Of a DNA stretch of 46,628 nucleotides, positions 1 to 46,628 are shown piece after piece. Position 1 is the first letter of the stretch, and each line of letters starts with the position of its first letter. The DNA comes from a virus: IMG/VR virus record IMGVR_UViG_3300050196_000201, positions 1 through 46,628 of that record. One strand, 5' to 3'. Both the position numbers and the translations under genes were made by a program. The notes below the pieces were generated by a model. The model did no database searches. It was not told where the DNA came from and worked only from the letters and a program-made list of their open reading frames with translations.

Positions 1-127
1 AATCAAGCGCAACACAATTTTTAATCACTTCAAATTTTAATCTCATGCCAAATACAGCCCAAACAATCTTAGAACAATTAAACCCCCTTATCGAAATCGC
101 ATCTAAAATGATTTTAGCTGGCGTCTT
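1..127. repeat. Terminal overlap. Bases 1-127 are identical to 46502-46628 (period 46501), so the genome is circularly closed or terminally redundant
   Basis: Direct comparison of the two window ends. The ATG at 45 recurs at 46546, and every base to the end of the window matches. Confidence 0.9.
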
Positions 128-245
128 AAAAAAGAACGCAATATTACACTTTACAAATAAGGGCTTCCCGTTTGCAGCCGCTGAAAATATTGTAGATATG
201 GCAGCAATAAGAGCTGAAAACTTTTTACACAATAAAGCAAGATAA
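45..245 (+). CDS. Hypothetical 66-aa protein, copy A of a duplicated gene
   Basis: ATG start behind the conserved promoter/5'UTR cassette. A paralog lies at 39843..40043 with 5 nt differences, 3 of them synonymous, which suggests a real coding gene. Confidence 0.6.
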   Translation: MPNTAQTILEQLNPLIEIASKMILAGVLKKNAILHFTNKGFPFAAAENIVDMAAIRAENFLHNKAR

Positions 246-279
246 AACTCACTTAACCCTTTGCAAAACCAAAATAAAT

Positions 280-951
280 ATGAATAACCTGCAAATATTA
301 ATCGCTTGCGAAGAAAGCCAAGCCGTTACAATCGAATTTAGAAAGCGAGGTTTTGAGGCGTATAGCTGTGACCTACAAGATTGCAGCGGCGGACATCCGG
401 AATGGCACTATAAAGAAGATGTTTTTAGTGTGATAGAAAGTAAGCAATGGGATTTAATGATAGCTTTTCCACCTTGCACACATTTAGCAGTAAGCGGTGC
501 ACGTCACTTTAAAGAAAAGCAAGCAGACGGACGGCAACAACAAGCAATAGACTTCTTTCTTAAACTTGCTAATGTAGATATACCTAGAATAGCCTTAGAG
601 AACCCTATCGGAATAATGAGTAAGTTTTATAAAAAGCCTAGTCAGATAATCCAACCCTACTACTTTGGCGACCCATTCCAAAAAACGACCTGTTTATGGC
701 TTAAAAACTTGCCACTATTGGTACATAATAAATCACTTGATTTATTTACCGATACCGTAACGCATAACAGCGATAGAGGCGAATTTGTGGAATGGGTAGA
801 TAAAAAGACAGGGAAGACTAAACGCCAGGCTTTATGGTATTATGAAGCGTTGCTACAAGCTAAGACAGAAGAGGAACGCAGCCTTTTACGCTCTAAAACC
901 TTCCCCGGCATAGCTCGTGCAATGGCTGAACAGTGGAGTAGAATAAAGTAA
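280..951 (+). CDS. DNA cytosine-C5 methyltransferase-like protein (small phage Dcm-like type)
   Basis: 'IAFPPCTHLAVSG' matches the catalytic Pro-Cys motif IV and 'ALENP' matches the ENV-like motif VI. A canonical FxGxG motif I is not evident and no obvious target-recognition domain is present (223 aa). Confidence 0.6.
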   Translation: MNNLQILIACEESQAVTIEFRKRGFEAYSCDLQDCSGGHPEWHYKEDVFSVIESKQWDLMIAFPPCTHLAVSGARHFKEKQADGRQQQAIDFFLKLANVDIPRIALENPIGIMSKFYKKPSQIIQPYYFGDPFQKTTCLWLKNLPLLVHNKSLDLFTDTVTHNSDRGEFVEWVDKKTGKTKRQALWYYEALLQAKTEEERSLLRSKTFPGIARAMAEQWSRIK

Positions 952-969
952 AATACTTCACTCCGATAC

Positions 970-999
970 TTGCAAATCCGAAATAAAGCGTTATCTTTG
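970..999 (+). promoter_or_regulatory. Bacteroidota-type promoter (-33-like TTG 970-972; -7 TAtcTTTG 992-999)
   Basis: TAnnTTTG box lies 19 nt after a cTTGc element, in the intergenic region after the stop at 951. Confidence 0.5.
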
Positions 1000-1004
1000 C
1001 AGGG

Positions 1005-1207
1005 TCAAAAGTGATGAAAGTTGTAGGTAGTGCGAGAGTTGAGAGGCTTGTAATACCGTTATAGATACAACGTATAAAACAGATATAATTTATTTTTCAA
1101 TAGCCTCTAAGGTTATTTGAAGTCGTAGGATAGGCGGTGCAGCTATAGCACTCTCTCAAATTTCCTATACCTGCGACTTGAAATAATTTTAGAGGCGTTT
1201 TTTGTTT
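1005..1207 (+). ncRNA. Structured leader or small RNA upstream of the GIY-YIG gene
   Basis: About 200 nt without a long ORF between the promoter and ATG 1209. It contains a 32-bp hairpin with G-U pairs valid only on the + strand, a 17-nt direct repeat and a 16-codon mini-ORF (1014-1064). Confidence 0.4.
1103..1207 (+). terminator. Very long intrinsic-terminator-like hairpin plus U tract
   Basis: Arm 1103-1134 pairs with arm 1164-1196 (28 WC pairs, 3 GU pairs, 1 mismatch, 1 bulge). An inner GTGC/GCAC hairpin is present, and the stem is followed by gTTTTTTgTTTT, ending 1 nt before ATG 1209. Confidence 0.5.
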
Positions 1208-1208
1208 T

Positions 1209-1844
1209 ATGGCTAAACGTTATATACAGGACGAGACGCATTTTTTCAACTTCTTAGCTAAGTATTGCGATGGTGAATCATTTAGATGCTTACTTGAATC
1301 TAACCAAGCAGAACAAGCGGCGCAACTGCTAAAAAGTATCTATGACGATACCGATAAACTAAATAGGTTTACTTATGCCATAAAGCAAGACAACCCCGAC
1401 TTATCCTTGTCCTATCTTATTACTTTCAATTCATTTGTAAAGCCTCAATATGATGAGTTTATTAATGCTGAAAGGAATTTTGGAATAGAAAACTTTGAAG
1501 AGTTTAAGCAAATGATAATAGAAAGCCTTTACAACAAGTGCGGCGTCTATATTTTTTCTAGTGGCGAAAAACCAAACATCGTTTATCACTATGTAGGCTT
1601 TTCGGTTTCATTGCATAACAGGGTAATTACGTCACTTAGGGAGCGATTTAAAGGACTTCCCGAAAGGTTTACTATTTCAATAGTTGAGAATTACAGCGAG
1701 GTAGATTGTGCAATGCTTGAAATTTACCTTATAAGCAAGCTTAAACCGCTACTAAATAAACAGTCTAAATTTGAGGGAGAAAGCACCTTATTAAGCAACT
1801 TTAATCCCGAAGTAACCCTATCATTTAATGTAATAAAATCCTAA
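1209..1844 (+). CDS. GIY-YIG nuclease domain protein (homing-endonuclease-like, catalytic domain C-terminal)
   Basis: 'CGVYIF' (GIY), then 'YHYVGFS' (YIG), then 'LHNRV' (Arg), then 'MLEIYLISKLKPLLN' (Glu/Asn) occur in canonical order. Confidence 0.6.
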   Translation: MAKRYIQDETHFFNFLAKYCDGESFRCLLESNQAEQAAQLLKSIYDDTDKLNRFTYAIKQDNPDLSLSYLITFNSFVKPQYDEFINAERNFGIENFEEFKQMIIESLYNKCGVYIFSSGEKPNIVYHYVGFSVSLHNRVITSLRERFKGLPERFTISIVENYSEVDCAMLEIYLISKLKPLLNKQSKFEGESTLLSNFNPEVTLSFNVIKS

Positions 1845-1847
1845 GTC

Positions 1848-2849
1848 ATGGCAAAAAGTAAAAAAGATAAAGACCAGCAAAGGGCGTTTAAAGGCATTTG
1901 GATTCCAGCAGAAGTTTGGGTAAGCGCTGAAATTACAATGCAGGAGAAACTATTCTTAGTTGAAATAGACAGCCTAGATAATGAAGATGGTTGTTATGCT
2001 AGTAATCAATATTTTTCGGACTTCTTTGGAATATCGAAAGTTAGAGTAAGCGAGGTCATTAGTTCACTAATTTTCAAAGGATTCTTAGTATCCAATATTG
2101 ACAAGTCAGAAGGCAACGAGCGGACTATTAGAGTAGTAAAGACTAGAATGCAAGCTCTTAAAGATTCCTTTAAGACCCTCGAAAACAAAAGTTTAAGAGG
2201 GTCACAAACAAACCTTAAAGAGGGTATTAAAGAAACCTTTACCTCAAAGAGTAATCCAAGTAGTAATCCAAGTAGTAATCCAGTCAAAGAGAGTAAAAGT
2301 GTCGTAACCGACACACCCCCACTCTCTCAAACATCGGAATCAAAAACGAACAGTTCAGAAAAAACGGAAAAGCCGATTAATCTCGATTCTGTAAATTCCG
2401 AAAAAAGCACGGATAAAAAACCAAACTCGGGGGGCGGCGGCGAAAAAAATGTTGATAAGTCTGTTAGTTTAGATATTGACAAGGATATTGCGCCGAAAGG
2501 TTTAACGCCCGATAAGGTAGATTTTATCTTTTTAGAAGCTTCTCGAATTACAACGCCTGAAATAATCGCTAAATTTGCCTTATGGCACGAGCGTAGAGCA
2601 ACGAAAACGAAAGGCGTGCGTAGTTGTAAGCATTACCAAAAGATAATGTCTAAAATCGCAAATAGCGACCTCGAATTACATGAGATAATACAAGGCTTAG
2701 ATATGGCTTATGAAAGCACTTGGACAGGGCTTGAAATCGACTGGATTAAAAATAAAACACGTACAAAACAAACACAACAAAATGGAACTTCAAAGCTCGA
2801 ACAACAAAAACAACACATTGCCGATAGCCCATTTTTCAAAGGCTTGTAA
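1848..2849 (+). CDS. Putative replication-initiator/replisome-organiser-like protein (N-terminal wHTH) with a low-complexity linker
   Basis: The N-terminus 'IWIPAEVW..EKLFLVEIDSL..CYASNQYFSDFFGISKVRVSEVISSL' resembles phage initiator/DnaD-type wHTH domains. The middle third is rich in S/N/P/K. This is motif-level only. Confidence 0.45.
   Translation: MAKSKKDKDQQRAFKGIWIPAEVWVSAEITMQEKLFLVEIDSLDNEDGCYASNQYFSDFFGISKVRVSEVISSLIFKGFLVSNIDKSEGNERTIRVVKTRMQALKDSFKTLENKSLRGSQTNLKEGIKETFTSKSNPSSNPSSNPVKESKSVVTDTPPLSQTSESKTNSSEKTEKPINLDSVNSEKSTDKKPNSGGGGEKNVDKSVSLDIDKDIAPKGLTPDKVDFIFLEASRITTPEIIAKFALWHERRATKTKGVRSCKHYQKIMSKIANSDLELHEIIQGLDMAYESTWTGLEIDWIKNKTRTKQTQQNGTSKLEQQKQHIADSPFFKGL
2250..2282 (+). 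repeat. Tandem 12-nt repeat (agtaatccaagt x2.75) encoding SNPSSNPSSNP
   Basis: Read directly from the sequence, inside the linker of ORF 1848..2849. Confidence 0.8.
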
Positions 2850-3936
2850 TGAGATAGCGACAATACAGGATTATAATATCTTACATCTCGAAGGTAAATT
2901 CAAGGCATTAAAAGCCGATATAATCCTATCCGATGCGATTGAGCGGAACAGTACAATGTCCTTAGATGAGTTTATCAATAACACCTGCACGGGCGGCAGT
3001 ACTAAACAGCGTAACGCCTTAGCTCGAAAGTTGAGTATCAAAGACGGTTTAGCCTTAGAAAGTACGGAAGCTTTAATCAATAAGGCAAAAGATAAAGCAG
3101 TTGCTATGCGAATTTATGACAAGTGCGTAGCAGATAATATTATCTTATTAGCTGAATCTTTCGGCTGCGAGTTTAGGGGGGATTTACAAGACGTCGCAGA
3201 CGTGCTGCGAAATAGCTACAAGTATTTTAGCTTACTAGACTGGACTTTGTTTTTCAGCTATGCAAAAGACGGACGGTATAAGACAGAGTTCCAAAACATT
3301 TCAGTCCGTGGCATTAACTTAGAGTTCCTTAACGACTGGATTAAGCAGTATGATAGCGAAAGAGATGAAGCGATAGCGCAAGTCAATAGCGACTTTAAGC
3401 ACTATATTAGCTCTTTACCGACGGATGTAACAAGCGGCTTCTTAGAAAAACAAAAGCTTAATGTAGAAAAGACCGCTAAACTTGATGCGATACGTGACCG
3501 ATGGCATAAAAACAAGCCCTCGCTTAAAGATGAGATTTCTGTTTTCTCTCGAATTGTAAGCCTGAACCGAAAGGATATTTTAGAGTATTTACTCTCTAAA
3601 TACAATCCCGAACTAGGCGAAAAGGAAAAGTTTCTACAAGCGGCGTTTAAGTCATTCCGCTACAATGCGCTTAAATTAAAAGGCTTTGACTTGGTATTTA
3701 ATTTTATGCAATCTTATGAAAAAGACGGTCGCAAAGTTGAGGACGCGCAAGGACAACTAGCAAAGGTTTCTGAAATGTGCGATACTGCTTGGCTCAAATA
3801 TCGTGATGGTGCGATTGAGTTTGCAGAAGTATCAAAAGAGCCGTTCTTTGCATCAAATAAGAAAGAGTTCATTTTAGAGTATGGAATCAAATTTATCATT
3901 CAACAGGGCGGCGAAAACCCTATAAAGCTAATCTAA
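2782..3936 (+). CDS. Hypothetical protein (start uncertain: in-frame ATG at 2710, 2782 and 2956)
   Basis: Long ORF co-directional with its neighbours. It overlaps the upstream ORF end (2849) unless 2956 is the start. No Walker or other motif was recognised. Confidence 0.5.
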   Translation: MELQSSNNKNNTLPIAHFSKACNEIATIQDYNILHLEGKFKALKADIILSDAIERNSTMSLDEFINNTCTGGSTKQRNALARKLSIKDGLALESTEALINKAKDKAVAMRIYDKCVADNIILLAESFGCEFRGDLQDVADVLRNSYKYFSLLDWTLFFSYAKDGRYKTEFQNISVRGINLEFLNDWIKQYDSERDEAIAQVNSDFKHYISSLPTDVTSGFLEKQKLNVEKTAKLDAIRDRWHKNKPSLKDEISVFSRIVSLNRKDILEYLLSKYNPELGEKEKFLQAAFKSFRYNALKLKGFDLVFNFMQSYEKDGRKVEDAQGQLAKVSEMCDTAWLKYRDGAIEFAEVSKEPFFASNKKEFILEYGIKFIIQQGGENPIKLI

Positions 3937-4334
3937 TGACAAAAGAGAATATTGAAAACTTCATATCACTTTGCAAGGTTTTTGAGCTTAACCCAACAGC
4001 GGCGCAAATCAGTAAATATATGACGGATAAATTTGCAGAACATGGAATCTTTGCGGAGCTTTTGCCCACGCCTGAAATAAAGCGCATAAGGGAAATGCTA
4101 TCTACACTAAGTAACGACCCTGAGTTATACGAACTTCGCCGCCGTCAATGCGCTGTAATGCTTATTTGTATGAGCGATACAAGAAAGCGATATATTGAGA
4201 AGGTCAAAAGTGCGCCTAAGCAAAACTTGCAAATAGGGTTTGTATGTGTAAATTGTGGAAATATTCACATTGCGATTAACAAGCCTGAAACGTGCGCTTG
4301 CGATGCGCCTAAATATATCAAAAACATTTTATAA
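3936..4334 (+). CDS. Hypothetical protein with a C-terminal Cys cluster (CVNCGN..CACD)
   Basis: TAATG stop/start overlap with the upstream ORF. Possible zinc ribbon. Confidence 0.5.
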   Translation: MTKENIENFISLCKVFELNPTAAQISKYMTDKFAEHGIFAELLPTPEIKRIREMLSTLSNDPELYELRRRQCAVMLICMSDTRKRYIEKVKSAPKQNLQIGFVCVNCGNIHIAINKPETCACDAPKYIKNIL

Positions 4335-4351
4335 TTTTTAAATTCAAAGCA

Positions 4352-4555
4352 ATGGCAAAAGCATTAAAAAAATATCCAAACGGGCTATCTCTTAGATACT
4401 TAAAAACATCAAGCAAGTACTTTATCACATTTGGCGTTATGCACATTCTAATCAATGAAAAGTATAATCATGGCTTTGAAACGATAGAGCAAGCAGACGC
4501 AATGAATGAAAAATTAAAACCAGTCCCTTACTACTCTCATAAATTTACTACTTAG
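4352..4555 (+). CDS. Hypothetical protein
   Basis: ATG preceded by the AAATTCAAA motif (4340-4348). Part of the packed + strand array. Confidence 0.45.
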   Translation: MAKALKKYPNGLSLRYLKTSSKYFITFGVMHILINEKYNHGFETIEQADAMNEKLKPVPYYSHKFTT

Positions 4556-4557
4556 CA

Positions 4558-4797
4558 ATGGCAAACGAAAACCTCATTTTTGGCTTATCAGAAAGTCAAA
4601 TACAAAAAATAGAATACGACTTGCAAACGTGGCAAGCGGGTGCATTACCTAATCCTAAGTATAACCGCTTCGTTTGGGTGCGACTAGGCAATGAATTAGG
4701 CTGGGATAGTTTGGCGTTGAGCCTTGCTTATTTCAAGTATGTAGAAAGTAAAAACATTAACCCCTTAAATCAAATTCAAAATGAAAAGACCGATTAA
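4558..4797 (+). CDS. Hypothetical protein
   Basis: ATG lies 2 nt after the upstream stop. Co-directional array. Confidence 0.45.
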   Translation: MANENLIFGLSESQIQKIEYDLQTWQAGALPNPKYNRFVWVRLGNELGWDSLALSLAYFKYVESKNINPLNQIQNEKTD

Positions 4798-5194
4798 ATT
4801 TGAATACGGCTTTGAGTCCGTAAATGGTATCGTTAAAAAGGTGTATGAATTGCATGAGATACCAAACATAAAAGAAAAGTGCGATGTTTGGGGTGTGCTG
4901 CCTATTAAGTACGTTCGTCAGTTCACAGGCTTAACCGATAAGAACGGGCGTGAGATATACGAGGGAGATATAGTAAAGGCAAAAACAGTTTATCATTCCG
5001 CTTTTAATAAACCCGAATCTATTTTTTCAATCAGTTTCCAAAATGGAACTTTCGTATTTATTAATATAAAGGGTTCTATTGAAAGACAATGGTCTGACGG
5101 CAATAACGAATGGTATTCTATTGAGAATATAGAGACGTTTGAAATTGAAATTATAGGAAGTATCTACGAAAACCCTGAACTTTTAACTCTATAA
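4781..5194 (+). CDS. YopX-family protein
   Basis: 'FTGLTDKNGREIYEGDIV' and the C-terminal 'IIGSIYENPELL' are characteristic YopX signatures. Confidence 0.7.
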   Translation: MKRPIKFEYGFESVNGIVKKVYELHEIPNIKEKCDVWGVLPIKYVRQFTGLTDKNGREIYEGDIVKAKTVYHSAFNKPESIFSISFQNGTFVFINIKGSIERQWSDGNNEWYSIENIETFEIEIIGSIYENPELLTL

Positions 5195-5222
5195 ATCCAA
5201 AACCATGAATAACCAAGAATAA

Positions 5223-5600
5223 CCGATTGATTTATCCAAAGCCTATGTAGGTCAAATAGTAACATTTAGAAACGGCGAAACCGATACGCTTCTTTGTGCT
5301 ACATCTCAAAATGAATCAGCCAGAATGTACGATGTGTTATTTGCAGGGTATAGGCACCCGTTTAAATTAGAATATACTCACAATGGGCTTAGGTATCCAC
5401 GGCAAAAAACCGAAGTAGATATTATAAGCCTATCCGACCCTATCCAAGTCCAAGTCGCAAGTATTGAGGGGGAAATTAAGGGGCTTGAATTTATATTACC
5501 GCTACTTAGTATTTATTTTATGGCAAAGCGTACCGTTCAAATTAAGATTGACGAGCTGAAAGACCAACTAAATGCCCTGACTAATGAAGGTAACAATTAA
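5223..5600 (+). CDS. Hypothetical protein carrying the recurrent ~70-aa domain; start codon unresolved
   Basis: The frame is open from 5223 and the first in-frame ATG is at 5325. The stretch upstream of that ATG encodes the domain motif 'VGQIVTFRNG'. ATG 5205, in a canonical context, is in the same frame but is followed by TAA at 5220. Confidence 0.45.
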   Translation, partial: PIDLSKAYVGQIVTFRNGETDTLLCATSQNESARMYDVLFAGYRHPFKLEYTHNGLRYPRQKTEVDIISLSDPIQVQVASIEGEIKGLEFILPLLSIYFMAKRTVQIKIDELKDQLNALTNEGNN

Positions 5601-6033
5601 GGCAAGCGCATTCCGCAAAGACGACACCGTCCGAAAAGCAATAGCAGCCTTTTTGGACAGTTGTAAGCCTGACCAGTTTATCTCATTTGAGATAAAGAAA
5701 ACAAAGGCGGTTACACTTGCTCAATACGGTTACTTATACGGTGTTGTATATCCTTGTATAGCGGCATTCTATCAATCCGTAAACGGTTCGCCTATCTCGA
5801 TTGACGACATCGATAACGAGATGAAAGAAATGTTTTGGAATACGCCCGTACAAGGGATTAATGGTAAGGTTGTAAAGTATCGAGCTAATACCAAAACTAA
5901 AATGAATCGAGATGAGTTAGGTAGCTATATCGACAAAGTAATTAGTTGGGCTACTGATAATTTAGGGTGCGAGATACCACCGCCCGCAAAGAATGAGGAA
6001 GACCAAGCATTTTTTGAGCAAATTGATTATTAA
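5584..6033 (+). CDS. Hypothetical protein, weakly NinB/Orf-like
   Basis: Size is about 149 aa. Segments 'TLAQYGYLYGVVY' and 'MNRDELGSYIDKVISWATDNLGCEIP' loosely recall lambda NinB. This is a tentative recollection only. Confidence 0.3.
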   Translation: MKVTIKASAFRKDDTVRKAIAAFLDSCKPDQFISFEIKKTKAVTLAQYGYLYGVVYPCIAAFYQSVNGSPISIDDIDNEMKEMFWNTPVQGINGKVVKYRANTKTKMNRDELGSYIDKVISWATDNLGCEIPPPAKNEEDQAFFEQIDY

Positions 6034-6109
6034 GTTGTAAAAATATGCGCTTTGATTATCAATCAGTTACAATTTATTTTCATTTTTTGTAAAAATAATT
6101 GATATAAAA

Positions 6110-6141
6110 TTTGCATCATAAATTAAAGCGTTGTACTTTTG
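6110..6141 (+). promoter_or_regulatory. Bacteroidota-type promoter (TTTG 6110-6113; TActTTTG 6134-6141)
   Basis: -33/-7 boxes with a 20-nt spacer, in an AT-rich intergenic region upstream of the tRNA cluster. Confidence 0.55.
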
Positions 6142-6144
6142 CAT

Positions 6145-6230
6145 GGCATTTGAGAGTAATAGAAGCGAATAAAGACAGGTTTTTTAGAGTGGGTTAATTG
6201 GTTGCCGCTCGCTACGGCGGGCGGCTTTTT
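6145..6230 (+). ncRNA. Candidate ~85-nt small RNA or tRNA-operon leader
   Basis: Lies between the promoter at 6110-6141 and the strong terminator hairpin at 6204-6230, and has no ORF. Confidence 0.3.
6204..6230 (+). terminator. Intrinsic terminator
   Basis: 9-bp GC-rich stem GCCGCUCGC/GCGGGCGGC (one U-G pair) with a UACG tetraloop, followed by TTTTT. Confidence 0.7.
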
Positions 6231-6235
6231 GAAAC

Positions 6236-6316
6236 GGAGGTATGGTGGAATGGCAGACACGCAAAGCTTAGAACTTTGTATCGAAAGATATGCCCGTTCG
6301 AGTCGGGATACCCTCA
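6236..6316 (+). tRNA. tRNA-Leu (anticodon TAG), type II
   Basis: Acceptor GGAGGTA/TACCCTC (one A-C mismatch). Anticodon stem CAAAG/CTTTG with loop CTTAGAA. Long variable arm TATC-GAAA-GATA. T loop TTCGAGT. CCA is not encoded. Confidence 0.75.
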
Positions 6317-6412
6317 CGATTAGTTTTTAAAGCGTACCTTTTGTATCGTTTTACTTGCTATTTAATTGTCGAACAAAAACCGCTGCAAGTACTGGTAATA
6401 TTTGCGGCAAAT

Positions 6413-6488
6413 GTTGAAGTACTCAATATTGGTTATGAGATGCGTCTGCAAAACGCATTAAATTAGGGTTCAATTCCCTACTTCAACT
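6413..6488 (+). tRNA. tRNA-Cys (anticodon GCA)
   Basis: Acceptor GTTGAAG/CTTCAAC. D stem CTCA/TGAG. Anticodon stem TGCGT/ACGCA with loop CTGCAAA. T arm TAGGG-TTCAATT-CCCTA. Discriminator is T. Confidence 0.85.
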
Positions 6489-6495
6489 CAAAAAT

Positions 6496-6578
6496 GGATA
6501 GTGAACTTGACTGGGTCAAGGCTTGTCTTGAAAACAAAGCGATGGTAATACATTAGAGTTCGATTCTTTCGCTATCCG
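6496..6578 (+). tRNA. tRNA-Ser (anticodon TGA), type II
   Basis: Acceptor GGATAGT/GCTATCC. Anticodon loop CTTGAAA. Long variable arm. T loop TTCGATT. Discriminator is G. Confidence 0.8.
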
Positions 6579-6583
6579 CTTAC

Positions 6584-6664
6584 AGAGGGTAAAATAGACT
6601 GGGTTTATGTCCGTTTGCTAAACGTGACGTTCTATTGAATACGGTTCGATTCCGTTGCCCTCTG
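6584..6664 (+). tRNA. tRNA-Ser (anticodon GCT), type II, with an irregular anticodon stem
   Basis: Acceptor AGAGGGT/GCCCTCT. Loop TTGCTAA. The stem TCCGT/ACGTG has one mismatch and one GU pair, and an alternative 5-bp CGTTT/AAACG pairing exists. T arm TACGG-TTCGATT-CCGTT. Confidence 0.6.
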
Positions 6665-6698
6665 CGATTAAAAATTTGGTAAATAATTTGAAGTATTC

Positions 6699-6728
6699 AG
6701 CCCTAGCCGTAAGGTCGGGGCTAAATTT
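6699..6728 (+). terminator. Weak hairpin after the tRNA cluster
   Basis: AGCCC..GGGCT stem followed by aaattt. The U tract is poor. Confidence 0.3.
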
Positions 6729-6734
6729 AGAACT

Positions 6735-6950
6735 ATGCAGAACGAAAAAAGAGAAGCGCACGAGATAGTGCAAGCGTTACACGACAAGCTAAACAGCAAG
6801 CCGCCTTATAAAGTATCTTTTCACGATATAGACCGCCTTATAGATGCGCCGCTTGGCACTTGTCGCAATATTCGAGACCGAAAGACTAAGGATAGCAGCT
6901 ACTTAGATGCGCTTGTTAGGATTGAAAAACAATATCACATGACCATATAA
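6735..6950 (+). CDS. Hypothetical protein
   Basis: ATG-initiated 71-aa ORF directly after the tRNA cluster. Confidence 0.45.
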   Translation: MQNEKREAHEIVQALHDKLNSKPPYKVSFHDIDRLIDAPLGTCRNIRDRKTKDSSYLDALVRIEKQYHMTI

Positions 6951-6963
6951 ATTCAAAAAGCAA

Positions 6964-7425
6964 ATGGGAGTAGATACAAAAGCGATTATTCGCAAAGGTG
7001 TTACTATAACTGAAATAGTTGAAACACTAAGCGCAAAGTATAGTAATGTAGAGGTGCATTCTACTCATAGTAATGACTTTATGCAAGCTACATTTTTAGA
7101 TGGTAGCGATAAGCGTATGTTATCAATATTCTTTTTAGATACGGCGCAAAATGATTACAAAATAGACGGCGTTTTACTATCACTAGGGTATTGGGGCAAT
7201 TCGGCTGAAATAGCTACTTATCTATGCGAGACTTTTGGTGGCTATCTCGATAGAAATGACTGCGATGATGACGGCTTTGAGCCTATTAATTTAGACTTAT
7301 TTGAAAAAGGTTCACAATTCACGCTCTTAGATGAGTTCAAAAATAAAGTAATTTCAAAGTTGGGCTATAAGAATCTAAACGCCGCTTTGCTTTTATTTGA
7401 CGAATATAAAACTTTAATCCCTTAA
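6964..7425 (+). CDS. Hypothetical protein
   Basis: AAATTCAAA motif (6949-6957) upstream of the ATG. 153 aa with no motif recognised. Confidence 0.5.
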   Translation: MGVDTKAIIRKGVTITEIVETLSAKYSNVEVHSTHSNDFMQATFLDGSDKRMLSIFFLDTAQNDYKIDGVLLSLGYWGNSAEIATYLCETFGGYLDRNDCDDDGFEPINLDLFEKGSQFTLLDEFKNKVISKLGYKNLNAALLLFDEYKTLIP

Positions 7426-7437
7426 AAATTCAAAACC

Positions 7438-7689
7438 ATGTCACAAAAAACCTATTTCAACCTCATTGCCTTTCTAGGCTTAGTTTTTATTCCATTCCGT
7501 TCCCTTTTGGCAGTTGCGCCGCATAAAACAGGTTTACAAATTCAATCCGATGCGCCTATGGACTGGCTTGCATTTGGCGTAAACCTTATCTTTTGGGGCT
7601 TCGTTTTTGGTACTATCTTTTTCATCGGTCTTTCTCTAGTCGGTTTGCGCAAAGAGCAAAAGATTATAAACGAGTTGGATAATGAATAG
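7438..7689 (+). CDS. Small membrane protein (two predicted TM helices)
   Basis: Hydrophobic stretches 'FNLIAFLGLVFIPF' and 'FGVNLIFWGFVFGTIFFIGLSLVGL'. AAATTCAAA motif at 7426-7434. Confidence 0.5.
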   Translation: MSQKTYFNLIAFLGLVFIPFRSLLAVAPHKTGLQIQSDAPMDWLAFGVNLIFWGFVFGTIFFIGLSLVGLRKEQKIINELDNE

Positions 7690-8236
7690 AAAAGTCGTAG
7701 GAATTGACCCAGATACAGTCCTAAACGGCTGGTGTGAGGCTCAAATTAGTTTAGATGGTAATGTAACTCATACGCTCGAATTAATGTCTGAAAGCGACAT
7801 ACAAGCCCGTTTAGAGCTTTTCAAAAAAGAGGGTATAGCGGTAACGGTTGCTGTTGAAAACTCATGGGAAACTGCAAATAAAAAACCTATACCGCTTACT
7901 TATAATACTAAAAACGGCATGAGTGACTACATGAGAGCTAAGATAGCGGGAGACGTTGCGCTTAATCACGCAGTCGGCAAACGAATTGCTCAAATGGTTA
8001 TAGATATACTGGGGTCTGATAGTCTTACTTACTATTATTCAAACAGCGGGCTAAGAGTAAAAAACCCTAAGTACTCACAAATGACTTACGAACTTATTTG
8101 TAACCGTGAAAAGATAGTACCATACAAGCGCACTAATCCCGAAAAAAGAGACGCTTTCAGAGCTTGTTTGCCGCTTATTGATGGGCTTAAATCGGACTAT
8201 AAACGCATGATTAAATCACAATCTAACCAAAAATAA
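7682..8236 (+). CDS. RuvC-like (RNase H fold) Holliday-junction resolvase candidate
   Basis: N-terminal 'VVGIDPD' followed by 'VAVENS' resembles the first two acidic motifs of RuvC-type resolvases. Confidence 0.4.
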   Translation: MNRKVVGIDPDTVLNGWCEAQISLDGNVTHTLELMSESDIQARLELFKKEGIAVTVAVENSWETANKKPIPLTYNTKNGMSDYMRAKIAGDVALNHAVGKRIAQMVIDILGSDSLTYYYSNSGLRVKNPKYSQMTYELICNREKIVPYKRTNPEKRDAFRACLPLIDGLKSDYKRMIKSQSNQK

Positions 8237-8242
8237 AATCTT

Positions 8243-8623
8243 ATGTCAAAGCCAAAAATCACCTCACATGAGGACGTAGTAAACAAGTATATCGGCGAAC
8301 AAGGAACTGAAAAGCGTGATAAGTTCGATGCAGAATTAGAAGCCGCTAAGATTGAGGCTAAAATAGAGACTATATTCTCTAAGTTTCATTTCAATAGAGT
8401 TCGTGAGGCTATGGAGGTTTTAGACTGGACTTGGGAATCATTCGGCGATAAAGTGCCTAGCATTGAGCACATGAAAGAGTATGTAGGCGGAATGATTAAG
8501 AGCCTATTGAGCGATAAAGAAGCAAAGGGAATTAGTAGCGGCGGCTTTGTTGCAATAAAAGAAGGTGATGATGTTGTACTTGAATTTATTCTTTGTTCTG
8601 CGTATTCAAGCGATGAAGAGTAG
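8243..8623 (+). CDS. Hypothetical protein
   Basis: 126-aa ORF in the packed array. Confidence 0.5.
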   Translation: MSKPKITSHEDVVNKYIGEQGTEKRDKFDAELEAAKIEAKIETIFSKFHFNRVREAMEVLDWTWESFGDKVPSIEHMKEYVGGMIKSLLSDKEAKGISSGGFVAIKEGDDVVLEFILCSAYSSDEE

Positions 8624-8652
8624 TATTTTTTAACCCTAAAAAATCAATCCCA

Positions 8653-8877
8653 ATGAAACCCAACCCTAATTTACCCCTTAAAGAACAACAGATGCAAGCC
8701 GAATTATACAGACGCATTGACGCACAGCACCGCAAAGAAAGAGATGCGGCATTATTATTTAAGCTAAAAATAATTCTTTTTGCCGCCGTAGTACTATTAA
8801 GCTGTATAGGCATATCGAAGTGCCAATCTGAACATAATTCACAACCTCAAACCAAAACAGAGCAATGCAACAGTTAA
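8653..8877 (+). CDS. Hypothetical protein with one TM segment
   Basis: 'IILFAAVVLLSCIGI' hydrophobic helix. Overlaps the next ORF by 13 nt. Confidence 0.4.
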   Translation: MKPNPNLPLKEQQMQAELYRRIDAQHRKERDAALLFKLKIILFAAVVLLSCIGISKCQSEHNSQPQTKTEQCNS

Positions 8878-9617
8878 TACAACAAGTCCAAGCTTGGGCA
8901 AATGAACGAGGACTGAATAAGCCTGAACAAGCTAAGACGCAATTCTTAAAAGTCCTATCAGAATACGGCGAAACGTGCGATGCTATCATTAAGCGTGAGA
9001 AAAACGGCGATACTGATATTATAGACGGCTTTGGCGATATAATTGTAACGCTTATTGTACTTTGCAATATGAAAGGCTGTCTTTATAATGAATCTAGTAG
9101 TGAAATCGTTTGCGATAAATCAGAATTTGCAGACCTTATTTATTCTCTCTCAAATGTATGCCACTATGTAGGCGAAGCAGATGAAGAACAATTCAGCATA
9201 GGCATGGCTTTTTTAACCGCTAATCTATACGGCTATATTCAAGCATTTGGCTTTACTCCTGAACAATGCCTTGAAGCGGCTTATTCCGAAATCAAAGACC
9301 GCAAAGGTGTGACGGTAAATGGTACGTTTATAAAAGATGAGGTGCAAAGTTTGGCAGTTGAAATAGCAAGTAAGGTTAATCTAAGTACGTTAGACTATGA
9401 TGATATAGTTGTATTTAAAAATGGCTTAAAGATGCCTGTTACCTACATAGAAACCGATTTAGATAATGCTGATTATGATTATAAAATCAAGGTAAAAAAT
9501 ACTAGCGGAATACATTCGGCTCATTTAATTGGCTCTATGTTTTACACTAAAGATGGTATTTTTGATGCAGAAGGCAAGATTAAAGAGTGGGATATAGTCG
9601 CAATTCATAAAGCATAA
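8865..9617 (+). CDS. MazG-like nucleotide pyrophosphohydrolase fused to the recurrent ~70-aa C-terminal domain
   Basis: 'LSEYGETCDAI...DIIDGFGDIIVTLIVL' fits the MazG pattern ExxE...DxxGD. The C-terminal 9396-9614 carries the paralog-domain motifs. Confidence 0.6.
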   Translation: MQQLIQQVQAWANERGLNKPEQAKTQFLKVLSEYGETCDAIIKREKNGDTDIIDGFGDIIVTLIVLCNMKGCLYNESSSEIVCDKSEFADLIYSLSNVCHYVGEADEEQFSIGMAFLTANLYGYIQAFGFTPEQCLEAAYSEIKDRKGVTVNGTFIKDEVQSLAVEIASKVNLSTLDYDDIVVFKNGLKMPVTYIETDLDNADYDYKIKVKNTSGIHSAHLIGSMFYTKDGIFDAEGKIKEWDIVAIHKA

Positions 9618-9681
9618 AAAACACCGCCGTACCTCTTAGCAGTAACTTTTTGTCGGGTGTTGTAACGTGCGGCGGTAAAAT

Positions 9682-9753
9682 TGGGGTGTAGCTCAGTGGT
9701 AGAGTAGCTGCCTTATACGCAGTTGGTTATCGGTTCGAATCCGTTCGCCCCAA
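9682..9753 (+). tRNA. tRNA-Ile (anticodon TAT)
   Basis: Acceptor TGGGGTG/CGCCCCA. D arm GCTC-AGTGGTA-GAGT. Anticodon stem GCTGC/GCAGT with loop CTTATAC. T arm ATCGG-TTCGAAT-CCGTT. Confidence 0.75.
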
Positions 9754-9785
9754 CAAAATGAAGGTTTGTATAACATTGACATGAT

Positions 9786-9817
9786 ACGCCGTAAATCGTA
9801 AGGTAAGCGGCGTTTTT
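9786..9817 (+). terminator. Intrinsic terminator after tRNA-Ile
   Basis: ACGCCG..CGGCGT stem followed by TTTTT. Confidence 0.65.
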
Positions 9818-9842
9818 AAAGTAAATAATTAATCAGAAAAAC

Positions 9843-10052
9843 ATGGAGCCGTTAATATTGGAGAATCCTACCAAGCAGGAGAGAATAAGAAATAAGTGCT
9901 ATTGGTCGATGCATAGCTATGCTAATAAAAATAGCCTTAATTTAGACCAAATTTACGCACAAATTCAAGCTAAAACTCGCCCATTGCCAAAAAGAGTGCG
10001 TGACTATGTTTTGTCGCATTATGATAGTGACGGAAATTTTATAACTAACTAA
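9843..10052 (+). CDS. Hypothetical protein
   Basis: 69-aa ATG ORF. The next ORF starts at its stop (TAATG). Confidence 0.45.
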   Translation: MEPLILENPTKQERIRNKCYWSMHSYANKNSLNLDQIYAQIQAKTRPLPKRVRDYVLSHYDSDGNFITN

Positions 10053-10306
10053 TGGCGCTCCCTCAAAAAACAAAGCCGCAGCCCGCAACTGAAACGCCCC
10101 AAAATATCCCCAAAATAGGTAGTTTATTCAAGTGGATAACGTGCTTACAAGAAATGCGCTACACGGGGCAAATTAAGCAAAGTGTCGGCATAATACTAAG
10201 CTTTACTTATACCGTATCACGTACAAAGCAAGGCGAAACACTTACGCTAGCGCCGTACCAACTAGACGAGGCTTTGCGGTTGGGTAGATTAATCAAAATT
10301 CAATAA
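10052..10306 (+). CDS. Hypothetical protein
   Basis: 84-aa ORF, translationally coupled to the upstream ORF. Confidence 0.45.
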   Translation: MALPQKTKPQPATETPQNIPKIGSLFKWITCLQEMRYTGQIKQSVGIILSFTYTVSRTKQGETLTLAPYQLDEALRLGRLIKIQ

Positions 10307-10324
10307 CCAATAAAAATTCAAATT

Positions 10325-10693
10325 ATGCAATTCAAAGAAGTAAACCCGAATGATTTACCGCAATGCGATGTACTTTGTATTAGTGACGATGGCTATATCC
10401 GTATAGGTCGCTTAGTACTAGAAAATGATATAGTATATTGCACTGGTAAGGACACGACTATTTGCGATGTCACTCATTATTTGCCGCTTGACGATATTAA
10501 GCCGAGCGAGACTAAGCCTAGTTTGTTAGAAGAGTTATTTGATGGCTGGATAATTCAAAAGAGCTCAAATAAACTTTACATTTATTCTAGCGATAGAGAG
10601 TTTGAAGACGGTAATCATTTTGATAAACAAAAAATGATTGAATCAATAGCAGATTTTGAAGAAAGAATTGTAAAAGAAATTCAAGGCGCATGA
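10325..10693 (+). CDS. Hypothetical protein
   Basis: AAATTCAAA motif at 10314-10322 upstream of the ATG. Confidence 0.5.
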   Translation: MQFKEVNPNDLPQCDVLCISDDGYIRIGRLVLENDIVYCTGKDTTICDVTHYLPLDDIKPSETKPSLLEELFDGWIIQKSSNKLYIYSSDREFEDGNHFDKQKMIESIADFEERIVKEIQGA

Positions 10694-11193
10694 TAACCGT
10701 AACCCGCAAAAACAACCTTTTCGCATTTGACCATTCACACACGCATTTAGTCTATTTAGATGGTGTGTATATTGGCGAAGTAAAAAGATACAATAGCACT
10801 TGGCACTTACATGGCTTTATTAACCTGCAATTTGGTATTAACGAGAAAACCCCCAACCTAAGTACTTACGATAAACTTTCCCTGGGAATCGAAAACGCAC
10901 TAAGCCGCTTTAATCGTGGCGAAATACTTACAATCAAAAGCCTGTTAGAAGTGCCTGAACAAGCTCAACAGGAAAAGCAGTCTAGAATGAATTACTTTGG
11001 TAATTCAAATCGGGCACAAAGCTGCAAAAACGTGATTAATCTAAAAACAGGTGTAGTATATCCGTCATTGCGTGCCGCTGGTCAAATAAACGGCATACAT
11101 TTACAGTTGATGAAAAACGCCGTTAGAGTTACTAAAAATCCCGTTTGGGCTTATTATGAGCCTAAGAAACATATTGCAATATCATTTTATTAA
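10690..11193 (+). CDS. Hypothetical protein, possible C-terminal DNA-binding module
   Basis: ATGA overlap with the upstream ORF. 'VINLKTGVVYPSLRAAGQINGI' resembles NUMOD/HTH-like modules (weak). Confidence 0.45.
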   Translation: MITVTRKNNLFAFDHSHTHLVYLDGVYIGEVKRYNSTWHLHGFINLQFGINEKTPNLSTYDKLSLGIENALSRFNRGEILTIKSLLEVPEQAQQEKQSRMNYFGNSNRAQSCKNVINLKTGVVYPSLRAAGQINGIHLQLMKNAVRVTKNPVWAYYEPKKHIAISFY

Positions 11194-11215
11194 ATAATCT
11201 CCTAAATCAAATTCA

Positions 11216-12331
11216 ATGACCTACTTAATTAATTTATCCCTGCCGCTTTGGGCTATATTTTTACCGCTTGGAATTGCGGCGGTTTTAGCTGCTAAATACT
11301 ATCAGTCAGAAAGCGCATTTAGTAAAATGAAATCCAACTATCAAGCGCAGCTAAGAGAGGCGCAAAACCGATTAGATGAGGCTACTAAAAATAGTGTTAG
11401 CCTTACTCTTGCACTGCAAGGAACTAATCAGCTTAAAGACGTAAGTGAAAAGCTACACAAAGCAGAATCGGACGCCGTAGAACGTGAGATATTAGTTAGA
11501 GCCTTGCGAGCTGACTTAGCAAATGAATCCGAAATACTGCAAGGTCGTATAAAAGACAAAAACGCCGTAATAAGTGAAAGAGATGCGCAAATCGAGCAAC
11601 TCCAATCCAAACTCCAACTATCCGAACTAGCGCACAATGAAACGAAAGAAGACTTGATTGGCGAAAAGTATTATATTGATGCAATAGCAGAAGTCTATAA
11701 GGTACTATATGGGTTAGTAAAGCGCAATTCTCGAACTAGAAAGCAGTATGATGCAGTAATGCAAAGTATTGGCGAAAAACGTGCATTTGCAATGAATAAT
11801 CTTACTCAAAGTATTTTAGAGTTGGCGAATAAAAAAGCAAGTCAAAAGGCGCAAACTAAGACTATTATTGATGATGGTAAAGTTGATGGCGTGGTATATG
11901 ACAGTCTAGGCACTTTAAGAGTATTCCAAGCAGACCAATCCGAAAGTGTGAATAATAGACATGAGATTGTCAATATCTGCAATGAAGTCAATAGAGGAAT
12001 AGCAGAGCAAGCACAACGCATTAAAGAGGAGTTAGCTAGCGTGGTGGATATGTCGCAATTACAAGTAGGGGATAGTATAGAATTTAGAAATAGTACTGTG
12101 AAAACAGTAGTAAGGCTCGGATATGATAATAGAGGTATTAATTATTTATATTGGATAATGGTAGATAGCAATGAAGGCGACCATTGGCGTATTAAAGATA
12201 TAATTGACTATACAACTAAGGGTTACTATTATCGTAATGAGGATATTTCAAACTTTGACATTATTCAAATAATCAAGCCCGCAAAGTCTAAGGTTAAGTT
12301 TGAGCCGCAAGAGGGAGATGGTACATATTAA
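11216..12331 (+). CDS. Membrane-anchored coiled-coil protein ending in the recurrent ~70-aa domain
   Basis: N-terminal TM 'LSLPLWAIFLPLGIAAVLAA', a long heptad-like region, and the C-terminal domain at 12059-12280. Confidence 0.55.
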   Translation: MTYLINLSLPLWAIFLPLGIAAVLAAKYYQSESAFSKMKSNYQAQLREAQNRLDEATKNSVSLTLALQGTNQLKDVSEKLHKAESDAVEREILVRALRADLANESEILQGRIKDKNAVISERDAQIEQLQSKLQLSELAHNETKEDLIGEKYYIDAIAEVYKVLYGLVKRNSRTRKQYDAVMQSIGEKRAFAMNNLTQSILELANKKASQKAQTKTIIDDGKVDGVVYDSLGTLRVFQADQSESVNNRHEIVNICNEVNRGIAEQAQRIKEELASVVDMSQLQVGDSIEFRNSTVKTVVRLGYDNRGINYLYWIMVDSNEGDHWRIKDIIDYTTKGYYYRNEDISNFDIIQIIKPAKSKVKFEPQEGDGTY

Positions 12332-12551
12332 AGACCTTAGAGGCAATTTCAAAGTTAAGGAAGTGGGTGCTCAATGTAATGGCTATTTACTCATACCTGA
12401 AAGTAGCATGACTACTTATTTTCGCTTCATACGCGACTTAATGCCAATTAAAGGCTATCGCTATGAAAACGGCTTTATATCTACTGATACCTGCTACAAA
12501 ACAAATAAGCCTTGCGAGTTTGGGTGTCACGGGCTTTGCAAAGAATCATAA
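12318..12551 (+). CDS. Hypothetical Cys-rich protein
   Basis: ATG 12318 overlaps the upstream ORF end by 14 nt (the ORF-track start at 12300 is TTG). Ends 'CEFGCHGLC'. Confidence 0.4.
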   Translation: MVHIKDLRGNFKVKEVGAQCNGYLLIPESSMTTYFRFIRDLMPIKGYRYENGFISTDTCYKTNKPCEFGCHGLCKES

Positions 12552-12735
12552 GGCTGTGTATAAAACAGGAAATTACAACCGTCACACCTATTATATCGGC
12601 TTAGTACGCCGTTTTCAAGGAATAGGCTTTATGGTGTCAAGCGACAATCCTATAACTACTTACGACTATCTATTAATTGAGATTAGGGTTTTGTGGTTTA
12701 AAGCTTGGCACATTTACAAATATCAAAACAAATAG
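12463..12735 (+). CDS. Questionable ORF overlapping 12318..12551 by 89 nt in the +1 frame
   Basis: ATG ORF whose unique part (12552-12735) reads 'AVYKTGNYNRHTYYIGL', faintly like GIY-x10-YIG. It could be a gene remnant or spurious. Confidence 0.25.
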   Translation: MKTALYLLIPATKQISLASLGVTGFAKNHKAVYKTGNYNRHTYYIGLVRRFQGIGFMVSSDNPITTYDYLLIEIRVLWFKAWHIYKYQNK

Positions 12736-12757
12736 CTTTTTCTTTTCCATAACAACA

Positions 12758-12788
12758 CGCCGTTGTCGAAGGATAGCGGCGAGTTTTG
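12758..12788 (+). terminator. Weak terminator-like hairpin
   Basis: CGCCG..CGGCG stem followed by aGTTTT. Confidence 0.3.
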
Positions 12789-12805
12789 GTAATGGCAAAA
12801 TAAAC

Positions 12806-12953
12806 AAGCCTAGTCCATCACCCCAAAGGTAACAGTTGGAATACTGCGATATGCTAAGTAATTAGCTGCCGATGGCGGGATAATAGCTTTATAGCTATAA
12901 TCTTACGGAAATATCTATTTAGGTATAACAGGCGGGAGGTAGCGACTAGGCTT
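12806..12953 (+). ncRNA. Candidate structured RNA closed by a perfect 10-bp long-range helix
   Basis: AAGCCTAGTC (12806-12815) pairs with GACTAGGCTT (12944-12953). Internal helices include CCATC/GATGG and ATAGCT/AGCTAT, and GGCGGGA occurs twice. The region has no ORF and looks GC-richer than its flanks by eye. Confidence 0.35.
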
Positions 12954-12983
12954 TATATTATAACCAAAATTAATAAAATTCAA

Positions 12984-13364
12984 ATTAGAAAACCAAATAA
13001 GAAGAAACGGTTTAAGCTTATCAAAATAAAGCGTAAGTCTGAGCCGAAAAAAGAACGTCCCTATATTCAAGCCTTGATAGATATGTTTATAGACAAGGGC
13101 TTTAATGAAAAGATGGCTAAGGTTGCGGCATTTGCTTTAATGATAAGGCATAAAGAAGCGTGTTTACCTGCAATGAAATTCCCACAAGGCGGAATAATTT
13201 CAGACGTTGTGATAACTGATAATAGGGAGTTCGTTATTAACCCTAATTGCACATTTAAAGCCACAAAGTTAAATGCTGAGCCTATTAGTGCGCCGCTGAA
13301 AGATGCACTAGCCTTAATAGTTGAAAAAATCAAAGCAGACTTAATAAATCAAGGTCACAAATAA
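12984..13364 (+). CDS. Hypothetical basic protein with a probable non-AUG start (ATT 12984) or a later TTG/ATG start
   Basis: The frame is open from 12858 with no in-frame ATG before 13083, and the ORF-track start at 13074 is TTG. ATT 12984 sits exactly where the ATG sits after the AAATTCAA motif in other genes. The upstream part encodes a plausible K/R-rich N-terminus. Confidence 0.4.
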   Translation: MRKPNKKKRFKLIKIKRKSEPKKERPYIQALIDMFIDKGFNEKMAKVAAFALMIRHKEACLPAMKFPQGGIISDVVITDNREFVINPNCTFKATKLNAEPISAPLKDALALIVEKIKADLINQGHK

Positions 13365-13399
13365 ATCATAAAACACTATAAAATAAGCTAGTAAATAAC

Positions 13400-13407
13400 T
13401 ATCTTTG
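13400..13407 (+). promoter_or_regulatory. -7 box TAtcTTTG (no clear -33)
   Basis: Exact TAnnTTTG in the 144-nt intergenic gap. Confidence 0.35.
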
Positions 13408-13507
13408 TGTATTGAAATAGAATATTTTAAGTAGCTTTTTTGAATTTGTAACTATGCTAGCTGTAAAGCGAGTGTAGTTTTTATTTAGACTAAATATAAA
13501 TAAGATT

Positions 13508-13711
13508 ATGACAGAGCAACAAATAAAAGCGCATATCAGAATGCGTAAAAACGAAATAACACTATTAAGGGGTTTATTTGTGCAAATTGAACAGCTTAAT
13601 AAAGATGTCGGCTTAAAGCAATCCACTTTAGATGAATTACAAGCTAAGATAAGTAGCAAGATAGCGCAATGCGAAATCTCAATCCGTGACCATGAAAAAC
13701 TAATCAAATAA
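13508..13711 (+). CDS. Hypothetical coiled-coil protein
   Basis: 67-aa ATG ORF. The competing minus-strand ORF 13399..13836 was rejected. Confidence 0.45.
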   Translation: MTEQQIKAHIRMRKNEITLLRGLFVQIEQLNKDVGLKQSTLDELQAKISSKIAQCEISIRDHEKLIK

Positions 13712-13715
13712 AACC

Positions 13716-13916
13716 ATGAAAGCACATCTTGAAGTAATGCTAGCTTATTACGAAAAACTAATAGAAAGACAGCATAAACCATACGGCTATAATAGATGCA
13801 GAAGGTGTAAGTATAAGCAAAGGCATTTAAAAGCACATTGGAGAGTGGTTAATAACTTTCAATTGCTGCATTGGAAAAGAGTTGCTATAATGCGACTTAT
13901 TGATGATTCAATTTAA
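13716..13916 (+). CDS. Hypothetical basic protein
   Basis: 66-aa ORF starting 4 nt after the upstream stop. Confidence 0.4.
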   Translation: MKAHLEVMLAYYEKLIERQHKPYGYNRCRRCKYKQRHLKAHWRVVNNFQLLHWKRVAIMRLIDDSI

Positions 13917-13927
13917 ACAAAATTCAA

Positions 13928-14266
13928 ATGAAAGCAACCCCAGAACTACTACAAAGAGCACTAAGAAACTTAGAGATGGGTTTAAGCCCTGAAATATCCG
14001 CTAAGATACTAGCAACCGTAAGACTGCTAGACGAAAAAGGCGCAGAAGCCAATCTAATAGACTTTGCTTTGATTGAGGCTTGTTATAGTGATAAGCCGCA
14101 AAGTGAGCCATTACCTAGGGGAAGTATAGATATGAGTAGTCTAGTCGAAGGTAGTATCTTGCTATTATCAGATGACACTAAGCCTACTATTTTTAGCATA
14201 ATGCAATGCAATGATGGTAACTACTTTGTAAAAGAAGATGGCGGCGGTCAAATGTATTTTAATTAG
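13928..14266 (+). CDS. Hypothetical protein
   Basis: AAATTCAAA motif (13919-13927) directly abuts the ATG. Confidence 0.5.
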   Translation: MKATPELLQRALRNLEMGLSPEISAKILATVRLLDEKGAEANLIDFALIEACYSDKPQSEPLPRGSIDMSSLVEGSILLLSDDTKPTIFSIMQCNDGNYFVKEDGGGQMYFN

Positions 14267-14305
14267 CAAGGCAAAAGCTTACATAGTAATCTTTATATAA
14301 AAGAG

Positions 14306-14539
14306 GTGTTAGGTATTGAAGCCCTTGTAGTAGATATGTTGATTGTAGAGGAAGGTGATGTATTAGAGTTTACCCATGGGTATAGAATGACTGTTACAGA
14401 GGTTAGTTATGACGAGATGCTTGATAGATATAGTGTTTATTCTGAAATAGACGGTAACTCTACTTTATTATCTAGAAATGGCAAACACAAATATAGTCCT
14501 GATGGCGATAGAGTGATAAAAATCATTAAACCAAACTAA
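14306..14539 (+). CDS. Stand-alone copy of the recurrent ~70-aa domain (start GTG 14306 or ATG 14336)
   Basis: 'EEGDVLEFTHG...LLSRNGKHKYSPDGDRVIKIIKPN' matches the paralog-domain pattern. Confidence 0.5.
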   Translation: MLGIEALVVDMLIVEEGDVLEFTHGYRMTVTEVSYDEMLDRYSVYSEIDGNSTLLSRNGKHKYSPDGDRVIKIIKPN

Positions 14540-14542
14540 ACC

Positions 14543-14866
14543 ATGAGTACAAAAGCACATATACTAAATAATGCCTATTTAGAGGTATATAATAAAACGT
14601 CAGAGCCCCAAGATATATTTGGCAAGTTTACAGGCTTTAATATCTACATGATTATCGAGAACAATATCTTGAAGTCATTTAAGCTACAAGGTGAGTATAT
14701 CCATATTGAAGTAAAAGAAGGTTGGGAATTACCGCCTAAGTTTAAAATATGGGGCGGTAACGTCATAAATGCAGATTGGAATAGTGACGGCTTACTTATT
14801 TGCATTAAAGGCGGTACGCATACAGCTAAGGCTATTGAGAAACTAAATTTTGATTCATTAGGATAG
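14543..14866 (+). CDS. Hypothetical protein
   Basis: 107-aa ORF starting 3 nt after the upstream stop, followed by a terminator. Confidence 0.5.
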   Translation: MSTKAHILNNAYLEVYNKTSEPQDIFGKFTGFNIYMIIENNILKSFKLQGEYIHIEVKEGWELPPKFKIWGGNVINADWNSDGLLICIKGGTHTAKAIEKLNFDSLG

Positions 14867-14880
14867 AGTAAACCAAACTA

Positions 14881-14901
14881 AGTAGCTTCGGCTACTTTTT
14901 T
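14881..14901 (+). terminator. Intrinsic terminator
   Basis: AGTAGC-TTCG-GCTACT hairpin followed by TTTTTT. Confidence 0.7.
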
Positions 14902-14952
14902 AAGCAACTGAAAAAAATATTATGTAAAGTCACACGATATTCAAAAAGTGTG

Positions 14953-14960
14953 TATCTTTG
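14953..14960 (+). promoter_or_regulatory. -7 box TAtcTTTG ahead of the ParB/TET/terminase operon
   Basis: Exact TAnnTTTG 35 nt upstream of ATG 14995. The -33 element is weak. Confidence 0.45.
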
Positions 14961-14994
14961 CTTTTAATTAGTAATTAGTCTAAATAAGTTTAGA

Positions 14995-15579
14995 ATGAAA
15001 TTAAGTCAAATAAAACCTAATCCTAAGAACCCTCGTGTAATAAAAGACGATAAGTTTTTAAAGCTAGTTAATAGCCTTAGAGAGTTCCCTGAGATGATGG
15101 CAAAACGCCCTATGGTGTGCGTTACTGACGTAGATAGTAAGTTATACCCACTAGGTGGAAATATGCGCTTAAAGGCACTAATAGAGCTGCAATACAAGGA
15201 TATTCCTGACAGTTGGGTTTCTATTGCAGATGATTGGACAGTTGAGCAAAGGAATGAGTTTACAATTAAGGACAATTTGAGTTTTGGCGAATGGGATTTT
15301 GAACAACTAGCAAACGAATGGGATAGTGAGGAGTTGGGAAATTGGGGGCTTGATATGCCGAGCTTTGCAGCCGATATAGATTATTCAATCCTAAACGATA
15401 GCGATGTAAAAGACCAATTAGAAGATATGGCAAACGGTGTAAAGAAAGCCATTCAGATAGAGTTTGAGGTAGAGGATTATGAGTTAGCTAAGGAACTTGT
15501 AAAATTTTGGCGTGAACAAAAGCTTTACATAGGTGGGTTCATGATTGAAAAACTAAAAGCTGAAAAAGATAAGTTATGA
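14995..15579 (+). CDS. ParB-like nuclease (ParB/Srx fold) domain protein
   Basis: 'IKPNPKNPRVI' and 'LYPLGGNMRLKAL' correspond to ParB N-terminal domain motifs. Confidence 0.65.
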   Translation: MKLSQIKPNPKNPRVIKDDKFLKLVNSLREFPEMMAKRPMVCVTDVDSKLYPLGGNMRLKALIELQYKDIPDSWVSIADDWTVEQRNEFTIKDNLSFGEWDFEQLANEWDSEELGNWGLDMPSFAADIDYSILNDSDVKDQLEDMANGVKKAIQIEFEVEDYELAKELVKFWREQKLYIGGFMIEKLKAEKDKL

Positions 15580-16370
15580 TAAGAGTAGATTTAAATCAGA
15601 TTCAACACGCTTGTAAAGTTGGCGACCAATGCGACTATATTGAACCTAGCGTAAAAGACGATTGTGTTTTTTATGCTGACGGTATTCCAGTTGGTTTCTT
15701 TATGCGTTCAATGCCTGAAAAAGCGTCTAAGCTTGCAGACTTAGCAAATAACGAGTTTAGAAGTAAGGGCGTACCTAAGTCAGACATGAAACGTGCACCG
15801 ACTGATGGAATAGACGAGGCGACAGGTAAGTATAAATATAAGAATGTGGTAATTCAGCAAAGTACTATATTAGGAAGCGTACCACCAAAACCACACATGA
15901 AACGACCTTATCCAACTATAAGCAGCGTTCATGGTGTAAAAGGTGCGCAGACTTTTATTAAGGCGATGCTATTACTTGCAAAAGAAAGTGAAAGTATTAT
16001 ACAAGATATTCTACCTGAGCAATACAAACATCAAGTAGAGTTATTTAAGAAAGTGCCTGATAAATGGAAGTTTGGCAACCTATTTACAAGCTCTATTTCT
16101 AATTACAATATAGCAGCGGCATATCATCGTGACGCTGGCAACATAGAAGGGGCGGTTAATGTAATAATCACTAAACGCTTAAATTCAAAAGGCGGTTGTT
16201 TGAATATTCCCGACTACGGTGCAACTATTGACCAGTGCGATAATTCTATTTTAGTCTATCCTGCATGGAGAAACTTACACGGAGTTACGCCAATCATACC
16301 GACATTTGAAGGGGGTTACAGAAACAGTTTAGTATTCTATCCCTTGAAGGCTTTTGTTGGTTTAGATTGA
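15576..16370 (+). CDS. TET/JBP-family 2OG-Fe(II) dioxygenase (predicted 5-methylcytosine oxidase)
   Basis: 'AAAYHRDAGN' (HxD), 'GGCLNIPDYGATI..NLHGVTPI' (distal His) and 'YRNSLVFYPLK' (2OG Arg) parallel TET 'HRD', 'GGVAIAP..ELHATTP' and 'RxSLVFYQHK' as I recall them. ATGA overlap with the ParB ORF. Confidence 0.8.
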   Translation: MIRVDLNQIQHACKVGDQCDYIEPSVKDDCVFYADGIPVGFFMRSMPEKASKLADLANNEFRSKGVPKSDMKRAPTDGIDEATGKYKYKNVVIQQSTILGSVPPKPHMKRPYPTISSVHGVKGAQTFIKAMLLLAKESESIIQDILPEQYKHQVELFKKVPDKWKFGNLFTSSISNYNIAAAYHRDAGNIEGAVNVIITKRLNSKGGCLNIPDYGATIDQCDNSILVYPAWRNLHGVTPIIPTFEGGYRNSLVFYPLKAFVGLD

Positions 16371-16399
16371 TTCTAAATAACACCGAAATTACACCGAGT

Positions 16400-16819
16400 A
16401 TGAATAAGAAAGATAATTTAAAAGAAGCTTGGCAAAAAGGGCAAAGCGGAAATCCAAAAGGACGTCCCCCGAAGCTTATTACAGGAACTATAAAAGACCT
16501 TAAAGAGCAAGGCTACCAACCCGCAACAGCAGGGCAAATAAGAGAGGCTAGCGAGTATCTTATTACACTAGATAGGGAAAAGCTTACTGAGATAACGAAA
16601 GATGAGATACAGCCAATGTATTTGCGTATTGTGGCGAAGGAGTTACTAGGTAAGAAAGGTTTAGATGTGGTAAATACTATTTTAGACCGTGCGCATGGAA
16701 AACCAAAACAAGGCGTTGAACATAGCGGCGAAGGTGGAGGGGCTATTTTACTTGATTTTACACCAAAAGTAGTTTCTAGTACAAAAGATTTAGCAACAGA
16801 TGAAAAGGACTTAGACTAA
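16400..16819 (+). CDS. terS: Terminase small subunit candidate
   Basis: 'WQKGQSGNPKGRPPK' motif is typical of small terminase-like proteins, and the ORF lies immediately upstream of TerL. The ORF-track start at 16367 is TTG and the first ATG is 16400. Confidence 0.55.
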   Translation: MNKKDNLKEAWQKGQSGNPKGRPPKLITGTIKDLKEQGYQPATAGQIREASEYLITLDREKLTEITKDEIQPMYLRIVAKELLGKKGLDVVNTILDRAHGKPKQGVEHSGEGGGAILLDFTPKVVSSTKDLATDEKDLD

Positions 16820-18000
16820 TGTTTAATAGCTCAATATTGTTTCAAAGGCTTATAGAGTGTGATAAGCGCACAATAGTACTGCAAGGTGGAACTTCAAGCG
16901 GTAAAACTTACAGTACCCTGCAATATCTCTTTTGGCTTGCGGTGCAAAATAAGTTAGTAATAACAGTAGTTGGTCAGGATTTGCCTAACTTAAAAGTAGG
17001 TGCGATTAGGGATGCTGCAAATATAGTGGCGAGTAGTGAGGCGTTAAGAACATTGATAGATAGATATAACCATTCTGAAAACATATACAGGTTTAAAAAT
17101 GGTAGTGTAATGGAGTTTAAGTCGTACAAAGATAAGCAGGACGCACAAAGCGGCAAACGAGATGTTTTATTTGTAAACGAGGCGAACGGTATTGAGTGGG
17201 ACGTTTTCCAACAGTTAGAGATTAGGACTAAGATAAAAGTGATAATTGACTATAATCCTAGCTCACGATTTTGGGCACACGACAGGCTAATAGGGCAACC
17301 CGATACACAATTATACATAAGCAATTACCAACATAACCCATTCTTAGATAAACAGGTAATTATAAACATTGAAAAGAATAAGCCTAAGCCCAATGAAACA
17401 GACGAGATACTTCTAAACTGGTGGAACGTTTATGGACTTGGTAAAACGGGTGTTGTAAGCGGTCAAATTATCAAGCGTGTTTACGATGCTAACGAATTTC
17501 CCGAAGGCTGCATAAAGGTCGCTTACGGCTTAGATTTTGGATTTAGTAATGACCCGACAGCATTAATCAAATGCGGGCTATACGAAGGCGAAATTTACGC
17601 TATGGAGGTAATTTATGAGGCGGGCTTATTAGGTACGGATATAGAGCGGTTAATGATTGAGGCGGGTGTAAATAAGAGAGAGCAGATATTTGCAGATGTA
17701 GGAGGCGGTGGGGATAGATTAATTGCAGAACTAAGCCGCAAAGGTTGGAATGTGAAAGCAGCGGAAAAGGGGGCGGGTTCGATTGAGTACGGTATAGACT
17801 TGGTAAACCGTTACCGCTTGAATGTGGTACGAGGTAGTAGGAATTTAAAGAGAGAGACGGAGCGATATATCTATAAGTCAAACGGTAAGCCGATAGATAA
17901 CCATAATCACGCAATAGATGCGATACGCTACTATGCGTTAATGATGATAGACGAAACAAAACAAAGAAAAGCACAAGTACTAAACACCTATTCAATATAA
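16819..18000 (+). CDS. terL: Terminase large subunit
   Basis: Walker A 'LQGGTSSGKT', 'LFVNEA' Walker B-like motif, C-terminal nuclease-like region. Size and position are typical. Confidence 0.85.
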   Translation: MFNSSILFQRLIECDKRTIVLQGGTSSGKTYSTLQYLFWLAVQNKLVITVVGQDLPNLKVGAIRDAANIVASSEALRTLIDRYNHSENIYRFKNGSVMEFKSYKDKQDAQSGKRDVLFVNEANGIEWDVFQQLEIRTKIKVIIDYNPSSRFWAHDRLIGQPDTQLYISNYQHNPFLDKQVIINIEKNKPKPNETDEILLNWWNVYGLGKTGVVSGQIIKRVYDANEFPEGCIKVAYGLDFGFSNDPTALIKCGLYEGEIYAMEVIYEAGLLGTDIERLMIEAGVNKREQIFADVGGGGDRLIAELSRKGWNVKAAEKGAGSIEYGIDLVNRYRLNVVRGSRNLKRETERYIYKSNGKPIDNHNHAIDAIRYYALMMIDETKQRKAQVLNTYSI

Positions 18001-18002
18001 TT

Positions 18003-18290
18003 ATGTGTGTAAATTGCAATCAAAACAGCCCGCTACCACAAATGACAGAAGCGGAATTGAAACAATGGGAAGACGACTACCTGAACGGTCGTCTAGTTTA
18101 TCCTACCTTAAAAGGTGGTGTTAAGTCAGTATCTCGAAGTGTCGAGCCCGAAACACCACAAAGCGAGCCAAGCGAAAAAGAGATGTTAGCTGCGATACTA
18201 AGACAAAAGGGTATTAAATTTAAGCTTACTCAATCAGTAGCCACATTACGCCAATTACTTGACCAATCAAACGAAAGCAATGCTAGTTAA
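18003..18290 (+). CDS. Hypothetical protein
   Basis: 95-aa ORF starting 2 nt after the terL stop. Confidence 0.45.
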   Translation: MCVNCNQNSPLPQMTEAELKQWEDDYLNGRLVYPTLKGGVKSVSRSVEPETPQSEPSEKEMLAAILRQKGIKFKLTQSVATLRQLLDQSNESNAS

Positions 18291-19188
18291 ATTAAGTGAC
18301 GGTAACTCTATCAAAGTGCCTTTTAGTGCATCGGATATAACCAATAAACAATACTACGACTTTATCGAGTGTGAAAAGCCTGTTTATAAGGCAACACGCA
18401 TAAATGACGATGTTGGCAGTTATGAACTTGCTTTAAGCGAGGAAGACTACGCTATACATATCATTAACGCCGTAAGTAAGATTTGCGGCGATGTTAGCGC
18501 ATTACCATTTAAACATGGTTTTGATTTTGACCCAAATGTTGAAGGTATCACTTTCGGCTTACAGCTTACGGTTCGTGCCTTATATTATCAAATTAGCGGC
18601 TTAATTAATCAGTTGCGCCCTACTTTGAATATCAATAAAAACCATACAGTTGATTTTGAATTTAAAGGCGAAAAATATGAAATCAATAACGCTGCATTAG
18701 TAAACTCCGCACGAGTGCAAGCTGACACGTTAGGCATTAAAGCGCACGACTTAACGACTGGTGAATTTGTAGAGGCTAGTATGGTATGTAAAGCCATTGC
18801 CGCTATTTCAGACCGTGCAACGCCAAACGATAAGCACTTCTTAGATTCTAATCTTTGCGCTATCCTTTGCCGTAAGCGTGGCGAAAAGCTACCAAGCGGC
18901 GTTACGGAGCGTGAGTTGTTTATTACTGAACGTGTAAAGATATTTGAGGACTTGGATATGCAAACGGTGTGCAATATCTCTTTTTTTTTCGAGAGTACTA
19001 TGCAAGTCTATTTGACAGCGATAGTACAAAGTATCTACGACAACCGAGAAACCCGCAGGGCGACCCAGAAAACATCAAAGCGCAAGCAGAAGCAAACGCA
19101 GAAGCAACCAAAAAGCACAATAGATACGGAGCCCAAAACTACTACCAAGCCGCAATCTCAAAAGGCTGGTTTACAAAAAGTGGTCTAA
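18280..19188 (+). CDS. Structural-module protein, zero-frame product (the ORF-track start at 18259 is TTG; ATG at 18280)
   Basis: Long ORF. After the T9 run its zero-frame tail becomes K/Q/T low-complexity sequence, while the -1 frame looks protein-like. Confidence 0.5.
   Translation: MLVKLSDGNSIKVPFSASDITNKQYYDFIECEKPVYKATRINDDVGSYELALSEEDYAIHIINAVSKICGDVSALPFKHGFDFDPNVEGITFGLQLTVRALYYQISGLINQLRPTLNINKNHTVDFEFKGEKYEINNAALVNSARVQADTLGIKAHDLTTGEFVEASMVCKAIAAISDRATPNDKHFLDSNLCAILCRKRGEKLPSGVTERELFITERVKIFEDLDMQTVCNISFFFESTMQVYLTAIVQSIYDNRETRRATQKTSKRKQKQTQKQPKSTIDTEPKTTTKPQSQKAGLQKVV
18981..19027 (+). other. Candidate -1 programmed frameshift cassette
   Basis: Heptamer T_TTT_TTT (18981-18987) in the zero frame, a 7-nt spacer, and a 7-bp stem GTACTAT/ATAGTAC (18995-19001 / 19021-19027). 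Confidence 0.5.
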
Positions 19189-19265
19189 CGCCGTTTGAGA
19201 GTGTTTTTTATACACCATTTAGAGACGTAATTTATTGCCTAGAATTAGATGCAGCATTACAATAA
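18987..19265 (+). CDS. -1 frame C-terminal extension of ORF 18280 (no ATG of its own)
   Basis: The frame is open to 19265 and ends 3 nt before the next ATG (19269). The only in-frame start in the ORF track is GTG 18969. Confidence 0.45.
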   Translation, partial: FREYYASLFDSDSTKYLRQPRNPQGDPENIKAQAEANAEATKKHNRYGAQNYYQAAISKGWFTKSGLTPFESVFYTPFRDVIYCLELDAALQ

Positions 19266-19268
19266 AAC

Positions 19269-19871
19269 ATGAATGATATTCAATTAAGAGCCTTAGTGCT
19301 TAAAGTTATAAAAGAAACTGTTACAGATACTCCGATTAATGGATTTGCTAACGCATCGCATCAAAGTGACTATAATACCGACAACTTAAATAAGTCATTT
19401 AAAGAGTATGAGAGTGGCGAATTTTGGGCGAGGGAATGGGAAGTTGCAATGAATAGCGGCGCATCGGGGCGTGATACGTTGAAAAAAGAATATCCTTTAC
19501 TAATGATGCGTATTGGTAATGATAGTTTTATGCCTAACTTGATTCATTTTGGTAAAAGTCAAAATAACTTTAAGGCATACTTTGAAATAAGTATTGCAGT
19601 AGGATGCTTTGACTTAACGATAGGGCAAATTGATAAGCGACTTAAATGTATTGCTAAACGCTTTATATTTGAGTTGCTTAATTTGCGTTTAGTGAATAAT
19701 GTTTGGACTATGTATAATGATAATAATAAGCGTGAAAAGTCGCTTTTTCAAGAGCATATAGTCAATTCAGAGTTTCAATTACAGATAGCTCCTGATAAGG
19801 TTGGAACTGATAATGTTCGATTAATTGAATTTGAAATAGACTTTAAAAACTGCGAGCTTGAATCATGTTAG
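19269..19871 (+). CDS. Hypothetical virion/tail-associated protein
   Basis: Lies between the terminase and tape-measure genes. No motif recognised. Confidence 0.5.
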   Translation: MNDIQLRALVLKVIKETVTDTPINGFANASHQSDYNTDNLNKSFKEYESGEFWAREWEVAMNSGASGRDTLKKEYPLLMMRIGNDSFMPNLIHFGKSQNNFKAYFEISIAVGCFDLTIGQIDKRLKCIAKRFIFELLNLRLVNNVWTMYNDNNKREKSLFQEHIVNSEFQLQIAPDKVGTDNVRLIEFEIDFKNCELESC

Positions 19872-20407
19872 ACCTTACGGAATTTATAAAGAAAAACTTC
19901 AATGATATGCTACTCTTTTTGATTGGTATAGCAAAGGAAGAGATAAAAGCGCAAGGGCATAGCCTTACAGGTAAGCTAGAACGGTCACTAAGAACGGATA
20001 TAAGTATCAGTCTAGGCACGTTTAGCGGTAAGGTTATGGTAGAGGACTACGGCATTGCAGTTGATACTGGCGTAAAATACCGCAAAATACCGTATAAAAA
20101 GGGGAGTGGCGCAACAACTAGCAAATACATAGATGCTTTGGTAAAATTCTTTCAGTTGAGAGGCTTAGACCCAAAAAGGGCACGAGGGGCGGCATTTGCA
20201 ACGGCTCATGTTCAAAAATACAGACGTGAGGGTATGCCTACAAGGGCAAGTTATAGGTTTAGCTCTAACGGGCGGCGTACAAACTGGCTAAGGCGTACCA
20301 TTATGAAAAGTAATATCAATCAATCATTAAAAATCCTAAAACTATCTCTATTTGTGCAAAATGCCGTACAAACAGCGGTAACAAGGGGATTACAAAGCGC
20401 ACGATAA
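19865..20407 (+). CDS. Hypothetical virion/tail-associated protein
   Basis: Overlaps the upstream ORF by 7 nt, directly upstream of the tape measure gene. Confidence 0.5.
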   Translation: MLDLTEFIKKNFNDMLLFLIGIAKEEIKAQGHSLTGKLERSLRTDISISLGTFSGKVMVEDYGIAVDTGVKYRKIPYKKGSGATTSKYIDALVKFFQLRGLDPKRARGAAFATAHVQKYRREGMPTRASYRFSSNGRRTNWLRRTIMKSNINQSLKILKLSLFVQNAVQTAVTRGLQSAR

Positions 20408-20408
20408 G

Positions 20409-23400
20409 ATGGCTGAGGTAATAGCATTTGAGATACAAATAAACGGCATTCAAACAGTCGTTAGCAATGTTGAGCAGCTTAATCAAGCGGTTCGGCAAAC
20501 GCAAACGGCATTCCGCAACGCTACATTTGGAACGCCTGAACGTGCAGCTTTACAGACGCAATTAAACCAACTAACAGCGGCACAAACTCAACTAAACCAA
20601 CAGCAAAGGGCGGCAGCAGCGGCTACTGGCTTGGCAGTTGGTTCGTATCGTGCTATGAACTTAGAACTAGGGCAGCTTAGGACTAGGTATAGAGACTTGT
20701 CAGCAGAAGACCGCAACGGCACAATAGGGCAAAACCTACAAAGACAGATACAAGGGTTAAATACTGAACTTGTACGGCTTGATGCAGGTATTGGTAACTA
20801 TCAAAGGAACGTCGGTAACTATGCAAGTGCCTTTAAGGGGCTAGGTGGAGTATTTGCAAACGTCTTAGGAGGTCTAGGAATTGGTTTTGGTATAAAAGAA
20901 TTAGGGGAATTAGCTCTACAATCTGAAAGTTACGCACGTAAAAGTGCAACTGTCTTAGGAGATAGCCTAGGGTACGTAACAGAGCAAGCGCAAAACAACG
21001 CCGCTGCAATGGGCTTGACTTCTAAACAGTATGTAGCAGCAGCAACAGACCTTGCAGACTTATTAATCCCTATGGGTTTTGGCCGTCAAGAGGCGGCTAA
21101 ATTTAGTACTGGATTAGTTGATTTATCGGGGGCTTTATCAGAGTGGACTGGTGGACAAAAAGACGCTAAACAGGTAGCTGATATTTTGCAAAGTGCAATA
21201 CTTGGAGAGCGTGAACAGTTGAAAGGATTAGGCATATCTATTTCAGAGGCTGATGTAAAAGCGCAGCTTGCAGTAAATGGACAAGATAAGCTAACAGGCG
21301 CATTATTACAACAAGCGCAAGCGCAAGCTACCTACCAACTTATACTTGCAAAAAGTACAGATGCACAGGCGGCATTTGCTAGTGGCGCAGATAGCCCTAT
21401 TCGTGCATTAGCTCAATTCAAAGCACAAATATTTACAGCTATTGAGTTATTAAGTGTAGGTTTATTAGGTGGTTTAGAATTGGTAATAAGTGCGCTTAAA
21501 GGGCTTGCTAACTTCTTAGCCGAAAATAAAATAGCTTTAATGGCTGCGGGATTAGCCGTAGCGGCTTATGCTGCGGCATTGAATAGTACTAAATCTGCAT
21601 TGCTTTTATTTGAGGCAGCGCAAGCGGCTAACACATTAGTTACAAATGCTGCGGCGGTTGCTCAAAAAGGGCTTAGTTTAGCTATGGCGGCAGTCCCATA
21701 CGTGGCAGTTGGACTTGCTGTATATGGTTTAGTTACTGCTATGCAAGCGTGGTTTGGTGCGACAGAGCAACAAATTAAAACGCAAGAAATACTACTTGCA
21801 TCTCAAAAGGAATTATCTGACGCATACGCTAGCGAGGCGCAAAGTGCTGCGGAGTTATTCGCTATTGCTAAGAGTGACGTATCAAGTAAAGAGCAAAAAG
21901 CGGCGGCGGTTCAAAAAATCATAAACCTATATTCTGACTACTTAGGTGGGTTTAGAACTGAAACCGATATACTAAATAACCTTGATGCAGTACAAAAAAG
22001 CGTCAATAAGGGTATTTTGGACGGAGCTATTGCTAGAATTAAGGCTCAAAAAATACAAGAAGCTACTGCAAGCCTTATAGATTTTGAGCTTAAAAAACAG
22101 CAGCTTTTGTTTGAGTTCCAGAAGCAAGGCATTGACGCAAATAGTAGTTTTGCCGCAACGGCATTAAGTCAATTACAGGGGAATATAGACGATGTAAAAA
22201 AGAGAATTGCGGACTTACCTACGTTCTTATCTAAGGTGGGTGAGGGGTTGTCTAATCAGAACATTGACTTTACAGGTATAAGTGTTTCAGACGACCAAAT
22301 AAAAGAGGTTCAAAAGCAGCTTAAAGAGGTTGCTGCAATTCGCTTTGCTTATTCTCAACGCTTTGGTAAAGAGCTAGAAGGTGAGGCGAAAGACCGATAT
22401 GATTTTCTAGTAAGTGAAGAAAAGCGTTTACAAGCTGAACGCCAAAAGCTTATTGATTCAACGCTTAACGGCGAACAACAGGCGGCACAAAAAAGCGTTG
22501 CAATTACAGCGGAAGCCGAGGCAAAAAAAGAAAAGGTAAAAGGTGGCAAAGCGGGCAAAACAAAGGAAATAGAAACTCTTGAAAGTTTACAGGCTAAACT
22601 AATTGAGCTACAAGCCAAACTAAGCAGCCTTAAAGATACGCCGTCTAAAATACCGACAAGCCTTTTCGATGATATTTCTAAAACTAAAAAGGAAATTGAC
22701 GAACTAACCGAAAAGTTGCGTAAGGCGGGTTTATTACCAAACGCTGCAAACAAAGATGTACCGTTAGAAATAAAGCTCGATACGACAGATGCAAAGAAAA
22801 GTTTAGCGGAATACTTAGCCGAAAAAGAAAAGGCTAATAAAGAGGCAAATGATAAGCAGTTAGCGGACGATATGCAAACCAACAAAGAAATGTTGGAGCT
22901 TAAACGTGCGTCAGATGAAGCGGCAGCAAAAGCAGAAGTAGAAAAGCGCAAAGAAACTAATCAATTACTACTCAATAGTGCCTTAGATTTAGCCCGTGAA
23001 ATATCAGACACAGTCTTTCAAGTCCAAAAAGAGGCAAACGATAGGGAATTGCAGAGTAAAACAGCGGAATTAGAAGCATCTCAAAAAGCTGAACTAGATT
23101 TGGCTGGTAACAATGCAAGCCTTACAAGTGCGATAAACGAACGCTATGCTGAACAAAAGGCAGAATTAGACCACAAAGCATTCGAAGAGAATAAGCGTTT
23201 AGCAATTGCACAGGCTTTAATTAATGGCGCATTAGCAGCAACAGCGGTTTTTACCGTACCAGACTTTACATTTGGCGTGGCTACTGCAATTCGATTAGGC
23301 TTTATTGCTGCGAATACCGCTATACAGGTAGGTGCGATTAGTGCCCAAAAGTTTGCAACAGGTGGCTTAGTACAAGGTAGTGGCACAGATACAAGTGATA

Positions 23401-23684
23401 ATATCCCTGCTTTACTTAGTCCGAAAGAGTTTGTTGTTAGGGCGGCGGCGGTTCGTGCTATTGGCGTGGATAACCTAAATACAATTAATCAGACTGGCAG
23501 CCTTGCAAGCATTGCCAATAACTTACCTATCCCATTGGCAGGACAAACAGGATTAAGCCAAAGGGATATAAACGCAATAGTTGCGGGAGTAAAAGAAGGG
23601 GCTTATCAAGGTACGCAAAGCGGTACACATGATGGCTTAGTGCAAGTCAATCGTGAATTTAATGTAATAAATAAATTGAAATAA
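20409..23684 (+). CDS. Tail tape measure protein
   Basis: 1091 aa with A/Q/L-rich coiled coils, central hydrophobic segments and Gly-rich stretches. It is the longest ORF in the genome. Confidence 0.85.
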   Translation: MAEVIAFEIQINGIQTVVSNVEQLNQAVRQTQTAFRNATFGTPERAALQTQLNQLTAAQTQLNQQQRAAAAATGLAVGSYRAMNLELGQLRTRYRDLSAEDRNGTIGQNLQRQIQGLNTELVRLDAGIGNYQRNVGNYASAFKGLGGVFANVLGGLGIGFGIKELGELALQSESYARKSATVLGDSLGYVTEQAQNNAAAMGLTSKQYVAAATDLADLLIPMGFGRQEAAKFSTGLVDLSGALSEWTGGQKDAKQVADILQSAILGEREQLKGLGISISEADVKAQLAVNGQDKLTGALLQQAQAQATYQLILAKSTDAQAAFASGADSPIRALAQFKAQIFTAIELLSVGLLGGLELVISALKGLANFLAENKIALMAAGLAVAAYAAALNSTKSALLLFEAAQAANTLVTNAAAVAQKGLSLAMAAVPYVAVGLAVYGLVTAMQAWFGATEQQIKTQEILLASQKELSDAYASEAQSAAELFAIAKSDVSSKEQKAAAVQKIINLYSDYLGGFRTETDILNNLDAVQKSVNKGILDGAIARIKAQKIQEATASLIDFELKKQQLLFEFQKQGIDANSSFAATALSQLQGNIDDVKKRIADLPTFLSKVGEGLSNQNIDFTGISVSDDQIKEVQKQLKEVAAIRFAYSQRFGKELEGEAKDRYDFLVSEEKRLQAERQKLIDSTLNGEQQAAQKSVAITAEAEAKKEKVKGGKAGKTKEIETLESLQAKLIELQAKLSSLKDTPSKIPTSLFDDISKTKKEIDELTEKLRKAGLLPNAANKDVPLEIKLDTTDAKKSLAEYLAEKEKANKEANDKQLADDMQTNKEMLELKRASDEAAAKAEVEKRKETNQLLLNSALDLAREISDTVFQVQKEANDRELQSKTAELEASQKAELDLAGNNASLTSAINERYAEQKAELDHKAFEENKRLAIAQALINGALAATAVFTVPDFTFGVATAIRLGFIAANTAIQVGAISAQKFATGGLVQGSGTDTSDNIPALLSPKEFVVRAAAVRAIGVDNLNTINQTGSLASIANNLPIPLAGQTGLSQRDINAIVAGVKEGAYQGTQSGTHDGLVQVNREFNVINKLK

Positions 23685-25264
23685 TGAATGTAATACAAAC
23701 TATATACCCAGGCGATTTCGCCCCCGTGCATGGGTGCTTGAATTATGGGCTTACATTGGAATTATATAGCCCAACTATAAGCGGTACGCAAGCTAGCTTC
23801 TCTATTACCTTTTCAAGTGGTGGAACTGCCGCAAATGGTACTATAATTTATATACAAGGGCAAAAATTTGTAGTAGATAATACTGCAACGGTTGCAGATG
23901 GCTATTCTATAAAGTTTGACGGCTTAACGGATATGCAGCGGGCTACATGGCTTTATAATACCCTTAGAGCGACCTTATTTTTTGACCCGTCTATTGTTAC
24001 GATTGTTCAATTTGGTAACGTCGTAACAGTAACCTATAACCAAGTAGGGCAACAATCAAACTGGCAATTTGACAACGGCAGTATTAGTGAAATATCTTTT
24101 TATTTAAGTAATGGTACTAATCGAGAAGACTTGAAAAGTATGTCTTATATTTGGTCGGTTTATGAAAATAAATCTGCTTTAAGTTTACCTGATACTAAGC
24201 TAGTATCAGATAAGATATTACCTTTATTACTAGTTGAAGATAGATTAGTAGTACCTAGTGAGTTCAATGTGCAGCCTCAAATTATAAATATTTCTGATGA
24301 GATTAGAGATATTGTAAAAACTACATTGCCTAGCGTTTATAGCCCTATATTTACTGCTATAAATGATGATTATTTCCGCAAGCTCATATATATGCGTGCA
24401 GGATTACGCTATCTTGATAGCTGCGATAAAATAGATAGATTTTTTAGTAATGGGAATAATACTTGGGTTTATAATATGTTGTTTCAAGACATAATAAATC
24501 CAGATGTAAACTTGATTAATGATTATATCTATGGTAATAAACCCCTACTAATCAAAAATACCTACACGCTTTGCCGCAGCTCAAATATGTTTGTTTGGAG
24601 CTTATGCGAGTATAGCTCGTTAGAAATAGTTTATTATGATGCTAGCGGCGCAGCCCTTGAATCAAGTTCACAGTTTTACGGTTCAGAGGGTGCAATACCT
24701 ACCTATATGAATGTCGGGTGCTTTGGTCAAACTATCCCGTCTAATTGCGCTTATTATGTCCTGAACTATATGAATAGTGATGGCAGCGAGGTTTTACACG
24801 CCGTCCGTATAAATGTCGTGAGCTGTGGCTGCATCGAAGGGGAGTTTATTTTTTGTACCGACCTAGGGGGTTATGAAACCATGTTAATGGACAAAGCTGT
24901 AAAGCACGAAATTCCAGTAGCAAGTGAGACTATCCAAGGTCAAATAGGTTGCACGGTAACAAGCCTAATCAAAGGCGGTCGAAGTATTGTAAATAAAGAA
25001 ACTGAAAGCGTATTCACCTTTGAGAAATGGGTAGATACTGACACGGCGGACGAGTTGGAATATATCGCACAATTTCAAAGGTCACAAAGCTTTTACATGA
25101 AACAATTTATTGATGCGGCAGATTCATACGCTTATCTGAAAGTTATCCCAGAAAACATTACCTTTGTACCGCAGGAAATTGGTAAGCGTCCGAAGCTTAC
25201 CTTTACAATTAGATTCAATCAACAATTCAAATCACACCCGCAAAATGAAGCAGTTTTTATTTAG
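23684..25264 (+). CDS. Tail tip/baseplate structural protein (distal-tail-protein position)
   Basis: ATGA overlap with the tape measure stop. Assigned by synteny only. Confidence 0.45.
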   Translation: MNVIQTIYPGDFAPVHGCLNYGLTLELYSPTISGTQASFSITFSSGGTAANGTIIYIQGQKFVVDNTATVADGYSIKFDGLTDMQRATWLYNTLRATLFFDPSIVTIVQFGNVVTVTYNQVGQQSNWQFDNGSISEISFYLSNGTNREDLKSMSYIWSVYENKSALSLPDTKLVSDKILPLLLVEDRLVVPSEFNVQPQIINISDEIRDIVKTTLPSVYSPIFTAINDDYFRKLIYMRAGLRYLDSCDKIDRFFSNGNNTWVYNMLFQDIINPDVNLINDYIYGNKPLLIKNTYTLCRSSNMFVWSLCEYSSLEIVYYDASGAALESSSQFYGSEGAIPTYMNVGCFGQTIPSNCAYYVLNYMNSDGSEVLHAVRINVVSCGCIEGEFIFCTDLGGYETMLMDKAVKHEIPVASETIQGQIGCTVTSLIKGGRSIVNKETESVFTFEKWVDTDTADELEYIAQFQRSQSFYMKQFIDAADSYAYLKVIPENITFVPQEIGKRPKLTFTIRFNQQFKSHPQNEAVFI

Positions 25265-25625
25265 TCTTAGTCTAATTAGCGTACTGTTTTACGCTTGTAC
25301 GCCAAAAGAAACTCTAACGCCGTCACAGCGTTTAATAGGTAAATATCGTTTAGTATGGGCTAATTGCGGCACTAATACCGATTCATTTATTTACCACTCA
25401 TTTAGCGGTATTGAGTTTAAAGAAGACGGTACAGGATTAGATTTGTTTAATAACAATACGAGCCGTGCATTTGAGTATGCCGTTAGTAATAACGTTATTA
25501 CGCTTTGCCCAACTACTTCGAGCGTATCGGATATTATCCCGTTTGGGTTTAATCACGACACGCTTTATATGAAACGAGGCAACAATATTTGCTCTCAACT
25601 TGTCTATCATTATGTCAAGCTATAA
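25245..25625 (+). CDS. Lipoprotein (signal peptide plus lipobox)
   Basis: 'MKQFLFSLSLISVLFYAC' has an n/h region and Cys at position 18. ATG 25245 lies inside the ORF-track ORF 25164..25625. Confidence 0.6.
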   Translation: MKQFLFSLSLISVLFYACTPKETLTPSQRLIGKYRLVWANCGTNTDSFIYHSFSGIEFKEDGTGLDLFNNNTSRAFEYAVSNNVITLCPTTSSVSDIIPFGFNHDTLYMKRGNNICSQLVYHYVKL

Positions 25626-27762
25626 AATATACCTTAAACAACCTCCCGCTAATATACCCTCTCACTATTTCGATAGTGGCAGGGTTTATTTAGATTTGCC
25701 TATTGACTTTGACCTTAGCTTGTGGAACGCACCGACACGCACAAAGTTAGAAGGCTTTACAGAGTTGGCTGTTATGCAAGGCGACCTACCAAGTACACCT
25801 AAGAATGACTACATATTTGCGCTATATAATGATGTAAACTTTCTTAATGCAGATTATACGGAAGGCGTAAGGGTACTTGTCGAAAACGGTGGGGTAACTT
25901 TACCGCAAGAGAGTATTCAAGTAGAGGGGTTTTCTAAGGGAAATAAAAAATATAACTTTGCGCTATCCTACTCAAATGACGACATAGTAAATAGCATGAA
26001 AAATACCAAGCTATGCGACCTAATGGGGCGTTATGAGGTTATTTTAGACCGAGATGATATATTTAATATCTATCGCTTTATGATGGCTTATGATAGCAGT
26101 AGCGCATTTTGCTTACCGCCTCAAAACTACGGGCATTTTTACTATTTGGATATTGATAGCGTAACTCTACCAATTCACGCCGTAGAGTTCCGTCCGAATC
26201 TTTTTGCATTAGCAGTATTCAAAGAGGCGTTTTGTGGTTATCGCTTGGAAGGTTCTTTTTTAGAAACGGACTTTTTTAAGAAGCTTATAACCTATAACTT
26301 ACGCCCTGATTACGACCAATTCCTTGCATACAAACGAGGCTTTAAGCGTGAGAGTGATTTAATAGACTTAGATGGGAGTAGTGCCTTTACTATAAAAATG
26401 TACCACCCCGATATTATTACTGACCCTGATAATAACTATCAAGTTATCCCTTCTGCTGATGCTGGTACAAGTTCTTATAATAGACATGGAATTTATGATG
26501 TAAGAGCGACAGTAAATATTACGACTTTATATTTTGGTGCTGGCACTTACGCATCTATTGACGTTACATTTAATATCAAAAAGAATACGGGCGAAGTTAT
26601 ACATACTGAAACTAAAAACTTCTTTACACCGCCTGATAATATATACCAATTTATATTTGAGGGATTGGTAGATATGAAACCTGACGAGGGATTATATATT
26701 GAGTGTGTAGGCATTGGCAGTATTGGCGCAGTAGGTTATGATGTGGCAACATATAGCACGACATTTTCAATGACACCCGTCAGAGATACAACACCATACG
26801 AAGGCGAAGTATTTACCTTGCGTGAGGCTTTGAATCAAGATACTACAGTTTACGACTATATCAAAGGTATAAGCGATGCATTCCAGTTGAACTATACAAT
26901 CAATCGAGCAACGGGTGTTATAGGTATCTATCCCGAAGTAAACACGTCCGTATTTGGAGAAAATTACACGCCACTTATTAGCCCCAGTTTGCCCCCGCTT
27001 GATTGGTCAGATAAATGCGACCCTACACAGTTAGATATTCGCTTCCCAAAAGAAAATAAGTCGGTTAAGGACATTACAGCAGCATGGAAAAATGCGAGTG
27101 ACAAGTATGTGATGGAGGTAATTAATCCAGACCCTGAACTTTACAGCTATTATGAGTTGGTAAATGGTAGTGGTACGGAGTCTTTACAGTACGAAAATAA
27201 ACTATTTGAACCTAGCACAACTGATAAATACTACTTTGATGCGAACTTAAACTATATGCCCGACTTACCAATACTCTTAGATAATCAAGATAACAAGAAA
27301 TCGTATAATTTAGGACATAGGATATTCCTTTTGGTTGGGCTTAGTTCACAGGCTAAACTAATTCGCTACCTTAGTGAGATTGATAGTACTACGGCATTAG
27401 ATAATGCTTTTTTTAGCTTCTGCACAATGTACTATCCGAAAGGCTTACTTCAAATTGACTTAGATACGGAAGTTGTAACGCCGTTTACCTTTGATAAGAA
27501 CTTGACTTTCGACAAGCTACCAGAGAATCTTTTTACGGTATTTATTGAAAAGATAGCCTTAGAAAAGATAGAGAGTGCCGAATTTGATAAGCCAATTCTA
27601 CTAAGTCGTGAGGATTTTTTGAATTACGACTTTACTAGATTAGTTGTAGTTAAGTCTAATCTAAACCAAGTATTATGTAAAGTCGTTATGGTAAAAGACT
27701 TTTCACTTTCGAAAGTAAAATATACACCCGTAACGCTTAGACCTTACATTCCACGATGCTAA
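25612..27762 (+). CDS. Large tail protein (tip/receptor-binding candidate)
   Basis: About 716 aa, downstream of the tape measure and DTP-position genes. The ORF-track start at 25600 is TTG and the first ATG is 25612. Confidence 0.45.
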   Translation: MSSYKIYLKQPPANIPSHYFDSGRVYLDLPIDFDLSLWNAPTRTKLEGFTELAVMQGDLPSTPKNDYIFALYNDVNFLNADYTEGVRVLVENGGVTLPQESIQVEGFSKGNKKYNFALSYSNDDIVNSMKNTKLCDLMGRYEVILDRDDIFNIYRFMMAYDSSSAFCLPPQNYGHFYYLDIDSVTLPIHAVEFRPNLFALAVFKEAFCGYRLEGSFLETDFFKKLITYNLRPDYDQFLAYKRGFKRESDLIDLDGSSAFTIKMYHPDIITDPDNNYQVIPSADAGTSSYNRHGIYDVRATVNITTLYFGAGTYASIDVTFNIKKNTGEVIHTETKNFFTPPDNIYQFIFEGLVDMKPDEGLYIECVGIGSIGAVGYDVATYSTTFSMTPVRDTTPYEGEVFTLREALNQDTTVYDYIKGISDAFQLNYTINRATGVIGIYPEVNTSVFGENYTPLISPSLPPLDWSDKCDPTQLDIRFPKENKSVKDITAAWKNASDKYVMEVINPDPELYSYYELVNGSGTESLQYENKLFEPSTTDKYYFDANLNYMPDLPILLDNQDNKKSYNLGHRIFLLVGLSSQAKLIRYLSEIDSTTALDNAFFSFCTMYYPKGLLQIDLDTEVVTPFTFDKNLTFDKLPENLFTVFIEKIALEKIESAEFDKPILLSREDFLNYDFTRLVVVKSNLNQVLCKVVMVKDFSLSKVKYTPVTLRPYIPRC

Positions 27763-27980
27763 ATTTCAGAAAGATTCAAGACTTATCCCCAGGGCAAAAG
27801 GCAGATATTGAACGACTGCTTGCAGATTACGAGACTACAAAGAACAGTCTAAGTCTATTCCAATATGTGCGCCCGCTGCAAATTATCATTGAGCAATCAT
27901 GTTGCGGCGGTATGCAAATAGATGCTTTTGCTCAATGGTTACGCTTCCTTATTCATCACAACTACAATCCTCCTCAATGA
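27756..27980 (+). CDS. Hypothetical protein
   Basis: 74-aa ORF overlapping the upstream stop by 7 nt. Confidence 0.4.
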   Translation: MLNFRKIQDLSPGQKADIERLLADYETTKNSLSLFQYVRPLQIIIEQSCCGGMQIDAFAQWLRFLIHHNYNPPQ

Positions 27981-28222
27981 CAGCACAACAAATAAAAAAC
28001 GCATTAGTCTTCTATAATCGAATGACAGCCCGTAACAATACAGAGCTATCTAGTTTAGAGCTTGAATTTGTAAGCCATATAGACGAGGGTGTGATTAAAA
28101 AGACCTTAGTCCTAACTGATACAAGCGGGGGGTCTTATGCTTCGTTAGCAGTCAAATACGGCTGCACTAAGTCACAAGCTCAACATTGGATTACACGCAA
28201 CAAAAAAGCCGCTACTAATTAA
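27977..28222 (+). CDS. Hypothetical protein
   Basis: ATGA overlap at 27977-27980. The ORF-track start at 27899 would overlap the upstream ORF by 82 nt. Confidence 0.4.
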   Translation: MTAQQIKNALVFYNRMTARNNTELSSLELEFVSHIDEGVIKKTLVLTDTSGGSYASLAVKYGCTKSQAQHWITRNKKAATN

Positions 28223-28242
28223 AGTAGCGGCTTTTGTTTTTT
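28202..28242. terminator. Bidirectional intrinsic terminator between convergent gene blocks
   Basis: AAAAAAGCCGCTACT-aatta-AGTAGCGGCTTTTgTTTTTT. Confidence 0.75.
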
Positions 28243-28465
28243 AAAGCACTTCTAATATGTCTATACATTCCACTAGGGAAATTTCACCACCAAATTCTGG
28301 TCTGATTACATAGTGGTCAATAACTAGCGAGGTTTTTACTTCAAATACCTTTCCGCTATCAACTACTTGCGTAATTCTTTTTGCGCTTGATTTTACTTTA
28401 TCTAAGATTACGCCTATGCACTGGACTTGGTTGCGATTTTCGTATTTTACCTTTCTGCCTATCAT
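28241..28465 (-). CDS. Hypothetical protein
   Basis: Last gene of minus-strand island 1. ATG start. Confidence 0.5.
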   Translation of the reverse strand: MIGRKVKYENRNQVQCIGVILDKVKSSAKRITQVVDSGKVFEVKTSLVIDHYVIRPEFGGEISLVECIDILEVL

Positions 28466-28502
28466 ACTACTTTATTTGTGCCTTTCGGCGGTTAAAAATT
28501 GA

Positions 28503-28751
28503 TTAGTCTATTCTGAAACATTCCTTGCATCGTTTGTGATTATAAAGCCGACTTTCGCAAAACTTTGTATCATCGCAGTCGTGTATGCATTCAGTAGGCA
28601 AGTCTTTGAAGGCATTTACTACATCTCCCTTCGCTTTGTCTATTTCAAACTCTAATAGGTCAAAGATTTGCGTTTCAGCAGTATCAGCATCAATGCCATA
28701 AACTATTACGTTTCTAATAATAGTACGAATTTTTTCATTTAGTGTTGCCAT
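28503..28751 (-). CDS. Hypothetical protein with a C-terminal Cys/His cluster
   Basis: 'ECIHDCDDTKFCESRLYNHKRCKEC'. Confidence 0.5.
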   Translation of the reverse strand: MATLNEKIRTIIRNVIVYGIDADTAETQIFDLLEFEIDKAKGDVVNAFKDLPTECIHDCDDTKFCESRLYNHKRCKECFRID

Positions 28752-28762
28752 TACCTTGCGTT

Positions 28763-29158
28763 TTAATCGTTAGGAATTTCGCCTTTGAATGGGCGTATTT
28801 CGGAGGCTTGAATATTATCACCATTTGGAAGTGATACAATGCGCACCAAATGAAACGTATCTATTGTAAAGTACTTTAATGCAACCCAAGTCCCCTTTAC
28901 CTTAGCCCAAACTAATTCCCCTTGCTTCGGCTCAAAAATCGGCTTGTTCGGGCTTGGGTCGAAGCGGTTGTGACCTTGAAATAATGACGGATAGAGGTCT
29001 TCTAAATAGATTCTGCCGTCTATTGTAAAAGAACGCTCCATGCCGCTAAACTTGGCTAATAATGGGTAATACTCCTTATTACCTTCTATCTTAGTAACTA
29101 CTCCGTTACCTAATCCTTGGCAACTCACTAGGTCGCCTTCTTTGAAATAAATTTCCAT
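28763..29158 (-). CDS. Hypothetical protein (SH3-like 'GDLVSCQGLGNGVV' N-terminus)
   Basis: 131-aa ATG ORF with loose similarity to ORF 43256..43642. Confidence 0.5.
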   Translation of the reverse strand: MEIYFKEGDLVSCQGLGNGVVTKIEGNKEYYPLLAKFSGMERSFTIDGRIYLEDLYPSLFQGHNRFDPSPNKPIFEPKQGELVWAKVKGTWVALKYFTIDTFHLVRIVSLPNGDNIQASEIRPFKGEIPND

Positions 29159-29185
29159 TGGTTATTGATTTAAAATGTGATTAAA

Positions 29186-29344
29186 TTATTGAATTAGCTC
29201 AAATTGTATTTGAATCTTAGTATTGCGCCGCAGGGATTTTTTAAAATACCTCTTAAACTGACGGCGGGTTTTGTTACTACCTTTGCCCGACTTAGGCAAA
29301 TTCCCTAAGCTAGCAGATTTATGCTTTTGACTATATGGCTTCAT
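29186..29344 (-). CDS. Small, highly basic protein (52 aa), below the ORF-track cutoff
   Basis: ATG 29344 lies 3 nt after the upstream stop. Translation reads MKPYSQKHKSASLGNLPKSGKGSNKTRRQFKRYFKKSLRRNTKIQIQFELIQ. Confidence 0.35.
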   Translation of the reverse strand: MKPYSQKHKSASLGNLPKSGKGSNKTRRQFKRYFKKSLRRNTKIQIQFELIQ

Positions 29345-29347
29345 TTT

Positions 29348-29626
29348 CTAAAATACGATTTGAATTAAGCGTGAAAAATTAAAAGAACGGTATTGCAAAA
29401 CACATTCCACAACCTCCGTAAACTTTGCGTAAAGCTCGCCAGCCTTGTTGATAGCTACACTTGTAATTGTAGCGGTTGCGGGGCGTACCGTTTCATCTTC
29501 TTTGCGGAAGATTACTTCGATAGTCGGCTTTTTGGTTACGATAGACCAAGCCATTTTTAAGGCTTGACTAAGTGATAATTTGAATGCGCGTAAAAAGTGC
29601 GCTAATTTGAAGATAATGCTTTTCAT
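29348..29626 (-). CDS. Hypothetical protein
   Basis: 92-aa ATG ORF in the minus-strand island. Confidence 0.5.
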   Translation of the reverse strand: MKSIIFKLAHFLRAFKLSLSQALKMAWSIVTKKPTIEVIFRKEDETVRPATATITSVAINKAGELYAKFTEVVECVLQYRSFNFSRLIQIVF

Positions 29627-29669
29627 TGGTAGTAACTGAATTTGGAATGAGTAAATAAAACTTGACAGG

Positions 29670-29982
29670 CTATTTTGATAAATCTACATTTATACCGCCG
29701 TGCTTGTCTATAATTTGCTGAATAATATAACAAGGAACATAGGCAAAAACAGTATTAATAGTATCTCTTTGTTCCGCATAGCTATTAATTGAACGCTCAA
29801 AGTCGCTAGGGGTAGCCGATTTCTAATTCTGAGTACTCGTCTTGCGTTACTCTTGGTGTGCAGTAGTGCCCGCTCGAACCTTGTACAGACATAGAGAAGC
29901 CGTCATTACATACTATTCTAGGGCGGAAGCAAAGACCGTGTTGCTCTTTAAAAGTTACTTTGATAAATTCTTGAAGATTCAT
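29670..29982 (-). pseudogene. Frame-interrupted small gene: a pseudogene or a +1 recoded gene (58 + 45 codons)
   Basis: ATG 29982 runs to ..GYP then TAG (29808-29806). The +1 frame continues 'SDFERSINSYAEQRDTINTVFAYVPCYIIQQIIDKHGGINVDLSK' to the stop at 29672-29670. The break is at CCC-TAG. Confidence 0.5.
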
Positions 29983-30040
29983 AAAATTGAAATTTGTGCC
30001 GTTAGGCTGTTATTGAATTTGATTAGTGATTAATACGCTG

Positions 30041-30072
30041 CAAATATCTATCTAATTGTTTTATTCTGCAAA
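30041..30072 (-). promoter_or_regulatory. Promoter of minus-strand island 1 (inverted copy of the conserved cassette)
   Basis: The minus strand reads aatgTTTGcagaataaaacaattagataGAtaTTTGcagcg, homologous to the + strand cassettes at 39758, 40978 and 46461. Confidence 0.55.
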
Positions 30073-30186
30073 CATTTTCACGTTTATTTTTAAATTATTT
30101 TCTATTTGTATCTAGTCTAAATAAAAAGAGTACCAAATTGGCTACACTTTCAAAGGTTTGACTTTACATAATGTTAGAAAAGTACG

Positions 30187-30202
30187 TTACTTTGTGGTAT
30201 AA
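30187..30202 (+). promoter_or_regulatory. Possible promoter of the head-gene operon
   Basis: TTacTTTG (one mismatch to TAnnTTTG) is overlapped by TGgTATAAT. ATG 30215 follows. Confidence 0.3.
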
Positions 30203-30214
30203 TTTAAAGACACT

Positions 30215-31069
30215 ATGAAAATATACGCATCGACAATAAACGCTTTCAAGGACAGAGCTAGTTTTGACAAAGAACTTGCCCTTAAAGCACGTCTAGGTAA
30301 TAATACAAATAAGGTAAAAGCGGGTGGATTAGTGGACATTATACCGCTAAATACTACACCAGTTGAACCTACTAATGGTAACGGTGTGAGCAGCGAGGGT
30401 TATGGTATTGCGGTAATGGAGCTTAAAGGAACGCTTGTAGCTAATACGGACGACCTTTACGACTGGTTTGCGGTAAATTATGGCGGCGGTACGGATTTAG
30501 AAGAGTTTTACCATGAACTTGCGGAAGTGGCAAATGACCCACGTATCAAAGCTATTATCATTGAGGCTAACAGTTGCGGTGGTGATGTAGATAATACTCA
30601 AATGGTCGCTAACTTAGTTCGAGATATTCAAAAGCCTATTATTGGCTTTGTAACTAACATGGCTGCATCTGCTTGCTATTGGATATTGTCGCAATGTGAT
30701 AGTATTTATGTAGCGACTGAAACAACCTCACTTGGTAGTATTGGCGTTTATACTTGCCACGTTGATAATAGTGGTTACTATGAAAGTATAGGTAAAAAGA
30801 TTACTTATATCCCTGCTTTACAGAGTACCGAAAAGATTATCGGAGCAGATAATAAGCCTTTATCCGAAAGTGACTTTGCAAAAATTCAAGAGCGTATTAG
30901 TAAACTAGCGACTATCTTTATTAATCAAGTTGAACAAGGGCGTAGCGGCAAATTAGTTGGTACAGAATACCAAAATGGAGGTGTATTTATAGCGAGTGAG
31001 GCAATAGCTAACGGATTAGCTGACGGCTACATGAATATAGATGAAATAGTAAACAATCTTAGTAAATAA
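30215..31069 (+). CDS. S49/SppA-type prohead protease
   Basis: 'IIEANSCGGDV' and 'NMAASACYWILSQCD' match the S49 serine-protease motifs. A scaffold-like ORF and the capsid gene follow. Confidence 0.7.
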   Translation: MKIYASTINAFKDRASFDKELALKARLGNNTNKVKAGGLVDIIPLNTTPVEPTNGNGVSSEGYGIAVMELKGTLVANTDDLYDWFAVNYGGGTDLEEFYHELAEVANDPRIKAIIIEANSCGGDVDNTQMVANLVRDIQKPIIGFVTNMAASACYWILSQCDSIYVATETTSLGSIGVYTCHVDNSGYYESIGKKITYIPALQSTEKIIGADNKPLSESDFAKIQERISKLATIFINQVEQGRSGKLVGTEYQNGGVFIASEAIANGLADGYMNIDEIVNNLSK

Positions 31070-31087
31070 CAATCAAACAGAATAAGT

Positions 31088-31480
31088 ATGAGTTTTTTCA
31101 AAAAATTATTCGCTAAGGCTGCACCAAGTGCCGACCTTACGCAAATTGACGAGAAAGCAGAAGCGGAATTTAACGAAGCCTTTGCAACACTTGTAAACGA
31201 ACAAGTAAGCGCAGTAGCGACAAAATTTGAAGACCGCATTAAAGCCCTCGAAAGCAAAGAAACGCCGCAAGCTTTTGACGCATCGGAATTGACGCAAAAA
31301 ATTGAGGCTTTGGAGGCTGCAAAAGCGGAATCCGATACAAAGGTAAGCGCACTTGTAACCGAGTTACACGACATCAAAGCGGGCGCAACTAACAAGCCGA
31401 AATCAAATAGCAAAATCCCTGCTTTAAACATAGAGCAACAAGACGGAGGCTTTACACCGCCTAAATTGCAAGGTTTCTAA
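31088..31480 (+). CDS. Scaffolding protein candidate
   Basis: 130 aa, helical, rich in A/E/K, located between the protease and capsid genes. Confidence 0.5.
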   Translation: MSFFKKLFAKAAPSADLTQIDEKAEAEFNEAFATLVNEQVSAVATKFEDRIKALESKETPQAFDASELTQKIEALEAAKAESDTKVSALVTELHDIKAGATNKPKSNSKIPALNIEQQDGGFTPPKLQGF

Positions 31481-31512
31481 TCCAAACATAAACACAAAAA
31501 AAATAATAAACA

Positions 31513-32778
31513 ATGCCAGAAAATAACCAACAATTTACGCCAGCTTGGAACGGTAGTAACCAAGTGGCGGTAACGTACGGACAGGCGATTGCGTTACAAA
31601 ATATCGTAATTGACCGTACCACACAATTACAAGCTCGTTTAGGTGTGTATAACTTCATGCCTTTGACTAACAAAAACACCTATAACATTACGACTATTAA
31701 TGTAGGTGGTCTTTTGCTCAAAGCTAGTGCCTGTACGCTTACTGACGGCGGTGCAATTACTTCAACTAATCGTGAACTTACGCCTTGCGAAGTTGCAATG
31801 GCAGAGGACGTTTGCGACACTAACTTAATGAGTACCGCCTTTATGGCTGCTAAGAACTATCTTAACAATCAAGGTAGTGAAAGTTACGGCGCATGGGCAA
31901 CAGTTGTAGAGCGTATCGCAACACAAACTATCGCAATGCATAACAAGTCGTTATTGGCTTTGGCTATCGCTGGTAGCTCTTACGGTGCAGGTTCAACTTC
32001 AAGTGGTAACTACATTTGGAATGCAAATACCACAACAGGCGCAAATACTAACCGCCGTACGGCTTATAATGCACAACGTGACCGCTGTCAAGGTTTGCTT
32101 TACAAAATCGCACAAGTAACAGCGTCTAACGTTGCGTTAGATGAATCACAAGGTGGTTTTGTTGTAGCCAATTACACGGACGGAAACTTTGATGCAACTA
32201 AGGTATTGACCTTATTCGACAACTTGATGTTAGGTGCGCCAGATTTGTTGAAAACCTACATGGAAGCGGGTATCGTGAATACCAATGACGGCGTAGAGCG
32301 TCAAGCAATTTGGTGGGTAGATGGCAAAACGCATAACGCTGTAGTTCGTGCTTACAATGCCGCTAGTGCAGAAGCAGCCCAAAACCGTGGCGGTCGTATT
32401 CACCGTGTAGAATTGCCTAACGCTGACCCAATGAAAACAAGCCAGTCGGTTTACAAAATCGACAATGTCTGGGTTATTCCAGTTACCGAGCAAAACGTAT
32501 TTGATTCGATGCTTACAGGCTGGTTAGCTTTTGGCTACTTAACTTTGACGGGCGTTTTATCAGTAGGTATGTCGTTCAGCCGTATGCCGTTCGAGGCTTA
32601 TGACTTTGCAACTAATACAATTAATCAAGGTTCTGCGGCTATCAATATCCAAGACTTAGGTATGACTGACAATAAGAAAGTTGGTACTTACTCCTTAGTC
32701 GCTAAATCCTTAGTCGTTGCAGATGTGACAGACTATGACTTAGTGTATGGTATGCAAGCATTTATCAAACCCGCTTAA
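31513..32778 (+). CDS. Major capsid protein candidate
   Basis: 421 aa, downstream of protease and scaffold, followed by a terminator. Assigned by synteny. Confidence 0.6.
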   Translation: MPENNQQFTPAWNGSNQVAVTYGQAIALQNIVIDRTTQLQARLGVYNFMPLTNKNTYNITTINVGGLLLKASACTLTDGGAITSTNRELTPCEVAMAEDVCDTNLMSTAFMAAKNYLNNQGSESYGAWATVVERIATQTIAMHNKSLLALAIAGSSYGAGSTSSGNYIWNANTTTGANTNRRTAYNAQRDRCQGLLYKIAQVTASNVALDESQGGFVVANYTDGNFDATKVLTLFDNLMLGAPDLLKTYMEAGIVNTNDGVERQAIWWVDGKTHNAVVRAYNAASAEAAQNRGGRIHRVELPNADPMKTSQSVYKIDNVWVIPVTEQNVFDSMLTGWLAFGYLTLTGVLSVGMSFSRMPFEAYDFATNTINQGSAAINIQDLGMTDNKKVGTYSLVAKSLVVADVTDYDLVYGMQAFIKPA

Positions 32779-32799
32779 TCAATCACATTTCAATCATTT

Positions 32800-32826
32800 A
32801 GCCCTCTCAATCGAGGGGGCTTTTTA
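32800..32826 (+). terminator. Intrinsic terminator after the capsid gene
   Basis: GCCCTC..GAGGGGGC stem followed by TTTTT. Confidence 0.6.
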
Positions 32827-32841
32827 AATATCTAACAAAAT

Positions 32842-33381
32842 ATGCCAACTTGCGAAATTAACGCACTTTTGCAGTCCGCCGCTTGTAATGAGACGGGCGG
32901 TATTGTGGAAGTTTACATCGGCAAAGTATCTGAAATTGATAAGGTGGCAACAACTACCGACCTTACCGCAGCTACTTGGATACTTACCGATATTACTACT
33001 AGCGGCGTGTTTAGCGTTGCGGAAGCTGACCAAAATACATCTGCATTTGAACAAAAGTTTAGCGAAGCAGATAAGTCTTGGGCACAAACAGCGACTATCA
33101 ATATTACAGGCGTAGATGCTGCTCTTGTAGCTGCTACTCGTAAAATTGCATACTGCTGCGACTTGGCTCTTATTTGTGTTTATGGCGATGGTCGTAAAGT
33201 CTTAGTCGGCTTAGACTACTCTGATAGTGCAGGTCTTGCATCTAAACCGCTTGAAAAAGGTAAGTTTACTGAAATTACAGATGCATCGAATCAGCGTAAC
33301 GGCAAACATACAATGTCATTTACCTACGTGGTAAAAACAAAAGAGCCCGCAATTACTTACACAGGTACAATCCCAGACTAA
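32842..33381 (+). CDS. Virion protein (tail-tube-like or head-decoration candidate)
   Basis: 179 aa with a beta-rich composition. Assigned by position only. Confidence 0.35.
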   Translation: MPTCEINALLQSAACNETGGIVEVYIGKVSEIDKVATTTDLTAATWILTDITTSGVFSVAEADQNTSAFEQKFSEADKSWAQTATINITGVDAALVAATRKIAYCCDLALICVYGDGRKVLVGLDYSDSAGLASKPLEKGKFTEITDASNQRNGKHTMSFTYVVKTKEPAITYTGTIPD

Positions 33382-33382
33382 T

Positions 33383-33691
33383 ATGATACAGGTAAAAGAC
33401 AAATATAAGTCTTTGCCAGTACATAAGGAACTAAACGGTAAACGGGTGGCAATTGGTGGCGATATTACATTGCATCAAACGCCGCCCGCCTTACCTAAAA
33501 TCATTAAGGAATGCACCGAAAGCGAGTATCAAGAGTTATACGATAGTGGTGCAATATTCTTTTTTGACCTAGTGGAAAACAAGGCAAAGCAAAGCAAACA
33601 AAAAAAGAACAAGGAAGTAGTATCAGAACATGACGAGACAGACCCCAATGCCGACACTATACTACCCGATACCGAACACAGTATCGAGTAA
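33383..33691 (+). CDS. Hypothetical protein
   Basis: 102-aa ORF starting 1 nt after the upstream stop. Confidence 0.45.
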   Translation: MIQVKDKYKSLPVHKELNGKRVAIGGDITLHQTPPALPKIIKECTESEYQELYDSGAIFFFDLVENKAKQSKQKKNKEVVSEHDETDPNADTILPDTEHSIE

Positions 33692-34928
33692 GGATTTTGA
33701 ACTAATCTCTAAGGAGTTTGGTATTATTCCTTATTTTGGCATTAGTGAGTTTGGAAGTCATGGAATACTACAGACCTTATTTGACCTATCACAGTATAGC
33801 CCTACAAAGGCGGCTGTTACCAATGGCATTATAGATTATGCTTTTGGTGGCAACATTAAATTTGTAGGGCGTACTTTTGAGGGTATTGATACAACGGACG
33901 TTATAGACAACACCGTTAAGATTGAGCAGTTAAAGCAAATAGTAGAAGTACTTGCGAAAGCTGGACTAAGTGCGCCGCAAATTATAGCTACATCGCAGCA
34001 GTTAGAGCGTCATTTAGAAGTATGCGGCAATGCTTATTTGCACTATAAAGAAGTGACAGTACTAGGTATTACAAAGATTTATATTTCAGTTATACACCCC
34101 TTAAAGGCTGCTATCAAACAAGACCTGTTTAGTACTAGCTTAGTAGTTACTGACAAATGGGATAAAAAATATTGGTCTAAGTACCCACCGCAAAACATCG
34201 CTATTTATCCCGAATTTTCAAGCCCTGAAAAGAGCGTAAGAGAAACAGTCTTTCATTTAAAGACAGTCAAAGACGATAGCGACTACTACGGACGACCTAA
34301 TCTAAGCTCAATGTATTGGCAGTTTATCGAGGCTAATATGGCTATAAAAGTGAATAAAATTAGCTCTCAGGACTTTGTAGCGGCTTATATGCTTTTGGTA
34401 GAGGCTATGCCCCCAGGCGATGGCAATGAGGAAATCTCAAAACAGAACGCCTCAAACTTATTAATGCAATTGGCAACTATAAAAGGCGGCGGCGAAAAGG
34501 CAAAAAGCATTATTGTTTCAGAATATGCGCATGGTGGACAAAAGCCCGAAATGCTGAACTTTGACTTAGTAAGAGATAGTGCATACGAAGCGCACGTAAT
34601 GAGTACCGCAGAAAGCGAAATTATCAAGTCTGAAAACTACCAGTTAGAATTAGTGGGTGGTAGTCACGCAAAATCTAGCATCGGGGGTGATAAGACGATT
34701 ATCTATAAGATGCTTACAGTAAATGAAACACTAATTAAGCCTAAACAGGCTAAGATGGCGGACTTTTGGTCTGTAATTTTTGCCAATGTAAGCCAAGCGA
34801 TAAGTGATGATACTTTAAATAACTACCAAGTAAAATTTAGCGATAAAATTGAAGGTTTAGTTAAATCAATGACAGCAATAAATCAAACTCAAAATGCCAC
34901 TATACCAAACACTACTGCAGCCGTATGA
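33630..34928 (+). CDS. Portal protein candidate (start 33630 or 33648)
   Basis: It is the only unassigned 400-500-aa ORF in the morphogenesis blocks. Assigned by elimination, with no motif proof. Confidence 0.5.
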   Translation: MTRQTPMPTLYYPIPNTVSSKDFELISKEFGIIPYFGISEFGSHGILQTLFDLSQYSPTKAAVTNGIIDYAFGGNIKFVGRTFEGIDTTDVIDNTVKIEQLKQIVEVLAKAGLSAPQIIATSQQLERHLEVCGNAYLHYKEVTVLGITKIYISVIHPLKAAIKQDLFSTSLVVTDKWDKKYWSKYPPQNIAIYPEFSSPEKSVRETVFHLKTVKDDSDYYGRPNLSSMYWQFIEANMAIKVNKISSQDFVAAYMLLVEAMPPGDGNEEISKQNASNLLMQLATIKGGGEKAKSIIVSEYAHGGQKPEMLNFDLVRDSAYEAHVMSTAESEIIKSENYQLELVGGSHAKSSIGGDKTIIYKMLTVNETLIKPKQAKMADFWSVIFANVSQAISDDTLNNYQVKFSDKIEGLVKSMTAINQTQNATIPNTTAAV

Positions 34929-35580
34929 GGTTATTGAGCTATGTGATATTAGCGACTATACACCCGCTTGTACTATCAAAAAAATTGCTAGTATCGAGAC
35001 TAAGGAGTTTAGGGAGTGTATAGGTAAAGAGCTTTATATTGCGATGTTAGCCGACTTAATTGATTATACAGGCACACAGGGCTATTCAGGTACGGCAAGC
35101 TATGAAATAGGAGACTTGGTAATGTTTAGTGGCTTTGTTTATGTATGTATAGCCAATACAACAAGTAATACGCCGTCTAATCTAAACTATTGGGAACGTG
35201 CGCCAAAATTTACAACAGCTAAATATAATGACATTTGGTTAAGTGGCTTTATGGGGGCGTACATTGCCTATTCCGTTTTAAATGCGACTGCTGCATACCG
35301 AGAAACACAATGGACGGCGCAAGGCTTAACAGTTAAACAAGGCAGTGATTTTATCGCAGCATCTAGCAAGTCAGTAGATAGACTAGTAAGTGCTACTAAT
35401 GCTGATATAGCAACGAATTACGCTAACATGGTGGATTTTATGAAGGTAAATGAAACAGAATGGACACTTGCGACTAAGATAATCAAGCCCGCTTCATGTG
35501 GCTGTGGTAACGGTTGCGCCTCAAATACAGGCTGTTTAGCCTTAAAGCAGAAAAAGAATAACGCTATAAACTTCTATTAA
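34894..35580 (+). CDS. Hypothetical virion protein
   Basis: 228-aa ORF in the head/connector block. Confidence 0.45.
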   Translation: MPLYQTLLQPYEVIELCDISDYTPACTIKKIASIETKEFRECIGKELYIAMLADLIDYTGTQGYSGTASYEIGDLVMFSGFVYVCIANTTSNTPSNLNYWERAPKFTTAKYNDIWLSGFMGAYIAYSVLNATAAYRETQWTAQGLTVKQGSDFIAASSKSVDRLVSATNADIATNYANMVDFMKVNETEWTLATKIIKPASCGCGNGCASNTGCLALKQKKNNAINFY

Positions 35581-35581
35581 T

Positions 35582-35860
35582 ATGTCACTAGGTAAGTATA
35601 TTACAGATAGCGTCATTAATTTGCTCAAAAATAGCTCTAAATTAGTGCCTACTGAACTAAAAGAACAACGCCTTGCAATTTGTAATGGCTGCGAAAACAA
35701 GGGCATAGTAGAGCCTTTACCATTGATGAAGTGCGAGGGTTGTACGCTTTGCGGCTGTCCTTTGGAGACAATAACCTCAATAGATAAAAACTTTGCACTT
35801 GGCAGGGCTTTGTGTAAGGCTGGTAAATGGAATGAAATTGATAACCAATATTTAAAATAA
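35582..35860 (+). CDS. Cys-rich small protein
   Basis: 'CNGCENKG..CEGCTLCGC' is a possible zinc-binding cluster. Confidence 0.45.
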   Translation: MSLGKYITDSVINLLKNSSKLVPTELKEQRLAICNGCENKGIVEPLPLMKCEGCTLCGCPLETITSIDKNFALGRALCKAGKWNEIDNQYLK

Positions 35861-35864
35861 AGAT

Positions 35865-36170
35865 ATGAAAACTCCGAATCTATTTAAACGTGATGGTAGC
35901 GTTGTTACATGGGGCTTTGCAGATGAAGCGCAAGAAACATTAGACTATTATGATAAAACCGACTTTAATCGCTTAGACGTTAAGATTGGTGATAAATTCA
36001 CGGATATTGACAATAACGGCGATGAGTTCCAGAATGTAAGAATAACACTATCAGTTGGTAATATAACAAAAGCATCATTCAAGGCTTGTCCGCTATTTAT
36101 TGGAACTGGTAATAGTGCAAATAAGACCTATGATTTGCAAACCGTCTTAGATTTTTTCTTACTCCCGTAG
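35865..36170 (+). CDS. Zero-frame product of a G/GT-like pair (tail-assembly-chaperone-like sizes)
   Basis: 101-aa ORF ending just after a slippery T_TTT_TTC heptamer. Confidence 0.5.
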   Translation: MKTPNLFKRDGSVVTWGFADEAQETLDYYDKTDFNRLDVKIGDKFTDIDNNGDEFQNVRITLSVGNITKASFKACPLFIGTGNSANKTYDLQTVLDFFLLP

Positions 36171-36192
36171 CCGCTAGCACAAGCGATTACGG
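36152..36192 (+). other. Candidate -1 programmed frameshift cassette
   Basis: Heptamer T_TTT_TTC (36152-36158), a 6-nt spacer, and an 11-position stem 36165-36175/36182-36192 (9 WC, 1 GU, 1 mismatch) that encloses the zero-frame stop. Confidence 0.5.
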
Positions 36193-36544
36193 CGTTTATT
36201 TGTGCAATATAAATTACAACGGAGACGAGAATGTAGCCAATACAGCTATTTTTGAGAGTATGACGATTAATGGCACAATTTATACTAACTCCAAGCCTTT
36301 ATATGATTTAGATAGCTTATGGGGTAATGTACAAAGCTCATTAAATGAGGCGTCAGTTACAGCTTCGCTAGTTACAACAATGACTAATAATACTGGTGGT
36401 AGTGCTAGTATTCAAGATAACAAAGGGTTTAATTTAGTCTTTATAACTATACTTTACCCTAGTCAGGCACTCACTGGTAGCATTGACGTAACTATAAACG
36501 GCACTCTTGAAACATTCACTTTTGATAAAATAGCGACTTCATAA
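36158..36544 (+). CDS. -1 frame extension (or an independent TTG-initiated ORF from 36200)
   Basis: The frame is open from 36134. There is no in-frame ATG at the start, and the ORF ends 2 nt before the next ATG (36547). Confidence 0.45.
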   Translation, partial: LTPVAASTSDYGVYLCNINYNGDENVANTAIFESMTINGTIYTNSKPLYDLDSLWGNVQSSLNEASVTASLVTTMTNNTGGSASIQDNKGFNLVFITILYPSQALTGSIDVTINGTLETFTFDKIATS

Positions 36545-36546
36545 AT

Positions 36547-36867
36547 ATGTTAGTACCTAAGGAAATACTAGATACGCTTGGCAAGTCGGGCGGTAAAATG
36601 GCTTGGCTTGGTAGTCCTGTTATAGCATTAATGTTCTATATGTTAATTGACTGGAATAGAGACCTTACAGCTGAAAATATTAAGTACCATAACAAGGTCA
36701 TTCAGCTAGATACAATCTGTAAAATGATGGAGGTTAAGGTTACGAACTGCGAACGCTACACACGTGAGGCGGTTGATAGGTTTATTGATTGCACACAGGA
36801 GAAAGAGAATCTAATGGAACAAAACCAAGAATTTAAAACCCGCCTCAAATTAAGAGGCTTAAACTAA
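36547..36867 (+). CDS. Membrane protein with a coiled-coil tail (holin/spanin-like candidate)
   Basis: TM segment 'AWLGSPVIALMFYMLIDW' followed by a charged helical region, near the endolysin candidate. Confidence 0.4.
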   Translation: MLVPKEILDTLGKSGGKMAWLGSPVIALMFYMLIDWNRDLTAENIKYHNKVIQLDTICKMMEVKVTNCERYTREAVDRFIDCTQEKENLMEQNQEFKTRLKLRGLN

Positions 36868-36874
36868 TAATCTT

Positions 36875-37183
36875 ATGAAAATAGGAAGTAAAGTACAACT
36901 GCTGCAATCAACACAGCTAATCTCAGTAGGTGCTAGCACGCCACGGTGTGCAGACCTCACAACCTTCGATAAGGGCGCACAATTCACTTTAGTAAATATC
37001 GAAGGCGAAAAGGCAATAGTAAAAGACAATGATGGTAATTTCTGGACTGTCTTATTGCAGTTCTTAGGGCTTGTCGCAGAAGTAGCGCAAGTAAACCAAA
37101 ATACAACAGTAGGGGAAGGCTTGACAATCTTACAGCATATTGGTAATTTCTTTGCGAACTTTTTTAAGCGCAAAAAGAAATAG
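36875..37183 (+). CDS. Hypothetical protein with a basic amphipathic C-terminus
   Basis: Ends 'IGNFFANFFKRKKK'. Preferred over the antisense ORF 36859..37188. Confidence 0.45.
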   Translation: MKIGSKVQLLQSTQLISVGASTPRCADLTTFDKGAQFTLVNIEGEKAIVKDNDGNFWTVLLQFLGLVAEVAQVNQNTTVGEGLTILQHIGNFFANFFKRKKK

Positions 37184-37355
37184 CGCACTATTGAACTATT
37201 TTTGGTTTGGTGCGTTATATAACCAACAGTAGTTGTACTCCATAAGCAATTTGCCAGAGACTAAAAGTAACTCATCTTCTGTAAGGGCTTCGCCCCACAT
37301 ATAACCCTTGCGAGGGTGAACTATGGTAGTGTACGCTAAGGCTATTCGACACTAT

Positions 37356-37391
37356 AAAAACCCGCTAGCTTTCTAAACTGGCGGGTTTTTT
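37356..37391. terminator. Strong (bidirectional) intrinsic terminator
   Basis: AAAAACCCGC-15 nt-GCGGGTTTTTT. Confidence 0.75.
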
Positions 37392-37415
37392 ATTTGAAAA
37401 AAATACTGCAAAAAG

Positions 37416-37445
37416 TTTGCGATTAAATAAAAAGCCGTATCTTTG
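37416..37445 (+). promoter_or_regulatory. Bacteroidota-type promoter (TTTG 37416-37419; TAtcTTTG 37438-37445)
   Basis: 'agTTTGcgattaaataaaaagccgTAtcTTTG' resembles the conserved cassette. Confidence 0.55.
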
Positions 37446-37451
37446 TGCCGC

Positions 37452-37538
37452 TGCATTAGCCCGTTTATCGCCAAAATTCAAAACGGAAAAACTTTTTGTA
37501 AAGCCTCTGTGAAAAGTCATGGAGGCTTTTGTATTTTT
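37452..37538 (+). ncRNA. Candidate ~85-nt small RNA (promoter to terminator unit)
   Basis: Lies between promoter 37416-37445 and terminator 37500-37538. It contains the AAATTCAAA motif, and its only ORF is a 24-codon one. Confidence 0.3.
37500..37538 (+). terminator. Intrinsic terminator
   Basis: AAGCCTC..GAGGCTT stem followed by TTgTATTTTT. Confidence 0.6.
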
Positions 37539-37572
37539 CAATGCAAAATATATAACCTATTGCAAAATTATC

Positions 37573-37580
37573 TATCTTTG
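37573..37580 (+). promoter_or_regulatory. -7 box TAtcTTTG
   Basis: Exact TAnnTTTG 35 nt after the preceding terminator. Confidence 0.4.
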
Positions 37581-37616
37581 CGGTATTCTATAACAGAGTA
37601 ATAATGTATATCACTT

Positions 37617-37657
37617 AAAAGCCTTTCTTTACAGTCGTATTGAAAGGCTTTTGTTTT
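37617..37657 (+). terminator. Terminator-like hairpin just upstream of the endolysin-candidate ATG
   Basis: AAAAGCCTTTC-13 nt-GAAAGGCTTTTgTTTT. Confidence 0.55.
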
Positions 37658-37669
37658 AAATCCAAACGT

Positions 37670-38332
37670 ATGAGAACAATTCCGCAAAATAAACCGCAAA
37701 ACCTCACGCAACAGTTATTTGACGAGAGAGTGAATAAATGTGGTATAGATAGAATAAAGTACCCTATTGTCTTATTAGGGCTTAGAGATTATTATGATGA
37801 TGCAGTAGGCGGGGCGCAATTTGACCGCAACTTCTACGATGATGCCGCAGCCTTATCTATATACTACAAAGACGGACGCAAACAGCTAATTGTTTTCAAC
37901 TGGAACACAGACCCGTCACTATTTAGACCCGCAACCGCTAAGCAAAAAGGTATTGCAACCCTACAAACTGGCGTATATTATGCGCACAAATTAGACTGGC
38001 ATAGCGGTAAATACTTAGCACTTTGCCAGCGTGCAGCGATTGTAACTGTATTGCGTGACGGTGGATTAGTCGAAAAGGGTTATTTAGGCATAAATATACA
38101 CAGCGGGGGTAATAACGGCACTTATTCAGAAGGTTGCCAAACTTCGCCGCCTATGCAATTTATTGAGCTTATGACGGCTGTATTTGATTATTTTGGTCTA
38201 AGCTATGTAACTATGTTCAAAAACCCATTTAAGCCAACACAAGGCGAAAGAATGGCGTTTAATGATATGCTAGTACGCAATCGAGAGTTATCTAATTTGA
38301 TAGTACCTTATGTTATTGAAGACTACAAGTAA
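37670..38332 (+). CDS. Peptidoglycan hydrolase (endolysin) candidate with a YkuD-like His..Cys motif
   Basis: 'GINIHSGGNNGTYSEGCQT' resembles the H-x(n)-S-x-G-C motif of L,D-transpeptidase-fold enzymes. The ORF-track start at 37640 is TTG inside the hairpin, and the first ATG is 37670. Confidence 0.4.
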   Translation: MRTIPQNKPQNLTQQLFDERVNKCGIDRIKYPIVLLGLRDYYDDAVGGAQFDRNFYDDAAALSIYYKDGRKQLIVFNWNTDPSLFRPATAKQKGIATLQTGVYYAHKLDWHSGKYLALCQRAAIVTVLRDGGLVEKGYLGINIHSGGNNGTYSEGCQTSPPMQFIELMTAVFDYFGLSYVTMFKNPFKPTQGERMAFNDMLVRNRELSNLIVPYVIEDYK

Positions 38333-38339
38333 CTAATAT

Positions 38340-38375
38340 AAAACGCCCCTCTTCTTTTGATGTGGGGCGTTTTTG
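38340..38375. terminator. Bidirectional intrinsic terminator
   Basis: AAAACGCCCC-14 nt-GGGGCGTTTTT between convergent genes. Confidence 0.75.
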
Positions 38376-38383
38376 GTTTTGGG

Positions 38384-38587
38384 CTATTCAATTCTCATAG
38401 ATGCAATATAATCATCAACTAACTGCGAGATAGATTTATTACCTTTATTATAAAGGCTTTCTATGTGGTAATCATCAGGCGGGATTATATTACAATCTCT
38501 TAGTTTCAATTCTTCCTTGAATTGATCAATCATCTCATCAATAAATTCAAGATATGCGTCATGTTGTGCAGAAATATCCATATTCAT
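38384..38587 (-). CDS. Hypothetical acidic protein
   Basis: 67-aa ATG ORF, last gene of minus-strand island 2. Confidence 0.45.
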   Translation of the reverse strand: MNMDISAQHDAYLEFIDEMIDQFKEELKLRDCNIIPPDDYHIESLYNKGNKSISQLVDDYIASMRIE

Positions 38588-38620
38588 TTCTTTGCGCCTT
38601 TCGGCTTGTTAGTAATTGGT

Positions 38621-39034
38621 TTATTCAATCGGTAAGGCTAATCCCTGACCGATTAGGTTAAAGATATCGTAGTGTGCAGCTAGTAAAGCCTGAACTACAT
38701 TGTAGGGTAATTTTTCATACCCAAAATAAGTATAGTACGAATATACATCAATTGGGTCGAACTCTTCATCTGTATCATAAAATGCTGCATAGCCGTATCT
38801 AATACTATCAGATACCGTTGCAATTATTTCATTTATATCCGCTTCGCTATCTTTGTTCACAGGGCGCAAAAGTGGCTTATATAGTGGCGTAGCTACAACT
38901 AAATGGAAGTTATCAATACTTACCTTGCACTTACCTCTAAGGCAGCCCTTAGTATCTAAAAATATATCAATGCCATACGGCAAATAAGCGCACCATTGCG
39001 CCAGAGAGATTGTTAGTTTTTGGTCATTATTCAT
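38621..39034 (-). CDS. Hypothetical protein
   Basis: 137-aa ATG ORF. Confidence 0.5.
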   Translation of the reverse strand: MNNDQKLTISLAQWCAYLPYGIDIFLDTKGCLRGKCKVSIDNFHLVVATPLYKPLLRPVNKDSEADINEIIATVSDSIRYGYAAFYDTDEEFDPIDVYSYYTYFGYEKLPYNVVQALLAAHYDIFNLIGQGLALPIE

Positions 39035-39221
39035 GTGGTTGGTTTATGTAAAATGAATTAAATGTTTTAGCCTTACGCAGCCTACTGTTATACTTTCGGT
39101 TCTTAGGGTTGCAAATAATCCATATAGTAGAATTAAAGCCACTAAACCACCTTAGATATAATAGCCGCTTCTTATTATATGTGCGTCCGTATGCGAGGGT
39201 AAGGTTAATTTGTTTTGACAT
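39027..39221 (-). CDS. Small basic protein
   Basis: 64-aa ORF overlapping the downstream ORF by 8 nt. Confidence 0.35.
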   Translation of the reverse strand: MSKQINLTLAYGRTYNKKRLLYLRWFSGFNSTIWIICNPKNRKYNSRLRKAKTFNSFYINQPHE

Positions 39222-39255
39222 GAGTTAGTTTGGCTTGGTTCTGCAATATTGCGGG

Positions 39256-39594
39256 TTAAATTTCGTCTTTCCAATAGCCTAGGCTACATTTTTGAATCTC
39301 ATGTAAGTCTGTCGAGCCATCAACACTACCAAAGTCGGTAATTAAAAATTCGCAGTCTTGGCAAGTATTACCTATCTCTAAGTCAGTAGAAAAGGCTAAG
39401 TCTTCTTTGCAGTCGGCGTTAATATCTAAATGCCCTGCAATTTTCTTTTTTACTTGATTATCTGCATGCTCTTGCATCGCAGAAGTAATTACAGCAGTTT
39501 CATTCACTGAAAAAGATACACCGTGCTTAATGCACCAAGCCTTTAAAGCCGCTGTCATTTCAGGTGTTTCAGTTACAAATCTATTTCTATTCAT
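39256..39594 (-). CDS. Hypothetical protein
   Basis: 112-aa ATG ORF, first gene of island 2. Confidence 0.5.
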   Translation of the reverse strand: MNRNRFVTETPEMTAALKAWCIKHGVSFSVNETAVITSAMQEHADNQVKKKIAGHLDINADCKEDLAFSTDLEIGNTCQDCEFLITDFGSVDGSTDLHEIQKCSLGYWKDEI

Positions 39595-39633
39595 GGTAAA
39601 TTAAAGTGATTTACTAATTGCAATATTGCCCCG

Positions 39634-39641
39634 CAAAGATA
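39634..39641 (-). promoter_or_regulatory. -7 box TAtcTTTG on the minus strand (promoter of island 2)
   Basis: The minus strand reads ggcgTAtcTTTGcgggg, about 40 nt upstream of ATG 39594. Confidence 0.45.
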
Positions 39642-39761
39642 CGCCTATAATTTGATATAAAAAATATATCATTGAAATAATTTTATTTTTGTTGTAACGC
39701 ATTGAAAAACAGTATCGTAATTTTTCGCTGTAAAAATAATTTGAAAAAAGATGCCAAAATG

Positions 39762-39792
39762 TTTGCAGATTAAAACAAAAGGCGTACCTTTG
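39762..39792 (+). promoter_or_regulatory. Bacteroidota-type promoter (TTTG 39762-39765; TAccTTTG 39785-39792)
   Basis: aatgTTTGcagattaaaacaaaaggcgTAccTTTGca with a 19-nt spacer. Confidence 0.65.
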
Positions 39793-39842
39793 CAACGCAA
39801 TCAAGCGCAACACAATTTTTAATCACTTCAAATTTTAATCTC

Positions 39843-40043
39843 ATGCCAAATACAGCCCAAACAATCTTAGAACAATTAAACCCCCTTATCGAAATCGCAT
39901 CTAAAATGATTTTAGCTGGCGTCTTGAAAAAGAACGCAATATTACACTTTACAAATAAGGGCTTCCCATTTGCAGCCGCTGAAAATATTGTAGAGATGGC
40001 AGCAATAAGGGCTGAAAACTTTTTACACAATAAAGCAATATAA
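39843..40043 (+). CDS. Hypothetical 66-aa protein, copy B
   Basis: Differs from copy A (45..245) by D51E, R66I and three synonymous changes. Confidence 0.6.
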   Translation: MPNTAQTILEQLNPLIEIASKMILAGVLKKNAILHFTNKGFPFAAAENIVEMAAIRAENFLHNKAI

Positions 40044-40074
40044 AATTCAATTAACCATTAACCCCAACTAACCC

Positions 40075-40290
40075 ATGACACACAATTTTTCAATCAAATT
40101 CTACTCCGCTAGTGACGAAATCGAAAAGCATTTTGATACACAAGCGCAAAATTTAGATGACGCCTTAATCACGCTTTATGAAGCACACGAGGACGCTATC
40201 TATTTAGAACATGATACAGACATTAACCCTGCAGCCTACGAAAGCGAAAGCGATACAATCAAAGCCGCAATTTTAGAACGCCAAAAATAA
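40075..40290 (+). CDS. Hypothetical acidic protein
   Basis: 71-aa ATG ORF. Confidence 0.45.
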   Translation: MTHNFSIKFYSASDEIEKHFDTQAQNLDDALITLYEAHEDAIYLEHDTDINPAAYESESDTIKAAILERQK

Positions 40291-40295
40291 AAGCC

Positions 40296-40559
40296 ATGAG
40301 ACGGAAGCATGAAACTGGAAACTGGATAACGTTTATTAATTATCAGCCAATCAATGATGGTATAGGTGCAATTTATGACAATAGGGGCGCATACTACGAA
40401 ATTAAAGTAATAGATAGCCGACCTTTATTAATCAGTAAAAAACCTTATTTAGAGGTACGACTACTCACAAATAAAGCTTACCGCCGTATATTACAATTTA
40501 CAAAAAGCGGCATATCTGTTTTGTTCACGCACTCATTTAAATACAAACCCCAAAAATAA
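40296..40559 (+). CDS. Hypothetical protein
   Basis: 87-aa ATG ORF. Confidence 0.45.
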   Translation: MRRKHETGNWITFINYQPINDGIGAIYDNRGAYYEIKVIDSRPLLISKKPYLEVRLLTNKAYRRILQFTKSGISVLFTHSFKYKPQK

Positions 40560-40565
40560 AAAGCC

Positions 40566-40943
40566 ATGACAAGCCAAGTGTTAGAAACCTTACTAAGCAG
40601 TCAAAGCGACTACTTTTTAATTGAGTTTAAAGACTCAAATAGAGACCACAGAAACCTAGTATTAATAGCTATAACGGATGAAATACGCCAAATTATAGCC
40701 GATAAAACTATTGACACTATAACTTACAAAGATGTCGAAGCTATCAAGCGAGCTTGCATAGATACTAACATCTTTATTAATTCCAGTTTTGCACCATTCC
40801 AAAGCGGTCAAAATGTATTCAGTCGAGCTGATACAATTATGCCAATGAATGAACTACTATCCGATGTCACTTTGAAAGATATTCTAAATAGCGGTATTAG
40901 TTCGATATGGGAATTTAAAAAACATTTCAATATCACAGACTAG
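40566..40943 (+). CDS. Hypothetical protein
   Basis: 125-aa ATG ORF. Confidence 0.5.
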   Translation: MTSQVLETLLSSQSDYFLIEFKDSNRDHRNLVLIAITDEIRQIIADKTIDTITYKDVEAIKRACIDTNIFINSSFAPFQSGQNVFSRADTIMPMNELLSDVTLKDILNSGISSIWEFKKHFNITD

Positions 40944-40982
40944 ACTGTTCAAAAAAATAATCCAAAAATAAACGCTGTAATG

Positions 40983-41013
40983 TTTGCGAATTAAAACAAA
41001 GTTTGTAACTTTG
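40983..41013 (+). promoter_or_regulatory. Bacteroidota-type promoter (TTTG 40983-40986; TAacTTTG 41006-41013)
   Basis: aatgTTTGcgaattaaaacaaagtttgTAacTTTGcagcg is a member of the conserved cassette family. Confidence 0.65.
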
Positions 41014-41056
41014 CAGCGTATTCAAATCATCTAATCAAATTCAAATCAAAACAGTT

Positions 41057-41230
41057 ATGAACCACGATACAATGGTAGCGATTAACACGCTAATCTCGAA
41101 TCTTAATTTTGCATCAAACCTCAAAAGTAATATCGAGGTCGTTTGGGCACTTGAACAACTTTCAAAAGATGCGCTTGCTAAGGCAAATGAAATCCGTTAC
41201 AATCTCGAATCAGAACAAGCAAAAGACTAA
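41057..41230 (+). CDS. Hypothetical 57-aa protein (below the ORF-track cutoff)
   Basis: ATG 41057 lies after the AAATTCAAA motif (41037-41045). The stop at 41228-41230 is 3 nt before the next ATG. Confidence 0.4.
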   Translation: MNHDTMVAINTLISNLNFASNLKSNIEVVWALEQLSKDALAKANEIRYNLESEQAKD

Positions 41231-41233
41231 ACC

Positions 41234-41434
41234 ATGCCCCGTAAATACGAACTACACTACTACTCTACCCTATCTGACTTTAAAAAGGGTATCGAGTACC
41301 TCAAAACCGCAACAGTTGAGGCTACAAGCTTTGACGATGCCGAATCGGTTTTTAAGGCTAAATTCGGGAAGCCTTATATGTTTTTCCAAACCCGCTTAAT
41401 TCCGCTCAAATCAGATGAGCAACGACCTCAATAA
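41234..41434 (+). CDS. Hypothetical protein, paralogous to the C-terminus of ORF 42888..43241
   Basis: 'RKYELHYYSTLSDFKKGI..FGKPYMF' compared with 'RNFKIEYYATLHDYRNGI..LGRIYII'. Confidence 0.45.
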   Translation: MPRKYELHYYSTLSDFKKGIEYLKTATVEATSFDDAESVFKAKFGKPYMFFQTRLIPLKSDEQRPQ

Positions 41435-41464
41435 TTTTATAACCAATAAAATCAAATTCAAATC

Positions 41465-42004
41465 ATGTCAGAACAAAAAACTCACTGGAGAAAATTAGAT
41501 AATCCCGATTATCTCGGAGCCTACTCTATACTAGACGGCTCAAAAAATCCTAAACCAATTATAGCCAAAATCAAGCACGTAAGACTTGAAAACGTGACAG
41601 GTGGTAACGGTAAAAAGGAAGAGTGTAAAGTGTGCTATCTCGAAGGACAAAAGCCGCTTATCTTAAACGCTACCAACTCAAAAGCAATCGCAGCAGTAGC
41701 AAAATCGCCATACATTGAGGATTGGCAAGGCGTTACAATCGAAATCTATGCAACAACTACTAAAATGGCTGGCGAGGTTGTAGATTGTTTGCGAGTTCGT
41801 ACAAGTGCGCCAAAAGTGCAAACTAAACCGTCTTTTGACGAAAGCTTTGAAAAGTACGATGGGTATATTCAAGGTATTAAAAAGTCTGATAAGGGTTTAA
41901 AGCACGTTATTGACACACTAAGCAAAGATTTTACAATCACGCCTGAAATGCACGATTTTTTAGCGCAAATCGTAGGCACTGAAATACACTTGACTAATGA
42001 TTGA
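41465..42004 (+). CDS. Hypothetical protein
   Basis: 179-aa ORF with the AAATTCAAA motif at 41455-41463, coupled to the exonuclease-like ORF. Confidence 0.5.
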   Translation: MSEQKTHWRKLDNPDYLGAYSILDGSKNPKPIIAKIKHVRLENVTGGNGKKEECKVCYLEGQKPLILNATNSKAIAAVAKSPYIEDWQGVTIEIYATTTKMAGEVVDCLRVRTSAPKVQTKPSFDESFEKYDGYIQGIKKSDKGLKHVIDTLSKDFTITPEMHDFLAQIVGTEIHLTND

Positions 42005-42884
42005 GATTAAAAAATTCAAAATACGCTGTTCGGCTATCAGTAAAATTATGACTGATAGCCGAAGTAAAAGCAAAGCCGAAAAAATAGCGGAAGTAAAAGC
42101 AAGTATCAGTAAGCTACAAGCCGAACATGACGCACTGAAAGAAGGCTTAAAATCAAAAGCAGATAAAGCCGAAAAAATCAAAAAGCTAAATTCACAGCTT
42201 GACGAGCTTAATAATTTACCTGGCGTGCCTAATCTTTCAGAGACTTGCAAGACTTATCTTAAACAATGGCTTAAAGAGCAAGTGTACGATGCGAGATACG
42301 ACTTCACTTCAAAGCAGACCTACAAGGGCAATGCCGTAGAGGAAGATGCTATTAATTACGCAAACTTGCATCTTTGGGGCGAGTTTGGAGCTAAAAAAAA
42401 TACAGAGCGTAAGTCTGACGAGTATTCAGAAGGCGAGTGCGATGTAGAATTAAGTGAAAGCATTGAAGATGCAAAAGCTTCGTTTAGTTCTGAAACATTC
42501 CCATTACTTGAAGACGAGCTACCTGATGATGGCTACGAGTACCAAATTCAAAGATATATGCACCTTTGGAAAAAGAAAAAAGGCGGCGTTAATTATATAC
42601 TAATGCCAACGCCCGAAGAGGTGCTTATTGGACTTGCACACCAAAAAGCACGTTATACGCACAATCCTGATAGTGTGGATTATCAAGACAAATACAACGA
42701 TATTTTTCAAAGGCTTACAGATGAGAACGACCGTATAAGTAACCCTAAACTTACACCGCCTAAGTATCGTATCAAACGCTTTGAATTTACTTACGATGCA
42801 GAACTGAACGCTGCAATAGACAAGCGTGTTATTGAGTGTCGGGAGTATATCGAAAAAATCCTTTTACCAATGCTTAAATTGTAG
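41997..42884 (+). CDS. PD-(D/E)xK (YqaJ-like) recombination exonuclease candidate
   Basis: N-terminal 'RCSAISKIMT' and 'GECDVEL..SIEDAKAS' (D..D-x-K arrangement). Confidence 0.45.
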   Translation: MIEIKKFKIRCSAISKIMTDSRSKSKAEKIAEVKASISKLQAEHDALKEGLKSKADKAEKIKKLNSQLDELNNLPGVPNLSETCKTYLKQWLKEQVYDARYDFTSKQTYKGNAVEEDAINYANLHLWGEFGAKKNTERKSDEYSEGECDVELSESIEDAKASFSSETFPLLEDELPDDGYEYQIQRYMHLWKKKKGGVNYILMPTPEEVLIGLAHQKARYTHNPDSVDYQDKYNDIFQRLTDENDRISNPKLTPPKYRIKRFEFTYDAELNAAIDKRVIECREYIEKILLPMLKL

Positions 42885-42887
42885 CTT

Positions 42888-43241
42888 ATGAACCACAAAT
42901 TAAGCGCACTAGAAAGCAATCTAAAACACCTAAAAAAGATGCTTGAAGTTGGTAAAAAATGGGTAGCTTTTATTAAAAAGACTGAACCCAATAGCGACTT
43001 TTATAAGCGTGAGGAGTTTAGAGCTAGGTTAATTCAGCAAAGTATTCGAGATACTCAATACCGTATCAAGATAGCGAGTAAGCGGAATTTCAAAATAGAA
43101 TACTATGCTACTTTGCACGACTATCGTAACGGTATAAAATCGGAAGCTAATATAATATCGGTAAACTTAAAGACTGCAAGGCTTTTACTACGTAAGCGAT
43201 TAGGGCGCATTTACATAATCAATAAACCATTTTTATCATAA
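42888..43241 (+). CDS. Hypothetical protein
   Basis: 117-aa ATG ORF. The C-terminal half is paralogous to ORF 41234..41434. Confidence 0.5.
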   Translation: MNHKLSALESNLKHLKKMLEVGKKWVAFIKKTEPNSDFYKREEFRARLIQQSIRDTQYRIKIASKRNFKIEYYATLHDYRNGIKSEANIISVNLKTARLLLRKRLGRIYIINKPFLS

Positions 43242-43255
43242 TAAAATCAAATCAA

Positions 43256-43642
43256 ATGAGCAAAATTAAATTAGAGGCTGGTATGCGTATGAAGTGCACT
43301 TTTTTAGGAAGTGGGCATATTAGCCATATACGTAAAGGTAATATATCATTCCCAATAAAACTTTCACTTGATGGCGGCTCGAATTACGACTTTACAAAAG
43401 AAGGTAGATATTTACTAAGTTCAAATCCAACCCTTAAACTCCTAAACATTCCCTTTACCGAAGGGCTTGAAGTGGAATGTGATATTTATGGGAGCGGTGT
43501 AGTTTACGCTGTAAATCCCGATACAGATACAATGCTTAGTATATTGGTGCAACTTGCGGATGGTCGCTTTATCCACTACACATTAGACGGACGCATCGAC
43601 TTAAAAGCAAACCAAACTTTATTCCCTAAATTTACAATCTAA
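43256..43642 (+). CDS. Hypothetical protein
   Basis: 128-aa ATG ORF. Confidence 0.5.
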   Translation: MSKIKLEAGMRMKCTFLGSGHISHIRKGNISFPIKLSLDGGSNYDFTKEGRYLLSSNPTLKLLNIPFTEGLEVECDIYGSGVVYAVNPDTDTMLSILVQLADGRFIHYTLDGRIDLKANQTLFPKFTI

Positions 43643-43649
43643 AAACATT

Positions 43650-44036
43650 ATGAGTAATCAAATCAAAGGCAGAATTCACTACATCGGAGCACAAGAGGAC
43701 GTAACAGAAAAATTCTCTAAACGTGCAATTATTATCGAAACGGACGACCAATATACGCCGTTCGTAAAGCTTGAATTTACGCAAGAGCGTTGCGGGCTAG
43801 TCAATAGCTTTGCAGTAGGTAGTGAGGTTACAGTTACGTATGACGTAAAGGGCAGTAAAAACACCTACGTAAATAAAAACGGTCAAACGGACTGCTTCGT
43901 TGCATTACAGGCTTTGAAAATCACAGGCGAACAAAGCGCACCAAAAGCGCAAAGCGGTAAGCCTATGACTAAGGTTGCAGACTTGCCGCATGAAACGGCG
44001 CAAGTTACGCCAATAGACGACGACCTTCCTTTTTGA
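43650..44036 (+). CDS. ssb: Single-stranded DNA-binding protein
   Basis: OB-fold-sized N-terminal part, a flexible Q/P/A-rich linker, and the canonical acidic tip 'DDDLPF' at the C-terminus. Confidence 0.7.
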   Translation: MSNQIKGRIHYIGAQEDVTEKFSKRAIIIETDDQYTPFVKLEFTQERCGLVNSFAVGSEVTVTYDVKGSKNTYVNKNGQTDCFVALQALKITGEQSAPKAQSGKPMTKVADLPHETAQVTPIDDDLPF

Positions 44037-44058
44037 TAACCACCTAAAAACCAATACA

Positions 44059-44520
44059 ATGAGAGTACTAATAGAAACATATCGAGGCTTTGAAATAAGC
44101 TTTGACCCCGCAAATGAAAAGTTTTGGTATTTATCGGAGCGGTATGATACCGAATCGAGTTCTAAGAGCTTTGCAGCAATTAAAAAGGCTATTGATGACT
44201 TTATCAAAGAGAATAAAGACTTTAAGCCTTTTTGGATTGAAAATAAATTAAAGTCTGCTTTTGGCAAAGAAGCTAAACTTAAAGTTGTTGGCATACGCAA
44301 AGACGGTATCCTTATCTACGAGAACAGCAAAGGCGAAAAAGAGCAGCTTTCTAAGTATTACGAAAGTGATTACCTTATTTACAACGAAGCAAATAACTCT
44401 TTGCGCCTTGAAATTGATGAAAAACAAAAAGAAGTAAGCGTAATCAATAGAGAAATCGAAGCTTTAAAAGCAAAGCAAATCGGAACGCCGCTAGCTGAAT
44501 ACAAGGCAACTCTAATCTAA
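44059..44520 (+). CDS. Hypothetical protein
   Basis: 153-aa ATG ORF with a coiled-coil C-terminus. Confidence 0.5.
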   Translation: MRVLIETYRGFEISFDPANEKFWYLSERYDTESSSKSFAAIKKAIDDFIKENKDFKPFWIENKLKSAFGKEAKLKVVGIRKDGILIYENSKGEKEQLSKYYESDYLIYNEANNSLRLEIDEKQKEVSVINREIEALKAKQIGTPLAEYKATLI

Positions 44521-44530
44521 TCACATCAAA

Positions 44531-44553
44531 GCCCCTTAAATGGGGCACTTTTA
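44531..44553 (+). terminator. Terminator-like hairpin
   Basis: GCCCC-ttaaat-GGGGC followed by acTTTT. Confidence 0.45.
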
Positions 44554-44559
44554 CAAATT

Positions 44560-44826
44560 ATGCCTAAACTTGTATATGTCGCAAATATCTCAAACTATCT
44601 AATTAGAGAGTTGAATGTCTTAAAAGAATCCGAAACGCATTACTACACGCACAATAAAGTAACGGATAAATACGAATCATGGTATAAGTCTAGTGTACAT
44701 CTCACGAGAGATGGAGCAGTAAAGCAGATAGAAGTATTTCATAACTTCAAAGTATCAGAGCTTCAAAACAAAATCAAAGCGGCAGAATCTAAGCTGCAAT
44801 CATTCAAACAAAAATATAACCTATAA
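44560..44826 (+). CDS. Hypothetical protein
   Basis: 88-aa ATG ORF. Confidence 0.45.
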   Translation: MPKLVYVANISNYLIRELNVLKESETHYYTHNKVTDKYESWYKSSVHLTRDGAVKQIEVFHNFKVSELQNKIKAAESKLQSFKQKYNL

Positions 44827-45032
44827 TGACCGAACGAAAACAGAAATTGATAGACGCTATTTTAGCGCACAAATCACAGAATAAACTAACACAAGCCTCG
44901 TTAGCTCAAACAATCGGAGTAAGTCGCTCACAAATTGCAAACGTGCTAAAAGGGCGTTTTTGTAGCGTGAACTCACTTTTATCTTACACAAACAAGCTCG
45001 GCATAAAGTTTGAGCTAGTGCAAACTTCGTAA
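44826..45032 (+). CDS. XRE-family helix-turn-helix transcriptional regulator
   Basis: 'LTQASLAQTIGVSRSQIANVLKG' is a classic HTH_3 signature. Confidence 0.6.
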   Translation: MTERKQKLIDAILAHKSQNKLTQASLAQTIGVSRSQIANVLKGRFCSVNSLLSYTNKLGIKFELVQTS

Positions 45033-45033
45033 C

Positions 45034-45384
45034 ATGAGAAAAGCCTACATTTCCGCCCTATTAGCTATTTTCCTATTTAGTATAGGATTTTGCAGCTTGC
45101 ACCACAAAAAGCCGTCACAGCCTAAACAGCAGCTCCAAGAGTGGATAATTCCACTTTATAAAGTACAGCGTGGCGACAGTTCGATATGGTGTGCCTTGCC
45201 TGAATATGTTTTCGAGAAAAACGAAGCTAATGTAATGAACTTCATGTGCAAGTTTCCCGACAGCTTGGAGCGATTCAAGGAATATACTATCAAGTTTCAT
45301 TCTATCGGGTGTTGCGACAAACAAGCAGCTAAGGACATAGCCAAGCAAGGTTTTCTATTATTTAACCCTCAATATGCGAAGTAA
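45034..45384 (+). CDS. Lipoprotein candidate
   Basis: 'MRKAYISALLAIFLFSIGFC' is a signal peptide with a lipobox-like Cys. Confidence 0.55.
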   Translation: MRKAYISALLAIFLFSIGFCSLHHKKPSQPKQQLQEWIIPLYKVQRGDSSIWCALPEYVFEKNEANVMNFMCKFPDSLERFKEYTIKFHSIGCCDKQAAKDIAKQGFLLFNPQYAK

Positions 45385-45824
45385 TGAAAAATAAAATACA
45401 AGCCTTAGTAATTGGTAGCCCTTTTGGAGTTGGCGTGACTGGTTTAAGTCAGTTTGCGCAGAACGAAATATTAAAATATGAAGCTGAAAAAAAGACCATT
45501 GAAGTGCAATTAATAGGCTTAGGCTATGAATCGAACGCTGAAATACTAGCGGACTGGTTAATTAAAGAAGCCGAAAATGTAAGCATAGTAACTGGCAAGT
45601 CTTTTAGTGGCTTAGATTTACTGCAAGTTTATCAAAATAAAGGCTCTGGCGAAATTATTAGTAAGCATGGTTTAAGCACACTTAAAACCATTTTTGAGGG
45701 TTTTGGTAAGTCAGTAGAAAAACTTACATTAACAGCGGTAAAGCTCGAAAATGAATCGTTAGAGGTTCGCCGAAATGGTAATCAAAAATGGTATAACCAA
45801 TTTCCTAAACGCCGTAAAAAATGA
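45384..45824 (+). CDS. Hypothetical protein
   Basis: TAATG coupling to the upstream ORF. Confidence 0.5.
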   Translation: MKNKIQALVIGSPFGVGVTGLSQFAQNEILKYEAEKKTIEVQLIGLGYESNAEILADWLIKEAENVSIVTGKSFSGLDLLQVYQNKGSGEIISKHGLSTLKTIFEGFGKSVEKLTLTAVKLENESLEVRRNGNQKWYNQFPKRRKK

Positions 45825-45946
45825 GAAACTTTAAGACCCACAGAGTGCCAACGTTTAGTCAATTCGAGGCTAATCTAATAGTTTGGAGCTTTACAGGATT
45901 AGCCCTTTCAGTAGTCGGGCTATGCATTTATTATTTAACCGCTTAA
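45821..45946 (+). CDS. Small membrane protein (41 aa, below the ORF-track cutoff)
   Basis: ATGA overlap at 45821-45824, with TM 'LIVWSFTGLALSVVGLCIYYL'. Confidence 0.35.
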   Translation: MRNFKTHRVPTFSQFEANLIVWSFTGLALSVVGLCIYYLTA

Positions 45947-45955
45947 ATCAACAGT

Positions 45956-46216
45956 ATGAATAAAGGAATATCCATATACGCAAAGTTTGGCACAAAAGAG
46001 CGCATAGTAGTATTTTTGCACCCGTCACAAAATAATACACCTAAGTTACTTGCAGATAAGTACGGCGGTGAATGGGTAAAAGTAAATGAATTATGCTTAG
46101 GTGATACGCTTAAATTTGACTCAGATGATATTTATCAAGGCTTTGATAATCGTGATTCAGATAATTACTGCCAAGGCAGCCTAGATATAAACACATTTCA
46201 ATCACAATCTAAATAA
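45956..46216 (+). CDS. Hypothetical protein
   Basis: 86-aa ATG ORF. Confidence 0.45.
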   Translation: MNKGISIYAKFGTKERIVVFLHPSQNNTPKLLADKYGGEWVKVNELCLGDTLKFDSDDIYQGFDNRDSDNYCQGSLDINTFQSQSK

Positions 46217-46223
46217 AACAATC

Positions 46224-46376
46224 ATGCAGGAAGTTTTCAAAATTGCGGAGTTTGATTCACAGGGTAATTTAAAGCTCAAAATTCAAGAGTTTGCAACTTA
46301 CCCTGATGCTGTAAAGGCTATTGAGTCGCTACCAAGTGGTACTTATCAAGTGCAAAAAGTGTTTATTAAGCCGTAA
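46224..46376 (+). CDS. Hypothetical 50-aa protein (below the ORF-track cutoff)
   Basis: ATG 46224 to TAA 46374-46376, followed by a terminator. Confidence 0.4.
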   Translation: MQEVFKIAEFDSQGNLKLKIQEFATYPDAVKAIESLPSGTYQVQKVFIKP

Positions 46377-46389
46377 TTATTACGCAACT

Positions 46390-46425
46390 AAAAGCCTTGC
46401 AGCCTAATAAACGCAAGGCTTTTTA
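46390..46425 (+). terminator. Intrinsic terminator ending the early module
   Basis: AAAAGCCTTGC-12 nt-GCAAGGCTTTTT. Confidence 0.75.
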
Positions 46426-46464
46426 TATTGGTGCAAAAATAATTCAAAGAAATCGTGTGAAATG

Positions 46465-46495
46465 TTTGCAGATTAAAACAAAAGGCGTACCTTTG
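46465..46495 (+). promoter_or_regulatory. Bacteroidota-type promoter (TTTG 46465-46468; TAccTTTG 46488-46495)
   Basis: Identical core to the promoter at 39762-39792. Confidence 0.65.
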
Positions 46496-46545
46496 CATTG
46501 CAATCAAGCGCAACACAATTTTTAATCACTTCAAATTTTAATCTC

Positions 46546-46628
46546 ATGCCAAATACAGCCCAAACAATCTTAGAACAATTAAACCCCCTTATCGAAATCG
46601 CATCTAAAATGATTTTAGCTGGCGTCTT
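46546..46628 (+). CDS. 5' part of the 66-aa ORF (same gene as 45..245, duplicated by the end overlap)
   Basis: Identical sequence to 45-127. Confidence 0.5.
   Translation, partial: MPNTAQTILEQLNPLIEIASKMILAGV

Follow-up and report, generated by a model that had tools for sequence, protein, structure and literature searches.

A ParB-like protein and a dioxygenase of the TET/JBP family are encoded side by side at the head of the packaging operon of an uncultured phage, and the two probably form a ParB-activated thymine dioxygenase module that converts T mainly to 5-hydroxymethyluracil (5hmU) and stops at the oxidised base; we put the probability of this reading at roughly 0.6. The window, by which we mean the whole stretch of DNA analysed (46,628 nucleotides), is a complete 46.5-kb genome. 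The pair is defined by its family membership, catalytic residues and fold, by an obligate ParB linkage, by its position in the operon, and by the absence of known decorating families; we infer thymine as the main substrate, the dependence on ParB, the timing and the end product. A preliminary description of this DNA had proposed hypermodification of cytosine. In 2026 a thymine dioxygenase that depends on ParB was described from the same pairing of genes, and therefore the likely product is 5hmU and not a modified cytosine.

The dioxygenase (5-methylpyrimidine dioxygenase, 5mYOX) was identified at the levels of profile, residues and fold. The profile search suggested earlier, with Pfam Tet_JBP (PF12851), matched residues 122-255 with 43.2 bits (gathering cut-off, 34.9 bits; E = 3e-11), and PHROG 6059 matched the protein with an E-value of 1e-51. 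All of the TET/JBP signature segments named in the preliminary description are found in the expected order, namely AAAYHRDAGN (residues 180-189), GGCLNIPDYGATI (206-218), WRNLHGVTPI (231-240) and YRNSLVFYPLK (248-258). In the alignment, the iron triad HxD...H consists of H184, D186 and H235 and the 2OG-binding Arg is R249, arranged as in the TET2 motifs, and the base pocket contains N189, Y255 and L257. None of H184, D186, N189, H235, R249 and Y255 varies across 48 close homologues, among which the mean column identity of 74% indicates strong purifying selection, and the same six residues are kept in an alignment reaching the actinophage TETs at 27% identity. The iron and 2OG ligands are unchanged in eight distant homologues too, and the stacking Tyr and the pocket Asn are also conserved when distant homologues are included.

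A phmmer search of the dioxygenase against PDB sequences gave only a marginal match (E 0.35), and a fold search was needed. The AF2 model (pLDDT 87.2, pTM 0.86) was compared by Foldseek with the PDB and BFVD. In the PDB, CcTet, human TET2, CMD1 and NgTET1 came first (E 8e-9 to 1e-5; ranks 1-24), with FTO, AlkB and PHD2 ranking behind the TET structures; the structural comparison proposed earlier thus returned NgTET1 and TET2 as expected. By profile, residues and fold, the ORF encodes a real TET/JBP-type DNA base dioxygenase, of which the activity is predicted.

The ORF directly upstream had been assigned to the ParB/Srx fold, and PHROG, the Pfam records of homologues and Foldseek agree on this identity, although its own Pfam score is below threshold (ParB_N, 12.9 vs 26.3 bits). 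The ParB families PHROG 17622, 498 and 620 matched it with E-values of 1e-17 to 1e-21, PF02195 is on record for close homologues (~70% identical), and the top Foldseek matches of its model were MxParB (E 3e-5), Noc, CcParB, KorB and sulfiredoxin. An N-terminal ParB/Srx NBD (~residues 1-100) is followed in the protein by a pair of short helices, then by an acidic linker modelled at low confidence and a C-terminal region of ~45 aa. In the AF2 model the pLDDT is >80 for residues 1-120 and ~50 for residues 125-194, including the last ~45 aa, which are strongly conserved among homologues and are predicted, at low confidence, to fold as a helical domain.

The residues N12-P13-R14, S27 and G54-G55-N56-M57-R58 are invariant in the homologues, and in an alignment with H. 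pylori ParB, NPKNPR falls opposite NPYQPR (NPxQPR) and GGNMR opposite GERR. The protein thus shares its N-terminal fold, box I (NPxNPR) and box II (GGNMR vs GERR) with the ParB, Noc and KorB CTPase clamps. It is different from them in that it has no HTH or parS-binding domain (Pfam gave ParB_N only) and no ParA partner, and the positions of the CTP-hydrolysis residues of MxParB, Q52 and E93, are both occupied by Asn (N12 and N56). An HTH_ParB match in the census of the window was considered as a second part of the ParB and was rejected; it most likely belongs to a generic 68-aa HTH ORF (44826-45032, picked by eye).

The arrangement of the operon is summarised in Table 1. The ATGA shared by the ParB-like and dioxygenase genes lies where it had been placed, and an identical 4-nt overlap occurs in the related loci L004, L006, L061, L062 and L073. 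The stop of the dioxygenase gene, which overlaps the start of the next ORF, had been said to abut TerS and TerL. This stands for TerL, with its Terminase_3 and PHROG 2 matches, whereas the intervening ORF has DUF5681 only and is therefore named TerS by position. Base oxidation is indeed encoded at the head of the packaging operon, as the ParB-like and dioxygenase genes precede the putative TerS and TerL genes. Upstream of them, a GC-containing hairpin would act as a terminator and close the preceding gene block; the terminator scan reported its stem on the minus strand, and the T run on the plus strand was read from the sequence. The -7 box claimed earlier is present as TATCTTTG and is a possible promoter of the operon, but the motif TAnnTTTG is just weakly non-random: it occurs 85 times in the window against 65 +/- 7.5 expected, and 16 of these 85 copies fall between genes, where 10% would be expected (p = 0.01).

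Table 1. Positions of the ParB/TET pair, its flanking elements and the Dcm-like gene in the window
Feature	Position	Strand	Basis and remarks
Truncated Dcm-like (C5-MTase-like) protein	280..951	+	223 aa; PHROG 757, E 5e-63
Terminator-like hairpin AAGTAGC-TTCG-GCTACTT, then T run	14880..14903	+	Terminator scan and sequence read
TATCTTTG, TAnnTTTG "-7 box" match	14953..14960	+	35 nt before the start codon of the ParB-like gene
ParB-like putative activator	14995..15579	+	194 aa; PHROG, homologues' Pfam, AF2/Foldseek
ATGA overlap, ParB-like stop / dioxygenase start	15576..15579	+	Sequence read; translational coupling inferred
TET/JBP-family Fe(II)/2OG 5-methylpyrimidine dioxygenase (5mYOX)	15576..16370	+	264 aa; profile, residues, fold
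Putative small terminase subunit (TerS)	16367..16819	+	DUF5681, E 4.7e-8; directly upstream of TerL
Large terminase subunit (TerL)	16819..18000	+	Pfam Terminase_3, Terminase_6N; PHROG 2, E 6e-32

Megablast of 20 kb of the window against GenBank phages gave no match, so that there is no annotated near-relative. Of the GTDB genome scans, the first returned nothing, and the contigs from the second were all short, MAG-derived and taxonomically mixed, so that no host call is made.

Relatives were collected as 80 IMG/VR loci with a TET 60-84% identical to that of the window, and the counts given here refer to 81 related loci, with flanks of up to 8 kb on each side. All related loci with enough upstream DNA have a ParB homologue ahead of TET (68 of the 81 by ORF calling and three more by tblastn, the remainder being cut by contig ends). 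Across these relatives ParB is 44-85% identical, and TerL merely 23-45%. Beside the pair lies a variable slot, which is occupied by TAGT glycosyltransferases, by FkbM methyltransferases or by AADT plus a P-loop kinase; further classes are NTP-transferase/HAD/kinase and two without assignment, of 276 aa and 301 aa. An apparent ORF-free gap of 600 bp between ParB and TET in 22 loci proved, by tblastn, to contain FkbM methyltransferase genes. The TET-associated glycosyltransferase TAGT (PF20691) is recognised in 24 related phage loci, and AADT (PF18724) with a P-loop kinase adjoins the pair in L036, L063, L072 and L083, the decorating genes of L083 being situated downstream of TET and not in the slot. 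A decorating gene accompanies the pair in ~88% of the related loci.

The slot contexts are dispersed over the TET tree. A bare pair, with ParB abutting TET and no known decorating family in flanks of up to 8 kb, exists in seven or eight other loci, and at least four origins of the empty state are seen on the tree, suggesting that a pair of this kind is viable. The branch bearing the pair comprises 3,889 homologues at E <= 1e-5 and is aquatic and very abundant. The closest cultured relatives are the Prochlorococcus siphophages MED4-184, MED4-117 and P-HS2 (TET 49%, ParB 36% identical), which share the gene order ParB, slot, TET, small ORF, TerL; unlike the window, they carry an FkbM-type methyltransferase (PF05050) in the slot. 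In the GenBank records of these phages, ParB is named "DNA methylase" and TET "queuine tRNA-ribosyltransferase".

According to O'Toole et al. (PNAS 2026, PMC13229309), ParB-associated phage 5mYOXs make 5hmU from T in E. coli if the cognate ParB is co-expressed and not otherwise, and in vitro the phage T-dioxygenases required ParB on canonical dsDNA. The same study used the lack of a neighbouring C5-MT to predict T-dioxygenases; a C5-MT was present in only 6% of the pathways. The window pair resembles the 5mYOX176/ParB176 class in many features. The gene of the TET/JBP dioxygenase directly follows that of a short ParB, in which an NBD and a putative C-terminal domain are recognised and no HTH was found; the apparent order of NBD, ~20 structured residues, disordered linker and C-terminal domain fits that of ParB176; and N12, R14, S27 and R58 fit the positions N14, R16, S29 and R56 mutated in ParB176 (PMC13229309), the box-I Gln being replaced by Asn and the Arg, Ser and Arg residues kept. 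In both there is no adjacent C5-MT (the neighbours in the window are ParB, TerS and TerL), terminase genes are frequently associated, and relatives are linked to AADT and a P-loop kinase. The window differs in its shorter ParB (194 aa) and in having no thymidine-hypermodification genes.

A further difference lies in the C-terminus. A C-terminal extension is reported to be exclusive to ParB-dependent enzymes and required for the activity of 5mYOX176 (PMC13229309), whereas the window dioxygenase ends 15 residues past R249. The actinophage-type ParB-linked enzymes, which are ~27% identical to it, run ~45 aa longer, and the window enzyme has in turn an extra segment at ~residues 45-72. Sequence and analogy suggest that the window pair belongs to the ParB-dependent T-dioxygenase kind, within a subfamily that has no C-terminal extension, its activity and ParB dependence being predicted. 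If this subfamily works without the required extension, ParB would activate the enzyme in a different manner.

The main competitor to thymine oxidation is the original cytosine scheme, in which C methylated by the Dcm-like protein would be the substrate that the TET/JBP enzyme turns into 5hmC, 5fC or 5caC, so that the phage DNA contains oxidised cytosine; we regard this as unlikely. A C5-MTase-like gene is present: ORF 280-951 has PPC and ENP motifs, some of its homologues are named cytosine methylase, PADLOC MTase_II matches it with an E-value of 0.005, and hhalign against M.HhaI brought motifs III-IV into register at E 0.12. However, FxGxG is absent, the sequence matched nothing in Pfam (PF00145 included), NCBIfam or the PDB, the family profile matched no PDB sequence either, and truncated C5-MTs that occur with clade C/D TETs were inactive or weak in one study (PMC8256090). 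The gene also stands 14 kb from the pair, behind a different, duplicated promoter-like module. A homologue lies within 8 kb of TET in only four of the 81 related loci; its place there, just downstream of TerL, favours the cytosine scheme, and the other 77 loci, together with a single canonical PF00145 cluster among 126 neighbour families, count against it. By tblastn, the family occurs in 897 phage records, mostly from enterobacterial hosts (Escherichia, Klebsiella, Salmonella), and these hosts are not represented in the 102 records bearing TET homologues, which come from actinobacterial, cyanobacterial and Caulobacter phages. Of the earlier view that this ORF makes the 5mC, the C5-MTase-like motifs and the PHROG 757 match survive, while the truncation, the loss of FxGxG and the lack of linkage to TET weigh against it; it is a possible, unlinked source of 5mC, and probably lies outside the ParB/TET system.

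Cytosine oxidation of this kind is known from the phage clade A/B 5mC dioxygenases, which have a full-length, active C5-MT as neighbour and Gp5mC as substrate (Burke et al., PNAS 2021, PMC8256090). They share with the window enzyme the superfamily, the catalytic core, the post-replicative action predicted for it and, in some contigs, ParB and terminase genes. In the window, by contrast, the only MTase-like gene is truncated and distant, and the His that reads N3 is replaced. In TET2, H1904 hydrogen-bonds N3 of 5mC and N1387 contacts N4; the alignment places Leu257 at the former position and N189 at the latter, so that the pocket Asn agrees with the cytosine scheme and the Leu does not. The determinants of the choice between T and 5mC are not settled in the literature, and 5mC oxidation is also possible, because the characterised ParB-dependent enzyme 5mYOX176 oxidises T and 5mC comparably in vitro (PMC13229309). 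In short, a ParB-coupled 5mYOX lacking an adjacent C5-MT falls in the thymine class (PMC13229309), and this, with AADT plus kinase in relatives and the replacement of H1904 by L257, leads us away from cytosine as the substrate.

The statement that no decorating enzyme is visible was confirmed over the whole genome. A Pfam census of the 79 other ORFs of the window contained no glycosyltransferase, kinase, other transferase or methyltransferase, and gave only YopX, Peptidase_S49, DUF3127, NfeD1b_N and one HTH protein. When the window was translated in six frames and searched with profile HMMs for each slot family, no match emerged (best E 0.1), and phmmer with 132 neighbour proteins from the relatives recovered TerL only. 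Thymidine-hypermodification genes (P-loop kinase, AADT, GATase) were not found in the window. Pre-replicative synthesis of 5hmdU was considered and rejected, the census of the window having yielded no dUMP hydroxymethylase or thymidylate-synthase-like gene. As the slot is empty of transferases, kinases and methyltransferases alike, modification most likely goes no further than the oxidised base, and the framing of the system as hypermodification is not supported.

It is nevertheless conceivable, if improbable, that the oxidised base is an intermediate and that one of the ~70 window ORFs without assignment is a new decorating enzyme, giving virion DNA with a hypermodified pyrimidine. The larger ORFs had almost no matches in Pfam, PHROG, NCBIfam and PADLOC, several of them, for example those at 2710-3936 and 11216-12331, having none at all in the same scans, and both the frequency of decorating genes in the related loci and their displacement in L083 would agree with a hidden decorator. 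The searches above speak against it, as do the other bare loci and the repeated origin of the empty slot. Tentatively, and with considerable doubt, the bare pair may be a complete system that acts without the C-terminal extension and leaves naked 5hmU (or 5fU/5caU), or else an unassigned ORF may decorate the base.

Under thymine oxidation, a late packaging operon would begin with the ParB-like and dioxygenase genes, on one transcript with terS and terL. After replication, the dioxygenase would flip out thymines in double-stranded phage DNA and hydroxylate their C5-methyl group, converting T to 5hmU and possibly onward to 5fU or 5caU, probably in a subset of sequence contexts, and the ParB-like protein would be needed for productive action on duplex DNA. 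In the base J pathway of trypanosomatids, JBP1/JBP2 likewise use a TET/JBP domain to turn thymine in DNA into 5hmU, and the next step of that pathway is mirrored by TAGT in the related phage loci. The JBPs differ in that they are large proteins of eukaryotes, have DNA-binding or SNF2 domains of their own and do not need ParB, and the window has no glycosyltransferase.

The position of the module directly upstream of terS/terL, which is constant in otherwise unrelated phages, raises the thought that the pair marks a few sites near the packaging site, or that ParB brings the enzyme to terminase-bound DNA, for packaging control or self-marking and not against restriction. Site-specific modification directed by ParB during packaging was indeed proposed by Aravind and co-workers (quoted in PMC8256090), and the characterised enzymes modify at most ~35% of T, with sequence preference (PMC13229309). 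We consider this role very unlikely: the 5mYOX-associated ParBs, here and in the published set, have no parS-reading HTH, ParB176 with 5mYOX176 modifies ~35% of the T across the whole genome of E. coli and is thus not site-limited (PMC13229309), and gene order by itself is no mechanistic link to packaging. Action on another target (6mA, as reported for CcTet, or RNA) or a catalytically dead enzyme is extremely improbable, for although the top structural match, CcTet, was crystallised with 6mA DNA and several ParB/5mYOX pairs gave no or <1% 5hmU (PMC13229309), the iron and 2OG ligands are invariant in so conserved a family, the stacking Tyr and pocket Asn are retained, and the relatives' neighbours are 5hmU/5hmC-directed enzymes.

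Under the thymine reading, an uncultured phage of 46.5 kb joins the class, defined only recently, of thymine dioxygenases that are activated by ParB and act after replication, and this class gains a very abundant aquatic branch of which the Prochlorococcus siphophages are the closest cultured members. The branch is characterised by obligate ParB linkage, by a hot-swappable slot for a secondary enzyme, and by a minority of genomes without such an enzyme. The widespread database names "queuine tRNA-ribosyltransferase", "DpdA-like" and "DNA methylase" are corrected accordingly. Minimal genomes like the window are the cleanest natural systems for the effect of 5hmU alone on a phage, and they also allow study of how ParB activates an enzyme without a C-terminal extension. 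If the bare pair is a complete system, naked 5hmU (or 5fU/5caU) would be the final epigenetic mark on the packaged DNA.

The dioxygenase ORF carries, in order, all of the segments by which the preliminary description had identified a TET/JBP base dioxygenase, and it matches Pfam Tet_JBP (PF12851) at 43.2 bits (gathering score, 34.9; E = 3e-11). A weak phmmer alignment with human TET2 (E = 0.35) places H184-R-D186 on the HRD motif, H235 on the distal His and R249-x-S-L-V-F-Y on RISLVFY. H184, D186, N189, H235, R249 and Y255 are invariant across 48 homologues, and likewise in an alignment extending to the actinophage enzymes (27% identity). The best PDB matches of the AlphaFold2 model (pLDDT 87.2, pTM 0.86) were CcTet, TET2, CMD1 and NgTET1, with FTO, AlkB and PHD2 ranking below. 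Profile match, invariant residues, TET2 alignment and predicted fold together make the assignment solid.

Features of the packaging operon and of other regions of the window
Feature	Position	Strand	Length	Remark
Terminal direct repeat	1-127; 46502-46628		127 bp	exact
Dcm-like ORF	280-951		223 aa
ORF adjoining the Dcm-like gene	1209-1844		211 aa
MazG-like ORF	8865-9617
Hairpin, then T run	14880-14903			closes upstream gene block
TATCTTTG box	14953-14960			35 nt upstream of ParB-like start codon
ParB-type ORF	14995-15579	+	194 aa
TET/JBP dioxygenase ORF	15576-16370	+	264 aa	start overlaps ParB-like stop (ATGA, 15576-15579)
ORF after the dioxygenase (putative TerS)	16367-16819			codons overlap or abut neighbours
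TerL	16819-18000			start overlaps or abuts preceding ORF
Near-identical direct repeat	39757-40057; 46460-46628 running on into 1-260		~300 bp	copies 6.7 kb apart

The upstream ORF, previously described as ParB/Srx-fold, encodes a ParB-type protein as judged from profiles and model: three ParB-containing PHROG families match it (E = 1e-17 to 1e-21; Pfam ParB_N is below threshold, at 12.9 bits), PF02195 is present in homologues of about 70% identity, and the confidently modelled N-terminal 120 residues match MxParB, Noc, CcParB, KorB and sulfiredoxin. In a profile alignment with H. pylori ParB, NPKNPR falls on NPYQPR and GGNMR on GERR. The phosphate-binding arginines R14 and R58 are retained, and N12 and N56, invariant in 44 homologues, place Asn at the two CTP-hydrolysis positions of MxParB (Q52 of box I and E93 in GERR), which suggests nucleotide binding without canonical hydrolysis. 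No HTH was found in this protein. Its last 45 residues are strongly conserved and modelled with low confidence; residues 148-194 (listed as window 15129-15579) contain a conserved GVKKAIQIEFE followed by two helices with Gly between them and resemble a strand-helix-helix dimerisation module, a putative fold modelled at low confidence as a monomer.

The gene order of ParB-like ORF, dioxygenase, next ORF and TerL, with overlapping or abutting codons, is as previously described. The TATCTTTG sequence proposed there as a -7 box is present, and its role as the operon promoter is plausible at most, because TAnnTTTG is modestly over-represented in the window (85 seen against 65 +/- 7.5 expected; 16 of the 85 intergenic against 10% expected, p = 0.01). 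Intergenic TATCTTTG / TACCTTTG boxes occur at 992, 13400, 14953, 37573, 39634(-) and 46488, mostly 35-210 nt upstream of a same-strand gene, and would be compatible with Bacteroidota-type promoters, should the host belong to that group. In each copy of the ~300-bp repeat there is a TACCTTTG box together with a 66-aa ORF (45-245 in one, its twin in the other). The Dcm-like gene follows one copy and an operon beginning at 40075 follows the other; the repeat looks like a duplicated promoter-plus-leader-gene module.

With 3,889 homologues at E <= 1e-5, the dioxygenase belongs to a large family. The closest cultured relatives by this enzyme (49% identity) are the Prochlorococcus siphophages MED4-184, MED4-117 and P-HS2, in which the gene lies directly upstream of TerL under the label 'queuine tRNA-ribosyltransferase'. 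Misnaming runs through the family (L001, NC_020847.1 15790-17914; L002, PP035218.1 813-1691; PHROG 6059): besides that label, homologues bear 'DpdA-like tRNA-guanine transglycosylase' or 'oxidoreductase', and the ParB-like gene of MED4-184 stands in the database as 'DNA methylase'. In actinophages, ParB is gene 1 and TET gene 2; next comes either a glycosyltransferase or aGPT-Pplase with a 5hmU kinase, and then TerL. Among 80 IMG/VR loci with dioxygenases 60-84% identical to that of the window, a ParB homologue was found upstream in every locus with sufficient upstream DNA. Since TerL is only 23-45% identical across related loci, the pair is, on sequence evidence, a conserved cassette moving among very different phages. 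In GTDB genomes the family occurred only on short MAG contigs (L084-L092) of mixed taxonomy (Methylomonas, Cytophagales, Saprospiraceae, Sediminibacterium and Oscillatoria), with ParB upstream where the flank permits; because none comes from an isolate genome, they are probably binned phage fragments.

The two genes are separated by a variable, hot-swappable slot (loci L001 and L005-L083). Most commonly it holds an FkbM-type O-methyltransferase (PF05050; about 27 loci, including MED4-184), followed by a TAGT glycosyltransferase (PF20691; 24 loci), unassigned 276-aa and 301-aa classes (seven), an NTP-transferase/HAD/kinase set (three) and AADT (PF18724) with a P-loop kinase (three). In 7-8 loci the slot is empty and ParB abuts the dioxygenase, as in the window. 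These states are interleaved on a neighbour-joining tree of the dioxygenase, the empty one arising at least four times. In locus L083 (946-3650), where ParB likewise abuts the dioxygenase, the genes directly downstream of the latter encode a PLP enzyme, AADT and a P-loop kinase, so decorating genes are not restricted to the slot.

Phage thymine dioxygenases comprise two subclasses, one of which adjoins a ParB homologue with an NBD and C-terminal domain and without a DNA-binding domain, makes 5hmU in E. coli only with its cognate ParB co-expressed, and requires ParB on canonical dsDNA in vitro (PMC13229309; PNAS 2026). That study predicted T-dioxygenases from a missing adjacent C5-MT; the commonest neighbours were GTs, ParBs and terminases (C5-MT in only 6% of pathways), and a C-terminal extension was exclusive to ParB-dependent enzymes and needed for activity of 5mYOX176, a characterised member. 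The 5mC-oxidising phage TETs (clades A/B) adjoin active C5-MTs, and the truncated C5-MTs accompanying clade C/D TETs are inactive or weak (PMC8256090; 2021). The window's dioxygenase resembles the ParB-dependent class in adjoining a ParB-type protein and in having no adjacent C5-MT. However, the actinophage ParB-linked enzymes have about 45 further C-terminal residues, whereas the window's subfamily ends 15 residues past the 2OG arginine. An additional segment, around residues 45-72, also sets the subfamily apart.

Thymine is favoured as the substrate over the cytosine of the preliminary description. The ParB linkage is that of the class with experimentally demonstrated 5hmU production, no C5-MT adjoins the pair, and C5-MTs are rare near related pairs (in 4 of 81 loci, a homologue of the Dcm-like ORF no more than 8 kb away; PF00145 in one of 126 neighbour clusters). 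Enzymes 60-70% identical to the window's adjoin AADT and a P-loop kinase, annotated as thymidine-hypermodification machinery acting on 5hmU (PMC13229309). In addition, L257, invariant in the actinophage enzymes too, replaces TET2 H1904, which hydrogen-bonds N3 of 5mC. The enzyme may nevertheless accept 5mC as well: N189 is equivalent to TET2 N1387, the specificity rules are unsettled in the literature, and 5mYOX176 oxidises T and 5mC comparably in vitro (PMC13229309).

The Dcm-like ORF, previously proposed to supply 5mC, has PPC and ENP motifs and aligns weakly with M.HhaI (hhalign, motifs III-IV in register), but lacks FxGxG and gave no match in Pfam, NCBIfam and PDB sequence searches. Among GenBank phages its family is present in 897 records (P-SSP7, kagunaviruses and rV5-like phages among them), with a host range that has little in common with that of the 102 TET-bearing records, and the gene lies behind one copy of the ~300-bp module, distant from the packaging operon; on these grounds we regard it as independent and its activity as uncertain. 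The adjoining 211-aa ORF weakly matches excinuclease Cho / GIY-YIG-type nucleases (NCBIfam; its E of 6e-8 falls well short of the cut-off for the family).

Because of its exact terminal repeat the window is a closed, complete genome (46,501 unique bp), so that searching it for absent genes is meaningful. Against its six-frame translation, 132 neighbour proteins matched only TerL (phmmer), and HMMs made for each of the 13 slot families had no hit below E = 0.1. No transferase, kinase or SAM methyltransferase came to light when the larger ORFs were scanned with Pfam, PHROG, NCBIfam and PADLOC, or in a Pfam census that took in the other 79 ORFs, in agreement with the earlier statement that no decorating enzyme is recognisable. 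With known families absent, one of a new type may still lie among the roughly 70 ORFs without assignment. The window also encodes a nucleotide pyrophosphohydrolase of MazG-like type (PHROG 1992, E = 3e-36), which carries a C-terminal extension of about 90 aa.

The likeliest mechanism, to which we give a probability of about 0.6, is that the dioxygenase would be expressed together with the terminase, be activated by its ParB-type partner and act post-replicatively, converting T to 5hmU, where modification would end. The ParB-coupled dioxygenase in a packaging operon and the missing decorating enzyme stand from the preliminary description, whose interpretation is supported in part. In short, by sequence and analogy the window's pair most likely joins the ParB-linked phage thymine dioxygenases already described (PMC13229309), to which it adds minor new points: a minimal cassette, a missing C-terminal extension and a very abundant aquatic branch.
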